Source: Piedraia hortae CBS 480.64 (Eukaryota). From it: 57,020 nucleotides of DNA. The DNA is taken from positions 1-57,020 of the forward strand of contig MU006030.1 in NCBI GenBank assembly GCA_010093745.1, read 5' to 3'. The notes under the pieces were generated by a model. That model saw only the letters and a list, made by a program, of their open reading frames with translations, was not told the DNA's origin and ran no database searches. The translations under genes and the position numbers were made by a program. Numbering within the stretch: the first letter of the stretch is position 1; every line of letters begins with the position of its first letter. Below, one piece after another: positions 1 through 57,020 of this stretch.

Positions 1-110
1 GAGACAATGACCCGTCCCAAGGAAAACTTCCTCTATAGAGGTAAAAACCCTGAAAAGTTTCGACTTCTATCTATAATTCTGGTCATGGTGGGTGCCACAT
101 CCTTCTGACA
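1..110 (+). repeat. Left copy of a ~110 bp inverted repeat, cut by the window edge; LTR-like end ...TGACA
   Basis: 1..110 is a near-exact reverse complement of 1237..1347, with a few mismatches near the inner end. The match runs to base 1. Confidence 0.85.
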
Positions 111-1236
111 GGTTACCATTAGACTTCGGCTTTTCTTTTGTTACGAGGGTATCATCTGTAGCGGGCTCGCGTGGGTGAGAGTGCGCAGCGGCCCGTAGAG
201 GACGAAGCGAAAGACGGAAACAGGGACAGGACATATGCAGCTGTATATGAGTCAATACCAGTGTCGATACGGCAGTATAATATGACTATCTATCTCTATG
301 AGGGGACGTCAGAATGAAAATTATGCACCGGTGGACCGGTGACGTCACATCGTACACTAGTAGGGCGCATTCACCATGTCACACATGGCATGGCCCTGAG
401 GGAAAAACTCTGTGAAGGAAAAAACCTAGGATGCAGCTGGTAGTGTAGGAGGTATCGCTGACTTGCCATGCAAGTGCCCCACATACGCGCTAGCGGCGAC
501 GCTTGAATCCAACATCATCAACTCGCGCCGACTTGCCTTTCGCGGCGGATTTCCCATTGCGTTGTGGCTTGTCGCATGCCGCGTGGGTACAATTAGCTTC
601 AGACCCGTGCTTTAGATTGATGGCAGCAGGTACTTATGGCTTTTTCTTTACATAGAGAGGTTTTTTGGCTTCAGCTTCTTGTATGCAGCGCGTGTTCTAT
701 TGGTTTCCGGCTTGGCGTATGCTGCAAGAATACGACTAGCTCTTGACTGCTCATGTGCCAGCAGTGATTGACTCAGGCTGACCCTCTTATTCGGCACAAC
801 TTACACGCTTTCTTCGGAGGCCTCACTGGATCTCGGCGTCCCATCAACTACCGTGGAGCTCTTCGACTTGGCCTGCTAGTTCGCTGCAAAATTCACTTCC
901 TTGTCTCCAGTCTTGGAGCCATCTGGTTGGGAAATGTTGCTTGGCTGTGGCGCGGCACATACATCCCCAAAGGGGCGTGCATGCCTGTCTGTCAGAGACG
1001 GCGATATTGATTTGATAAAGGGGTATTTGCGGTACATCGAGGTGGGTGTTGCGATGGGCCGGAGCTGATCTGGAGGGTCTGTTATAGTTGTCGTACCATC
1101 CACAGATAGGGCTGTTTCTTTTCCGTCACTTTTATATGTTTTTGGTTCCGATGGTGCATCGCCATTGGAGCCCTGGCTCCGTTGGCTTTTGAAGTCCCTA
1201 ATATTCTCATTCCAGGGAGTGATGGTATTTGCCTTG

Positions 1237-1347
1237 TGTCAAAAAGGATGTAGCACCCACCATGACCAGAATTATAGATAGAAGTCGAAACTTTTCAGGG
1301 TTTTTACCTCTATAGAGGAAGTTTTCCTTGGGACGGGTCATTGTCTC
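1237..1347 (-). repeat. Right copy of the inverted repeat (begins TGTCA); may extend beyond 1347
   Basis: tgtcaaaaaggatgtagcacccaccatgaccag...gggtcattgtctc is the reverse complement of window 1..110. Confidence 0.85.
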
Positions 1348-3088
1348 GTTCATGCTTAAGGGCATGATTCGCTGACGTTGTCCTGGCAAATGCGGTTAGA
1401 CTGAGGTAGTGTGGGGAGGTTTTCGTACCTCACCTCATAGAGATACAGAAATCTACATTTTCACTTTTTCAGTCAAAGTTGAGTGAAAACTTTTGTCGTC
1501 GATATCTGCTCCACTTTAGTCCTCGGAGGTTCACCCCTCCTACACATATAGCACTTGCATCGACAGAATTGCACAATGTCGCCATTTGAAGAACCTTCAG
1601 CTTTTCTTTTAAGGCAAAGGATTATCTTCTTTCCCAAAGGCGGCCCATGAAAAGAAAGATGCTTCCATGTAGACGCCATTTGGAAAGTCGACACTCCAAC
1701 TTCGAGATTACGTGATCCACAGTCGAATTATCACCATTTCTTCCAACGCGGTCCAACCTGAGTGGATCCGATTCGGCGCTTTTTTTGTAGCACGCATTGA
1801 CTTTTGTTCAATTTGTTAATAACGATGGTGTCTATTTCGATGAGAGTGTCGAGGCTTTGTATGATTATGAAGGCTGCATTTGAAAAAAGCTCCCCACTTG
1901 TGTTTGAATTCAGGAATATGTTCTCAGCCTTGACAAGTTGGTCTGCCAACACATCTTTCACTTTTTCGACTTGGCACAAGAGAGGCTGCACAGCTCCCAA
2001 ATAATTAACATATATTTGGCGCAAGCTGTCCCGCACAGGCTGCTCGAAAGTCTCACCATCGCGTTGATCGAGCACTGGACTGAGTTCACCTTCTGCCCCT
2101 GATGGCTTTTTAAAGGACAATGCTCGTAATGCATAGGTTAATTCTTCAATGGCCCTGCTCGGGTATCCCTGACGATTGAGGTGGAGGGCCTGAAATGAAG
2201 ACCTTGATGCTGGTGCTTCACTGGCTTTGAGATAGGTTCATTCTTCGCTAGTCATTCTTGTTTGCACCTCTGGTCTGCAACCACGGGGTCGTTTCGGAGT
2301 ACCTGGCCTGGTGCAATTCTCTTTTTTTGTGAGTGAGGTAGCGGAAGAAGACTTTTATATTTTCTTCGTGGGATCATTTCCCTGCTACACAGTTTGGCCG
2401 GCGGATTTGGGTGAAGTATTGAGAAACGACGTATCACTTACCCCCTTAGACTCATCCTTCTCCTGCTCCACAGCCTGGTGGATGATGTGGGACGGCGGAA
2501 TGCTCTCATCTTCAACATAAGCAAGCACATCTTCAACGTAAGCTTGGTGTTCAGCCTTGCCGATGGCGATTACAGAAGCCACTGCTTTTCTGGAAGTGCT
2601 GACTCTATTGGCGTCTTTGATTTTGTTGATTGAGTATACAGCCAACCCCGCAATGTAGTGATGCACTAGTGGACTACTGTGACACTATTGTCTGGACACT
2701 ACTCCGACAGTAGTCTCATTATGAGCTGACAACGACTCCAAGCATAGTGGCTGTTACCGTCAGTTCCAAGGTCAATACATCCTATGCTGTCGTGCGAAGG
2801 TGATTTATAATCTGGGAACTCTACCACATGCCCAAATTATCTCTTAGCCTTACCTTATCCCGTGAAAAAACCTGTGCAAAGACCGCCAACAGGGGTTTTA
2901 TTTGGCTCATTTTCTTTGATCAGACGCTCATTAAAGTAAAGATATGCGGCTACAAAATATTTAACAAGAGCAAGTTGGAGAAGGTTAATTGCCAGCCTAT
3001 GCCGCATTCAGCACATGGGTATTGAGGATCCATTTACGATACTGGGACTCACTGTGCTCCCAGATGTACCCCACTACGTCTTCCCTCT

Positions 3089-4560
3089 TCATGCGGTGTG
3101 CGGTGGCTCTCCAGATCTTTTGCAGCCACTGTTACACAGTTGTTGCACGCTCACGACACATGACAGATCTTGAATGGAACAGGTGCTGTAGTGCTGGCTC
3201 GGAGCGAATATAGGGTATCCTTCCGACGCAATTGGCCTCCCAGCTTCGGTTCGCGGCGTACATTGTTGGAATTCCTCAAGCAGTGCAACCGACACATGAT
3301 GCCAAGAGCTTTGCAAGAAGTAATTCACTCTGAACAAGACGCTTCCATTGTCCACGTGCCTGACAAAAGATCCAACACGGCAGGACAGTGGTCCACTCAG
3401 ACGATGGCATTTCCGATATTTACCGCGTTGCCACGGAACCCCCTAACGCTGACGAAGGAGGGTATGCAGCGCGTCATCGACTACTGAGGTGGGGTCTTGT
3501 CTAGCACTCTACAGGCGCCTTGGTCCTGGTCCGTGGTCGTTTGGCAGTCCCATGAAGCCCTGGACCAGTGGCGTTCTAAAGAGCCTAACAACACATTCGC
3601 CTGCATGAGCCATGTGAGTCCCATTGAGACACCAACAGCCTCCAGCCGCGATGTGTCGCTCGCCAGAGGTGATGGCCCATCTTTCTCCAACATCCATAGA
3701 GATGGCTTGCCGGTTGGTATGTTCCGTGTGCTGTCGAAGGATCTTGTTCGTGCTCTCTTGGGTCTCAGTCATTGAACCTATGACTGGCCCAAATCTCCGA
3801 ATCCACATTGGCACATGGTAAAGGACATGCAATTTCAGCTTTGTGTTGATGTCGTCCAAGCCTCACATCACTTCCCACCTCCTCATCATGTTCTCGGATG
3901 TCTATCGAAAAGTTACTGGCCACAGATCGATGTCGTCGACGTGAATGGCATACAAAAGCTTTGTGAGCTTTGCAGCCGCACAGCACAAGCGCAGCAACTG
4001 CCTAGCTTCGGAATATCGTTCTCTAAATGTAAAGAATGTGGCGAGTGCCATCGGCCAAGAAGAAATGATGGCGTGGTAGTCTCCGCCATTGAACGACGTG
4101 TTCCAAGTTTTCAACCGATGCGCGGAAAACACTCTGATGCCGACGTCCCGACTGACCTCCGCTGCTCTAAAATACAGACCTTCCATTATTGCCTTGATTA
4201 TTGGTTCAGCGATAGTTTGGAGCCACAAAAACTTGACGAATTCCAGAAGAACGCAATGCAGATTGTCAAAAGGAAAATCTTGGTGAGAATCAAATCCTGG
4301 GATGTCGCATAGCGGCGTGAGGGATAGCCTGATGCCCGCTTTCTTCGTCTTTACCTTGCCGTTTGTCCACTCTCCAAATTCCAGTCCATGGTAATAGACG
4401 CCACTCTAGTTGTACCAGGTGTGATGATATCTTGCCAAGATTCCACCTGCGACTTGTCAAAGAGGCAGATCCGGCAAGGAAGCTTGCTGTTTATCATATG
4501 ACTACAGAGGCTGGAGGCCTCGAGGTTGTCAACTTGTCGCATAACTGGGCCACCAACGAG
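3089..4560 (-). mobile_element. Degraded CMC/EnSpm(CACTA)-like fungal transposase pseudogene
   Basis: Collinear minus-strand fragments: LEASSLCSH..SKLPCRIC (4351-4542), FNGGDYHAIISSWP (3902-4228), KLHVLYHVPMWIRRFGP...TETQESTNKILR...TNRQAISMDV (3509-3859). These resemble the K-H-x3-H...IRRFGP..E..E..N signature of fungal EnSpm-like transposases. In-frame stop at 3902-3904 plus frameshifts. Confidence 0.6.
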
Positions 4561-5189
4561 GACTCGATTTGACCTGGCTTCGGGGTTGGCTGTAACAATA
4601 TATTGTCATTACTTTGCTTTGTGGTCTTGGCCTTTCTTGTTCTTTCGGCGTCCTATGGCTGGTAAGATGGGATGAATCTGGGAACGATAGTTGAGCTGGG
4701 AACGTGACTGAGATGCGCAAGTACTAAAACTCCTACGTAGCTTCCTATTTGATATATCGAATCTGCAAGAAGGCACATGCTTGGGTATCAGTCATGCTCA
4801 TGCTGTACAACTTTTCACAGAGAACATCACCTTCGCTACCGCGCCTTCTACACCAATCATCTGATAGTCTATGACACCCACACTCATCATCCTAAGATGA
4901 TCGTGGATGGTTTGAAGCCAGGCCAAGGTAACGTAACAAGAACAGTCTACGCTAAAAGGGAAATATTCAAACTCATCGACCCGGTCACGGAGCATTCATG
5001 TTGGCACAAAATTGTCAGAAGATGTCATGTCATACCGTATCATAATCGCATCGCATTCCGTCCCATGATCAAAGTCAGTTGGGATCTTGACAAAATGGTT
5101 GATGAGGAAAACCGGCTCAAGCGCGCTGCAGCGGCTAAGAAAGATCGAAAGAAGGAAGAATCAAAACAAGGGAAAGAAAATCAGCGCTG

Positions 5190-7060
5190 TCAGTATGTCC
5201 CTCCACCCTTGGCACGTCTTTCGTCTGCGCGAGCAATCTGCCCGGCTTTGACGAGAGGCGCAAGTGTTGCTAGCGGCTCAGCCAGTTGGATGAACTCATG
5301 CTGAATATGTTAGTCATTTTATTTCTGGCTAGTTTAGACTGGGACATACCTTTAGCAAATCATGCGCACTGGCGCGCTTTTCGGGCTCAACTTTCACCGC
5401 AAGATGGAGAAAGTTTTTGAGGGCCTGTGAGTACTCCTTATCGTCTAGAGACGGTGTCCCAACAGTTGCTATAAGGTATAGCGCGCGAAGAGGAGTTTCT
5501 GTTAACCATGGTGGCTCGCCTTCCATCATCTCAATGGTAAGTATGCCAAGCGACCATATGTCGATTTTTCTGCCGTATGGTTGGCGCGTTACGACTTCAG
5601 GTGCCATCCAATAGGGCGTTCCAACCATTGTCATGCGTTTTTGCAAGGATTCGCTGATTTGTGCACAGAAGCCAAAGTCAGTCAACTTGACGTTGCCCTC
5701 AGTGCTGAGCAGGATATTGTCGGATTTGATATCACGGTGTATGACACCTTTAGAGTGGAGAAACTGTAATCCATGGAGCACTTCGCGACACACGGCTGCC
5801 ACCTGACCTTCAGTCATGAAGTTGTATGTGACCACATCCGTAAGGCTGCCTCCTTCCATAAACTCCATTGCTACCCAAAGCTCGCCTTTGAGAATGTAGC
5901 TGTCCATGTAATTGACGACATTCTTATGCTTGCTCTCCTTCATAACCAGGATTTCATTGATGATTAAATCCTTTTTGGGCTGCCGCGCAAGATCCATTTG
6001 CTTGATGGCTACACATTTGCCAGTGGCAACCTCATAGGCCTTGTAAACCCCACCTGACGCGCCCTGGCCGATTTTGACATAGTTGCGATACTTTTTAGTG
6101 GGGTCCACGGGAGTGCAAATTTGATGTAATTTGGCAACAACCTCTTCGTCATTGATCGACTGGCGTTGCCGTCGCGGTCTCGGGGCCGGACCTAGTTTTG
6201 GGTCAAACGGCGCGATTCCAAGCTTACGTGCATCGACAGGAGGCTGCACTTGCCCTTGGCCTGAGACATGAGGCGATGTGCGACTAAGAGGCCCTTGGGC
6301 CGCTCTGACCACCTGTTCTTGTTGCTGCTGATATTGTTGAGGCGAGCCTGCCGTTGGCTTATGATTTTGGCTCCCTGTACTTGCACGACCCCGAGACCGT
6401 TCAGCGCCGGCCCGAGACTGGCTGCTGGTCTCGGCGCGACCTCGGGTGGGCACGGGAGGAGCAGGTCTTAGCGGCACCATTCCGCTCTTCGGAGACCAGC
6501 GCGGAACAACGCCGCTCATTGGTGGGCTGACAGGTGACGTGCCATTGGCCGCCCTGGGCACTGGAGGAGGGGCTCGCGGATTTTCGAAGCTTTCGCCCTC
6601 GTGTTTGGGGAATCGCGGACTGGTGGGAGGGCTGATGATCCCATTTGCAGCTCCAGGAATGGTTAATTGCGGCACAGGTAATGCGCGCGCGTTGTCAAAC
6701 TTGTGATAAGTCCTCTCCTCGACACCTTGTCCAAGACTCTCATCGTAGAAATTGAGGACGTCTATGATGGCCTGAGGATTGTTTTTCCTTTCCTGCTCCG
6801 TGATGCCGCTGCCATTTAATGCTTGCTCCCATTCTTTCGGCAGACCCTGCGACGTCAGCATCGCATTGTAGACGGTCGCGCAAACCTACCGTGAAGCCGC
6901 CCGTCGCCTTATCGTAGCCAACGTGAGTCACATGGACTGGATTTTCAGGCGCGGATATAGGTGGTCGCCGCGACGAAGAAAGGCTAAACAAGTTGGAGAA
7001 GCCGCTCTTCTTCTTCGCACGGGAGTCGTTGCTCTCCTCCAGTCGCGGTTTGACGTCCAT
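5190..7060 (-). CDS. STE20: PAK/Ste20-family Ser/Thr kinase; exons 7060-6890, 6846-5350, 5300-5190 (start codon uncertain)
   Basis: CRIB motif [16 protein letters not shown]; kinase motifs [30 protein letters not shown]. Introns 6847-6889 (GTAGGT..GCTGAC..CAG) and 5301-5349 (GTATGT..ACTAAC..CAG) keep the frame. Last exon [17 protein letters not shown]...TGA. Confidence 0.92.
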
Positions 7061-7556
7061 AGTAAACACGTGAGTGATTCGGGGAGGAATTGATCGCGTC
7101 AAAGTACCAGACGAGGCCCGAACCGCCACTGTTGGCCTGGGGTGTAGGAGAAGGAGGGCCAATGTAGGCAGCTTTTGTTGTCTAGCTGTAATTGGCTGCT
7201 GATTGGCTGGGGCTCAGCTGGCGTCGGGGCTTGTCTAGCCAAGCCTCCGGTCACACCTGCATCGGTGATTTGATTGATTGATAATATCACATTAATTGAC
7301 CTGGTAACAAGCCTGCCTGATCGGGAAATGATTCAACGTTGTCGCGTGACAGCCGTGTATCATTTGAAACCTCGCCGTTTCTGACCTCATAGACGTGCTC
7401 GATGAAACGGCGTCAAACGGTTTTGTACGCTGACAAATTGCATCCTAGTCTTCTCGAGAGTCATTGTCCGGGCATTTAATCAGTTTGGCTTCGGGTACGC
7501 CCAAATTTCATCATAATTCATCTGATTACTTCTTCTCATATCTTTTAACATGGCTA

Positions 7557-7625
7557 CTAGCCACGTTGTTCCCCACCAGCTGCCCAATAGTATTAGGCAG
7601 CTGGTGGGGAACACCACGTGGCTAG
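7557..7625. repeat. 69 bp near-perfect palindrome/hairpin
   Basis: ctagccacgt-tgttccccaccagctgcc-caatagtatta-ggcagctggtggggaaca-cc-acgtggctag: 18 bp perfect stem plus a 10 bp outer stem. Confidence 0.9.
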
Positions 7626-7960
7626 ACTAGAACGAGCATGTGCTGTTACAGTCTAAAGAAACGCCAACTACGCACGTTGAGCCTGGAACGCGTGCTTGCC
7701 CAAACAGTTTAGCCACTGTGCACATGCAGCCAACAGGTTTGACCCATGTCTCTCCTCTCCCACAGAAACGGCCGCTGGAGATCGTGACACACACCTGTGC
7801 AACGTCGCAAACCGTTGGCCAGGCGCCCCGTCCAACCACCGTGCACCTCCCGCGCGGTCGGTTCAATGTCGGTGCCTCATTATGACGTCGATCCGCGTTT
7901 CTAGACACGTTCCAGACAACCAGACGGTTTTTTTTTAGCGGGGTACAGTGTTGTGATGAG

Positions 7961-9229
7961 TCATCCCCAATCTGAGTGTCTTACATGGTGTTTGCCGCCT
8001 AGGACGTAGCATCCGCCGCCTTTGAGACTGCGCGCCATGTAGCAGAGACCCTCGGTTTCCACACCCGTCCAGCCCGTATTGTTCCATGTGGTGCCCACTA
8101 TGTTGAAGTGCGGGAACGTGAGACCTTGTCTAACGAGATCGGCTCGTATGTACAAGATCGTACCCCCCACACTGTCCAGCGGCACGAGTGCGTCGTCCTT
8201 AGTGCCATTGATAACATCCGGCACCATGAGCCGGCTCTCTTCGAGGCTTGTTTGTGCCTTCTCGCGATCTGCATCTGCAATAGGTCCGCGTAGGTACTCG
8301 GGCTCCACATTGACACGCCATGCGTTTTTGTCGTAGTTACGCATCTGGTTCTGATGACAGAGAGCGGTCATTATCCCTGCATTCTCGTGGGACTCTGCTT
8401 GATGAAGCATGGTCTGCACAATGCCGTCCGATAGCTCCACTACATCTGCATCGAGCCAGAGTAGATGCTTCTCGTCTTCCAGAGATGACAGCATCAGTCT
8501 GTTTCTATACCTGGCGAGGGCCGACCTTCGCGCCTGTTGCACAGCAGGATCATGTCGATCAATATATGAAATTCCGGAACTCGGCTCCTGAGCCAAGTGG
8601 ATGGAAACCGTGGCAAAGGGTAACTGGTTAGTTGAGGCCTTTAGCCGCTGGTATTCTTTTGGCGAAGAAGTCAAGAGGGCCAAACCGACCGAGCTCAAGT
8701 CGAGCTTTGTCGAAATAATCACGTCCATAAGATCGTGGCTTGTCCTCTGGGAAGATCGAAAATCACTGCTCCAGGATTTCTCATCCTTGACCAGGACCAA
8801 TATCAACAGCTCAACATCGATACTACCACCGGAACGACGACGGAAGCGTATATTACCGTCCTGGAACCTTTTTTCAACTTCCAGCGATCCATCATTGGTG
8901 ATTGGATGCACGTAGTGATGTGATCGTCCCAGTCCAACACAAGATAAAGGCGTGCGACACGAAAAAGCTGTCTTGCGTGGTTCTAGGGTGATAAATAACA
9001 GCCAAAGGATCAATGACAGTCCAATACAGCTCGCAGCTCTGGTAATGGAGCGTGCCATGGTGACACGTGGCAGTGAAACTCTTCTAGATGGAAGCCAACG
9101 TTCAATAAAGTTTCCTAAACGCCTGGTGACATTCCTGGAGGATGCACGGAACCCGCTCCCGTTCTGCCCGGTAAACAGGAGCCTCGGCCGAAGCTCCGCC
9201 GGCAAAAAGGAATCCCAAGCCTCATGCAT
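7961..9229 (-). CDS. Anp1/Mnn9/Van1-family (GT62) mannosyltransferase, type II membrane protein
   Basis: TM segment CIGLSLILWLLFITL; DxD motif LWLDADV; YDKNAW, LDSVGGTILYIRADL, ETEGLC. ATG 9229 chosen; the frame is open to 9430. Confidence 0.85.
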   Translation of the reverse strand: MHEAWDSFLPAELRPRLLFTGQNGSGFRASSRNVTRRLGNFIERWLPSRRVSLPRVTMARSITRAASCIGLSLILWLLFITLEPRKTAFSCRTPLSCVGLGRSHHYVHPITNDGSLEVEKRFQDGNIRFRRRSGGSIDVELLILVLVKDEKSWSSDFRSSQRTSHDLMDVIISTKLDLSSVGLALLTSSPKEYQRLKASTNQLPFATVSIHLAQEPSSGISYIDRHDPAVQQARRSALARYRNRLMLSSLEDEKHLLWLDADVVELSDGIVQTMLHQAESHENAGIMTALCHQNQMRNYDKNAWRVNVEPEYLRGPIADADREKAQTSLEESRLMVPDVINGTKDDALVPLDSVGGTILYIRADLVRQGLTFPHFNIVGTTWNNTGWTGVETEGLCYMARSLKGGGCYVLGGKHHVRHSDWG

Positions 9230-9479
9230 CGTCGACCCCGCATGGCTGGAAGTCCTCGCCCGGCTTGAGGGCTGATCTAGATCTGGGGCTTGCCTGTAGT
9301 TCCCGAGGGGCTGCAGTCGGGTTCTGGATGTTACATAGGTCTGCATAGGATTGAGCGTGAACCTATGGCGTGGCACGACTTTTGCAGGACACTGTAGCCC
9401 CCATGAAATCCTCTCTAAAATCAGCTTCACATTGCTGAGTGTTCAGCTCTATTCGGAATACCAAGCTCGCTTGCTAGTT

Positions 9480-12128
9480 TTAGTAAATCTCTAGAACATA
9501 CCGCAGGTCTTCTTTAAGCCTCTCCACCTCCTTTTTACCATTCTTCTTCTTCCCTTCTGCTGCTGCTTCGATCTCGACAGCTTCTTCCAGCACAGCCGTG
9601 ACATCTGGTACAGGCCAGGTTGGACCGCAAAGATAGAACGAGCCTTCTTGATGAAAATAGGCTCTTCTGATATCTCCCATTGTTTCCCGCATTCTGTCTT
9701 GGATGTAAATCTTTTGAGGCTGGTCACGCGAAAATGCTTTGCCAATAAGAGTGATGATTCCCGCGTTCTGGTAGGCTTCCCACTCCTCTCCATAGAGATA
9801 TTCTTCCCGTTGATGCCGTGAGCCCATATAAAGGAAGATGTCACCAATCGGCATTCCTTGCTCCCGCTGCCAGGCCCTTTCCTGGACAAAGGCGCGGAAT
9901 GGAGCCAACCCCGTTCCGAGACCTGCCATGATGATTGGATGTGTCGTTTTGGGAGGTAGCTTCATGACAGACGGCTTGACGGAGACGGTGACGGGGTCGC
10001 CAACAGATAAGCTGTTCAAGTAACGCGTAGCCTGGCCAAACCGGTCACGGCCCTTGGGATCATTCCAGTTCACCGTCACAACAAGCAGACTAATGCTGTT
10101 GGGAGTCACCTTTTGCGAAGAAGCAATAGAATACTCCCTCCGTTTCATCGGATTCACAATGCGGACAATGTCCTGGAACCCTGGATGCGCAGATGGGAAT
10201 TCCAACAAAATGTCTGCAAACGTGATTGTGTCAACCTCGGCCCTCCGTTGGAGCTCGAGCTTTGACTCTTGATTGCCACCTGTGCCTAGCATAAGTAGCT
10301 GTGTTCTCTCCTTTTCGTCACTGGCAAACTCTGCGAGTGCCTCGTAAAACCGCTTGGGAGGCCGACCAAAAAGATCCAAGTTTTGCATTAGCGTCTGGTA
10401 GACAGTTCGCTTTTCAAGCACATTTGGGTCGTTACGCGAAGCGACTTCTACAACCTCATCCGGATCAAGTCCGTACCATTGGATAAAGTGCTCGACATCA
10501 ACAGGGTTGTTTTCTGCGTGAATACCGAGTGCTTCGCCAAGCTCATACTTGAGTCCACTGTCTCCCAGATCGAACTCGATGTGAAAGATGTTCCGGTCAT
10601 ATTCCAGAGGGGTTAGGCGTCTGCGCTCCTTGACATGAACTGTGACAGTTTTGACAGAAAGATCTGGCCGCAGACTCGAAGTTGTGTCGTAAGCCTCCTT
10701 GAATGCCAATCCACGTGCTGCAGTGATCCAGCTGCTCATTTCGCTTGCTGGCTCCGGCTCTTCTTCAAGAAAGGATTTGAGATTGTCAATCTCGACGTTT
10801 TCGGCATTCTCGGCTTTTTCAGACTTCGCTGATGCACCGTCATCGGGGCCAATTTCACTCTCAGATGCAGGATCCTCGTTCGCCGCGGAATCAATTTCCT
10901 TGGGCAGAGGCTCAGCCTCACTAGGTTTCCGAACTAGATGACGCATGAGGCCCTCCATTTTGGCTTCTGTCCAGGCTGTTTCTCTCGCATACTTGATCTC
11001 GTACACACTAGGTTCCTTGCCAGAATTCAGCCCTTGAAAGCTGACCGCCGCCATGACATCAACATAAAGATTACTGGTAATGCTGCCATCGGGTACATTG
11101 GACTGGTCTTTGACTTGGCCCAGAACAGTTACGTACTGCACAGTTTGCGGGATAGCCTCGAGGAACTCCTCTTCAACAAATGGACGATAGACGCGGACAT
11201 TGACAACGCCGATGGGAAGACCATCTTGAGCTAGTTTCCTGGCAGCTTGGGCAGCGTAATTACCCTCCGTTGTACCGAAGACTACCAAAATTGCCATTGG
11301 AGATTCGTGGCCGTGGTACTCAAAGCATTTGTACTCGGTGCCCATTTCTGAATTAAAGGACTGCATCAATCTTGACATCTTGCCTTGATAGGTAAGCCGC
11401 TTTGATGAGTAGCTGTCCTTGACGTCTTTTAGGACAGAGTAATAATGACGTTGGAGACTGGATTGGCTCTGTACATCGATTACGTGTGTTATTTCACGAC
11501 CAACGTTGACGCCATCGTAGATGTGCACCGTCGGCAAGAGCGAGGCGAGCAATGTTGATAAGAGGGACATGTGCTGCACCTCCAAAGTGTTCTGGCTGCT
11601 AATCAGGCCCAGGCCAAGATCATCTGCTAGCGAGATTGCCGAGCAGTAGTCTGTGACCAATCCGACTTTGGTCTCGGGCGCATAATCGACAGCAGCCACA
11701 TGGCAAACTGTTGGATTGGCAATCTCATGAAGCAGACTCAACTGATCCAGGACCGGCCGCATATGTTGCAGAGTCGCTGCGCTGGCAATGATACTTTGCG
11801 GGATATGTCGCTTCGTCAAGTCGAAATCTGGACTGAACATGTACCCTAGCACAATGTTTCCCGCTCCAGTCCTTGTAGACATTTGCCGCAGCTCCGTAAC
11901 TTCGCCGCGGGAGTTCTTCTGGTTGGCATCTTTCCATGCTTTTGCCGCAAGATCGAGATCAAAAAACTCGGGAGAGTAAGAAAAGAGCGTTTCCGAGAGG
12001 CCATATGCCACTTGCTGCACCAACACCTGTGCGGTCACATAAGATGGGCCGTAAAAGGATGACATTGACACCTCGTGGCCCTCTGGAAGCGCCGAGGATT
12101 GCGCGGAACCGACCTCGTCTGAAGTCAT
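9480..12128 (-). CDS. MET10: Sulfite reductase [NADPH] flavoprotein (alpha) subunit
   Basis: N-terminal PFOR-like region (VNVRVYRPF); FAD/NADPH motifs RREYSIASS, GLGTGLAPFRAF, YLCGP; C-terminal RYVLEIY. First ATG at 12128. Confidence 0.92.
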   Translation of the reverse strand: MTSDEVGSAQSSALPEGHEVSMSSFYGPSYVTAQVLVQQVAYGLSETLFSYSPEFFDLDLAAKAWKDANQKNSRGEVTELRQMSTRTGAGNIVLGYMFSPDFDLTKRHIPQSIIASAATLQHMRPVLDQLSLLHEIANPTVCHVAAVDYAPETKVGLVTDYCSAISLADDLGLGLISSQNTLEVQHMSLLSTLLASLLPTVHIYDGVNVGREITHVIDVQSQSSLQRHYYSVLKDVKDSYSSKRLTYQGKMSRLMQSFNSEMGTEYKCFEYHGHESPMAILVVFGTTEGNYAAQAARKLAQDGLPIGVVNVRVYRPFVEEEFLEAIPQTVQYVTVLGQVKDQSNVPDGSITSNLYVDVMAAVSFQGLNSGKEPSVYEIKYARETAWTEAKMEGLMRHLVRKPSEAEPLPKEIDSAANEDPASESEIGPDDGASAKSEKAENAENVEIDNLKSFLEEEPEPASEMSSWITAARGLAFKEAYDTTSSLRPDLSVKTVTVHVKERRRLTPLEYDRNIFHIEFDLGDSGLKYELGEALGIHAENNPVDVEHFIQWYGLDPDEVVEVASRNDPNVLEKRTVYQTLMQNLDLFGRPPKRFYEALAEFASDEKERTQLLMLGTGGNQESKLELQRRAEVDTITFADILLEFPSAHPGFQDIVRIVNPMKRREYSIASSQKVTPNSISLLVVTVNWNDPKGRDRFGQATRYLNSLSVGDPVTVSVKPSVMKLPPKTTHPIIMAGLGTGLAPFRAFVQERAWQREQGMPIGDIFLYMGSRHQREEYLYGEEWEAYQNAGIITLIGKAFSRDQPQKIYIQDRMRETMGDIRRAYFHQEGSFYLCGPTWPVPDVTAVLEEAVEIEAAAEGKKKNGKKEVERLKEDLRYVLEIY

Positions 12129-12303
12129 ACTAAACCAATTGAATGGCAAGTCACTCGACAGGTGTCTAGAGTAGCTATGGAATAATGGAGATTGTTCCTA
12201 CGAGTGCATGCTTTGCCCAAAAAAATGGGATGCAACAAAGCTCGAGCACGCCATCGTTGCCACCATCCCGGCATTTCCCGCGGCCACTGATGACTAATGC
12301 ACT

Positions 12304-13674
12304 ATGACGTCAGCCTCGATCGCGGGCCACCGCACCACCACGAAACTACAAAAGCAACTGAAGATGGCTGCGGAGGTCAGAGCACTCCATAAACCGAAGG
12401 CCCATTTGAAACTAGAACGGCTTCCAGGAGGAAAGGATTTCCACTTCGAAAAACCGCTGAAAAAGATCAATGATGCCGAGGGCCTCAACTTCTTCTTATC
12501 GTCTATTGCACATCGCGATTTGATGATATGGATCTTACAGCTGAACAGATCAATGTTTCCAACCCGTACGGCAAATAGAGGATTTGTCCCGTCAGAATTG
12601 ACATCGCCCCCAAAGTACTCGGATGCTGTTACCCATGTCCGGGCACTGTTGAATGAGTTGTCAGCTTTGATAGAACAGGCTCCACCTAGTACCAGACCTC
12701 GACGGTTTGGCAATGTAGCATTTCAAGACTGGTACAAGTTGGCGGAGGAAGCGTCTGTTGATCTCCTCCGGAAGCATCTGCCAGGTCTGCTAGGGCAGTA
12801 CACAGATGAAGAGACTTTGATACAAGAACTAAGCTGCTACCTCCTCGGAAGTTTTGGTAGCGCCCAGCGGCTAGATTATGGAACTGGTCACGAGCTTAGT
12901 TTCATCGCATTCCTTGCTTCCCTTTGGAAACTGCACGTGTTTGAGGATGGTGAAGAGCGAGCCATTGTTGTGGGTAATATACAGCCCTATCTTGAACTGG
13001 TGCGCAAGCTCGTCATGACATATACTCTAGAACCAGCGGGCTCTCACGGCGTGTGGGGTTTGGATGATCACTTCTTCGCACCATATATATTTGGTTCTGC
13101 ACAGTTTGGCCCAGCAATTGATCCAGATAGCCAAACCCCAACCCCAACCGAAGGTTCAATTCCTTCAGCACCCCCAGCCTCGGCCGTGACGGACAAGAAA
13201 GTCGTCGCCGAGCAAAAAGAAGACAACATGTACTTCTCTGCCATTCAATTTATCTATGATGTTAAACGGGGCCCTTTCTGGGAACACTCACCCGTATTGT
13301 ATGATATTTCGGGAATCTCGGATGGATGGGCGAAGATCAACAAGGGCATGCTAAAAATGTATGCTGCTGAGGTCTTGGGCAAGTTTCCCGTCGTTCAGCA
13401 TTTTCCGTTTGGAGGCATATTCAAATGGAGGGTGGAACCTCATGCGGCTGGTACATCAGACATGTCGCAACAGCCGAAACAGCCAAAGAGTATGGATGTG
13501 CCTCCCGGGCCCATTAATCCACTGGGGCCGACAACGACGGCCGCGCCGTGGGCTGGGACTGCCGCGCCATGGGCGAGCGCCAATGGCGCTGCCAGCATTA
13601 GCCAGATGCAGGCTAGCACCGGTGTGCCATCTGCAAGAGTGCCGGGTAATTTAGGAACGAGGAGGCCTCGGTAG
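12304..13674 (+). CDS. RRD1: Phosphotyrosyl phosphatase activator (PTPA, PP2A activator)
   Basis: RFGN, GSAQRLDYGTGHELSF, LEPAGSHGVWGLDDH, PFWEHSP, KFPVVQHF motifs. Confidence 0.9.
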   Translation: MTSASIAGHRTTTKLQKQLKMAAEVRALHKPKAHLKLERLPGGKDFHFEKPLKKINDAEGLNFFLSSIAHRDLMIWILQLNRSMFPTRTANRGFVPSELTSPPKYSDAVTHVRALLNELSALIEQAPPSTRPRRFGNVAFQDWYKLAEEASVDLLRKHLPGLLGQYTDEETLIQELSCYLLGSFGSAQRLDYGTGHELSFIAFLASLWKLHVFEDGEERAIVVGNIQPYLELVRKLVMTYTLEPAGSHGVWGLDDHFFAPYIFGSAQFGPAIDPDSQTPTPTEGSIPSAPPASAVTDKKVVAEQKEDNMYFSAIQFIYDVKRGPFWEHSPVLYDISGISDGWAKINKGMLKMYAAEVLGKFPVVQHFPFGGIFKWRVEPHAAGTSDMSQQPKQPKSMDVPPGPINPLGPTTTAAPWAGTAAPWASANGAASISQMQASTGVPSARVPGNLGTRRPR

Positions 13675-14320
13675 GACATTAACGTGTCGATGACTTCATC
13701 TTGAGACAATCATGTCTCGATGTGCATATGTATATGTAGGCTCTACCTCATCGCGTGATTGCTCTGCATAGAATTGGGCGTTCTTCAGGCATGACGGATC
13801 GATACGACCCGGGATTACGCGGAGCTGCTGATGTAATCCAAATTGACCTTCCTTAAATAGCAATTTTCGGTAATTCTCAGGATCGGGCCGGCCCTTAGTG
13901 TCTGGGTGTTCATTAAGCCTTCTCGCTCAAGAACGTGATCTCTCAGTAGCAGGAAGAGCCGCGTGGTGAAATTGGTATGCTAACGTAGAGCGATAACTAA
14001 GTATTCGAACTTGTATGAAGGATGTCTATCTACAGTCCAGCCGTCACAACAAAAGTCAGGTCACGTGCCTGATGCAATGCTCACGTCATCCCCTTGCGGA
14101 AACACATGGGGTTAATGCCTGAAAGCCCCACTATCTATTCTTATTCACTTTCTTAACAGCCCTGGTTGAGGGAGTGTGCGGAAACAATTCCGTGGAAGGC
14201 AGGGTTGTGTTCCCACGGAACCTGTCACGAAAACTTCCGTCACCCCCTGACATGACATCAATTCTCCTGGATTCTCCCAGTACCAAGCTTACCATCCCCC
14301 ACACGATCTCCTGGGGTGCT

Positions 14321-14420
14321 GTAGAATCTCGCGGAAGATTGTAGAATCTCATGGAACGCCGTGGACTATCGTAGAATATCATGGAATTCAATAGAATCCT
14401 GCAGATATTTCGAGATTCCA
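14321..14420 (+). promoter_or_regulatory. Heat-shock-element array: nGAAn at an exact 10 bp period upstream of the sHSP gene
   Basis: GAA at 14324, 14334, 14344, 14354, 14374, 14384, 14394; GAC/GAT at 14364, 14404, 14414. TATAA at 14495. Confidence 0.75.
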
Positions 14421-14615
14421 CGCCAACACTCGAGATGTGACTAGCAAACACGAGCAGGTTCTTGATTAGAAATAGGCGTTCTCAGTTCCATAGATATAAG
14501 TATCCTTTGAAGCACTCTCTCATCCTTCACAAACTTCTCAATTTTATGCGACTGATCTGATCGACACATCCATTGCACACTACTTGCCTCGATTTCCAGA
14601 CCACAGACACACACC

Positions 14616-15185
14616 ATGTCTCTCTACCAGAATGACTTTGTCCCCATGTTCCGCTTCTTGGACGACTACGCTAATCATGTTGCCTCGTCTTCTGGCAAAC
14701 GCGGCAGTCCCGCTAAAGGACTGGGCTCCTTTCAACCAAAGTTTGACATTCAAGAGACCAAAGACTCGTACAAGTTGTATGGGGAATTTCCGGGAATGAG
14801 CCAGAAGGACATTCAAATCGAGTTCACCGACCCACAAAGGATCAGCATCACTGGACGGAGCGAATGCACTTACGAGGAAGGTGATCAATCAGCCGGCTAT
14901 ATCAACGGCAACGGCAAGCGAAAGCAACCTGAACACCAACCTACTGTCGAGGACGAAGAGGCTGCTAGTTCTACCGAAGTGGTGCAACGACAACCGCATC
15001 AGAAGAGCTCCAAGCCTCACACCAAGCTTTGGCTTTCAGAACGCTCGTTCGGTCAATTCTCGCGGACGTTTGAATTCCCCAGCCAGGTCAATCACGACAA
15101 CGTGAAGGCTAGTCTGAAGAATGGGATCCTTGCAATTGTCGTGCCCAAGGCTGAGCAACTTAAAAAGCGGATTGATATTGAGTGA
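14616..15185 (+). CDS. Small heat-shock protein (Hsp20/alpha-crystallin, Hsp30-like)
   Basis: FQPKFDIQET...EFPG, SERSFGQFSRTFEFP, ASLKNGILAIVVPK, C-terminal IDI motif. Confidence 0.93.
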   Translation: MSLYQNDFVPMFRFLDDYANHVASSSGKRGSPAKGLGSFQPKFDIQETKDSYKLYGEFPGMSQKDIQIEFTDPQRISITGRSECTYEEGDQSAGYINGNGKRKQPEHQPTVEDEEAASSTEVVQRQPHQKSSKPHTKLWLSERSFGQFSRTFEFPSQVNHDNVKASLKNGILAIVVPKAEQLKKRIDIE

Positions 15186-15631
15186 AGACCGAAAGAAGTG
15201 ATATGCTGTAACTGTACACATCTAATTTAATGGTCATGATTATTTGCTGCATCAATCACGTTTTCCTGTCCCCATTCATCTATTCTGTTCCACCTTCTGC
15301 TTAGTGAAGCCTTACAGTCCACATTCAGGCTCTTGTCCACGAGTGAGATTTTCCCACGCCTTCGGCAGGTGTCCACTTTCCTACTTCGATATATTTTTCT
15401 CGCGCAAATCACGTGATTGACGACCTCAATGAACCCATCGCTTATTCTTCCAGGACCTTCTGTTTGTGTCAAAATTTGGCGTTGTCCCGATAACTCTGCA
15501 AAAACCACCAAGCACAGGCTGGGCCGAAAACACAAACCCAGCAAAATCCACACTGGTGATACTTCTCACTGACTCCTCATCCTTTCAGTAGTTAAAATAG
15601 TGAAAACAGTGTCTTATCTCTCTACTCTACC

Positions 15632-17065
15632 CTACTCCCTCCCCGACCTCCTCTTCTTCACCGGACGCGGCCCCTCCCCTTCCGCAGCATCCCCACTTTG
15701 TCTTTCCCCCACCGCATCCCCAGACAGAGGAATAGTAATCGCCTCACTGGCAAACGCAGCCCTCCTCCCCCTCCCTCCACTTTCCCCCGTAACCCCCTCG
15801 TTCGCAGCAGCCGAACCTCCACCCAACCTTGCCATAAGCGCCTCATGCCCCGGCATCACCTCATCATACTCATCCGCAAAAAACGCACCCACCTCCGCCT
15901 CCGTCGTGGGCATCAACCTCTCAATAAAACTCCCCATCTTATCGACAATCCCGTTCCTCTTCTCTCTATCAATCCCACACGACTTATCCTCAATTGCTCT
16001 CCGCAGAAGGCCCAAAACATCAAGCTGATTCTCCCAAATCCTAATGTCCCTCCCCAACCTCTCATCCACCTGCTCCAAAACCTCAACCCTCCCTACACCA
16101 CCCATATAATCCCTCTTCTCAGGGCTAGACAGATAACTCTCACGAAGCAGTCCCCTCCTCCTCCCAATTGCCTCGCGCGAGAGTTTCAAACTCGAAATCA
16201 GATCGCGATACGCCTGCGCTAGGCGTTTCCCACCCCTCTCATCAAACAGTGCAGCAGTTTTGGACGTGGAAAACATATCCTTGACCCCCTCGGCGGCGTT
16301 CTTGAGAAACCTGTACGCTGTGTGGACTCGTTCTTTGGATTCTTTGATATCTTCAGTGGTTTTGAGGTATTGTTTATATGGGGTTTCGTTGCCTGTTCGT
16401 GTGATCATGGGGCTGGTTGGTGGTGAGACGGAGAAAGGTTCGGGGAGGGGGGCTTCGTCTATGAGTCCCGCTCGGAGGGTTTCGAGGTCCATTTCATCGA
16501 GGGGGATTTCGATCCTGAAATATGGGCGGGTGCGGAGTCGTAGATTTAGGGTGCGTTGACGTGAGGTTAGTAGGGAGGAGGAGCTTTCGCCTAGCACGTT
16601 CGGGGCATCTCGTTGTCGTATGGGTATGGTCAGGGTTATGGTCTTTGATTCGGGTTTTGGTGGTTCGTCCTTTGATGTGGATTTGCTTTTGGGTTTGGGT
16701 TTGGAGGGCCGTCGCTGACCCGCTACTGTGGATGCGCTCTTGATGATTTCTCCGGATGCGGTGCGTCGTTTCTGTTCTGGGGAGGAGGTGGAGGAGGATG
16801 GTTGACCGACTTTTTTGGGACCTGACTCGAAGGGAGGAGGGTCGCCTTTTTGTTGCGGCTTATCATCAGGGTCCGGAGTGTCCTCAACGCTCTGTTGGAC
16901 TCTTTCTCTGCCCTTGCTGCTGGATGCTGTGGCCTCAGCTGCACCTGCTGTGGGAGAGATATTCTCAACATTATCATCAATGCCAGATTGATCATCAGCT
17001 TTAGCTTTACCCTTGTCTGGAGTGTTGTTCTGCTTATTTTGGCCTTTCTTTCCCTTTGGTGCCAT
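15632..17065 (-). CDS. Uncharacterised protein: disordered K/P/S-rich N-terminus, helical C-terminal half
   Basis: About 1.45 kb uninterrupted ORF; plausible start MAPKGKK at 17065; no recognisable domain. Confidence 0.6.
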   Translation of the reverse strand: MAPKGKKGQNKQNNTPDKGKAKADDQSGIDDNVENISPTAGAAEATASSSKGRERVQQSVEDTPDPDDKPQQKGDPPPFESGPKKVGQPSSSTSSPEQKRRTASGEIIKSASTVAGQRRPSKPKPKSKSTSKDEPPKPESKTITLTIPIRQRDAPNVLGESSSSLLTSRQRTLNLRLRTRPYFRIEIPLDEMDLETLRAGLIDEAPLPEPFSVSPPTSPMITRTGNETPYKQYLKTTEDIKESKERVHTAYRFLKNAAEGVKDMFSTSKTAALFDERGGKRLAQAYRDLISSLKLSREAIGRRRGLLRESYLSSPEKRDYMGGVGRVEVLEQVDERLGRDIRIWENQLDVLGLLRRAIEDKSCGIDREKRNGIVDKMGSFIERLMPTTEAEVGAFFADEYDEVMPGHEALMARLGGGSAAANEGVTGESGGRGRRAAFASEAITIPLSGDAVGERQSGDAAEGEGPRPVKKRRSGRE

Positions 17066-17591
17066 TGTGTATCTGCAAACCGTGATGATGCTTGATGAAG
17101 ACATCGAAGTTGAATGATTCCTGATGTGATAAGTCGATTACTGTTGCGACGAACGCAACTTCCCTGAGCAGATCACCAGAAACTTGAGTCATCAACTGAA
17201 ATGCCTGCTACTTATCATACTCGTCTGAAAACGAACAATACCAAAGTAGCCTTCTTACTACCCAGTTCAAAAGTGCCAACTGGTCGCAAACTTTCCATCT
17301 GGTGCTCATGATCTAGCGCTCAGGTAAAGTCACAGAATGCAGATATCGATATTCAAGTTTTCACTGTCGGTTGAGCGAACACCACCGTCAAGATTCGTTC
17401 ATTAAAGCGAATCATCTCAACGTAGATTGTCTCTACCTATGGCAATGGAAAGAAGCTTCACGATGAAGTCGTGGTCAGACTTCTTAGACAGCCACCGTCC
17501 ATGGACAGAAGACGTCAAACCGTTGTGAAGCACGAAACATAAACATGGCTCAGTTATAAATCATACATCCATCTTGCTGTCTCAGTTCCGA

Positions 17592-19256
17592 TCACCACCT
17601 CTCAGTCTCATTCAACTTAACCCAAACACCACCCTTTGGTCGTGCTGTAATACCCGACTTGATATCCACTTTTTCACCCTTATCCAGAGCACTTCCGGGC
17701 TCAAACGAGGTCTCAAAACTGCCCACCCACGCAGCCAAGAGGGCGGAAAACTCGGCCCACGCAAACTTCTCGCCGATACAGCTCCTGGGGCCGTGAAGGA
17801 AGGTCATGAATGCATATACGCTTTGCGCACCGCCGCCGCCTTGGAACTTTCCTGTCGGCGACAGCCAGCGGTCGGGGCTGAACTCCTTCGCGTCTTTTCC
17901 CCAGAGGTGCACAGATGTGTTCACAGCCCATGTTGAGAGAATGACAAATGTCCCTTTGGGGATGGCATGGCCATTGATGATAGTGTCGCGTGCTGCAACG
18001 CGAAGAGTTAGAGGGACTGGTGCCCATAAACGCAAGACTTCTGCGCAGAATGCGTGGAGGTATTCACAGCCGTCTAATTCGGCGGGGCTTGGAGTGGAAG
18101 TTTCACTTCCATTGCGCGGGTCGGGGAGTTTGTTTCTGATTTCCTCACGAAGACGTGTTTGGGCTTGAGGGTGTTTGCACAGCAGGTAGATGGCCCACGT
18201 CATGGCCGTAGCTGTTGTTTCATGGCCTGCGGCAAGAAATGTCATCATTTGATTGGCCAAGCTTTCGTCGGTGAACCCTCCTGAGGAAAGTGCGACAGAT
18301 ATGATGTCGAGATCACTGTTTTTCATTGTATCGCTCTCCAAAGAGCGTCGCTTTGCGGCAATGAGGTTGCGACAAACCTGCTCGATATGTGCTGAAGCGC
18401 TGTTCATCTCTTCATTTCGCTTCAGCGGAATCCTCTGTATGAGTCCCGTGGGAAGAAGTGTGGACATGATCTGAAGTATGCGGCCAGCACGTCCAGGATT
18501 AAACACTGTGCGATAGGTCTGGTAGATTTCGTTTGAAGGATTGTGCAAAGCCTGGAAAGTCTGTCCCATTCCAGCCTCACCGATGATGTCAAGAGTTGCC
18601 CTTGACACCCAGTGGCCTACTTCCACACTTCCAGGAGCATGCTCCGATGGAACGTCCTCCAAGTCGAAACCTTCCTCCTTCACGCCTGTCTTTGATGCAG
18701 TTGAAAGGCAATCTACCAACTGTGCAGACTTTCGCCAGAAGAGTGGGTACAGATCCTTGATGTGTCTGTAGGCGAAAGCAGGCATTAGCATCTTTCGTTG
18801 CCTTTTATGCTCATCACCCTCAGCAAGAAGAACACCAATCCCCAAAATTCTTCCTAACCCAGCAACTAGGCGTGGCGGCTTGACAAAGTCATAACTTCTG
18901 GTGACTAGGACATCTCCAAGAGCTTTGGGGTTGGTAACTAAAACTCTCTCGCTCAGCCACATGCTGTATCTGATTAAACCATCGTTGGGAACACTGTCGA
19001 CCCAAGCCGCCAAAGGTACACCGGTCGGTTCTGATAGGATGAGACGCGTATGACTGAACGGTTTCCCATCAGTTGGGGGTGTAGGAAGATGTCGGAGCGG
19101 TGAAAAGAAGCGTGGATAAATAAAAGAAAGCCATGCGAGATAGACAGAAATTTGGAAAGTGAAAACTAGTAAAGCACATCCAAACCCGTATGTTGTGAAT
19201 TTGTTCAGAAGGACAGAGGAAGTAGTCGACAGGACCAATGCCTGTGCGAGTGTCAT
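17592..19256 (-). CDS. Cytochrome P450
   Basis: N-terminal TM; I-helix AAGHETT; EVLR; FSPDRW; heme motif FLHGPRSCIG. ATG at 19256. Confidence 0.93.
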   Translation of the reverse strand: MTLAQALVLSTTSSVLLNKFTTYGFGCALLVFTFQISVYLAWLSFIYPRFFSPLRHLPTPPTDGKPFSHTRLILSEPTGVPLAAWVDSVPNDGLIRYSMWLSERVLVTNPKALGDVLVTRSYDFVKPPRLVAGLGRILGIGVLLAEGDEHKRQRKMLMPAFAYRHIKDLYPLFWRKSAQLVDCLSTASKTGVKEEGFDLEDVPSEHAPGSVEVGHWVSRATLDIIGEAGMGQTFQALHNPSNEIYQTYRTVFNPGRAGRILQIMSTLLPTGLIQRIPLKRNEEMNSASAHIEQVCRNLIAAKRRSLESDTMKNSDLDIISVALSSGGFTDESLANQMMTFLAAGHETTATAMTWAIYLLCKHPQAQTRLREEIRNKLPDPRNGSETSTPSPAELDGCEYLHAFCAEVLRLWAPVPLTLRVAARDTIINGHAIPKGTFVILSTWAVNTSVHLWGKDAKEFSPDRWLSPTGKFQGGGGAQSVYAFMTFLHGPRSCIGEKFAWAEFSALLAAWVGSFETSFEPGSALDKGEKVDIKSGITARPKGGVWVKLNETERW

Positions 19257-20019
19257 GATGTTTGCAAATGCAGCCCTGCTGGACTGCTGGATGTGTTTAG
19301 GTGAGGCTGATGCGGGGAAGGCCAATGACGCAAACCTTCACATGCAACAAGACGTATGCCCACAACACCACCGGCCGAGGTGATATCTGCCCGAGCTATC
19401 TCAGCTATGACTGACTGCTCCACGCAGACTTACGCATTCATCAGTAAAGTGGCGCTTCCTCAAAATTTGTTGGTTTCTTGGCAGGTACATCGACTAGTCA
19501 GAAGTTTGATGCAACCGGTGTTTGATCATAAGCATCCCCAAAAGTTAAACACTCCTAGTGAATTCCAGCGATTTGATCGAAAAGCATCTCAACAATGCAT
19601 TCAAACCGTCGAAAACCGAGCACAAATGATGACAGAGCTTTCAACCACATTCAACCCCTTTCAAGAGAAAGATTGCGAGAAGTGTCTAACTTACCCATGC
19701 TGGGTCACTTTCTACGAAACTCAAATCCTGTTCCGGCCCATTGAGGCCTAGCCCGTGCACGCTGGTCATATATAGTTTTTTTCTTTACCCTCTCTTGAAG
19801 ATGTACCATATCGACTTTGCCTCCAAGCATGTCTGTGTGACCTCCGCATCACGTCCCCTAAAACTTCGATACGCCTCGTTTTCGCCACAATATTTTTCCC
19901 CGACGGTGGGCAACGTTAAGTCCAAGCACTGTCGTCTTGGCTTCCATCGCTTTCTCATCACTCGGATATTTATACCTGTCGAAGCCGATTATCGATCTGT
20001 CCTCATATCCGGTCCTACC

Positions 20020-22020
20020 TACAGTACACGCAGCCGCGCAAAAGCGCCAGCAGTCCAACTGGACGAGCCAACCCACCGCACTGACATGCCACCCGAAACC
20101 TCAGTGCATGTCGAAATACAGATTACTGTCCCGGGTTCTTTCCAAAATTGGTATCCGTGCACTTTTCAGAGCGGGGAGGAAATGTAAACAGTGGGCATCA
20201 CAGGAGTATTTAGGACAATACGGGCAATGACTGGATGAACGGCGAGCTCATGAACTTAATCAAGTCACTCAAGCTTGATAACACCGACCTCCGAGCGGAG
20301 TTTACGGAGCTTTCATTGCGATTCGCTGGGCAGTAATGTAATATTCGATGCTAGCCCGCTTCAACAAACGCCTGCGATCGCCACCCCAAATCCATGAAAC
20401 TACCGGATCTGCCAGTCCTCTCTGGAGACGGCGATGCCAACGAGTTCTATCGTGGGAAGTACGCCTTGGAATCGAAGCTCCGTGCCAATGAAGACTGGAT
20501 TGGCTCTGCCGTCTCTTGTGCGGACTACATCCTATCCCGACTCGGCAGTTTCGCCGCCGACATGGTCAATTTAAACCCGACCAGGTGCCATCTACACCTC
20601 CTGGACGGCGGAGGATCTCACTTGCGCCTTCGCAACGGCCTTCCATCGTCCACAGAGCCAAAGCACATCCGTGGCAGCAGGGTTGTCAGCGGTCTCTGAG
20701 TCGAGTGTGACGTGCGAGTCACCACGACCTTTGTGGCAAACCTTTCCGTCCGTACCAACCTACCGCCACATAACGATGAGCTTTTTCCTTCCTCGACCGA
20801 CTATGCATTGATCCACACTCTGTTGAACGTGCCTCACATGAATGGTCACTCCTCCGCCAAAACGGCACACCCTGTGCAACACTCTTCGTTGAGTTTGAGC
20901 GCCTCATATGTGACGCGGAAGCGACCCAGTGCCCCGATCGAGCCAAAAAGGATCGAACGATTAACTGCGTTGGCGATGCCGTAGAGCGAATTGCCCGCTT
21001 ATGACATCGTGAAAGCCATGCATTGCGCTACAGAGAACTTGTTTACCGCGCACCAAACTGCTTCGTATTGGCCTCTGGCGCGAAACACCAAAGGCCATCC
21101 GACTGGGCTTGGAAGAGAGCGCGCGAAGTGGGTTTCAAATAATACGCAAGCGCGCTGGTGCATGTCTCCGCGGACTGCTGTCTCATCAGACTGTACGTTG
21201 CGGTAGGTGGGTATTTCGAGCCATGATCGACGCCGCGAAGCACCTATCAGCCGGGTACATTGAACCAGCTGTAGACGTAATGATCGACTCCGCGAAGCAC
21301 CTGTCGTTCGTTGTCCGAAAACGACATCCCGCTGTGCTGAGCCGCGCACAGTTGGGATACAAACTCCGAAGACACTAAAGAGGGAGTTTAACATGGAAGC
21401 TGATCCCCTGACTTTTCACACTGGACCTCAATTCGACAAAGCCCGTTTTCAACCGGGAATTGGCTTTAATGACATGGAATACGCGAAGGGGTTCCTCTCC
21501 TCGCGTGGTTCGATCGATTTAGATTTTACACTGAAGTGTGGGGCTCAAAGTCTTAGCGAGGCAGAAGGTATCCAGAGGAGGGCATAGGGCAGCTAATACT
21601 CTACGCGGCTAGAGTTCAGTCTCTCACCGACTCTTCCGTCCTACTCCTAGTCACCGAGGGCTCAAGTTCATCGTCATGTCCGTAGCGGACTTTAAACCAC
21701 GTCATGAGTGGCTGGCGAGAAATTCTGAAGAAGTTCCTGTCTCCGCTGGGGCGTGTGGGCGGCCCGGAATGTTGTCTTTGTACCACTACAACACAGCCTA
21801 GCGCATAAAACAACACGGAGGTTTTGTCTTCACCTCCATATGTATGGAAGTTTTGCGTAGATTACAGGCAGCTGCACGAGAAACCTGCACCCATGGTTAT
21901 ATACAAACCAACATGTAAATTTCGCATAGAGTGTCAAATCTACCCAAACCGCGCACTCACAGCCTCCAGCAATAGATATATATCCGAACAAACCCAACGG
22001 ACGTGCGGAAGGTTTTGAGA
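20020..22020 (+). pseudogene. Possible degraded lineage-specific (F-box-like) gene
   Basis: Chain of short plus-strand protein-like ORF fragments; TDMPPETSVHV weakly resembles an F-box start; internal 19-codon duplication at 21223/21280. Confidence 0.2.
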
Positions 22021-22686
22021 TGGAGGGATCTGATTTGGTCTCATCCTCTATGCAATCCATGACGGACGCATTGTGTTTACAGCCCCGCTGCTTTGTTCAT
22101 AGCTCGACATGGCTTTCTCATTCAATCCACTGTTCACGGTTTTCATCAGCCATTAAGGAATATAAATTTCTGGCGTGAGATGCGTTGGGTGGTTCAGCTT
22201 TTCTGTGGAGGAGTAAGGTTGCTGTACAGAGAAGGCCATTCGGCATTCTGCTTTCCGACTCTTACGATGATGAGTTGAGGGTAGGTTACTGGTTATGGGG
22301 GAAGGTATGCTCCGCTTCACATGGGAGTGAGGCACGGGATTTGACGGGCCGGTGAGTGGTAGGCTAGATTGCGGGAGGTGAAGTGTGGATTTGCAGAGCT
22401 TGGCTGGAAACCTCATTCGATATTGTTGGGTTCAGGTGATCGACATTATATGACTAGATGTAGTCATGGACGTGACACGGCTTCATCGATTCAACGTTGA
22501 TTATGGTCACGAACATTGAAGAGTTACCACCAAGGTAGAAGTATGATCAATCCACTTAACATCCCAGCCCTCACCCCCTCTCTAAAAAAACAAAAAAAAA
22601 CCCAGTACCATAGACCACCAAAGCAGCTACGGGCTGTCAAGCCCCTGAACCACAAATGTGACTCAAGAACCCAACAGCCCAATCGA

Positions 22687-25293
22687 CTACAACCTATCAT
22701 AGTAAACATCATACCCCGGCACCTCCGTCTTCAGACCCTTCCTCTTCCTCATCGCCTCCACAATTTGTCCAGCCTTCGTTGTCTTATCCATCACACTCCC
22801 TGGTAGAACCTGCCAATGATCAAACACCGACTGCGGAAAGGCCTGACCAGATGTTGCCTGCCGCAGATCCGCATTGAACCCAAAAGACTCATTAACGGGG
22901 AGATAAGCTTTGATAATAAACATCGGCGTGCCCGGACGTTGGATTTCTTGAAACACATGGCCTCGTCTTCGGGTAAGTACGCTGTAGATTCCGCCCATTG
23001 CTTGTTCTGGGACTTGAATTTCTACGAGGAAAACAGGTTCCTGGAGGGTGGGCTCGGCGAGGAGGGTTGCTGCGTAAAGGACGCGACGGGCTGTGGGGAG
23101 AATTTGGCTACCACCGCGCTGGATGGCGTCGGAGTGGAGCGTTACGTCTGTAATATTGAAGCGAATTGAGCGCATGGGTTCTTCGGCAATGGGGCCTTCT
23201 TTGGTGGCCCACTGAAAACCGGAGATCATCGAGTCTTTGATATCGTGGAGGTATTGTACGGCTTTGGTTCGGTCGACTAGGACGTTCGCACCGGTCGTGT
23301 CAGGTCCGAAACACCAGATTTTTCGTGCGTCGGTGATTTCCCATTCGTGTTCGTCTGCCAGGATACGTGCGCGTACTTTGAAGTCGTCGCGAGGACCAAT
23401 TTTTCCGGACTCAATGTCCTTTGATACCGCTTCGCCCAGAGGTTGGGCTGTGACGTAGAGACGGTTGTGCTTGTTTTGGGACTTGGAAAGTGCCTGGATG
23501 CGCGACGAGGTGCTGACAGTCTCACGGTATTGCACGACCGGATCAGAGACACGCAGCGGCACGCCAGCGTGGTCCTCTTCAAGGTCCTTGAGACAAATCT
23601 CCAAATGCAGCTCACCAGCACCGGCCACGACGTGCTCGCCAGACTCGGAAATATATGTGAGCACACAAGGATCCGACTTGGACAAACGCTTGAGACCTTC
23701 GACCAGCTTCGGCAGGTCGATACCGTTCTTGACCTGAACAGATCGCTGCACAACAGGAGAGACCGAAAACTTCATGACCTTGAGGTTGTGTGCGTTGGGA
23801 AATTCAGTCAGCGTTCCAGACTTTAGCAAAAACTGATCGACTCCCAGCAAGCCGATAATGTTTCCGGCCGGGACACTGTCAATCTGCGCTGTTTCACGAC
23901 CCATCATGAGCACCGTACGTTGAATGGACTTGATGAACAGATCTTCCTTTTTTCCAGGCGTGTAGGCTGGGCCTTGGATGCGGATCTGAGGCCCGGCTTT
24001 GGCAGTTCCGGAGAAAACACGGCCGAGGGCGTAGAAACGGCCCTTGTCCGAGGTCGGCACCATCTTGGACACGTACAGCATCAGCTTTGCTTTGGGGTCG
24101 CAATCGCGGATGGCGATGGCTGCCTCGTCGTCCATGGGGCCCTCGTATAAAGTTTCCACGCGATACTTCTGCGCCGTGACGGGAGACGGCAGATGCAGAA
24201 TCATCATCTCCATCAAAGCATCTGCTGCGGGCAGGAACTTGTGCATGACGGCCCGTAGCACCTTCTTCGGCTCCTTCTCTCTGTCAGCTTTCGACAATTT
24301 GATTTCAAGCTTCTCAAGAAGCTTGTCAATTTCTCCCTGGTCGCCTTTCATGACAGTCTGGAAGACGCGGAAGATGGGGTCCAAGCAGAATTGATTGAAA
24401 GCCCGCTCCAACGTCTGACCCTCGTAGGTACCGTTCTTGGTCCACTTTTTGGTCTTGGGGTTAAAGTAATTGTCGCCCTGCAAATATCGTCAGCAAGAAG
24501 TCCCCGGCCGGACAGGGATGGTGTACCCAAAGCCTCTCCATCATCTTCTTCTTGTCAACGCCAAACTTCTTCGCATACTTTGCCGCGAACTGGCGAATGG
24601 TAAATGCCCAGCCCTGGAGACCAGCGCCAAAAGCGATGGTTCCCTTCTCGGGGTGGACCTGGATATCACCAAGCGCCTTGTCATAGTAAGTAGCGATAAC
24701 TACATTCACAGACTCAATCACCCGGGAAAAGCTCTGGAAGAGGTCTTCCTTTGAGAGTTGTAATTCCAGAAGTGCACGGTCGACCTTGTTGATAATGACT
24801 ACGGGCTTGATACGCTCACCAAGAGCCTGACGGAGGACCGTCTCCGTCTGCACGCAGACACCTTCAATGGTGTCAACTACGACGAGGGCGCCGTCAGTGA
24901 CGCGGAGGGCGGCGGTCACTTCAGACGAGAAGTCAACGTGGCCGGGAGAGTCAATCAGATTGATCAGAAATTCGTTCTTCTCAGTCTTGGTCGGGATATC
25001 TTTGAGGTCTTCATCATCAGGCAGCTGACCGTAGAGGGAGATTGCCGTAGATTTTATCGTCACGCCGCGCTCCTGTTCGTCTGCGCGCGTGTCCATGAAA
25101 CGCTCTTTGCTGGAGATTCCCGCTCTTCTTACGAGAGAGTCGGTGAGGGTGGATTTGCCGTGATCGACATGGGCGATGACGGACATGTTCCGGATGTTGA
25201 CCGGATTGTCCATGAGCCCGCGGATTTCTTCTATCGTGAAGCTGGGACATTAGTACGGCAGTGGCTGGGCTGGTCGATCGCTTACTTGACCAT
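22687..25293 (-). CDS. EFT: Translation elongation factor 2 (eEF2), divergent, 837 aa; exons 25293-25286, 25241-24527, 24477-22687
   Basis: MVNFTIEEIR start; [58 protein letters not shown]. Introns 25242-25285 and 24478-24526 are GT-AG and keep the frame. The diphthamide loop reads [11 protein letters not shown]. Confidence 0.95.
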
Positions 25294-25431
25294 CGTAGCG
25301 GTGTGTCAGAGGATTCGTAACTGAGAGGACCGCGGATTAAATATACGGGAAATCGAAAAAGTTTGCGGTTGTAAATTTGTAGACTGCGAACCGGCTATTT
25401 GAAGGGTATCCAGGCATCACAATATCGTTAT

Positions 25432-25453
25432 TGAGTCACATGTGGGTGACTCA
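25432..25453. promoter_or_regulatory. Pair of Gcn4/CpcA (AP-1-type) sites upstream of eEF2
   Basis: TGAGTCA 25432-25438 and TGACTCA 25447-25453, inverted, about 140-160 bp upstream of the ATG. Confidence 0.55.
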
Positions 25454-25972
25454 CACCTTAAGTTTGAGGGATCAGGCTGAGGAGGCACTAAAGCGGTCAG
25501 TACCTTAAAGATGTGAACATTAAACGTGAGATGGAAGAAGGAACAGAGCCGGCAATCCAATCTCCACAGCGACATCCCATCACAGCCTCCGCTAGTGGCT
25601 GATCAGGCTGCCCGTCAAAGCTTCACGCTTATCCAAAGGGTCTCTCACGACGGGCCTGAATTAGCGCTGCGTGGTTGAATCAAGATGTTCAGGCCATTTC
25701 CGTCATTGATCTGCTTCCACGGTATCGGTTTGAGACTCTTCAGGATGAACGTAGAGACGCCATCGAACCCTACTCAAAAGCACCTGCATTCAAACAAAAA
25801 TGAAAACCACATCCTAGCGTGCCATGACCAAATCTCATCTTGTCTTTTGCGAACCGTCATGTTTGATGTCCGCACTGTCTTGACGTTACAGTTCCGCCCC
25901 ACCGCCCCCCACCGCCCCCCACCGCCCCCCCATCCAACCTCATCTCCCCCCCAAAAAAAAATCCCAAGCACA

Positions 25973-26884
25973 ATGTCCCTACCAACATGTCGCGGCGCCC
26001 TCCGGCGGCCCATCCACCTCTCTCTCCGTCGATACACTACCTCTCCCCCCGTAACCCCTCCTCCCCCAGGAACCCCATCCCCTCCCCCTCACCCTCCCAA
26101 GTCAGAAACAACCCACTTCGGCTTTACGACCCTCCCCCTCTCCGAAAAATCCTCCCGAGTCGCATCCGTCTTTACCTCGGTGGCCTCCAACTACGACACA
26201 ATGAACGACCTCATGTCGTTGGGGATCCACCGGCTCTGGAAAGACTACTTCGTCCGCTCCCTCCGCCCCGGCTCGGGTGGGGGTCAAACCCTTCTCGACA
26301 TAGCTGGTGGAACAGGCGATATTGCGATGCGATTACTCGATTACGCTACGGAAATAAAAGGGGATGCGAAGACAAAAGTCGTTGTCTCGGATATAAATCC
26401 CGCAATGCTGGACGAGGGGAGGAGACGCTTCGCGGGGGGGAGGTACATGACTGATGGGAGGGTAAGCTTTCTCGAGGCGAATGCGGAGGATTTACACCAG
26501 GTGGGAAGTGGGACGGTTGATTTGTATACTGTTGCGTTTGGGATAAGGAATTTCACGGATAAGGATGCTGCGCTTAGGGAGGCGTTTAGGGTATTGAAAC
26601 CTGGGGGGGTTTTTGCGTGTCTTGAGTTTACGCCGAGGTTGAGTTGGGGGGCGTTGAATGCGGTTTATAAGAGGTGGAGTTTTGGGGTTATTCCGATCAT
26701 TGGGGAGGTTGTTGCGGGCGATAGGGGGAGTTACCAGTATCTTGTTGAGAGCATCGAGCGGTTTCCGGATCAGGAAACGTTTGCGAAGATGGTGGAGGCG
26801 GCGGGGTTCGTGCTGCCGGGGAGGAGGTGGGAGGATCTTAGTTTTGGGGTTGCAGCGATTCATAAGGGGATTAAACCTGTGTAG
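25973..26884 (+). CDS. COQ5: Ubiquinone biosynthesis C-methyltransferase
   Basis: Mitochondrial-type leader; THFGF, YDTMNDLMSLGIHRLWK, LDIAGGTGD, YTVAFGIRN, RVLKPGG, SYQYLVESIERFP. Confidence 0.93.
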   Translation: MSLPTCRGALRRPIHLSLRRYTTSPPVTPPPPGTPSPPPHPPKSETTHFGFTTLPLSEKSSRVASVFTSVASNYDTMNDLMSLGIHRLWKDYFVRSLRPGSGGGQTLLDIAGGTGDIAMRLLDYATEIKGDAKTKVVVSDINPAMLDEGRRRFAGGRYMTDGRVSFLEANAEDLHQVGSGTVDLYTVAFGIRNFTDKDAALREAFRVLKPGGVFACLEFTPRLSWGALNAVYKRWSFGVIPIIGEVVAGDRGSYQYLVESIERFPDQETFAKMVEAAGFVLPGRRWEDLSFGVAAIHKGIKPV

Positions 26885-27610
26885 ATATTACATACCAGTT
26901 CGCTGGCAACGATCATGCCGCGGTCGGCACGATCAGCCCGTCCAGTTTGACTCTCGACATGAGCTAAACCTCGGGTACATTTTGAAGGGACAGATGACTT
27001 GACCGCAAACTAGACGTTCAATTGCGAGATAGACATCTTTGGTACTGCCTTTTTTTCCAGGACACTGGCTGATAATGTTCTCCCACAGCAAAATGGACTA
27101 TGTCGAAGACTGTCCTGTATAATTCCTGGATGTCCACCATCGTCCGCCTAACTAGTACGTTTTGGTACAAATTAGAGACTTGGGCACGCTTTTTTTGAAC
27201 CCCCAACCTTCACACTGCTATATCTTTACCTTCCTGAGTTGTCTTTTCGGCCCCCAGACTTTCACATCATTACATCTAAATTAAACTGAGTTACATCTTT
27301 GAGCCAACGGTACATCTTCTTAAACGTTTGTTTTGTTGTTATCTTGTTTTTCATTCTACGTCTATGGATGGGCCATAGCTCCTAATGAGCTCATGTCCGG
27401 ACCCTAATGGGGCCGACTCCTTCACTCTCCGTCGTCACCGGTCCCCTCCGACCGCACCTCTTCCACGTCGATTCTTCGTACCACTCGGGCCATTGCCTTT
27501 ATTTGTTTGTTTTTCATTTTACGCTCCTCTGCCCCCCAAAGTTGTGCGCCATTACACCTTTTCTAGGCTGAATTACGACTGAAATACCTGGGTACGTCGT
27601 AACATCTTAT

Positions 27611-27700
27611 NNNNNNNNNNNNNNNNNNNNNNNNNNNNNNNNNNNNNNNNNNNNNNNNNNNNNNNNNNNNNNNNNNNNNNNNNNNNNNNNNNNNNNNNNN
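27611..27700. other. Assembly gap (90 N)
   Basis: Run of n; adjacency across the gap is not verified by sequence. Confidence 0.99.
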
Positions 27701-28010
27701 ATCATATCATCTCCCCCTTTGGGTTCTGCCAGAGCTACACCTCTGCGCAGTTACAACCAACCCCTTCGAAAATGGTCCTACAGTCTATGGTTCTTCGTTC
27801 CACCACCACGAAACCATAATTTGACTCAATACCAGCCCTACATCACCCTATACTGGATACCTAGCATGGCACCACACATCTCGCAGACTTACAGTCCGGC
27901 ATCACTACATTGAGCAGTCCAATGGCATCACACTACTCATCATTCCAGGGGCATCAATCTCAGTCACACACCATAAAATCACACATCGCATTCGGTCTAT
28001 GGGTATCAAA

Positions 28011-31000
28011 CTAACCTCCAAGGTACCTTCCCAGCTCCTTGACCTTTTCCCTCGTCTCGCCCGTAAGTTGCCCCTCCGGTGGCTGCAATACTTTCTCCAA
28101 AACGGGCTTAATCTGCCCCGCCAATCCCTGGATCACTGGATTCTGCTGCTGGTACAGACTCACAATCATGTCGAACGTGGGCTCGTTCTCACGGTAGTCT
28201 TCCGTTAGCGGTAGCAAGGCAATCAGTCGCGGGAGGACTTCTTGGAGCGGTATGTTCTGGGGAGACTTCTTTACCATGCGACTGATACAGCCAATGGCGT
28301 TGTCTAGACCACGGGCTTCGTGTTCGCTGGGGTTTTGGCGTTTGTGGAGGAGTGGTTCGAGCTTTGAGAGGATCTCGTTGTAGCTGCCTAGGACTTCCTT
28401 GGCGTTGGTGCTGTGGAGACAGAGGAGGCCTGTGGAGAAGGCTGCGTTGCTTTTTGTTTCGGCGTCTTCGTCGGAGAGCCGTTTCAGCAAGATTTTCATC
28501 ATGCGGGCTGTGTAGGGAGTGCAGCCCGCTTTCATGCCCTCGACGCATTCGCCAATGGTTCCTACGGCGGCACACCGTTCTGATGTCTCCTGGCTGCTGG
28601 CTAGTCTGAGGATGGGCTTCTCGAAAATCTGCCAAAGCTCTCCAAACTGATCTCCCAAGGCAGTGGACAATGCTGTGACAACGTCAAGGGTAGTGTCAAT
28701 AGTTAACCAGTCGTATTCAGAGTTCTCAGAAGTCTCTTCAATGTCGTCAACGTCTTCATCAATCTGGCACGGGTGCTGCTTCTCCAAGAGCTTAACCAGA
28801 ATGGCACACATTTGCTCAAGAGGCGTGGCTGCTCCTGGTGTAAGTGTAGGCGAGAGAATCGCAGGTCCACAAAGCTTAAGTGTGGCAGACAAGTTGCGGT
28901 TGATATCTGTTACCGTCGACCTAAATTGTCAGCCTTGCCCTACACATCAACACACATAGGATGGCTTGGATCAGAAACAGCCTCTTCGTTTTAGCAGCAT
29001 ATGCTTTGGCATCTGAGTGAGCTGGGTAACGATAGTGTTGTCATCATTATAGCAGAAGAAAAAAAAAAAAAGATGAACATACCTGTCAGCTTCATCCGCC
29101 CACAAGGCAAGGGTCAGCGGCATTATGCGCTGGCCGAGCTTCTGCAAATCTTCCGGAGGAGTCACAGCAAGCGGCAGACCCGGTCGCCATTTCTGCATTC
29201 CCTGGCCCTCGGCGATGCCCCAGACACTGGCGTATGAACGCCACAGAGTGCCAACAGCGCTCTTACGAATACCCTCAAACGAATGTTCAAGCATGGGCAT
29301 CACCGCCGTCACCGTCTTAGGGAAATACGGCACAAAGAGATTCTTGGTATTGGCAAGGACATCGCCCAAGACCTCGACGGCAATTTCCTTCTCCATGGCC
29401 ACGCCAGTAACAGCACCGATATCGTCCCAGTCATCTGCGCTGGCCGCGTCCAGAAGAGCCTTGACCAGAGCGTCGTCAGCATCAACAAGTTCATCCTCGT
29501 TATCCTGAGTCAGTGTAAACTTCTTGCCGCCAACAGTAACTTGTTGGCCCGACAAATCAGCACTTTGCACACCAATCTCCTCACCAGTTTCATCTTGGTT
29601 GATGCATGCCAACAGGGACTCAACAACGCCAGGCAGAAACGGCGAAAATTCCTCCTGATACACCCGTGCCATGGCCGACCAGAAAATGTATGCAGTCTCC
29701 TTGAGACGCTGGTGATCGAGCTGGAGGCTCTCTGCAGTTGACTGCATAAGAGGCTTGACAAATGGCTGGAAGGCTTCACCGCCAACAGCGCACGCAATCT
29801 TACCGAGCGCGTCAATGGACATGGCTCTCAAATCGAGGTCGTCATTGCTGTCCTTGCGCGTCACAAACTGGCCAAGACTTTGCACAGATTTTTGGAAATA
29901 CGGCTTGAACTTGTCCTCTGCAGCGGCGGCAAGAGATCCCGTGGCACTGATGGCGGCCAACTGCACACGATGATCGGGATGACCGAACAAAGTCTCGAAG
30001 CGAGGAGTCAGCTGGTCCACGTAGAGGGCAGCCACATCTGGTTCGAATCCGTCTACAAGAGCATCGATTGCGATGCAGGAAGCTTTGATGATCCGCAACG
30101 CCATGGCATCGCTGGAATTGGACTGTGCTGCCTGGACGGCATGGTCAAAGTTCTTGATAAGAGCCGGAATCAGCTTGGCATGTTCTTTGCCAACGTCCTC
30201 GGCCAAGTCATCAGCAAGACGGGCAAGACAGTCCAAAGTGGCACTGCGCACCAGCGTCGACGAATCTGCGAGCAAATGCAAAACGAGAGGCATAATCTCG
30301 GACAGCTGCGTGTTGATAAAGTCGGGGGCGCCCTCGACGCACATTCCCACAGCCGAGATGCCAGCGCGGCGGTAGCGCGGGTCGCTGTTCTGTACAAACG
30401 GACCAGCGGCCTTGAGCAGCGGGACCACCACATGGCTTGGCGGCAGCGACTCGGCCATGGTATCGATCAGGGCCAACGCCGCTGGACCCGGCAGGAAGTC
30501 GTCATCGTCCTCTTCTTCGCTGTCATCGGGCAACTCCAGGGCGATCTGCAGACACATTTTGACCATGGGTTCGCCCAATTTGAACGTCTGGACCTTGTAT
30601 CTTCTGAAACGAACGCACGACATGAGGAAGCCAATGGCCTGAGTGCGGATATCGTTGTCTAGGTCCGTGTTGACGGCCACTTGGATGAAAAACTGCATCA
30701 GATCCTTGAGATGCGGGCCCAAAAGAGCGCTGTCGAGCTCAACCAGAGTGTCAATCGTATCACACGCCTGCGTAGCGCGGACATCGTCTTTGTCCTCAAT
30801 CGCCCTTTGCAAGACGCGGGCCATATGTGGGATGGTGGTCTGAAAGGTCTTCAGGTGCTTCTCGTCCTCTAGCGTTCGTGCCAGTTCGCCCAGAGCCAGC
30901 ATCGTGTTCAGAGCCACGTCTGGTGACTCTTGGTCTTGGATTGTCTTGACAAAGATGTTTAGGAAACGGCTGGGATCGCCGAGATTGGACGGCGACATGG

Positions 31001-31448
31001 CCTCCAGCAGCGTGTAGATGATGTAGACTGCAACCTCGCGGTGCTTGACGTCCGAACTAACCGCCGCCCGCTCGAGGATCGCGGGGAGCTCCGTCCACTT
31101 GCCGACTGGCAGATCCTGATTGGCCATAGCCGCCAACACACGCGCTTTGCTGTGTCGGGACAGCGGCTTTTCGTCTTCCGTCGTCGATTGCAGCAGCTGC
31201 TGGCGGATCTGCGTCTTCTGCTGGTCCGGCAGGTTCTCCCACAGATTCGGTACCAGTTTGCGCGCCTCGACGGCGGCCAACTGCCTCAGGTCCTCGGCCT
31301 GGTTGGACATTGTAATTTGAACGAGCGCCGTGACGGCGGCGGGATCGGTATAATACTGGGTATTGAGCTGTTCTGTGGCGGCCTTGACATGTTCCGTATT
31401 GGGCTGCAGCAGCGTCTGCAGCAGCTCGACGAACTTTTGGTCGGCCAT
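28011..31448 (-). CDS. KAP123: Importin beta-4 (karyopherin); exons 31448-29083 and 28920-28011
   Basis: IBN_N-like start (LRQLAAVEARK); HEAT repeats; VEGAPDFI, AVTGVAMEKEIAVE, DNAIGCISRM. A 162 nt intron (GTATGT..GCTGAC..TAG) joins EADR|STVTDINRN in frame. Confidence 0.9.
28968..29051 (-). ncRNA. Intronic box C/D snoRNA with two LSU rRNA antisense elements
   Basis: Box C ATGATGA (29047-29041); guide ACCCAGCTCAC (29027-29017) before D' CAGA; C'-like ATGCTGC; guide AGAGGCTGTT (28985-28976) before box D CTGA (28974-28971). The guides complement conserved LSU sequences GUGAGCUGGGU and AACAGCCUCU. Confidence 0.85.
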
Positions 31449-31692
31449 TGCGGGAGAGTGCGTTGCGGAAAAGTTTTGGTGGGGGAAAATTTCGCGTGTG
31501 TGGTGACGTAGTGCGCTGCGAGCCGCTGTGGGGAACAACCCCACGATTTGGAATCTTATTTTTATCTGATCTGATCTTATCTAACCTCATCTTATCTAAA
31601 CTCATCTATCCGGTTGCCCCCGCAACATACGGCCAACGTCTGCGTGCGACAGATGACGGCATCATTCCATCTCGACTACAGGGCGAATCCCC

Positions 31693-34062
31693 ATGCCATC
31701 TACTCGCTACACAGCAGACGATCCACGTGATTCCCCCCCGCGACGCCAGCGAAGACGGCGAACCCATCAGCGACTGGATTCGCAGGGTGACCCCACACCT
31801 CCGTCGCGCGCGAGACGACGCGACGAGCGCATTGAATATTCAGAAGACGAATACTGGCACGGCGAACCGGGAAGTCCTAGTAAGCGAAGGAGGCGGCATG
31901 ATGATACGATATACGTCCGACGAAGCCGACGCGACGATGATAGAGAACGAAGGAGAAGACACCGTGATGATGACGATAGAGAAAGGAGAAGAAGCCGACG
32001 GGGGGAGATGGAAGATCCTCCTCTTTCCCCCGAACAGATAGCTCAGATACGTATGATGAATCAGGCATTGGGCTGGGACGCCGAACCGACACCGTTACAC
32101 GAGGAAAGACGTCACCATCGCAGACGAGATCCAGAGGAGGAGTTGGAGCGGGAGAGGAGGCGGGAAAGGAGGAGACGGAGAAGGGAAGACGCAGAGAGGA
32201 GAAGGCGGGAAGAGGAGCGGTTAGCTGAGGAAAGTACGTTTGATGAATGGGATAGGGTGCATGAAACCAAGCATTTTCCGAGAGAAAGACGGATTGTCAG
32301 TGGGAGGCGATTGGAGCGAGGACACGACCGATATTACAACGACAAGGAGCCATACCGAGAAGACGCAAGGCTGCGGGATGGCGGCAGCAGCGATTATGAG
32401 TATGAAAGCGAGCGGAAGCGAAAGCGAAGGCGGAATATCTGCATCGCCATCAGTCTTCTCCTTCTGATCTTGGTAATAGTCGTACCTGTGGCCATTGTCC
32501 TGTCCAAGAAGAAGAAATCCGAAACATCCCAAGCCGCAGCCGGAGACTCTGGCCCGAAGCCCTCCAACGACAACCTCAACGGGATCAAGCAATCCGACAT
32601 CCCACAACAGTACCAAGGAACTGAGCTCGATCCCTTTACCTGGTACGACACAAATGACTTCAACGTCACATTCACCCCGGTCCTCGTGGGTGGCCTGCCC
32701 ATCATGGGTCTCAACACCTCATGGGACGACAGTCCCAAGGCAAATCCCCACACCAAATCCCTTAACGAAACCTGGAAGTACGGCACCGATCTCATCCGCG
32801 GCGTCAACCTCGGCGGCTGGCTCAGCCTAGAACCCTTGATCACCCCATCCCTCTTCTCCTCCTACTCCTCCCGCGACGGAATCGTGGACGAATACACCCT
32901 GTGCAAAAAACTCGGCGACAAAGCCAAGCAAACACTAGAAAAACACTACTCAACCTTCATCTCCGAGCAAACCTTTGCAGACATCCAAGCCGCCGGGTTC
33001 GACCACGTCCGGATTCCATTCTCCTACTGGGCTGTCACAACCTATGGAGACGATCCCTACGTCCCCAAGACCTCGTTCCGCTACCTCCTCCGCGGGATCG
33101 AATGGGCCCGGAAGTACGGGCTGAGGGTTAATCTCGACCTTCACGCCGCTCCGGGATCGCAGAATGGATGGAATCATTCCGGGCGGCAGGGGACGATTGG
33201 GTGGTTGAATGGGACGGACGGAACGCTAAACGGTCAGAGGACGATTGATATACATAACCAGCTGTCTACGTTTTTTACCCAGCTGCGGTATCGTAATGTT
33301 GTTACGATGTATGGACTCGTTAACGAGCCCAGAATGGTGGAGCTGGATCAGGGGACGGTTATTGATTGGACGAAGAAGGCCATTGCTACGGTGCGTGGGA
33401 ATGGGTACAAAGGGGTTTTGATTTTTGGGGATGGGTTCATGGGTCTGGATAACTGGCAGGGGAAGTTACAAGACGAGGAGAACCTCCTGCTGGATGTGCA
33501 TCAATATGTCATCTTCAACACGCAGCAGCTGGTCCTGACGCATCATGATAAGATCAATTTTGCCTGTGGTGGCTGGACGGAGCAAGCTTTGCGGTCGTCG
33601 AACAAGGCCACCGGGTTTGGGCCTACGTTGTGTGGTGAATGGTCGCAGGCAGATACGGATTGTGCTCAGTACCTCAATAACGTGGGCATTGGGTCGAGGT
33701 GGGAGGGGACCCTGAACACCGTTGGGACTCCCGGGGGTTCAAGGTCTGGGTCGGTTCTGTCTCCTACGTGTCCTACGGCGAATAAGCCCAGGTGCGATTG
33801 CACTTCGGCCAACGCTGACCCGTCGACGTATGCTCCAGCGTATAAGCAGTGGCTCCTCATGTTTGCCGAGGCGCAAATGCACTCGTTCGAGCGTGGTTGG
33901 GGCTGGTTCTACTGGACGTGGCAGACGGAGAGTGCACCACAGTGGAGTTACAAGGACGGTCTCGCTGCGGGAATCCTGCCCAAGCTGGCGTATCAGAGGG
34001 ACTTTGATTGCTCGCAGGAGATTCCCATGTTCAACGACACTGGGCTGCCCGAGTTTTACTGA
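31693..34062 (+). CDS. Membrane-anchored GH5 exo-1,3-beta-glucanase (ExgD/Exg2-like)
   Basis: R/E-rich cytoplasmic N-terminus; TM helix; RGVNLGGWL, DHVRIP, DLHAAPGSQNGWNHSG; catalytic NEP and GEWS; GWFYWTW. Confidence 0.92.
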   Translation: MPSTRYTADDPRDSPPRRQRRRRTHQRLDSQGDPTPPSRARRRDERIEYSEDEYWHGEPGSPSKRRRRHDDTIYVRRSRRDDDRERRRRHRDDDDRERRRSRRGEMEDPPLSPEQIAQIRMMNQALGWDAEPTPLHEERRHHRRRDPEEELERERRRERRRRRREDAERRRREEERLAEESTFDEWDRVHETKHFPRERRIVSGRRLERGHDRYYNDKEPYREDARLRDGGSSDYEYESERKRKRRRNICIAISLLLLILVIVVPVAIVLSKKKKSETSQAAAGDSGPKPSNDNLNGIKQSDIPQQYQGTELDPFTWYDTNDFNVTFTPVLVGGLPIMGLNTSWDDSPKANPHTKSLNETWKYGTDLIRGVNLGGWLSLEPLITPSLFSSYSSRDGIVDEYTLCKKLGDKAKQTLEKHYSTFISEQTFADIQAAGFDHVRIPFSYWAVTTYGDDPYVPKTSFRYLLRGIEWARKYGLRVNLDLHAAPGSQNGWNHSGRQGTIGWLNGTDGTLNGQRTIDIHNQLSTFFTQLRYRNVVTMYGLVNEPRMVELDQGTVIDWTKKAIATVRGNGYKGVLIFGDGFMGLDNWQGKLQDEENLLLDVHQYVIFNTQQLVLTHHDKINFACGGWTEQALRSSNKATGFGPTLCGEWSQADTDCAQYLNNVGIGSRWEGTLNTVGTPGGSRSGSVLSPTCPTANKPRCDCTSANADPSTYAPAYKQWLLMFAEAQMHSFERGWGWFYWTWQTESAPQWSYKDGLAAGILPKLAYQRDFDCSQEIPMFNDTGLPEFY

Positions 34063-34188
34063 CAACTGTCAGAATCAACTGTTGTTGCTGACGGTGTATC
34101 CAACGGCAATTACGTAGAGAAATGCATAGAGGCCTGTATTCGTTACAAACGCCATACTCCATCCCGCTAATCCAGGCTGCGATCCAAA

Positions 34189-35270
34189 CTAAAACCCATT
34201 GGTGAACTCGCCAACGCCCGGTACGTCCTGGAAGTACGGATGATACAGGGCCTGCTTGGCACTGATGCGGCTGGCGGGATCATACACGAGCAGACGGTCC
34301 AGAAGCTCCAGTCCCTCGGTGCCCAAGACCTTGATGGCGTCGCGGTTGACAATCTCCTCGTCGCCCTTGCGCTCCCACTTGGGAAACGAGCTCTTGAAGT
34401 CGGGGAAACTGGTGACTCCCGGCCAATCGGCCTCGGTGGGCGTGCCAAGGAGACGGAAAATTTTGAATATCTCGTCAATCTCGCTGTCGCCGGGGAAAAG
34501 AGGCTTGCGGGTGGCCATCTCGGCAAAGATGCAGCCGACGCTCCACATATCAACGCCGGTGCTGTACTGGCGGCCTCCAAGGAGAATCTCGGGCGCGCGG
34601 TACCACAGCGTCACCACCTCGTGCGTGTACGTGCGCAGCGGCACACCAAATGCGCGCGCAAGACCGAAATCGGCCAGCTTCAGGTTGCCTTCCTTGTCGA
34701 TCAGCAGATTCTGCGGCTTCAGATCGCGGTGCAGAATGCGGTGGGCGTGGCAGTAGCGTATGCCCTGCACCAGCTGGAACGTGAATTTCTTGACCTGTCC
34801 GTGCTGTCAGCATCAAAACGCATGCCATCAGCATTGAGACGGCCTGACTTACCATGTCCGGCCCCAGCCCCATGTGACCCTTGCGCTTGATTCCCTCGGG
34901 CAGCGGCTTCCCGCGCCCGCCCTGGCTCTCCGGCAGCGCCTCCATGTACTTCTTGAGGTCCAGATCCAGAAACTCAAAGACGAGGTAGAGCTTGTGGCCG
35001 TCGGCGTGCACAATGTTCAACAGGCGCACAATGTTGGGGTTGTTCATTTCCTTGAGCAGGCTGATTTCGCGAATCGCCGTCGACGGCACGCCCTCATCCT
35101 CGGCTTCCAGTCGGATCTTCTTCAGCGCGACGATGCGATGGTCGGGCGTGGTCAGATCGCGCGCCTTGTACACGACGCCGTACGTCCCTGATAGCAGTTA
35201 GCAACTTGCAATCAGTGCGCATTCTTCTCCTACCCTCGCCAATCTTCTCCATCTTCTGGTAGTTCTCCAT
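34189..35270 (-). CDS. CDC28: Cyclin-dependent kinase 1; exons 35270-35234, 35187-34853, 34794-34189
   Basis: GEGTYGVV across intron 1, [38 protein letters not shown]; both introns GT-AG and in frame. Confidence 0.96.
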
Positions 35271-35378
35271 GCTGGTGTCTTGAAAGTCTGCTGCTGTCGT
35301 CGCCTGGACGCGTCGCGCGTTGCTGTGATGTGACGCCGTAACACCCCGTGATGTGATGCCCACTCCGTCACGTGAACA

Positions 35379-37988
35379 ATGCCACGACGTCGCCGCGACG
35401 AGCTGCCTAATCAGGACGTGGTCGATTCGTTGATAGCCGAGGCCAGGGCCGATGGGCTAGTCACCGACTCTGACCGGCCGTTGAAGAGACGGAAGAGGGC
35501 GGGCGAATCAGCGAATGAAGTTGTGGCCAACCCTAAGAGTCCGTCTGAAGAAGAAAGCGACGAAGATGTCGTTTTTGAAGACGTAGACCTGAGCCTGCCT
35601 GCTGAAGAACAGCATCTGCCTACTGAGCATCACGCAGATTTAGTCATCTCTGTGCCAGCATCAGTCACCAAAAAGACTGCTCCCCGTAAGAAGCCGCCGA
35701 CTGCGAGTGAAAAGTCTGCGCAGATAGACACGCACAAGTTGCAGATCATCTGTCAGCTGGTTGAGGGTATTTACATCAACAGCTGGTGCAATAATGGCTC
35801 CATTCAGAAGCGTCTCTCCAAACTCTTATCTGCCAAGACCAAAAAACTTTTAAACCCACGCAGCGAAAGGTCGCAATTCGAGCGGGACAAGGATTTTCTC
35901 GATGGACTCAAAAACACTCTCATTGAGTTCAGGCAGCGATTCACCATCCTATCCGACAACGACACATCCTCCCTCTCCAAGGACGCCTTCATCCAGTCCT
36001 CCGAATCTCTCTGTGGGCCTGCCGGAGTGGGGAACCAACTACTCTGCACCCTCCTCCGTGGCCAGGGCATAGACACCCGACTGGTAATCTCCCTCCAACC
36101 CGTCCCTCTCATTCCTAAACCCACTCCCAAACCCGACGCTAAGGAGTACCCAACGCTCTGGTGCGAAGCCTGGAACACTGCCCGACAGAAATGGACGTGT
36201 GTGGAACTCTCCCTCGAAACGTTCAACAAACCCTCCTCCCTCCGCCCTCCAACCACCTCCCCCACCCAACTCATCTACATCTTCGCCTTCTCCTCTGACG
36301 GTTCCGCCCGCGACGTCACAATCCGCTACTCACCCTCCTACAACGGCCGAACGCGCCTCTCCCGTCTCGAATCCATCCATCCCTCCTCCCAACTTTGGTT
36401 CTTCCGCCTAATCCACTACTTCTCCCCCTTCCCATCCCCCAAAACCCAACTCGAAGACACGGAACTCACATCCCTCACCCTCCGCGAAGGTATGCCTACC
36501 TCCCTGGAGGGCTTCAAATCCCACCCCCTCTTCGCCCTAGCAGAGCACCTCTCTCCCCACGAACTCATCCCCCCCACCGCCCACGAAGTCGGAACCTTCA
36601 ACACCGGCACTTCATCCAAACCGCGCACAATACCCGTCTACCGCCGCTCCGAAATCCTTACCTGTCATACATCTCGCGATTGGCTCCGCCGCTCCGGCAG
36701 GGTTATCAGACTAGGCGAACAGCCCCTCAAATCTACCACAAATAAAAATATCCCTACCGGGATGTATACCTTCTCCCAGACGGAACCGTACATCGCACCC
36801 CCATTGCCAAGGGGGAAGGTCCCGACGAACGCATTCGGGAATTTTGAGGTGCTGCATCCCGCAATGTTACCGGCTAATGCTGCGCATGTGAGGGGGAGGC
36901 ACGCTTCGCGCGCCGCGCGGTTGGTGGGCGTGCCGTTCGCACCCGCGGTAACGGGGTTTGAGTTTGTGAGACGGAAAGCTGTGCCCATTGTTGAGGGGGT
37001 TGTGGTACATGAAGCGGTTGGGGAGGCTGTGAGGGCTGTTGTTGAGGGGTTGGAGGAGCTTGAGGTCGAGGAGGGGTGGAAGGCACGGTCGATGAGGGCG
37101 TTGGGGATGTGGGGAAAAATGTTCAGGGGGATGATTGTGGTGAGGAGGGTTGAGGGCGAACATGGGGCTATTGGGGTTGGGGTGGGGAGGGTTGAGAGGG
37201 GGGTCGATTTGGGACCTTTGGGGACGGCGGGGAGGTTTACATTGCCAGAGTTAGTTAGGGAGGGGAAGAGGAAAAAGGTTAGACAGGATTGTGGGGGGAA
37301 GAGGAAGAGGGGGGTTGAGAGTGATGACGAAGGATGGATACCTCGTGAGGGTGTGGAGAGGAGGAGGAGGGTCGCTGAGAGTAGTGATGAGGGGGATGAT
37401 TCTGAGGAGGAAAGGAAGTGGGAGGGTCTTTTTACTGAGGATGGAGACGTGTCTGGAAATGGAGGGGGGTTTCTTCCGGAAAGTGGAGGTGGATATATGC
37501 CGGAAAATGCTGGTGGATTTCTGCCAGAAGCTGGGGGTGGATTCCTTCCCGACAACGGACAGGGCGGCTTCCTTACTGAGCATGGAGAAGGTGGGTTTCT
37601 GCCTGAAGACGGCGATGGTGTCCCTCCTGGCCACGAAGGAGGCGGGTTTCTTCCCGGGGACGCAGCACCTCTGCCTGGCAATAGAGCTGACAAAACCACC
37701 GACCCTCCAAAATCCACAGATCCCTCAACGACATGCTCTGTTCAAGAATTAGTCCCTCAGGACCCATCTAACAAATGTGCTCTGAGTAAGAAACAAGACC
37801 CCGAAGCGGACTCAACCCCCCCACCAGTGCGCCCTCCAGTGGAAAAGCGCCTACCCACACGCCCAGCGGTACCTTCACCACCAAAACCTACAGAAGATCA
37901 ACATTCAGACATGAGCAGCCCCACTCGGAGTCACGATTCTGCAGACGATGATGTTGACGTTTTTTCCGTAGACTTTGATGATGATTAG
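35379..37988 (+). CDS. RAD4: Rad4/XPC-family DNA damage recognition protein
   Basis: TRLVISLQP, WCEAWN, ARDVTIRY, MPTSLEGFKSHPLFAL (BHD1), GMYTFSQTEPY, VPTNAFGN..FAPAVTGFEF (BHD3); acidic tail with GGGF repeats. Confidence 0.85.
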   Translation: MPRRRRDELPNQDVVDSLIAEARADGLVTDSDRPLKRRKRAGESANEVVANPKSPSEEESDEDVVFEDVDLSLPAEEQHLPTEHHADLVISVPASVTKKTAPRKKPPTASEKSAQIDTHKLQIICQLVEGIYINSWCNNGSIQKRLSKLLSAKTKKLLNPRSERSQFERDKDFLDGLKNTLIEFRQRFTILSDNDTSSLSKDAFIQSSESLCGPAGVGNQLLCTLLRGQGIDTRLVISLQPVPLIPKPTPKPDAKEYPTLWCEAWNTARQKWTCVELSLETFNKPSSLRPPTTSPTQLIYIFAFSSDGSARDVTIRYSPSYNGRTRLSRLESIHPSSQLWFFRLIHYFSPFPSPKTQLEDTELTSLTLREGMPTSLEGFKSHPLFALAEHLSPHELIPPTAHEVGTFNTGTSSKPRTIPVYRRSEILTCHTSRDWLRRSGRVIRLGEQPLKSTTNKNIPTGMYTFSQTEPYIAPPLPRGKVPTNAFGNFEVLHPAMLPANAAHVRGRHASRAARLVGVPFAPAVTGFEFVRRKAVPIVEGVVVHEAVGEAVRAVVEGLEELEVEEGWKARSMRALGMWGKMFRGMIVVRRVEGEHGAIGVGVGRVERGVDLGPLGTAGRFTLPELVREGKRKKVRQDCGGKRKRGVESDDEGWIPREGVERRRRVAESSDEGDDSEEERKWEGLFTEDGDVSGNGGGFLPESGGGYMPENAGGFLPEAGGGFLPDNGQGGFLTEHGEGGFLPEDGDGVPPGHEGGGFLPGDAAPLPGNRADKTTDPPKSTDPSTTCSVQELVPQDPSNKCALSKKQDPEADSTPPPVRPPVEKRLPTRPAVPSPPKPTEDQHSDMSSPTRSHDSADDDVDVFSVDFDDD
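37461..37660 (+). repeat. Coding minisatellite of GGGFLPE-type peptide repeats (24-27 bp unit) in the Rad4 tail
   Basis: GGGFLPES, GGGYMPEN, AGGFLPEA, GGGFLPDNG, QGGFLTEHG, EGGFLPEDG, GGGFLPGD. Confidence 0.85.
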
Positions 37989-40435
37989 AGTACCCTGTAC
38001 GTTTTAGAAGCGTATTTCTGAGTGGAACGTCCAACTTTTTCAATGGGTGGGATGGAGATAGAACACAAGGCGTTTCTTCGTCTTTGGATTTTATTCACTA
38101 GAATACCCGGTGAAGTGAACTCTTATCTATTATACAGGAATAACGGTGTCTCACCATCCTCGCTCCACGATCAAGAGCCATCTGTATCTACAAAAATCCA
38201 CCGAATGATTCAATACCTGCTGGGAGTACCCTGCCATTCCCATTTGCCCTGTCTTCCCCGAATGATATCCGAATTCTCTTTGCAAAGAATGAGACTTGGG
38301 TCGACTGAGGAATCGGAGTATGAAACCTTTATATCCCTCCCTTCTCTTCTGAATGGAGGAAACAGTCTCCATTGGTTTACATTTCCACCTTACTCAACTC
38401 TATCCTCCTGACCCCAACTTTGTTCAGAGATTAAGTTTTATCAAGAGAGAAAGAATGGACATTGCCATGGAAGATGAGCCTGGACGATCACGAGTAAGAC
38501 AACACGGACGAATGAAAGATGCTTCACCGGAAGTCCCACCGCTGTCGAAACCCTTGGATTACAACTTGAATTTTTTACCACAAACAGACCCCACAGAGAT
38601 GTTTGTCGATGTATCATTCTATCAGCTAGAAAATTTGATCGAAGATCAGGGGCTCAAATCTTTCAGCTCTGGCAGATGATTAACTGGACGTTCTAGTGGA
38701 GGTATTATGGAGGAGGTCCGCCGTTTGAGGTTATCCTAGGATGCGGGAGCACTTTTGTGAATATAGAATATGCCACTGGGTGGCTGGGAACTGTCGGGAC
38801 CACGCTGCGAAGATGAAGTTTATGTTTTTGAAAAGGATTTCCGTGAGGTTGCAATTGCTTCAGTAAAACCGGTTATTCTCTACTCTGAGCAGATCTGGTT
38901 GAGAGAATGAGACTCGAAGCCGGCGTTGAAGCTTTGTAGTAACGTCCTCTGCAAATCGATATCCACTCAGTGGCCAGCCTCTTGGGTTCCTTGGGAAAAC
39001 AGAATACCGCATGGTAGCTCCGGAAAAGAATGCCCAACATTTTTCAGTCGTCTTCGCGATCTGACCATCTGAGCGTACGATCAGAATCAGCCGGACATTT
39101 TTGGGAAATCTGTCCACAGAATTGTTCTGCACAGCGGGTCTACGATCACGAAGCCTTGAACTCACGTGGGGACGATAATCGGGCTCTGCCATGGACAAAT
39201 TCTGAAGCTGCGAAACTAGATTATTTGTTCATGTCGAGATATCGCCGGTGCAAAGACAATTCGCGAGGCGTGGGACGTGGTTCTTGTGAGCGCTTTTGCA
39301 GAACCCTTCAAGGCGCGAAGGCATCATTTCATGATCTGCAGGTACTTGACGCGTTGAACAATGAGATTTTGTTTGCCCTGCAGGATTCTCGCTGCATATG
39401 GCGGAATAGAATGTCAAAGGGACAGAGACTTTGCTTTGCTTTAAGTTACTTGGTTGAGGTGGACTGAAACTTAATCAAGTTAAGTGCTTGCGTTTGAGCT
39501 GAGCAGAGCCACGTCTCCCAGTTTGGGTCGAAAGTTCTATGACACTTGACTGGGAGTTCACTATTAGTTCACTATTGCTTCTTGCTAACTGCGAGGGTAT
39601 TTTCCCGGCAATATACCTCAGAGGGCCGTCCCATCAATTGGGGTATCGCACTCATCTCCATTCTGAGGCCATGGTATCGTTACATTGGTTCCCTCCACAG
39701 CACAATCTTTTGAGGAACGCCTCGAACAGATTATCAATATGTCCTGTTGCAGAAGCGTTCGCGGGACTTCCTTCAACTTGGACTCGGAAGCGTGAGAGGT
39801 GATCGCGGTGTTCTCAACCCCACGATGGATGTCAAGTTTTCATGCTCAGTTCTTCATAATACAAAACATGTGTCTTTGCCCTGCATATGATTGGGCGTTG
39901 CATACATTCGAGTCAGACCTGCAACGCTCAACCTGCACGATAATAATACTTTACCCACTCAGTGATCGACGTCTACCTGCACGAGGGCAGGATTATGCTT
40001 GCGTGATGGGTATAGATGAGTACAGTCACAGGGCTGAGCCCATCATGCGGTGCAAGATGAGACAGAAATGTTGCCTGATTCTGTTTTCGGAAACATCAGC
40101 ATCAAGCCTCAATTGATCTTACACTTGCCTCCCACGACGCCGAAGAGGTCGCGTCATTCGCACACGAAAAATATCACCTCCTTGAACTCAACAACCAAGA
40201 CCCGTCTACCCTCCCATCCAGCAACCAAGAAAGCGGCTGTGCGAGCCCCTCTCCTATGCACTACCCACGGGCGATAACCCCCCCACCAATCATCTCACAC
40301 CTCCAAACCTCAGCCTCGTCAAATCATACATGCATACATATGTACCAGCCACAGCCCCTCAACTCAGCCTTCTCTGTTCACATAAAACCAGTATACCCTC
40401 CCCCTTCAACCCATCAACCCATCAACACAATAATC

Positions 40436-41101
40436 ATGCCCCTCTCAACCCACAACCTTGGCTCCAAAGTGAAACGCACTCCAGCATGGAACCACTGCAT
40501 GGACAAATCCTACTGCAAATGGCTTGCTCTGGTTTCCATCCTGGTTGCGTGCCTTATTGTTCTGGGGATGATTATCTGCCTTTCGCTTGCTCTGTCGAAT
40601 GGGAAGTGGGAGTGTAGGTCGACGAAGAGGAATAGGGAGAATAGGTTGAACAGGTCGAAAGCTGATTCGGAGGCGTCGTAAGTTTGAAAAAGGGGTTGAG
40701 GAGAAAGAGGCTGATGGTGTCGTAGGCCGTTTTCGAATCCGACGGGGCAGAGTGATGCGGCGAGCTCGCAGGGACGGTATGCTACCTCGTCGCCGAGTCC
40801 GAGTGCAATGGGGCTTTTGCAGAGGGGAAATGATGCGCAGGGGCAGATCGCTACGCCCTCACCAGCCTTGGATCCGCAGAGGCAGTATGCTCCATCACCA
40901 ATTCCGACCACACAGGTTCCTTTCCAGAGCCAGTATGCTGCACCGCCTCTAGGTCCGATCCACGACCAGCACGCCCCGCCATCGCCCTCTCCCAGCCCGA
41001 TCACCTTCCAGGGACCTAACACCCCAGTCCCATTCCAAGTGCACTATACTCCCCCCCCGCCGGTGGAGCAGCATACGTATCCGCCGCCGCATGCTTTGTA
41101 A
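40436..41101 (+). CDS. Small single-pass membrane protein, Pin2-like; exons 40436-40677 and 40726-41101
   Basis: WNHCMDKSYCKW followed by a TM helix; a 48 nt intron (GTAAGT..GCTGAT..TAG) joins in frame to the P/Q/Y-rich ORF ending at 41101. Confidence 0.7.
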
Positions 41102-41536
41102 ATACATTAAAGGGGATTATGCATGATGATGATATGAAGTTATGGAACTGATTTTGTGAGATGGATATATTTACGTGGGAGTTAGAGGGGTGTAGAATGG
41201 AGGAATGAGTAATGTTTGACGAAAGGATGAATGGATTCTTACAGAATTTCTTATGAGTGATGGATTTGAGGGTTCGATTGCCTTATTACGGTGGGCTTCG
41301 TGCGATTATCCCTCTTTTGCGGATTTGATCGTTTCAGGGACGAAAGTTACCTTCAGGAAGAGCAGAACAGCTAGTATATCACACATCCGTCCGCATGGCA
41401 CTGTTGAAAACCCATCTTTCGTATTGACCCGATGAAACCCACAAAACATCATACGTACCTATGTACAGCTGTTCATGATAAAAAAAAAGACTGTGATCAT
41501 TACCCTCCCAAACTCCACGGCTAACCCGTTCTGCAA

Positions 41537-43330
41537 TTAAACACCAGCTGGATACTTTCTATTCCTCTGATCAAGCGGCGCAGGGGCAGTGAGACCCTTC
41601 CAGTCAAACGGAACCGTAGTATCTTCAGGTCGGTAGATGTCCCATTTGGCAAACTGCCCCTCGCTCTGTTGACCGGGAATCTTGACCAGCATCTCGTCCG
41701 TCTCGGCCATGGCGCGGATCTGCATCTCCCTCTCCTTGGAGCGGGGGATGAAATCGCATTCGAATTGGGACAACATGGTGATGACCCAAGGGTTGGTCTG
41801 GTACCATGGCACGGGGTTCTTGTAGCCCTCGTACCCTTCTTTGCGCCGAATGTTGAATGCCCATGCAAGAGAGCCAATAGCGGTGTAGAGCTCGGTAGAG
41901 ACGAGATCGATACCGGGACAGCCGCGCACGCCATAGCCGAAGCCAGCATCACCGCGGATGGTGGGGAATTCCGAGAGAGGCTCCTTGTAAGTCGGCCATG
42001 AGGGCTCAAGAAAACGCTCTGGGCGCCACTCTGTAGGATCAGGGTAAACGTTCGGATCTCGGCTGATCATGAAGTGGTTGGCATGGAGAATGGTACCCTT
42101 TGGAATAAAATAGCCTTCGTACACGTCATCCTCGAGGTTGCAGTGGGGCACACCGGCTGGAGTTGGTTGGCGCCAACGGAGCGTCTCCTTGACGACTGCG
42201 CGAAGGACAGGCATCATGGGCATATCAGACATGAGTGGAAGTCGATCGCCGCAAACACGGTCAATTTCCTCTTGCAGACGCGGCAGCCAGCTCGGGTAGT
42301 GGCAGATAGCCGTGATGAAGGTGTGAAGAGGGGAGCCAATGGTCACGATAGCCACGAGAGCGTTGGAGCCAGTAGCGTGGGCGATTTCAACCTTGTCAAG
42401 CTTGGTGCGTTCAAGACCGGGAGCTTGGTCGACCCAGAGTTTGGTCCACGAGGGCTCTGCTGTGCCTTCCTTGCATCGTCTAATGACATCGTCTTGGGCC
42501 TCAACAAAGGCCTCCTTCAGCTGCTGCTTGCGCCTCAGCTCCTCTTGTTTCCAGGGCGAGAGGAAAGTAGGAAGGTGATCCAAAAATGTCAACAGATTGA
42601 TGATTGGCCCAGCTGGAGAGACGGAATGCAGGAGGCGGGGCACGACGTGGAGCAGCTTCGTGCCGTGGCGGACGTCCCCCCAGGCAATCCGGCCGGCAAT
42701 ACGAGCGCAGTGGGTGATGATCTGCTCCGACCAGATGTCTGGACGGTCGAGCAGACGGACGAGCGTGTTGCGGTTCTCCAGCGCCGGGTAGCCAAAGAAG
42801 ATGTCCTGTGCGTTGGCATTACGGTTCAGGGCGTGAATGAAGTTCTTGTGCTGGATCTGTTTCTCTCCAGCGCCCATCAGAGGCAGAAACTCGGAGCCTT
42901 CACGGATGCCCGGGGCGGCCGGGAGGTGGTTACGGTCGCTGTAGAGCTTCCCGCGGCGGACGAACAGATCGCGGGCGATCTGGTCCGTCTCGATCCAGAC
43001 GTGGAGCGTTCCAAACACTTCCCAGGCAAAGATGGGGCCATATTTCTTGTGAAGGCTGCCAAAATGCCAAGCAGACTCTGCGCCAGGAACAGGGACTCCC
43101 CATGGAGCGCCAATATACGGCAATCCCCAGATCTTGGGCAGCGGCTTCACGCCGGGGGGCAGTCGTCGCCTTTCAAGGAAACTATGTGCGAGCCACAGGG
43201 CAGCGAAGGCGGTAATGATCCATACCAAACGAGAGTGAATCAATGGAGCGGTGGCTTTGTCAGCAGCAAATAAAGTGGAATTGTCCACCGCATTGATGGA
43301 AACATGGGAAAGACGGATGGAAGAGTCCAT
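41537..43330 (-). CDS. Cytochrome P450 (OrdA/CYP64-clan-like), intronless
   Basis: TM plus LPPG; ETLR; PERF; heme motif FGYGVRGCPG; atypical I-helix ALVAIVTIGS. Confidence 0.9.
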   Translation of the reverse strand: MDSSIRLSHVSINAVDNSTLFAADKATAPLIHSRLVWIITAFAALWLAHSFLERRRLPPGVKPLPKIWGLPYIGAPWGVPVPGAESAWHFGSLHKKYGPIFAWEVFGTLHVWIETDQIARDLFVRRGKLYSDRNHLPAAPGIREGSEFLPLMGAGEKQIQHKNFIHALNRNANAQDIFFGYPALENRNTLVRLLDRPDIWSEQIITHCARIAGRIAWGDVRHGTKLLHVVPRLLHSVSPAGPIINLLTFLDHLPTFLSPWKQEELRRKQQLKEAFVEAQDDVIRRCKEGTAEPSWTKLWVDQAPGLERTKLDKVEIAHATGSNALVAIVTIGSPLHTFITAICHYPSWLPRLQEEIDRVCGDRLPLMSDMPMMPVLRAVVKETLRWRQPTPAGVPHCNLEDDVYEGYFIPKGTILHANHFMISRDPNVYPDPTEWRPERFLEPSWPTYKEPLSEFPTIRGDAGFGYGVRGCPGIDLVSTELYTAIGSLAWAFNIRRKEGYEGYKNPVPWYQTNPWVITMLSQFECDFIPRSKEREMQIRAMAETDEMLVKIPGQQSEGQFAKWDIYRPEDTTVPFDWKGLTAPAPLDQRNRKYPAGV

Positions 43331-43714
43331 TGCCAAAGCGAATGCGGCGGGGGGGGGTGGTGATGGGAACGACAGCGGGAGAACCAGAGAAAAGAAAAAG
43401 AACTACGTGATTTAAAAGTGGCGTGGGTGAGGGCAAGAATAGGGCGGGGCCAGATAGTGGCTGGAAGCTGAAAGCAGGGATTTGGTGGGCGGTCGCCTGC
43501 GTTTTGATTGGTGCCAGACCAGACATTGATTGAGACGTCCTCGGGTTCGCCAAAGATAGGCCGAATAGACTCAAGGTTGATGTCCATCAGCCGCTATTTT
43601 TGGTCCCAGTCCCCTCATCCTTTTCTCGGCCATCGGGACCGGCCGATTCCCCCCAACGGTCCGGGTTCCGCATGGCCGCCCCTTGTGTCTTTGGACACCT
43701 TGCCATTGTTCATC

Positions 43715-44980
43715 ATGCCAGAGGGACTTCGCGTTATCATCTTGGGCGGCGGAATCGCCGGGCTGACCACGGCTCTCGCCCTCACCAAGTTTGCTCCCGC
43801 CGGTCAAAAGCCTCAGATCGACATCTATGAGATTCGGCCCGAACCCGCGACGATTGGAGGTGCTGTCAACTTGACGCCCAACGCCCTCCGTCTGCTAGAC
43901 CATTTGGGGACTCTGCCCATCATCAGGGAACGTGACTATGGCAAGACCATCGACTACCTCGAAGTCTTTGACATTTACTCTGGCAAGCTGGCCGAAAGCA
44001 GTTTCCAGGGCCCAGAGGGCAAAGGCATCGGCAACCCTCCATACAAGGCGCTTCGGATTACCAGAGGCGATGCCCTCAAAGGCGTCCTTGCAGCGGTAGA
44101 GTCTCACCCCAACATCCGCCTCACCTGCGGCAAGCGTACCGTCAAGATCGAGGAGGATGCGAACAAGGTGACGATCCACTTCGAGGACGGTGGCTCTGCT
44201 TCGGCCGACCTTCTTATGGGCTGCGACGGCATTCACTCCGTCACGCGACTCAAACACGTCGAGCCCGAGCGCAAAGCCGTCTACTCGGGCGTCTCAAATG
44301 CTTTTGGCTTTGCGCCCATTGACAAGGGCTTTAAAGTCCACTTCGAGTGCACTGCCATCAACTTTGCTCGCCGCGGAATGCTGCTGACTTCCTTTTTCAA
44401 CTCCAAGCAAGACTCTGTCTACGTCGGAGCGCTGATGCAGATTGAAGACGTTGGATCAAGAGACGGCTGGAAGTCGGTAGGAGCCGATGCTGAGAAGACG
44501 CGCGCGCGGCTGATGGAGCGCTTTGGCGATGCCAAGATTCCCTGCGTCAAGCCCCTCATCGAGAAGGCGCAAGACTTCTTCCTTTGGCCCGTCTTCACCC
44601 TCTCCAAGCATGGAAAATGGTCTACGGGGAGGACAATGCTGCTGGGCGATGCCGCTCATGCAATGCCGCCTCAAGGCGAGTCGACTGGCATCGTGTTCGA
44701 AGACACCGTCCTCTTCTCTCGATGCGTCGCCCGATGGATGGAAAAGGGCTGTCCCGGCTCTGATCTGAAGGAGCCATTTGAGGCGTACGAGAAGCTCCGC
44801 CGAAAGCGAATCGAGGCTGCGTTTGACGAAAGCAAAAACGTTGTCAGCACCGTATCCGACGCCGGCTGGTTTGGCCACACGCTCAAAACTTACATTGTGC
44901 CGTGGTACCTGTGGTTCTCAAAGGGCAGTCGCGAGCAGCACTTTATCGAGGACGTTACGACGGTTGATATTGGCTACTGA
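43715..44980 (+). CDS. Class A FAD-dependent monooxygenase (aromatic hydroxylase-like)
   Basis: GGGIAG FAD motif, GCDGIHS (DG motif), LLGDAAHAMPP (GD motif). Confidence 0.92.
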   Translation: MPEGLRVIILGGGIAGLTTALALTKFAPAGQKPQIDIYEIRPEPATIGGAVNLTPNALRLLDHLGTLPIIRERDYGKTIDYLEVFDIYSGKLAESSFQGPEGKGIGNPPYKALRITRGDALKGVLAAVESHPNIRLTCGKRTVKIEEDANKVTIHFEDGGSASADLLMGCDGIHSVTRLKHVEPERKAVYSGVSNAFGFAPIDKGFKVHFECTAINFARRGMLLTSFFNSKQDSVYVGALMQIEDVGSRDGWKSVGADAEKTRARLMERFGDAKIPCVKPLIEKAQDFFLWPVFTLSKHGKWSTGRTMLLGDAAHAMPPQGESTGIVFEDTVLFSRCVARWMEKGCPGSDLKEPFEAYEKLRRKRIEAAFDESKNVVSTVSDAGWFGHTLKTYIVPWYLWFSKGSREQHFIEDVTTVDIGY

Positions 44981-45299
44981 ATGTAATTATGCGAGATAGA
45001 AATGTCAACTCCATCTAGACTCCGACTCCGTCTAGTTATTTGTCAATGTACGTCATGTCAGGCGATCCGTCCCGCTGCAGATCCGATCTGCGGGGTGCAG
45101 ATCTCGGAGAATTCCAAATCACTGCAGGGTAAATGAACCAATTGGAGCAGAGCGAGTCAGATCACACTGCAGAAACGAATCTGATATTATCATCCAATGC
45201 TAATTACATCGTAGTCTTCTATCATGAAAATGCCTCATAAGCTATGCTTGTAAAATTATGTTCCTCCCAAGAAGCGAATGGCTGCCATGTATTAATCCC

Positions 45300-45860
45300 T
45301 TACGCCCTCCTCATCATCCTCAACGAACTGGAGCAATTGCTGGGCTTGAACACGCCGAGATTGACGAGCCAGGCGCCGCTGTTGAACTCCGAGTAGACCG
45401 TGTTGATCAGGCGCTCTCCGCTGGACGAGTCAACCTGGGTCTCGAGGACAATGATGCCCGTGATCGGCTCGGGTTCCTGAGCAGAGCGCCAGCGGAGGAA
45501 GACCGTATCGCAGTTGTGCCAGAGGTTGAGTTGCTCAAAAGGAATTGGGGGCTGAGCGCCTTGGCCGGCTTTGAAGGACTCACGGGAGTCGAAGGTGGCC
45601 GCCCCGAGAGCCTGAGGACCCGTGCAGCCAGAGTCGATCAGCGTGGTAACCGAATCGGAGTAGTCGGAGAAGCCCTCGGTCAGGGCAGCATCGGCAAGGT
45701 CATCCGAGTAGTTGTCAATGAGCGTCTTGAAGTTTGTCGCGACCTTCTGGGCATCATAGTTGGTCATGCAGGACGCCGAAAAGTTGAAGCGGCGGAACAT
45801 TGGCTCGGGAAGGGCCGAAGCAAGCGCCAAGCAGGCGGCGAAAGAAAGCGTGAAGCGCAT
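45300..45860 (-). CDS. Secreted small protein, probably of the fungal NTF2-like fold family
   Basis: Signal peptide MRFTLSFAACLALASA; FSDYSDS, WHNCDTVFLRW, YSEFNSGAWL motifs; strong codon bias. Confidence 0.75.
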   Translation of the reverse strand: MRFTLSFAACLALASALPEPMFRRFNFSASCMTNYDAQKVATNFKTLIDNYSDDLADAALTEGFSDYSDSVTTLIDSGCTGPQALGAATFDSRESFKAGQGAQPPIPFEQLNLWHNCDTVFLRWRSAQEPEPITGIIVLETQVDSSSGERLINTVYSEFNSGAWLVNLGVFKPSNCSSSLRMMRRA

Positions 45861-45941
45861 TATGGATTAAAATTTGTAAAGAAGAAGATGCAGTATGCCG
45901 AGGATGTAGATTGAGGAGTGTTGTGTGCGCGAGGTGTTTGA

Positions 45942-45968
45942 GTGTGTGGGTGTGTGTATGTGTGTGTG
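45942..45968. repeat. Imperfect (GT)n microsatellite upstream of the secreted-protein gene
   Basis: gtgtgtgggtgtgtgtatgtgtgtgtg. Confidence 0.7.
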
Positions 45969-48619
45969 GAATGTGAGAGGAATGCAAAAAAAGGAAGAGA
46001 GAAAAGCTTTTGTACCTGCTGGATGTCACCGAGTGGCGGGGCTTCAAACAGCGGCTGATGGCGGGTGGCTGGTGGCTGTTGATCTGTCGCCGTTAATTCC
46101 TCCATTGTGGCTGGATCGCCGTCGTCCCTGTTCTTCCCGTCCAACGGGCCGTTCAATCTACTGTTTTGAACCCTCAAAGATGAGCTGAGTCGAGGCTCTT
46201 CCCCGCGTGTCATCATCGTGCTCAATGCTCAAGTCATTGGTCCATGTCGTTGACGTTCGTTGACACGTGGGTGGGGCGCATGTCACCCCCAGCCACTGGG
46301 TGTTCGAACCCTAAAGGTTAAGCGAAACCCTAAATTGGCCCGGCAGTCCCCTGTCTCGTTGGCAACGAATACCACCGATACCCGGTGAACGGCTTTTATT
46401 TCCGCCGCCATGGTTGACTGAGCGATGGAAAACGTATCGCAAACCTGCCCAGCTTCAGCGCCCTCACAGCCACTCACCATCTCCCTGCTGGTGACGACCA
46501 ACAGTTACGGGAAGTCACCAGATACCCAGCCATACGTGTTTCAGCGCAAATAGACCAGCCACGCGAGGTCTCTCGGCTCCAGAATAGGGCTCCGAAACCG
46601 GCAGTTTAGCTGCGCCCCGTCGGAGAATTTGCCCGAAGCTTTCGCCGTTGCCACGGAATCGGCAGTGTCGCGTAGCCAACGCCGACTTGACCGGTTGACG
46701 CCTCTACTCGGCTATCGACTAAGAAGCGGCACTTGAGAGCCGAGAAATGCCACAACGGTTTTATTTTAAGCTTGGAATATCACGAACTTCCTGGGCGATT
46801 CCGTGTTTGTCAGCTAACTGAATAAGACATGTCTAAGGGCTTCATGTTTGGCTAACCTCCAGATACCTAGTCTATGTGGTGTCAAAACCCGTGAAACGAG
46901 ACTGGAGATTAGCACATCTCAGTTGCGCAATTGCACTGCGTGCCTTCTGGCGCGCAAAGCTTACCATTGCGATATGAGACCAATGCTAAAGTGGGTTACA
47001 AGAGCATGTTTAGCACCGTATTCGCTTCTTTCACCCTGTCGGTCTCATATAACTTTCAACGACAAGGGTGCTTCTGGGCTCTGGCTTCGGAAATTTCTGT
47101 AACATTTGGAATTCAGACGCAATAATAGCACCAAATCCAACGAAACCAGCTCGTGCGGGACAGCGTCCTACGCAAGTTCCAGTAGCAGCTGGAAGATATT
47201 GCTACGTTTCCCGACACAGCAGACAAATTGCCTAAATGTATCATGTACCACCCTAATTCGTGCGGGAGACAGACTTCCATGCCAATCATATTCCATTTGT
47301 ACACGTAGATCCTCATGCAGACAATGCCGCAATGATGCTCAGGAATCCGTTGTCATCATCGCCCAACCAATTCCCAGGACAAGAAGCCATTCAAACTTAC
47401 TGCTTTCGCCGCGGCCACATCCGAACCCTTCAAGGACAAATGACAACTCTCGGCAGTTGTGTGCATCTGTTTTCTTGTTTGTGGAATAAACATCCTCTTT
47501 TCACAGATTTGCATGCCTCACTTCCCTTCTCCGTGCTCAGTAACACCTTCAAGTTGTCCTCGCGAACCCCGTCTGCATATTCGTGCGGTAATGAGTGCGG
47601 CTCCGTATCTGCAAAAGGCGGATCTCACTTCATCTTCATGATATGGGAACGAACATTATAGGACTGAGCTATTTCAAACCAGAATGACCAGAGTCAAACA
47701 AGTTAATGACAACAACATCATGATCAAGGACCCAAACGAAGGACCGATGAATAGCGACCAGGAACTGAGTAGATGTAATGGATGCCACTTGAGTGGAACA
47801 CGAACGGCTCAAATGACCATGCTCATGTCAGGCGATGCACAACGAAAAGACTATACACCGACCAGAGGTCCTGAGCTTTACGCGGGGCAATGGACCGAGG
47901 AAAACGCATGGTGCAGATCCCAGGGAACAGGAAGCAACGCAATGGATATGAAGATCAGAGAATTGGAAGGTGAGAGCCAATACGAGAACATCTTGGCAGT
48001 TAAACTTGCGTAGCGAGATTGAATTGAAGTGACACTGCCATCATCCCATGATTTTCCTTTTCACATTTCTTTCTTCAGTCTTTGCTGTACGGTATGTTCG
48101 TTATCAGGCTGAGGTGTGGCACCGATAACTTTTAACAACACTTCTATGAGGAGAGGTAAGAGGATGCTATTTCCGCATGGCCTCATATCGCAGTTGTGTT
48201 ACCGGGCGTGAATATTCTTTTCTAAGTGATTGGTTTGTTAGAAATTGATTAGGTATAGTAACAGGGCGCATTCGCCGAGTCTGTGCGGCGGAACTTCAAG
48301 GGAAACCTCAATGAAGATGGGAAATTGATGAAGGGAGGCGTTCTGTGTATGGGAAAGCTGCATTTCCTCCTGCCTGAAAGTTGAACGGCACGAACAAGTA
48401 AGCCGGCGAACAGATACTCACGAATTTTGAAGCGCGTTTGAATGTGTAGCGGAGACTCAGAGCCCGACGCTCCAATTGGTTTGCCTCGTGTCAGAGAGAT
48501 AAACCCCTGATGGCTAATGAGGAAGCGTAGACTGAGGACAAGTGTGTGGAATTGAGTCTAATGAAAAAGTGGATGTAGATGCTTTTGACTCTATGAAGTG
48601 AGATCGCTTGAAAAACCTT

Positions 48620-50760
48620 GACCTCTATAGAAGCTCGCAGAGACGACCTGGCTGTATACTGCATGAGAGGGTTTACCGTGCCGCACCTCGAAACGAATGT
48701 CATTTTCAATGGAAACGTTATGCACTGGCCTTACTGTTCCCTGTAGGACGGCATGCGACTGCAGCGAGTTTTGACTCATCGATCTGCGTCCCGTTGAGAA
48801 TAAATTGAGGACCAGGGACTGGGATGCTCCCGCAGATTCGTCTGAATTCATCCAGATCGGACAAGTTGACTTTTTCAATGACTTTCTTAGTTCCCGGCAT
48901 GAAGACGTCCGTCAATGTGACGATCCACAATTGTACCTGGTATGGGGTTTTTAGACTTGCGGTAGGAATATTTTGAAGTCGTGGCATAGAACCGTGTTTG
49001 GTGGTTTCTGTTGACGATGAAAACAGTGGTCTTGGGCCAACTGTCTTTATTTCCATAAGTCACAGATTTTAGTGGGTAAGCTCTTAATAAACGCTTTCTA
49101 AGCACAGAACCTCTTGCCGCACGGCAAATCCGCACTGGCCCTTTGGTGATGCCGCTGCGGTACACCAAAATTTCGCTGGCAAGTGGCTGTGGTGATTATC
49201 CTGTCACAAGCGCATCCAGTGGACTATCATTGTGTCCAGGTTTTGCACCATCATGTCAGGCCCCTCTTGCACATCAATCCCCATGAATATCGTGTTGTCC
49301 TCCAATGGGTCTGAAACAAGAGATTGATGCCATCACCTTTGACATTGAATTTCATGGCAAGGTTGGTCGTGTACGATCCTCATTCCCTCGCTTTATTTAG
49401 CTACGGAGATAAGGAGCAGACCGCATGCCAGTATTCGAGGTCTGCAAGCGTGTTTATGCACCCGTTCAGCCATGTGGGCATCTTTTGGAGTATTATGAGT
49501 AGCAGCCCTACGCCGACGTCCCTTGCATGTTCAAAGACAAGGCTTTTAGTCTTCTCACTTGATCCTTCACCCCAGAGGTCTATGGGCGGAAGCGCCACAA
49601 ATTTAGTCGGCAGCTGCTGGCGCCATGATATGCCGTGCTGACGCAGGCCCTCAGTCAACTTTGAAATAAGGATGTGTTCCTCTAGCTCGCTGTGCAATGT
49701 CTCCCAATCCCTCACGCCGCGTAGTCATCTTTGAGGACCATCAAGTTTACCACTTTCTGGAAAATTTGTCTCTAGCATGTCCAGCTTGCATTACGCGGCG
49801 TGATTGTTGCCCCTGGTAAAACATTCGTGGGCATTGGGGTATACGGCCGAGGTGGTATGGGCTAGCCCTTTCATCCCATGGTTGTTTCATGGGTGTGGTT
49901 CACCAGGCGCGTGCGAACCGTGTACTCGCGCGCTTTCTGTGCAGGAGCTCATGGGTATATAGCAGGCCCTCTGGCCCTTTACAGCTTCCATAAGAGACAA
50001 TATCTTGCTCAAACTGGGTCCGTGCACACCCCCAGTGCTTTTCTTCACACGAGGATCGTAAAATTCAAAAATATGTGCCGAAGCCTCATTCCAGCAATGA
50101 TATATGGCTGAGGCCTGGGAAGCGCATTGGAAAATCATGCACCCTCACAGTCACGGTGACATCTAGTAGTAGGAGCCCTACGCCTACCCTTGGACTTGTA
50201 TGCTACCATGGCAGAGCTTGCAGATTCTTTCGAAACCCGATAGCCTCGCAGCCGTGCAGTATAAGGCCGGCAGCCCAACGAATCGGTGCTCCATCTCTCG
50301 AGATTCTTCCATATCGTTCTCGTATGCCGAGTGTGAAAATCGGTTATTATATGACAATGACGGGAAAAGTAGAGAATATGGAAATGGGAGGTGACACAAA
50401 GGACAATGTTGTTATCGCTACCTGCTACCAAGACCCTAGAGGAGGTAAGGTTACTGGCCACCCCAGCCCTATTGGGACTGGCTCCCGACTAACATCAACA
50501 AAAAAAGAGCAACAGCATGACTAGATGACCATCTATGGCTCCGGCGAAAATGGTAGAGATTCGTCAGGAGCTAGGCAAGATGATGCGCCGGCATTGTGTT
50601 CAGTATTGACAGCACGGTCATGGATGACTGCAACGAAGAACATGCCCACATCTTGGTGCGTGGAAGGTAAGAGTAGTGCGATGGTGTCGATGCAGGAGGG
50701 AATTGAGGGATTATATGCGTGCCAAAACTGCCCCACCTTCCCTCCCGCGCCTGACTTCAC
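48620..50760 (-). pseudogene. Argonaute pseudogene (PAZ-MID-PIWI remnants)
   Basis: Collinear fragments: CYIPMSSC (PAZ end); TPRNASW; LLLIILQ...LADLEYWHAVC (MID); NLAMKFNVKGDGIN (49364-49323); TIFMGIDV; LVYRSGITKG; NHQTRFY...NPIPGTIVDR; LQSHAVLQGTVRP (48762-48726). Multiple stops, frameshifts and a deletion. Confidence 0.85.
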
Positions 50761-51801
50761 TCATCATGATGTATACACTTTGTCATCGTGGAAAATCTTT
50801 CGAGTATGAACCAGGGAGGATGTGGCGCTCTATTAAATCCAATGGTTGTACGGCTAGGATGGGAAGTTCGTTAACCACGCAGTAAAGAAGTAGCATCGCG
50901 ACAGTCGGCGCTGGATAGATTACTTCAATCGAAAGCAGTTGTTTGTCCGCATGTGTGCACCCCCTTATGCAATGACCTGATCACCGTTCGGACATGCTTG
51001 GATACCTTGTTTGGGGTACTGTTTGGGTTTGTGTCGGTGTTTCGCGTCAATCATCATGCCTTGGACAAAGGCATCCTTTCGTATGGAGAGAGTTTTCCCA
51101 TTTGGGGATACGTCAGTTCAGATTATCATCATCTCATCCAATTCGTCGCTCCAGCATCATCCCTTGAGCCTGCATTGTTGCCATTCCCCTCATCTATCCC
51201 GACCACAGTGTGCAATACGTTATATTAATACTTCCATTGAATCCTGGTGCCTATAGGAGATCGGGGGATTACTGAGATGAGCAAGAAAAATCTGACGCAG
51301 ATAAGTCGTCCACGCACAATTGGAAGATGACATTGATATCCAGTAGTTTTCAACCTAGTCACGAATTGCCTATTGTCTCACGAGCACTTGCCAATTCAGC
51401 AACCTAGAAATGTTCCTGACGTTTCAATTCTCTCCTGGATGAGCTACTTTTCCAATCCAACTCGATCAGATGCGTGCGGTTCGTAAAGTCCTCTTAACTG
51501 AAGCGTTCGGCGACTTGAAAGTCGGCTTCTCACCACATCCGCTCGCTTCGTGGCTTCGAAATTGCAGACCGAGACGAGTCAACCCATTTCTGGCACTCAC
51601 ATTACATTACGGCAACAGCTTGCTGAGATAAACTGAAAAGTAGAATCGCCCAAGAACGAGCTCGAAACAAGACGTGAATTCGCGACCAAGAACAGTCGCA
51701 TATATTTTGAGACTCTTACCGGACTCTAACAGGCTGATGCCTGCATCCAAGCCGACCAAGAGGAGCGGGTCAATACGGCCCAGACCGAAGAATAACTCCA
51801 G

Positions 51802-52059
51802 ATGGAAGCCGAGAAGGCCTATAAGGACATGATCTTCCAAGCCCAATCTCTGCAGTTCCAGACCTATACTTTGCGGATCCAGTGGGAGGCTAGGCAGAAG
51901 GCCATTCTTGAGGCCTATCCCACGATGAAACAGCACCGCGACGGAACGACAAAGTTGAGGCAATCGGAAGAAGCTATGGAACTGATGAAAGATTCGTTGA
52001 TCAGCAAAGACAACAATCTCAATTTGTTCGAGAGTGAGCTGACTACCAGCAAACACTGA
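51802..52059 (+). pseudogene. Fragment of a lineage-specific coiled-coil gene (copy 1)
   Basis: Aligns without gaps by eye to the translation of about 53110-53365. Confidence 0.55.
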
Positions 52060-52856
52060 ACACGCTGCCAGACATAGAGGCTCGTACTACTGCCCAGCAA
52101 CAAGCAGAGTTTATTTGCAACCTTAGTTGTTATGTAGCCTTTTATCCCTCCCTCCCATTCACGTCTAACCTATCGGGATAATGCTCAGCAAGCAGCAAGT
52201 CGTAGAAGGTGCAGCACAGATGCGCAGAGACGAAAGAGCTCTTCAGGCAGGAAAAGGAGCACCGGGTGCACCGGGAAGGCGGGCAAGGCATTGAGAAGGG
52301 ATAGAGCAAAAAACTTATTGATTCCTTCAGCTACTTCATTAGCTGCGTGCTGCTTCCACAGGTCCTGGTGGCGGGAACAGCGGACAGTGCTGGCAGAGCC
52401 TGGGGCACATGTTGTGGGAGGAATACACTCATGGAGATGGGACTAAGGGTAAGTACCTATCTCATTACACGAAGTTGACCTCCAGCTTTTCACAACCCAG
52501 TACAATACCTCGGATAAGCAATTGAAAAGAAGCCTCCCTCCGTCCAGAAACTCCTCTTCTTCAATGTACAGCGAACTGTACAAGGCTACTGAGAGATGCG
52601 AATTGTCCTAGCTAACCTGTGCGTGACCCACGATCAAGGATAGGATCGGAAAGCATTTGAGAGTTCCTTTGCAGGCGTAATAATTGCACTATGGACGCGG
52701 GAGCGAGCAGAACTAATATGGGACCATCATTGGCCAAATACCTCGCGCTTATATAGTTGCAAAACTGGTCGGCTGCATCGCTGCACAAATATGCGGGGGC
52801 AACGCGTGGACGCGCCCAATTTCTTCTTTTCCAGCCTCAACACATCCACTCTTACA

Positions 52857-53531
52857 ATGGCTTCTTCTATAGAAACCGACATCACTCCATGTCGGAAAGG
52901 GTCACTACGCTGGAACTACAGTTTGTGAACCAAACGCTCGAAGTGGAAATCTTGAAGCAGGAGCTGGCCCAGAAAAATGAGCTTTTGGCAAAAATGGGAA
53001 AGATGTACTACGAGACTTCTCTTAAGCTTCCGGAAGCAAACAGACACATTCAGGCTGAAGAAAAGAAATGGGCCGATGCGGATGCCCGTGTCCGCAGAGA
53101 AGCGCCAAAGCGAGGCAAAAAAGACCAGTAAGGGTTTGGAGTACCAGCTTCAAGGCCGGGAATACGAGCTTTGTACACTCCAGACGAAGTGGGGCGCCGG
53201 CTAAAGCACCATAGCAGAAGCCTATGCCACAGTCAATGAGGCCCGTCAGGCGAAGGCGAAGTTGGATGAAGCGGAAAAGGCTATGGAAGCAATGAGAGAA
53301 AAGTTGGCCACCAAGGACGAAGAGGCCAACCTGGTGAAGGGCCAGCTGGCTGCAGCTCAGCAAGAGATCACCGGGCTTAACAATCGCCCGATATATCGGG
53401 CTAATAAATTGCAGATCGAACTGGACGCCGGCATACAGCATGAGCAGGAGAGTCGCAAAGCCGTGGAATCCCAGCTCCAGGAAGTGCAAAAGACGCTGGG
53501 TGATATGAAGCTTGCTGCCGAAAATAATTAG
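52857..53531 (+). pseudogene. Disrupted lineage-specific coiled-coil gene (copy 2)
   Basis: TATA-like ttatatag near 52749 and ATG at 52857; heptad-rich frames 52757-53131, 52977-53204 and 53262-53531 are broken by frameshifts and TAA 53202-53204. Confidence 0.6.
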
Positions 53532-55261
53532 CTCGTATGCTATCGAGCCAGCTAGCTGAATACCACCAAGCAATTCCAGCAGAAGGTTGATAGAGGACGG
53601 GAGCCATTCAAGGGGTTTGTGCAATTGTCTTCCTAGTTTGTACATTGTACCATCCTCTTTCCATAGACTTCCCTTCCATGACAGGTTATCGTATTAATCT
53701 TCGCTGGTGAGCATCGAAGAGCTTATGCACAGGGGATTTGAAGTCCAAGCACCAAAGGAAAAATTCAGCTCAATCTTCTGGCCGCTAACCAGTTACGGCT
53801 GCAGATTAGCAGCTACGGTTGACGCGAGTCAGCTGTCAGGGGGCCACGCACGACGTGTTCGTGCGCCAGTGTCTTGGTATACCCCACGCTCTTAGCTTTG
53901 CCCTTGCGTACGAAGCCAATTTTACCAAACGTAAATCAATCCAAGGGGCCTGGTCCTCCTCACTCATGCACTGGGCGATATGCTTGCATCACCGTCCCAC
54001 AGGGAGCAAGCCCGAGGTCCCGCCGGGAAGCCTTGAATATCCTGCGCCATCTCCCATTTCTTGGCACTAACCAGTCACGGCCTCAGATGGGCAGTCGCAG
54101 TTGACACAAGTCATGCCAGGCGCTTGCGAGTCATGTGTTCGTGCGCCAAGAATTTATTCGCACGTGTCTTGGCATACACCACGCACTTTGATTTGATATG
54201 CATGGAACAAAGTTTATGAACTCAGCCAGCGTGACTAATCCAGAATAACCCGCTCCCCCCCAACCCATGCCCTAAACCATTTGCCAGCATGATTGTCTTC
54301 AATGGCGAGACCTCTGCGCGTTCGCTACCATTGGTGCTCGTGCAATCTGCGGCAGAGGGACCGACTGCAATGAACGCAACAATGCGAGTACAGTTTGATG
54401 CACTCAACAGATGTGAAGAGCGAATGTCAGTCCAGAGTGGACGAAGGAGTCCGACTAAAACTCATCCAGACCTTTGAGCGGGACGCTACTAATGGCCGAA
54501 GGCCCTACTATGTGCTCATGAACTCCTGCACCAGATCACCTGGGAATCGTAGTGCGTGTCTGGTGAACCAGGCCCATGGAACAAGACATTAGCCCGTTAC
54601 GTCGATCGAGGAAAGGATCAAGTCTCCGATTTTGTTGGAGAACTATTAACGAAGTCTTTGCCGGATTCGCTCAGTGCAAAGTAGCACATCAAAGAATGCT
54701 TGTATTCGGAATTTCCTTTGGTCTTGATGTAACCAAAACACTCCACATTTAAACCTCTCCGTCCGCTCCTGCACTCACCATCACCTACCGATTGATCGGC
54801 GGCACCACGCAGTATTCGTGCATCAGCCCAGATATAAAACGGAAATTCTCGTCTTGATCCTGTTTGCGATCCGATACCTCGTCCGTGACAAGCACGAGAC
54901 GAATATAGGTACAAGTGGCGGTACCGCATTACGCATTGTCAGAGAAAGCTCATCTGTACCATGTCAGTCCAGGCCGACGATCAGATTGCCAGTACCATCC
55001 TCGCAGTTGGCTCCATGGAGAAGAAGACGGCGACACCGTGAACATGAAGTTCTGAAGCCTTTGAGTCATTGAGAAAATCTTGTCCTGGGCCTCGTTCACG
55101 GAAGCGCCGATGAGAGGCATGTTGCGTAGGCCAACTCGAAGCATTGAGTCTATCGTTCATGGATAGTCTGAACGGTCAACGAGCTGTGATACAATTTGTC
55201 AGGAGGGTGTTGGATCCTGTCGCATGATGTTCCAAGTGCATCGAACAGGTGGAAAGCAGGA

Positions 55262-55313
55262 TATCACGGCTAATGCCGACAGGCCCCGTTTAGTTCCAAC
55301 GCGTACCCTGACA
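55262..55313. mobile_element. 52 bp internally deleted solo-LTR-like insertion with CAGGA target-site duplication
   Basis: cagga|TATCACGGCTAATGCCGACAGG...TTCCAACGCGTACCCTGACA|cagga. Confidence 0.8.
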
Positions 55314-55355
55314 CAGGACCTGCATACCACCTGCACCGCAGCTCAAGGAGGAGCA

Positions 55356-55742
55356 TCATGACTCAACCGATGAGCAGACTTCGGGAGGCGATATCCACCA
55401 GGAAGGACAGAAAGTGTCGTAACATGATGGCCCGGTGGAATCTGAAGGCGGAACAAACGTCTTCCAGACAGTGTCGATGGCAGGGGCTTGTAGAACATCA
55501 TTATTACCGATAGCGACGAACTCTTGGCATGATTCATGCTTGGAAAACGCGCGAATGTCGTTAAAACAATGTATGGAAGCACCCGTGTCCAAGATAATAT
55601 CGTCCTTGAGGACTGTAGTCAGAGCTGCCTCAAGGGCGTAACTGGAAGCTGTGTGACTGGGACTCGGAGCCGTGACAAGGTCACGTCGCAAGGTTGCTGT
55701 TAAACCGTGGTGCATCTTCCCACTTCTGTATTCGGTCGGCAT
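55356..55742 (-). mobile_element. Ty1/Copia-like retrotransposon relic (aspartic protease region)
   Basis: IILDTGASIHCFND..F......VAIGN resembles the Copia protease D(S/T)GA-x-x-H motif; possible broken gag zinc knuckle at about 55830-55990. Confidence 0.6.
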
Positions 55743-55854
55743 GTTGTTTGACGGGCTATTCTTTTTGTCGTGTTTCCCATGACGCTTCGGCGCCTTTGAG
55801 GGATGTCTGACCCAACGAGTTTTTTCAGCACGTGGAGAGTTGAAAGTGCGTCCC

Positions 55855-55957
55855 TGTCACGGCTAATGCCGACAGGGTCCATGCTCTCTGTAGTAGAGGT
55901 AGCGCGCCTGGAGTTATCTCTTCGCGCGACAACATAATTCCAACGCGTACCCTAACA
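55855..55957. mobile_element. 103 bp solo-LTR-like insertion with GTCCC target-site duplication
   Basis: gtccc|TGTCACGGCTAATGCCGACAGG...TTCCAACGCGTACCCTAACA|gtccc; TG...CA termini. Confidence 0.85.
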
Positions 55958-57020
55958 GTCCCATACACTGTTCTGTGGTGCAACGCTTCTTCTGAGAGGC
56001 ATTCGTAAGCTTCTTCTTCACTGCGTCCACACACTTTAGACGCAAATATCCCCAGACATTCATCCTAGATCGCCATATGGTAACTTTTTTAATGCCACCT
56101 GATTCAATTTTTACATGATATGTTTTCAAACTGTTGAGTTTCTTCTTGCGGTGGATATGTAGCGTTGTATGCCTGGATGCAGCACTGCAGACACAGCGTT
56201 GAGGCAGCACAGGAGAACCGAAATTTCAAAAGCCATGGCCCCTGGCAGATTGGCCTTCCGGACCGGTCCCATTTTGGCAGGCGGGAGACTGGTTTGTGGT
56301 GCAGATTCCATGGCATGCACCATGGGGACGACAGCTCTCGCCCGCAACTGGGAATACTTCTATCATACGAGCTATAAAAGCTAACGCACTTGCCTCTGCC
56401 CTTCTGCACTTGCTAAGGTGTCTTGGTCCATCAACGCAGACCATTAACCGTCGAAGTGCTCGAACCTGCAAAAGTCTTCACTGGAGTTCATCCCTTCCAA
56501 GGTAATCCTTAAAAAGTGACGAATCCAACGACCTTTTCCATATGCTTCATCAAAGTAATCCCTCATATCATACCCTTCGTAAATCTCCCCTAGCCCGTGA
56601 ACAAGATGCTCCTAAAAACGATCACGTGTCGAGCATCAGATGAAAATCTCCCGCTATTAACAACATATCTCGTTGGGTCAAGGAGGTCACAATCGCCATC
56701 GCAGTCACTCTCGACAGACTGCATCTTAGCGCCTGAGTTATCCCACAGCCAGGTCGGCGGCTTACGAGTCATGATCGCAGGCACAGCCTCCACATCATTC
56801 CAATCAATGACCTTGTCAGTTTTGGTTTCATCCACGTCCATCATCTCAGTGACGATGATGTTCCATGGCTCCAGGTCCGAGTGGTGTTAAATACTTTGGG
56901 TGTTGGACAAAGCATCGTGATGAAGGGAAAAGTACCCATTGGATTATGCCCCAGATAGACCGCAGCACATTGCCGTCGTCAGAGAGGGGTCCACGTCGAT
57001 ATACTCGGCCGTAATCATCT

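Follow-up and report, generated by a model that had tools for sequence, protein, structure and literature searches.

A Piedraia hortae elongation factor 2 paralogue with glutamine in place of the diphthamide histidine

The diphthamide histidine of elongation factor 2 (eEF2) is the ADP-ribosylation site attacked by diphtheria-type toxins, and it is regarded as invariant in eukaryotic eEF2. The window analysed here, one entire scaffold of Piedraia hortae CBS 480.64 (57,020 nt), contains an eEF2 gene in which a first-pass annotation had read a glutamine codon at this position. Two explanations had been offered: an additional paralogue not open to modification, or the eEF2 of a lineage that has lost diphthamide. 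The question raised by this locus is which of the two applies, and what such a protein may do beside, or instead of, a canonical translocase.

Gene model and family assignment

The gene is encoded on the minus strand (25293-22687) and consists of three exons and two short introns (Table 1). The spliced product has 837 aa with no internal stops or frameshifts, and is identical to the deposited NCBI model (P0001). This is the length that had been annotated; the reading frame, described at that stage as uninterrupted, becomes so when the two introns are spliced out. Public databases carry the protein solely as an unreviewed 'Elongation factor 2'.

Table 1. Coordinates of the eEF2 gene in the window and of its distinguishing features.
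Feature	Position	Strand	Basis
Exon 1, ATG GTC AA (start codon, first 2.67 codons)	25286..25293	-	Sequence; spliced model identical to P0001
Intron 1, 44 nt, GT..AG	25242..25285	-	Exact X2 contig joins 25241 to 25286
Exon 2, G domain (Pfam GTP_EFTU, E 8.8e-49)	24527..25241	-	Splicing model and Pfam
Five-residue deletion junction (sister copy has SQNAG)	25108..25109	-	Alignments
Intron 2, 49 nt, GT..AG	24478..24526	-	Sequence, spliced model
Exon 3, domains II-V and stop (Pfam GTP_EFTU_D2, EFG_III, EFG_IV, EFG_C)	22687..24477	-	Pfam
CAA, Gln575, second tip loop (yeast P580, human P596)	23476..23478	-	SKSQNKHN against SKSPNKHN
CAG, Gln694, at the diphthamide His (yeast H699)	23119..23121	-	Alignment; X1 and X2 contigs
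AGC, Ser698 (yeast G703), same loop	23107..23109	-	Alignment; Gly in 20 outgroups and the sister copy
3' UTR to poly(A) site	22530..22686	-	X2 record 8

The gene is expressed, spliced at intron 1 (exact X2 contig) and polyadenylated (poly-T end at 22530). Run X2 was treated as cDNA because an exact contig (record 12) skips the 44 nt of intron 1, with no other letters, and because another (record 8) begins at 22530 with an unaligned run of 24 T on the plus strand. The DNA run X1 is unbroken at intron 1 (record 5). Intron 2 was bridged (24476 to 24526) by a cDNA contig that belongs to the canonical sister described below (X2 record 11), and no exact contig of the window copy across this junction was found among the matches listed. 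A further run from another organism, X3, gave short conserved pieces and one exact piece of 206 nt, at a depth of 2.7, and was set aside.

The window copy matched Pfam GTP_EFTU, GTP_EFTU_D2/EF-G_D2, EFG_III, EFG_IV and EFG_C, all above the curated cut-offs. The G1, G3 and G4 motifs of the GTPase were present, as was the switch I threonine (RGVTIKST), and all are identical to those of the sister copy, in agreement with the annotation of intact G motifs. Along its whole length the protein aligned with eEF2 chains of 842-845 aa. Against PDB chains it scored 1200-1500 bits with eEF2, among them 7old_C (1502 bits) and 1n0u_A (1375 bits), compared with about 625 bits for Snu114 and 468 bits for Efl1; the gene was therefore assigned to eEF2. 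Efl1/Ria1 and Snu114 belong to the same superfamily and have the same domain order, but they carry large insertions or an N-terminal extension that the window copy lacks. Together with the weaker matches and a tree position nested within Dothideomycete eEF2, this rules out an Efl1/Ria1 or Snu114 identity, as had been argued from the letters of the gene. The five Pfam domains, the G motifs and the full-length match are common to the window copy and canonical fungal eEF2 (P. hortae P0121; yeast Eft1/Eft2, 1N0U; 7OLD chain C).

The domain IV tip

The loop at the tip of domain IV is encoded by minus-strand positions 23140-23080. Its HxDxxHRG motif lacks the diphthamide acceptor histidine, which is replaced by Gln694 (yeast H699; yeast residue numbers were assigned through alignment of the window copy). 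Histidine was found at this position in 20/20 outgroups and in the canonical sister copy. Both elements of the annotated loop, the CAG codon and the exchange of one glycine for serine, were borne out, and the glutamine codon was recovered in exact contigs of both runs with no other letters (X1 record 1, DNA; X2 record 8). Further changes in the diphthamide loop were A695S and I706L (yeast numbering). The five-residue deletion immediately precedes the F/YMDTR stretch of switch I, one more residue is missing near the C-terminus, and the equivalent of yeast Ser579 is retained in the alignment to yeast. The window copy is thus distinguished from canonical fungal eEF2 by Gln for His, P580Q, G703S, A695S, I706L and two deletions, and also by a relocated locus and a lower cDNA contig depth.

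Glutamine at this site is rare. Histidine was present in 253 of the 254 eEF2 sequences spanning the loop, and glutamine solely in the window copy; the loop reads HADAIHRGGGQIIP in 172 of the 254. Another Gln-bearing eEF2 was absent from the 120 listed of 378 candidates in a region-restricted search, which would not favour non-Gln substitutions in distant taxa. The substitution is known from one genome, a single Piedraia genome being available. Full-text literature searches brought up no description of a fungal eEF2 paralogue that lacks the diphthamide histidine. The dph genes were present in all 168 eukaryotes surveyed save parabasalids (PMC6143161).

Related states have been described in other systems. 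Engineered yeast eft2 alleles also lack the acceptor histidine, and yeast with H699N or H699I as its one eEF2 grows and is resistant to sordarin (PMC3585130); H699Q was not among the alleles described in the texts consulted. Substitutions at H699 and at nearby residues raise -1 frameshifting (PMC6193676). Unlike these alleles, the window copy is natural, carries glutamine and additional tip changes, and occurs beside an abundant canonical copy. The aEF-2p proteins of Asgard archaea, Korarchaeota and Bathyarchaeota (Narrowe et al. 2018, PMC6143161) are likewise second EF-2 copies without the diphthamide-loop motif, encoded beside a bona fide EF-2, but they are deeply diverged, lack further translocase residues and occur in many cases in genomes without dph genes, whereas the window copy and the canonical factor share 90% identity, with the other key residues kept. 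Human eEF2 P596H (SCA26) and the yeast P580 variants alter the proline that is also lost from the second tip loop of the window copy, where the new residue is glutamine and the gene is a paralogue. Almost all substitutions of yeast P580 are tolerated, and P580D, P580F and P580H raise -1 frameshifting (PMC9830224).

The canonical sister copy and rates of evolution

A second eEF2 was found in the P. hortae proteome, P0121 (KAF2861635.1), with 843 aa, the histidine loop and SKSPNKHN in the second tip loop. The two copies are identical at 758/843 positions (90%). In the X1 DNA run, exact contigs of the window copy had depths of 12.2-13.3, and contigs of the second copy (83-84% identical to the window copy) had depths of 10.9 and 13.1. 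In X2 the window copy had depths of 194-381 and the canonical variants 5487, about 15-30 times higher, although contig depth is a poor gauge of expression. Over aa 170-230, 28 of the 31 variant codons were synonymous and the other three specified exactly the residues of P0121; judged by the synonymous changes of this stretch, the copies do not clearly differ in the codons they favour.

These data decide between the explanations first offered. Loss of diphthamide from the lineage, with the window copy as its sole eEF2, was a plausible reading while just one copy was known, in view of the reduced genome of the species (PMC7082219) and the parabasalid precedent (PMC6143161). The perfect diphthamide loop of the canonical copy speaks against it, and the presence of P0121 in the proteome and in X1 and X2 alike refutes it; its probability is negligible. 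The alternative, a second paralogue, stands.

In the tree, the two P. hortae copies are sisters within Dothideomycetes (SH-aLRT 100), with a shared stem of 0.16 and terminal branches of 0.16 for the window copy and 0.023 for the canonical copy. They have 23 derived residues in common. Judged from sequence comparison, the duplication occurred in the Piedraia lineage. With 20 outgroups, the 85 differences between the copies were resolved into 53 derived in the window copy, 10 derived in the canonical copy and 22 ambiguous. The window copy has evolved about seven times faster than its sister.

Rough pairwise values over 571 codons, obtained from mismatch counts of contigs at least 80% alike and from minimal replacement counts, were dS 1.05 (near saturation), dN 0.048 and dN/dS 0.046. 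By simple arithmetic, the 53:10 split places dN/dS at roughly 0.08 on the window-copy branch. With dS near 1 and dN/dS near 0.05, the values for the pair point to long retention under purifying selection; an unexpressed copy with dN/dS near 1, which would have spoken against the first-pass annotation, was not what was found. The changes were unevenly placed. Unique residues of the window copy fell at otherwise invariant columns in 22/51 cases (43%), against 49/234 (21%) for the other rows (Fisher p 0.002), while such columns make up 559/847 (66%) of the alignment. The EFG_IV stretch received 13 of the 53 window-copy changes, against 7.1 expected (p 0.025).

Genomic setting and possible roles

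In 29/39 fungal metagenome loci whose upstream sequence extends for 3 kb or more, a CSF1-like ORF was found directly upstream of eEF2. None is present anywhere in the window, and the window copy sits off the conserved CSF1-eEF2 arrangement. It is flanked by housekeeping genes (COQ5, importin, Rad4, PTPA, PAK kinase). A P450 gene (17592-19337) lies 3.3 kb from it, and a second P450 and an FAD monooxygenase are located at 41.5-45 kb of the window. The neighbours of the window gene stand beside eEF2 in 0/76 metagenome loci, with weak P450 matches (about 25% identity) in four.

Self-resistance classically takes the form of a duplicated target that has acquired resistance-type changes, and the P450s and the monooxygenase in the window could suggest a biosynthetic cluster for an eEF2-directed metabolite, e.g. 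sordarin. That origin is very improbable and has been largely refuted: apart from the housekeeping flanks, Pfam scans of 25 long ORFs and of 79/170 shorter ORFs in unannotated stretches revealed no core synthase (no terpene cyclase, PKS or NRPS), no prenyltransferase and no glycosyltransferase, and an orphan ORF of 501 aa had no fold or feature match in an atlas search. The part of domain III that includes the sordarin-specificity stretch is, moreover, identical in both copies.

The window gene is probably a relocated eEF2 duplicate of the Piedraia lineage, maintained as a minor translocase isoform that is expressed and GTPase-competent. The duplicate would have left the ancestral CSF1-eEF2 locus, and its domain IV tip would have been remodelled by H699Q, G703S, A695S and I706L, with P580Q in the neighbouring loop. 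Without an imidazole at 699, Dph1-Dph2 should be unable to begin diphthamide synthesis, and we infer a protein that translocates and carries no diphthamide. ADP-ribosylating toxins are predicted to be unable to modify it, on account of the yeast H699 substitutions (PMC3585130). It should also evade diphthamide-dependent trapping by sordarin, the expected cost being in reading-frame maintenance.

Part of this pattern has another possible source. The fast rate of the window copy and its changes at conserved sites are also expected where constraint on a duplicate of low expression has been relaxed. The gene might then be a redundant copy, an ordinary translocase of low abundance without a selected role, in which H699Q, P580Q and G703S are mildly harmful and masked by the abundant canonical factor, in a host-restricted species with a small genome. 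The sevenfold longer branch, the 53 against 10 derived changes and the far lower cDNA contig depth are consistent with such drift. So is the striking of invariant columns twice as often as in the other rows, yet below their overall share, and among 101 Dothideomycetes P. hortae ranks last both in genome size and in gene number (PMC7082219). Drift is a serious possibility, but we consider it on the unlikely side, since the divergence values indicate long purifying selection, on the window branch as well, the gene is free of stops and frameshifts and its transcript is spliced and polyadenylated, and the changes are concentrated in EFG_IV and not evenly spread. A role outside translocation, such as occupying idle ribosomes in dormant hair nodules or tuning frameshifting by competition, appears improbable. 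Both decoding-centre loops and the stretch adjacent to switch I are altered, and eEF2 is known on hibernating ribosomes (PMC6226290, PMC11063288). However, all GTPase motifs and the essential tip residues are retained in a protein 90% identical to the canonical factor, including Ser579, every tried substitution of which was lethal in yeast (PMC9830224), and nothing points specifically to dormancy.

As a relocated translocase isoform, the window gene would be a natural, expressed, selectively maintained and unmodifiable eEF2 beside a canonical copy in one cell. The pair would be a natural system for asking how diphthamide and the tip loops serve fidelity, and could show how far unmodified eEF2 is tolerated and how toxins or antifungals exert pressure on the translocase. 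A narrower proposal, which we make tentatively and regard as rather unlikely, is that selection has kept the window copy as a spare diphthamide-free translocase that sustains translation when toxins or other tip-acting agents block canonical eEF2. Sordarin acts by trapping modified eEF2 on the ribosome, so a resistant copy in the minority may give no protection beside an abundant sensitive one. The proline-to-glutamine change at the P580 position was also found in 12/12 dermatophyte eEF2 entries listed, where the histidine is retained; the dermatophyte form further carries A695P and P707G. Dermatophytes are the other fungi of hair and skin keratin, and this independent fixation of P580Q may point to a common pressure acting on the eEF2 tip in that niche.

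Structure, reality and expression of the glutamine-bearing eEF2

After splicing, the eEF2 gene of the window encodes 837 aa with zero stops, the same at every letter as P0001, the protein deposited for Piedraia hortae CBS 480.64. The first-pass annotation had described this eEF2 as uninterrupted, which holds for the spliced product but not for the gene, as it carries two introns. All five EF-2 domains were present in the protein (Pfam). Solved eEF2 chains aligned with it end to end at 1200-1500 bits, against ~625 for Snu114 and 468 for Efl1, in agreement with its earlier assignment to eEF2 rather than to either of these.

Features of the glutamine-bearing eEF2 gene
Feature	Position or length	Strand	Basis
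eEF2 gene	ATG at 25293, stop 22689-22687	-	sequence and spliced model
Three exons	25293-25286, 25241-24527, 24477-22687	-	spliced model
Two introns	44 and 49 nt, GT..AG	-	spliced model

The codon read at the domain IV tip in place of histidine, CAG (Gln) at 23121-23119 on the minus strand, was borne out by exact contigs that span it with no differing letter, both in the DNA run X1 (record 1) and in X2 (record 8), a run from a different study that carries an identical organism label. Among 254 eEF2 sequences covering the loop, 253 have His and one, the window copy, has Gln. A search limited to residues 670-719, which favours proteins with the same Gln-containing words, returned 378 candidates, and the 120 matches listed included no second Gln-bearing eEF2. 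No published description of a fungal eEF2 lacking the histidine was found by literature searches.

Intron 1 is absent from an exact X2 contig (record 12), where 25241 is joined to 25286, and is read straight through in the DNA run (X1 record 5). In addition, X2 record 8, which starts at 22530, has 24 T as a loose plus-strand end, the poly(A) tail of the transcript. It follows that the window copy yields a spliced, polyadenylated transcript. The intron 2 junction is evidenced only by the cDNA contig of a second, canonical copy aligned to the window.

A canonical sister gene and the history of the duplication

When run contigs were compared with the window at 80% likeness, another eEF2-like gene was recognised in X1 records 2 (143 differences over 831 nt aligned, depth 10.9) and 6 (115 over 715 nt, depth 13.1). 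These depths equal the genome depth, the exact contigs of the window copy being at 12.2-13.3. Most differences occur at every third base, and in residues 170-230 the variant codons comprised 28 synonymous and 3 replacement (n = 31). The same variants recur in an X2 contig of depth 5487, compared with 194-381 for the window-copy contigs. Taking contig depth as a rough measure, this suggests that the window copy is about 15-30 times scarcer than the canonical one.

The second member of the 90% cluster of P0001 is P0121, an 843-aa protein of P. hortae CBS 480.64 from a 307,400-nt contig, identical to the window protein at 758/843 positions. It carries the canonical LHADAIHRGGGQIIPT and SKSPNKHN, and its residues at the 3 replacement codons match the run variants exactly. 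The search for a canonical-loop eEF2 in this fungus was thus successful, and of the two readings offered beforehand, a second paralogue stands while a lineage that lost diphthamide is rejected: P. hortae possesses two eEF2 genes, with the canonical form as the abundant one.

A third eEF2-like contig of X1 (19.6 kb, depth 260), aligned against window 23455-25102, is more distant and has one variant in common with X3, a run of another organism. It seems to be foreign DNA, in a run with a second organism. X1 is probably the run from which this assembly came.

Maximum-likelihood analysis of 34 eEF2 sequences grouped the two Piedraia copies as sisters (SH-aLRT 100), nested within Dothideomycetes of the Capnodiales type. 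Their common stem measured 0.16, and the end branches 0.16 (window copy) and 0.023 (canonical copy). Both copies have 23 residues that are absent from all 20 outgroups. Together with the sister placement, these shared derived residues place the duplication inside the Piedraia lineage. Among the 23 are residues 209 and 212 (window about 24614-24625), where both copies read GAGLQGW and 20/20 outgroups GSGLHGW, which indicates that the eEF2 of the whole lineage is unusually changed.

Between the copies there are 85 differences, of which 53 are derived in the window protein, 10 arose in P0121 and the remaining 22 are ambiguous. Divergence was estimated from mismatch counts of three aligned segments (571 codons) and minimal replacement counts. 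This gave pS 0.57 and pN 0.047, corresponding to dS ~1.05 (near saturation), dN ~0.048 and dN/dS ~0.046 for the pair. Splitting this 53:10 gives roughly 0.08 for the window-copy branch and 0.015 for the other, rough figures in view of the near-saturated dS and the restriction of the comparison to stretches with 80% or more likeness. The window duplicate is old and remains under purifying selection, though of a relaxed kind. Of its 51 unique residues, 22 (43%) lie at columns that do not vary among the other 21 rows, against 49/234 (21%) for those rows pooled (Fisher p 0.002), with 559/847 columns invariant overall. The Pfam EFG_IV stretch was enriched in window-copy changes (13/53 versus 7.1 expected, p 0.025); within what we take to be the structural bounds of domain IV, the figures were 24/53 versus 13.4 (p 0.0014).

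Residue changes and possible function

According to its alignment with yeast eEF2, P0121 shares the yeast residue numbering from about 264 to 804. In this numbering, the window copy has derived H699Q, G703S, A695S, I706L and M689T in or near the diphthamide loop, along with P580Q in the second tip loop and E494Q. It has also lost a five-residue stretch (SQNAG in the sister copy) immediately N-terminal to F/YMDTR of switch I, and one residue close to the C-terminus. The essential neighbours S579, K582, H583, H694, D696 and R700 are retained, and G domain residues 116-188 are identical in both Piedraia copies. At yeast T57, the first Thr of FTDTR and Thr in yeast and all 20 outgroups, both copies have Met (window 25094-25096, Met52; P0121 residue 57). 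If this Thr is, as we assume, the regulatory phosphorylation site of eEF2, both copies would escape that regulation.

Human hair is the habitat of P. hortae, the black-piedra fungus. Dermatophyte eEF2 (Trichophyton, Microsporum, Arthroderma; cluster of P0074, proteins P0074 and P0272-P0285) showed SKSQNKHN and LHPDAIHRGGGQIIGT in all 12 listed entries, that is, P580Q, A695P and P707G with the His kept. In the same cluster, both motifs are canonical in Thermoascus and Blastomyces, and a partial Coccidioides entry has canonical SKSPNKHN, its diphthamide loop being unmatched. P580Q thus has independent origins in two keratin- and hair-associated lineages.

Diphthamide synthesis is reported to begin on the imidazole of the loop histidine (PMC6193676), so the Gln at yeast 699 would be unable to carry the modification. 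Yeast H699N and H699I alleles are described as supporting growth as sole eEF2 with sordarin resistance equal to that of dph mutants, and eEF2 without diphthamide as not ADP-ribosylated in vitro by diphtheria toxin (PMC3585130). Higher -1 frameshifting is reported for P580H and for changes at H699 or residues close to it (PMC6193676). P580 substitutions are nearly all viable, with P580D and P580F raising -1 frameshifting (PMC9830224). Based on this yeast genetics and the essential residues kept, the best-supported reading is that the window copy acts as a minor working translocase isoform free of diphthamide. It would not be targeted by ADP-ribosylating toxins and would probably be less faithful in translation.

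That the copy is retained for this property is a proposal. The main rival account is that the gene is a duplicate of low expression under simple relaxed constraint. Since sordarin traps modified eEF2 on ribosomes, a minor resistant copy may be of no help when the abundant copy is sensitive; against catalytic inactivation of eEF2 by ADP-ribosylation it could be helpful. A further proposal, a self-resistance gene in a biosynthetic cluster, is unsupported: the surroundings are housekeeping and no core biosynthetic enzyme was found in the window ORFs searched (Pfam; atlas search of an orphan ORF).

Narrowe et al. (PMC6143161) report that, parabasalids aside, all of the 168 eukaryotes they surveyed have dph genes, and also describe archaeal paralogues of EF-2 that lack the diphthamide motif. 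The Piedraia gene is likewise an EF-2 paralogue without this motif; unlike those described there, it is recent, 90% identical to its sister, and its host's main factor is canonical. The pair is relevant to studies of diphthamide and translocation fidelity.

Genomic surroundings

The P. hortae genome (16.95 Mb, 7,572 genes) is reported as the smallest, with the fewest genes, of 101 Dothideomycetes (PMC7082219). Among the 39 fungal loci from metagenomes with 3 kb or more of upstream flank, 29 have a giant ORF immediately upstream of eEF2 and in the same orientation; in L022 (L022:1-9339) it has Csf1_N and Csf1_C domains. CSF1 is a bridge-like lipid transfer protein. This neighbourhood recurs in records of two Dothideomycetes: in Oleoguttula sp., a Csf1 protein and eEF2 share a single 29-kb contig, and the two are joined in some public gene models, such as the fused one of 4222 aa in Cryomyces minteri. 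No CSF1-like sequence was found anywhere in the window, and its neighbour genes lie beside eEF2 in 0/76 metagenome loci. This comparison, made for the locus of the window copy, argues that the window copy is the relocated duplicate.

The neighbours (Pfam) are a PAK kinase, Anp1, a flavoprotein reductase, PTPA, Hsp20, a P450, COQ5, an importin, a GH5 enzyme and Rad4. A 501-aa open frame at 15635-17137 (minus strand) is without family, feature or fold match (atlas model pLDDT 0.46), and no recognisable gene lies in the roughly 3 kb on the downstream side of this eEF2 (19400-22600). In the last 11 kb (46000-57020) no long ORF matches a family, apart from a Piwi piece of 102 aa at 48890-49195 on the minus strand (mid-domain match, E 3.3e-07), possibly a broken Argonaute gene.
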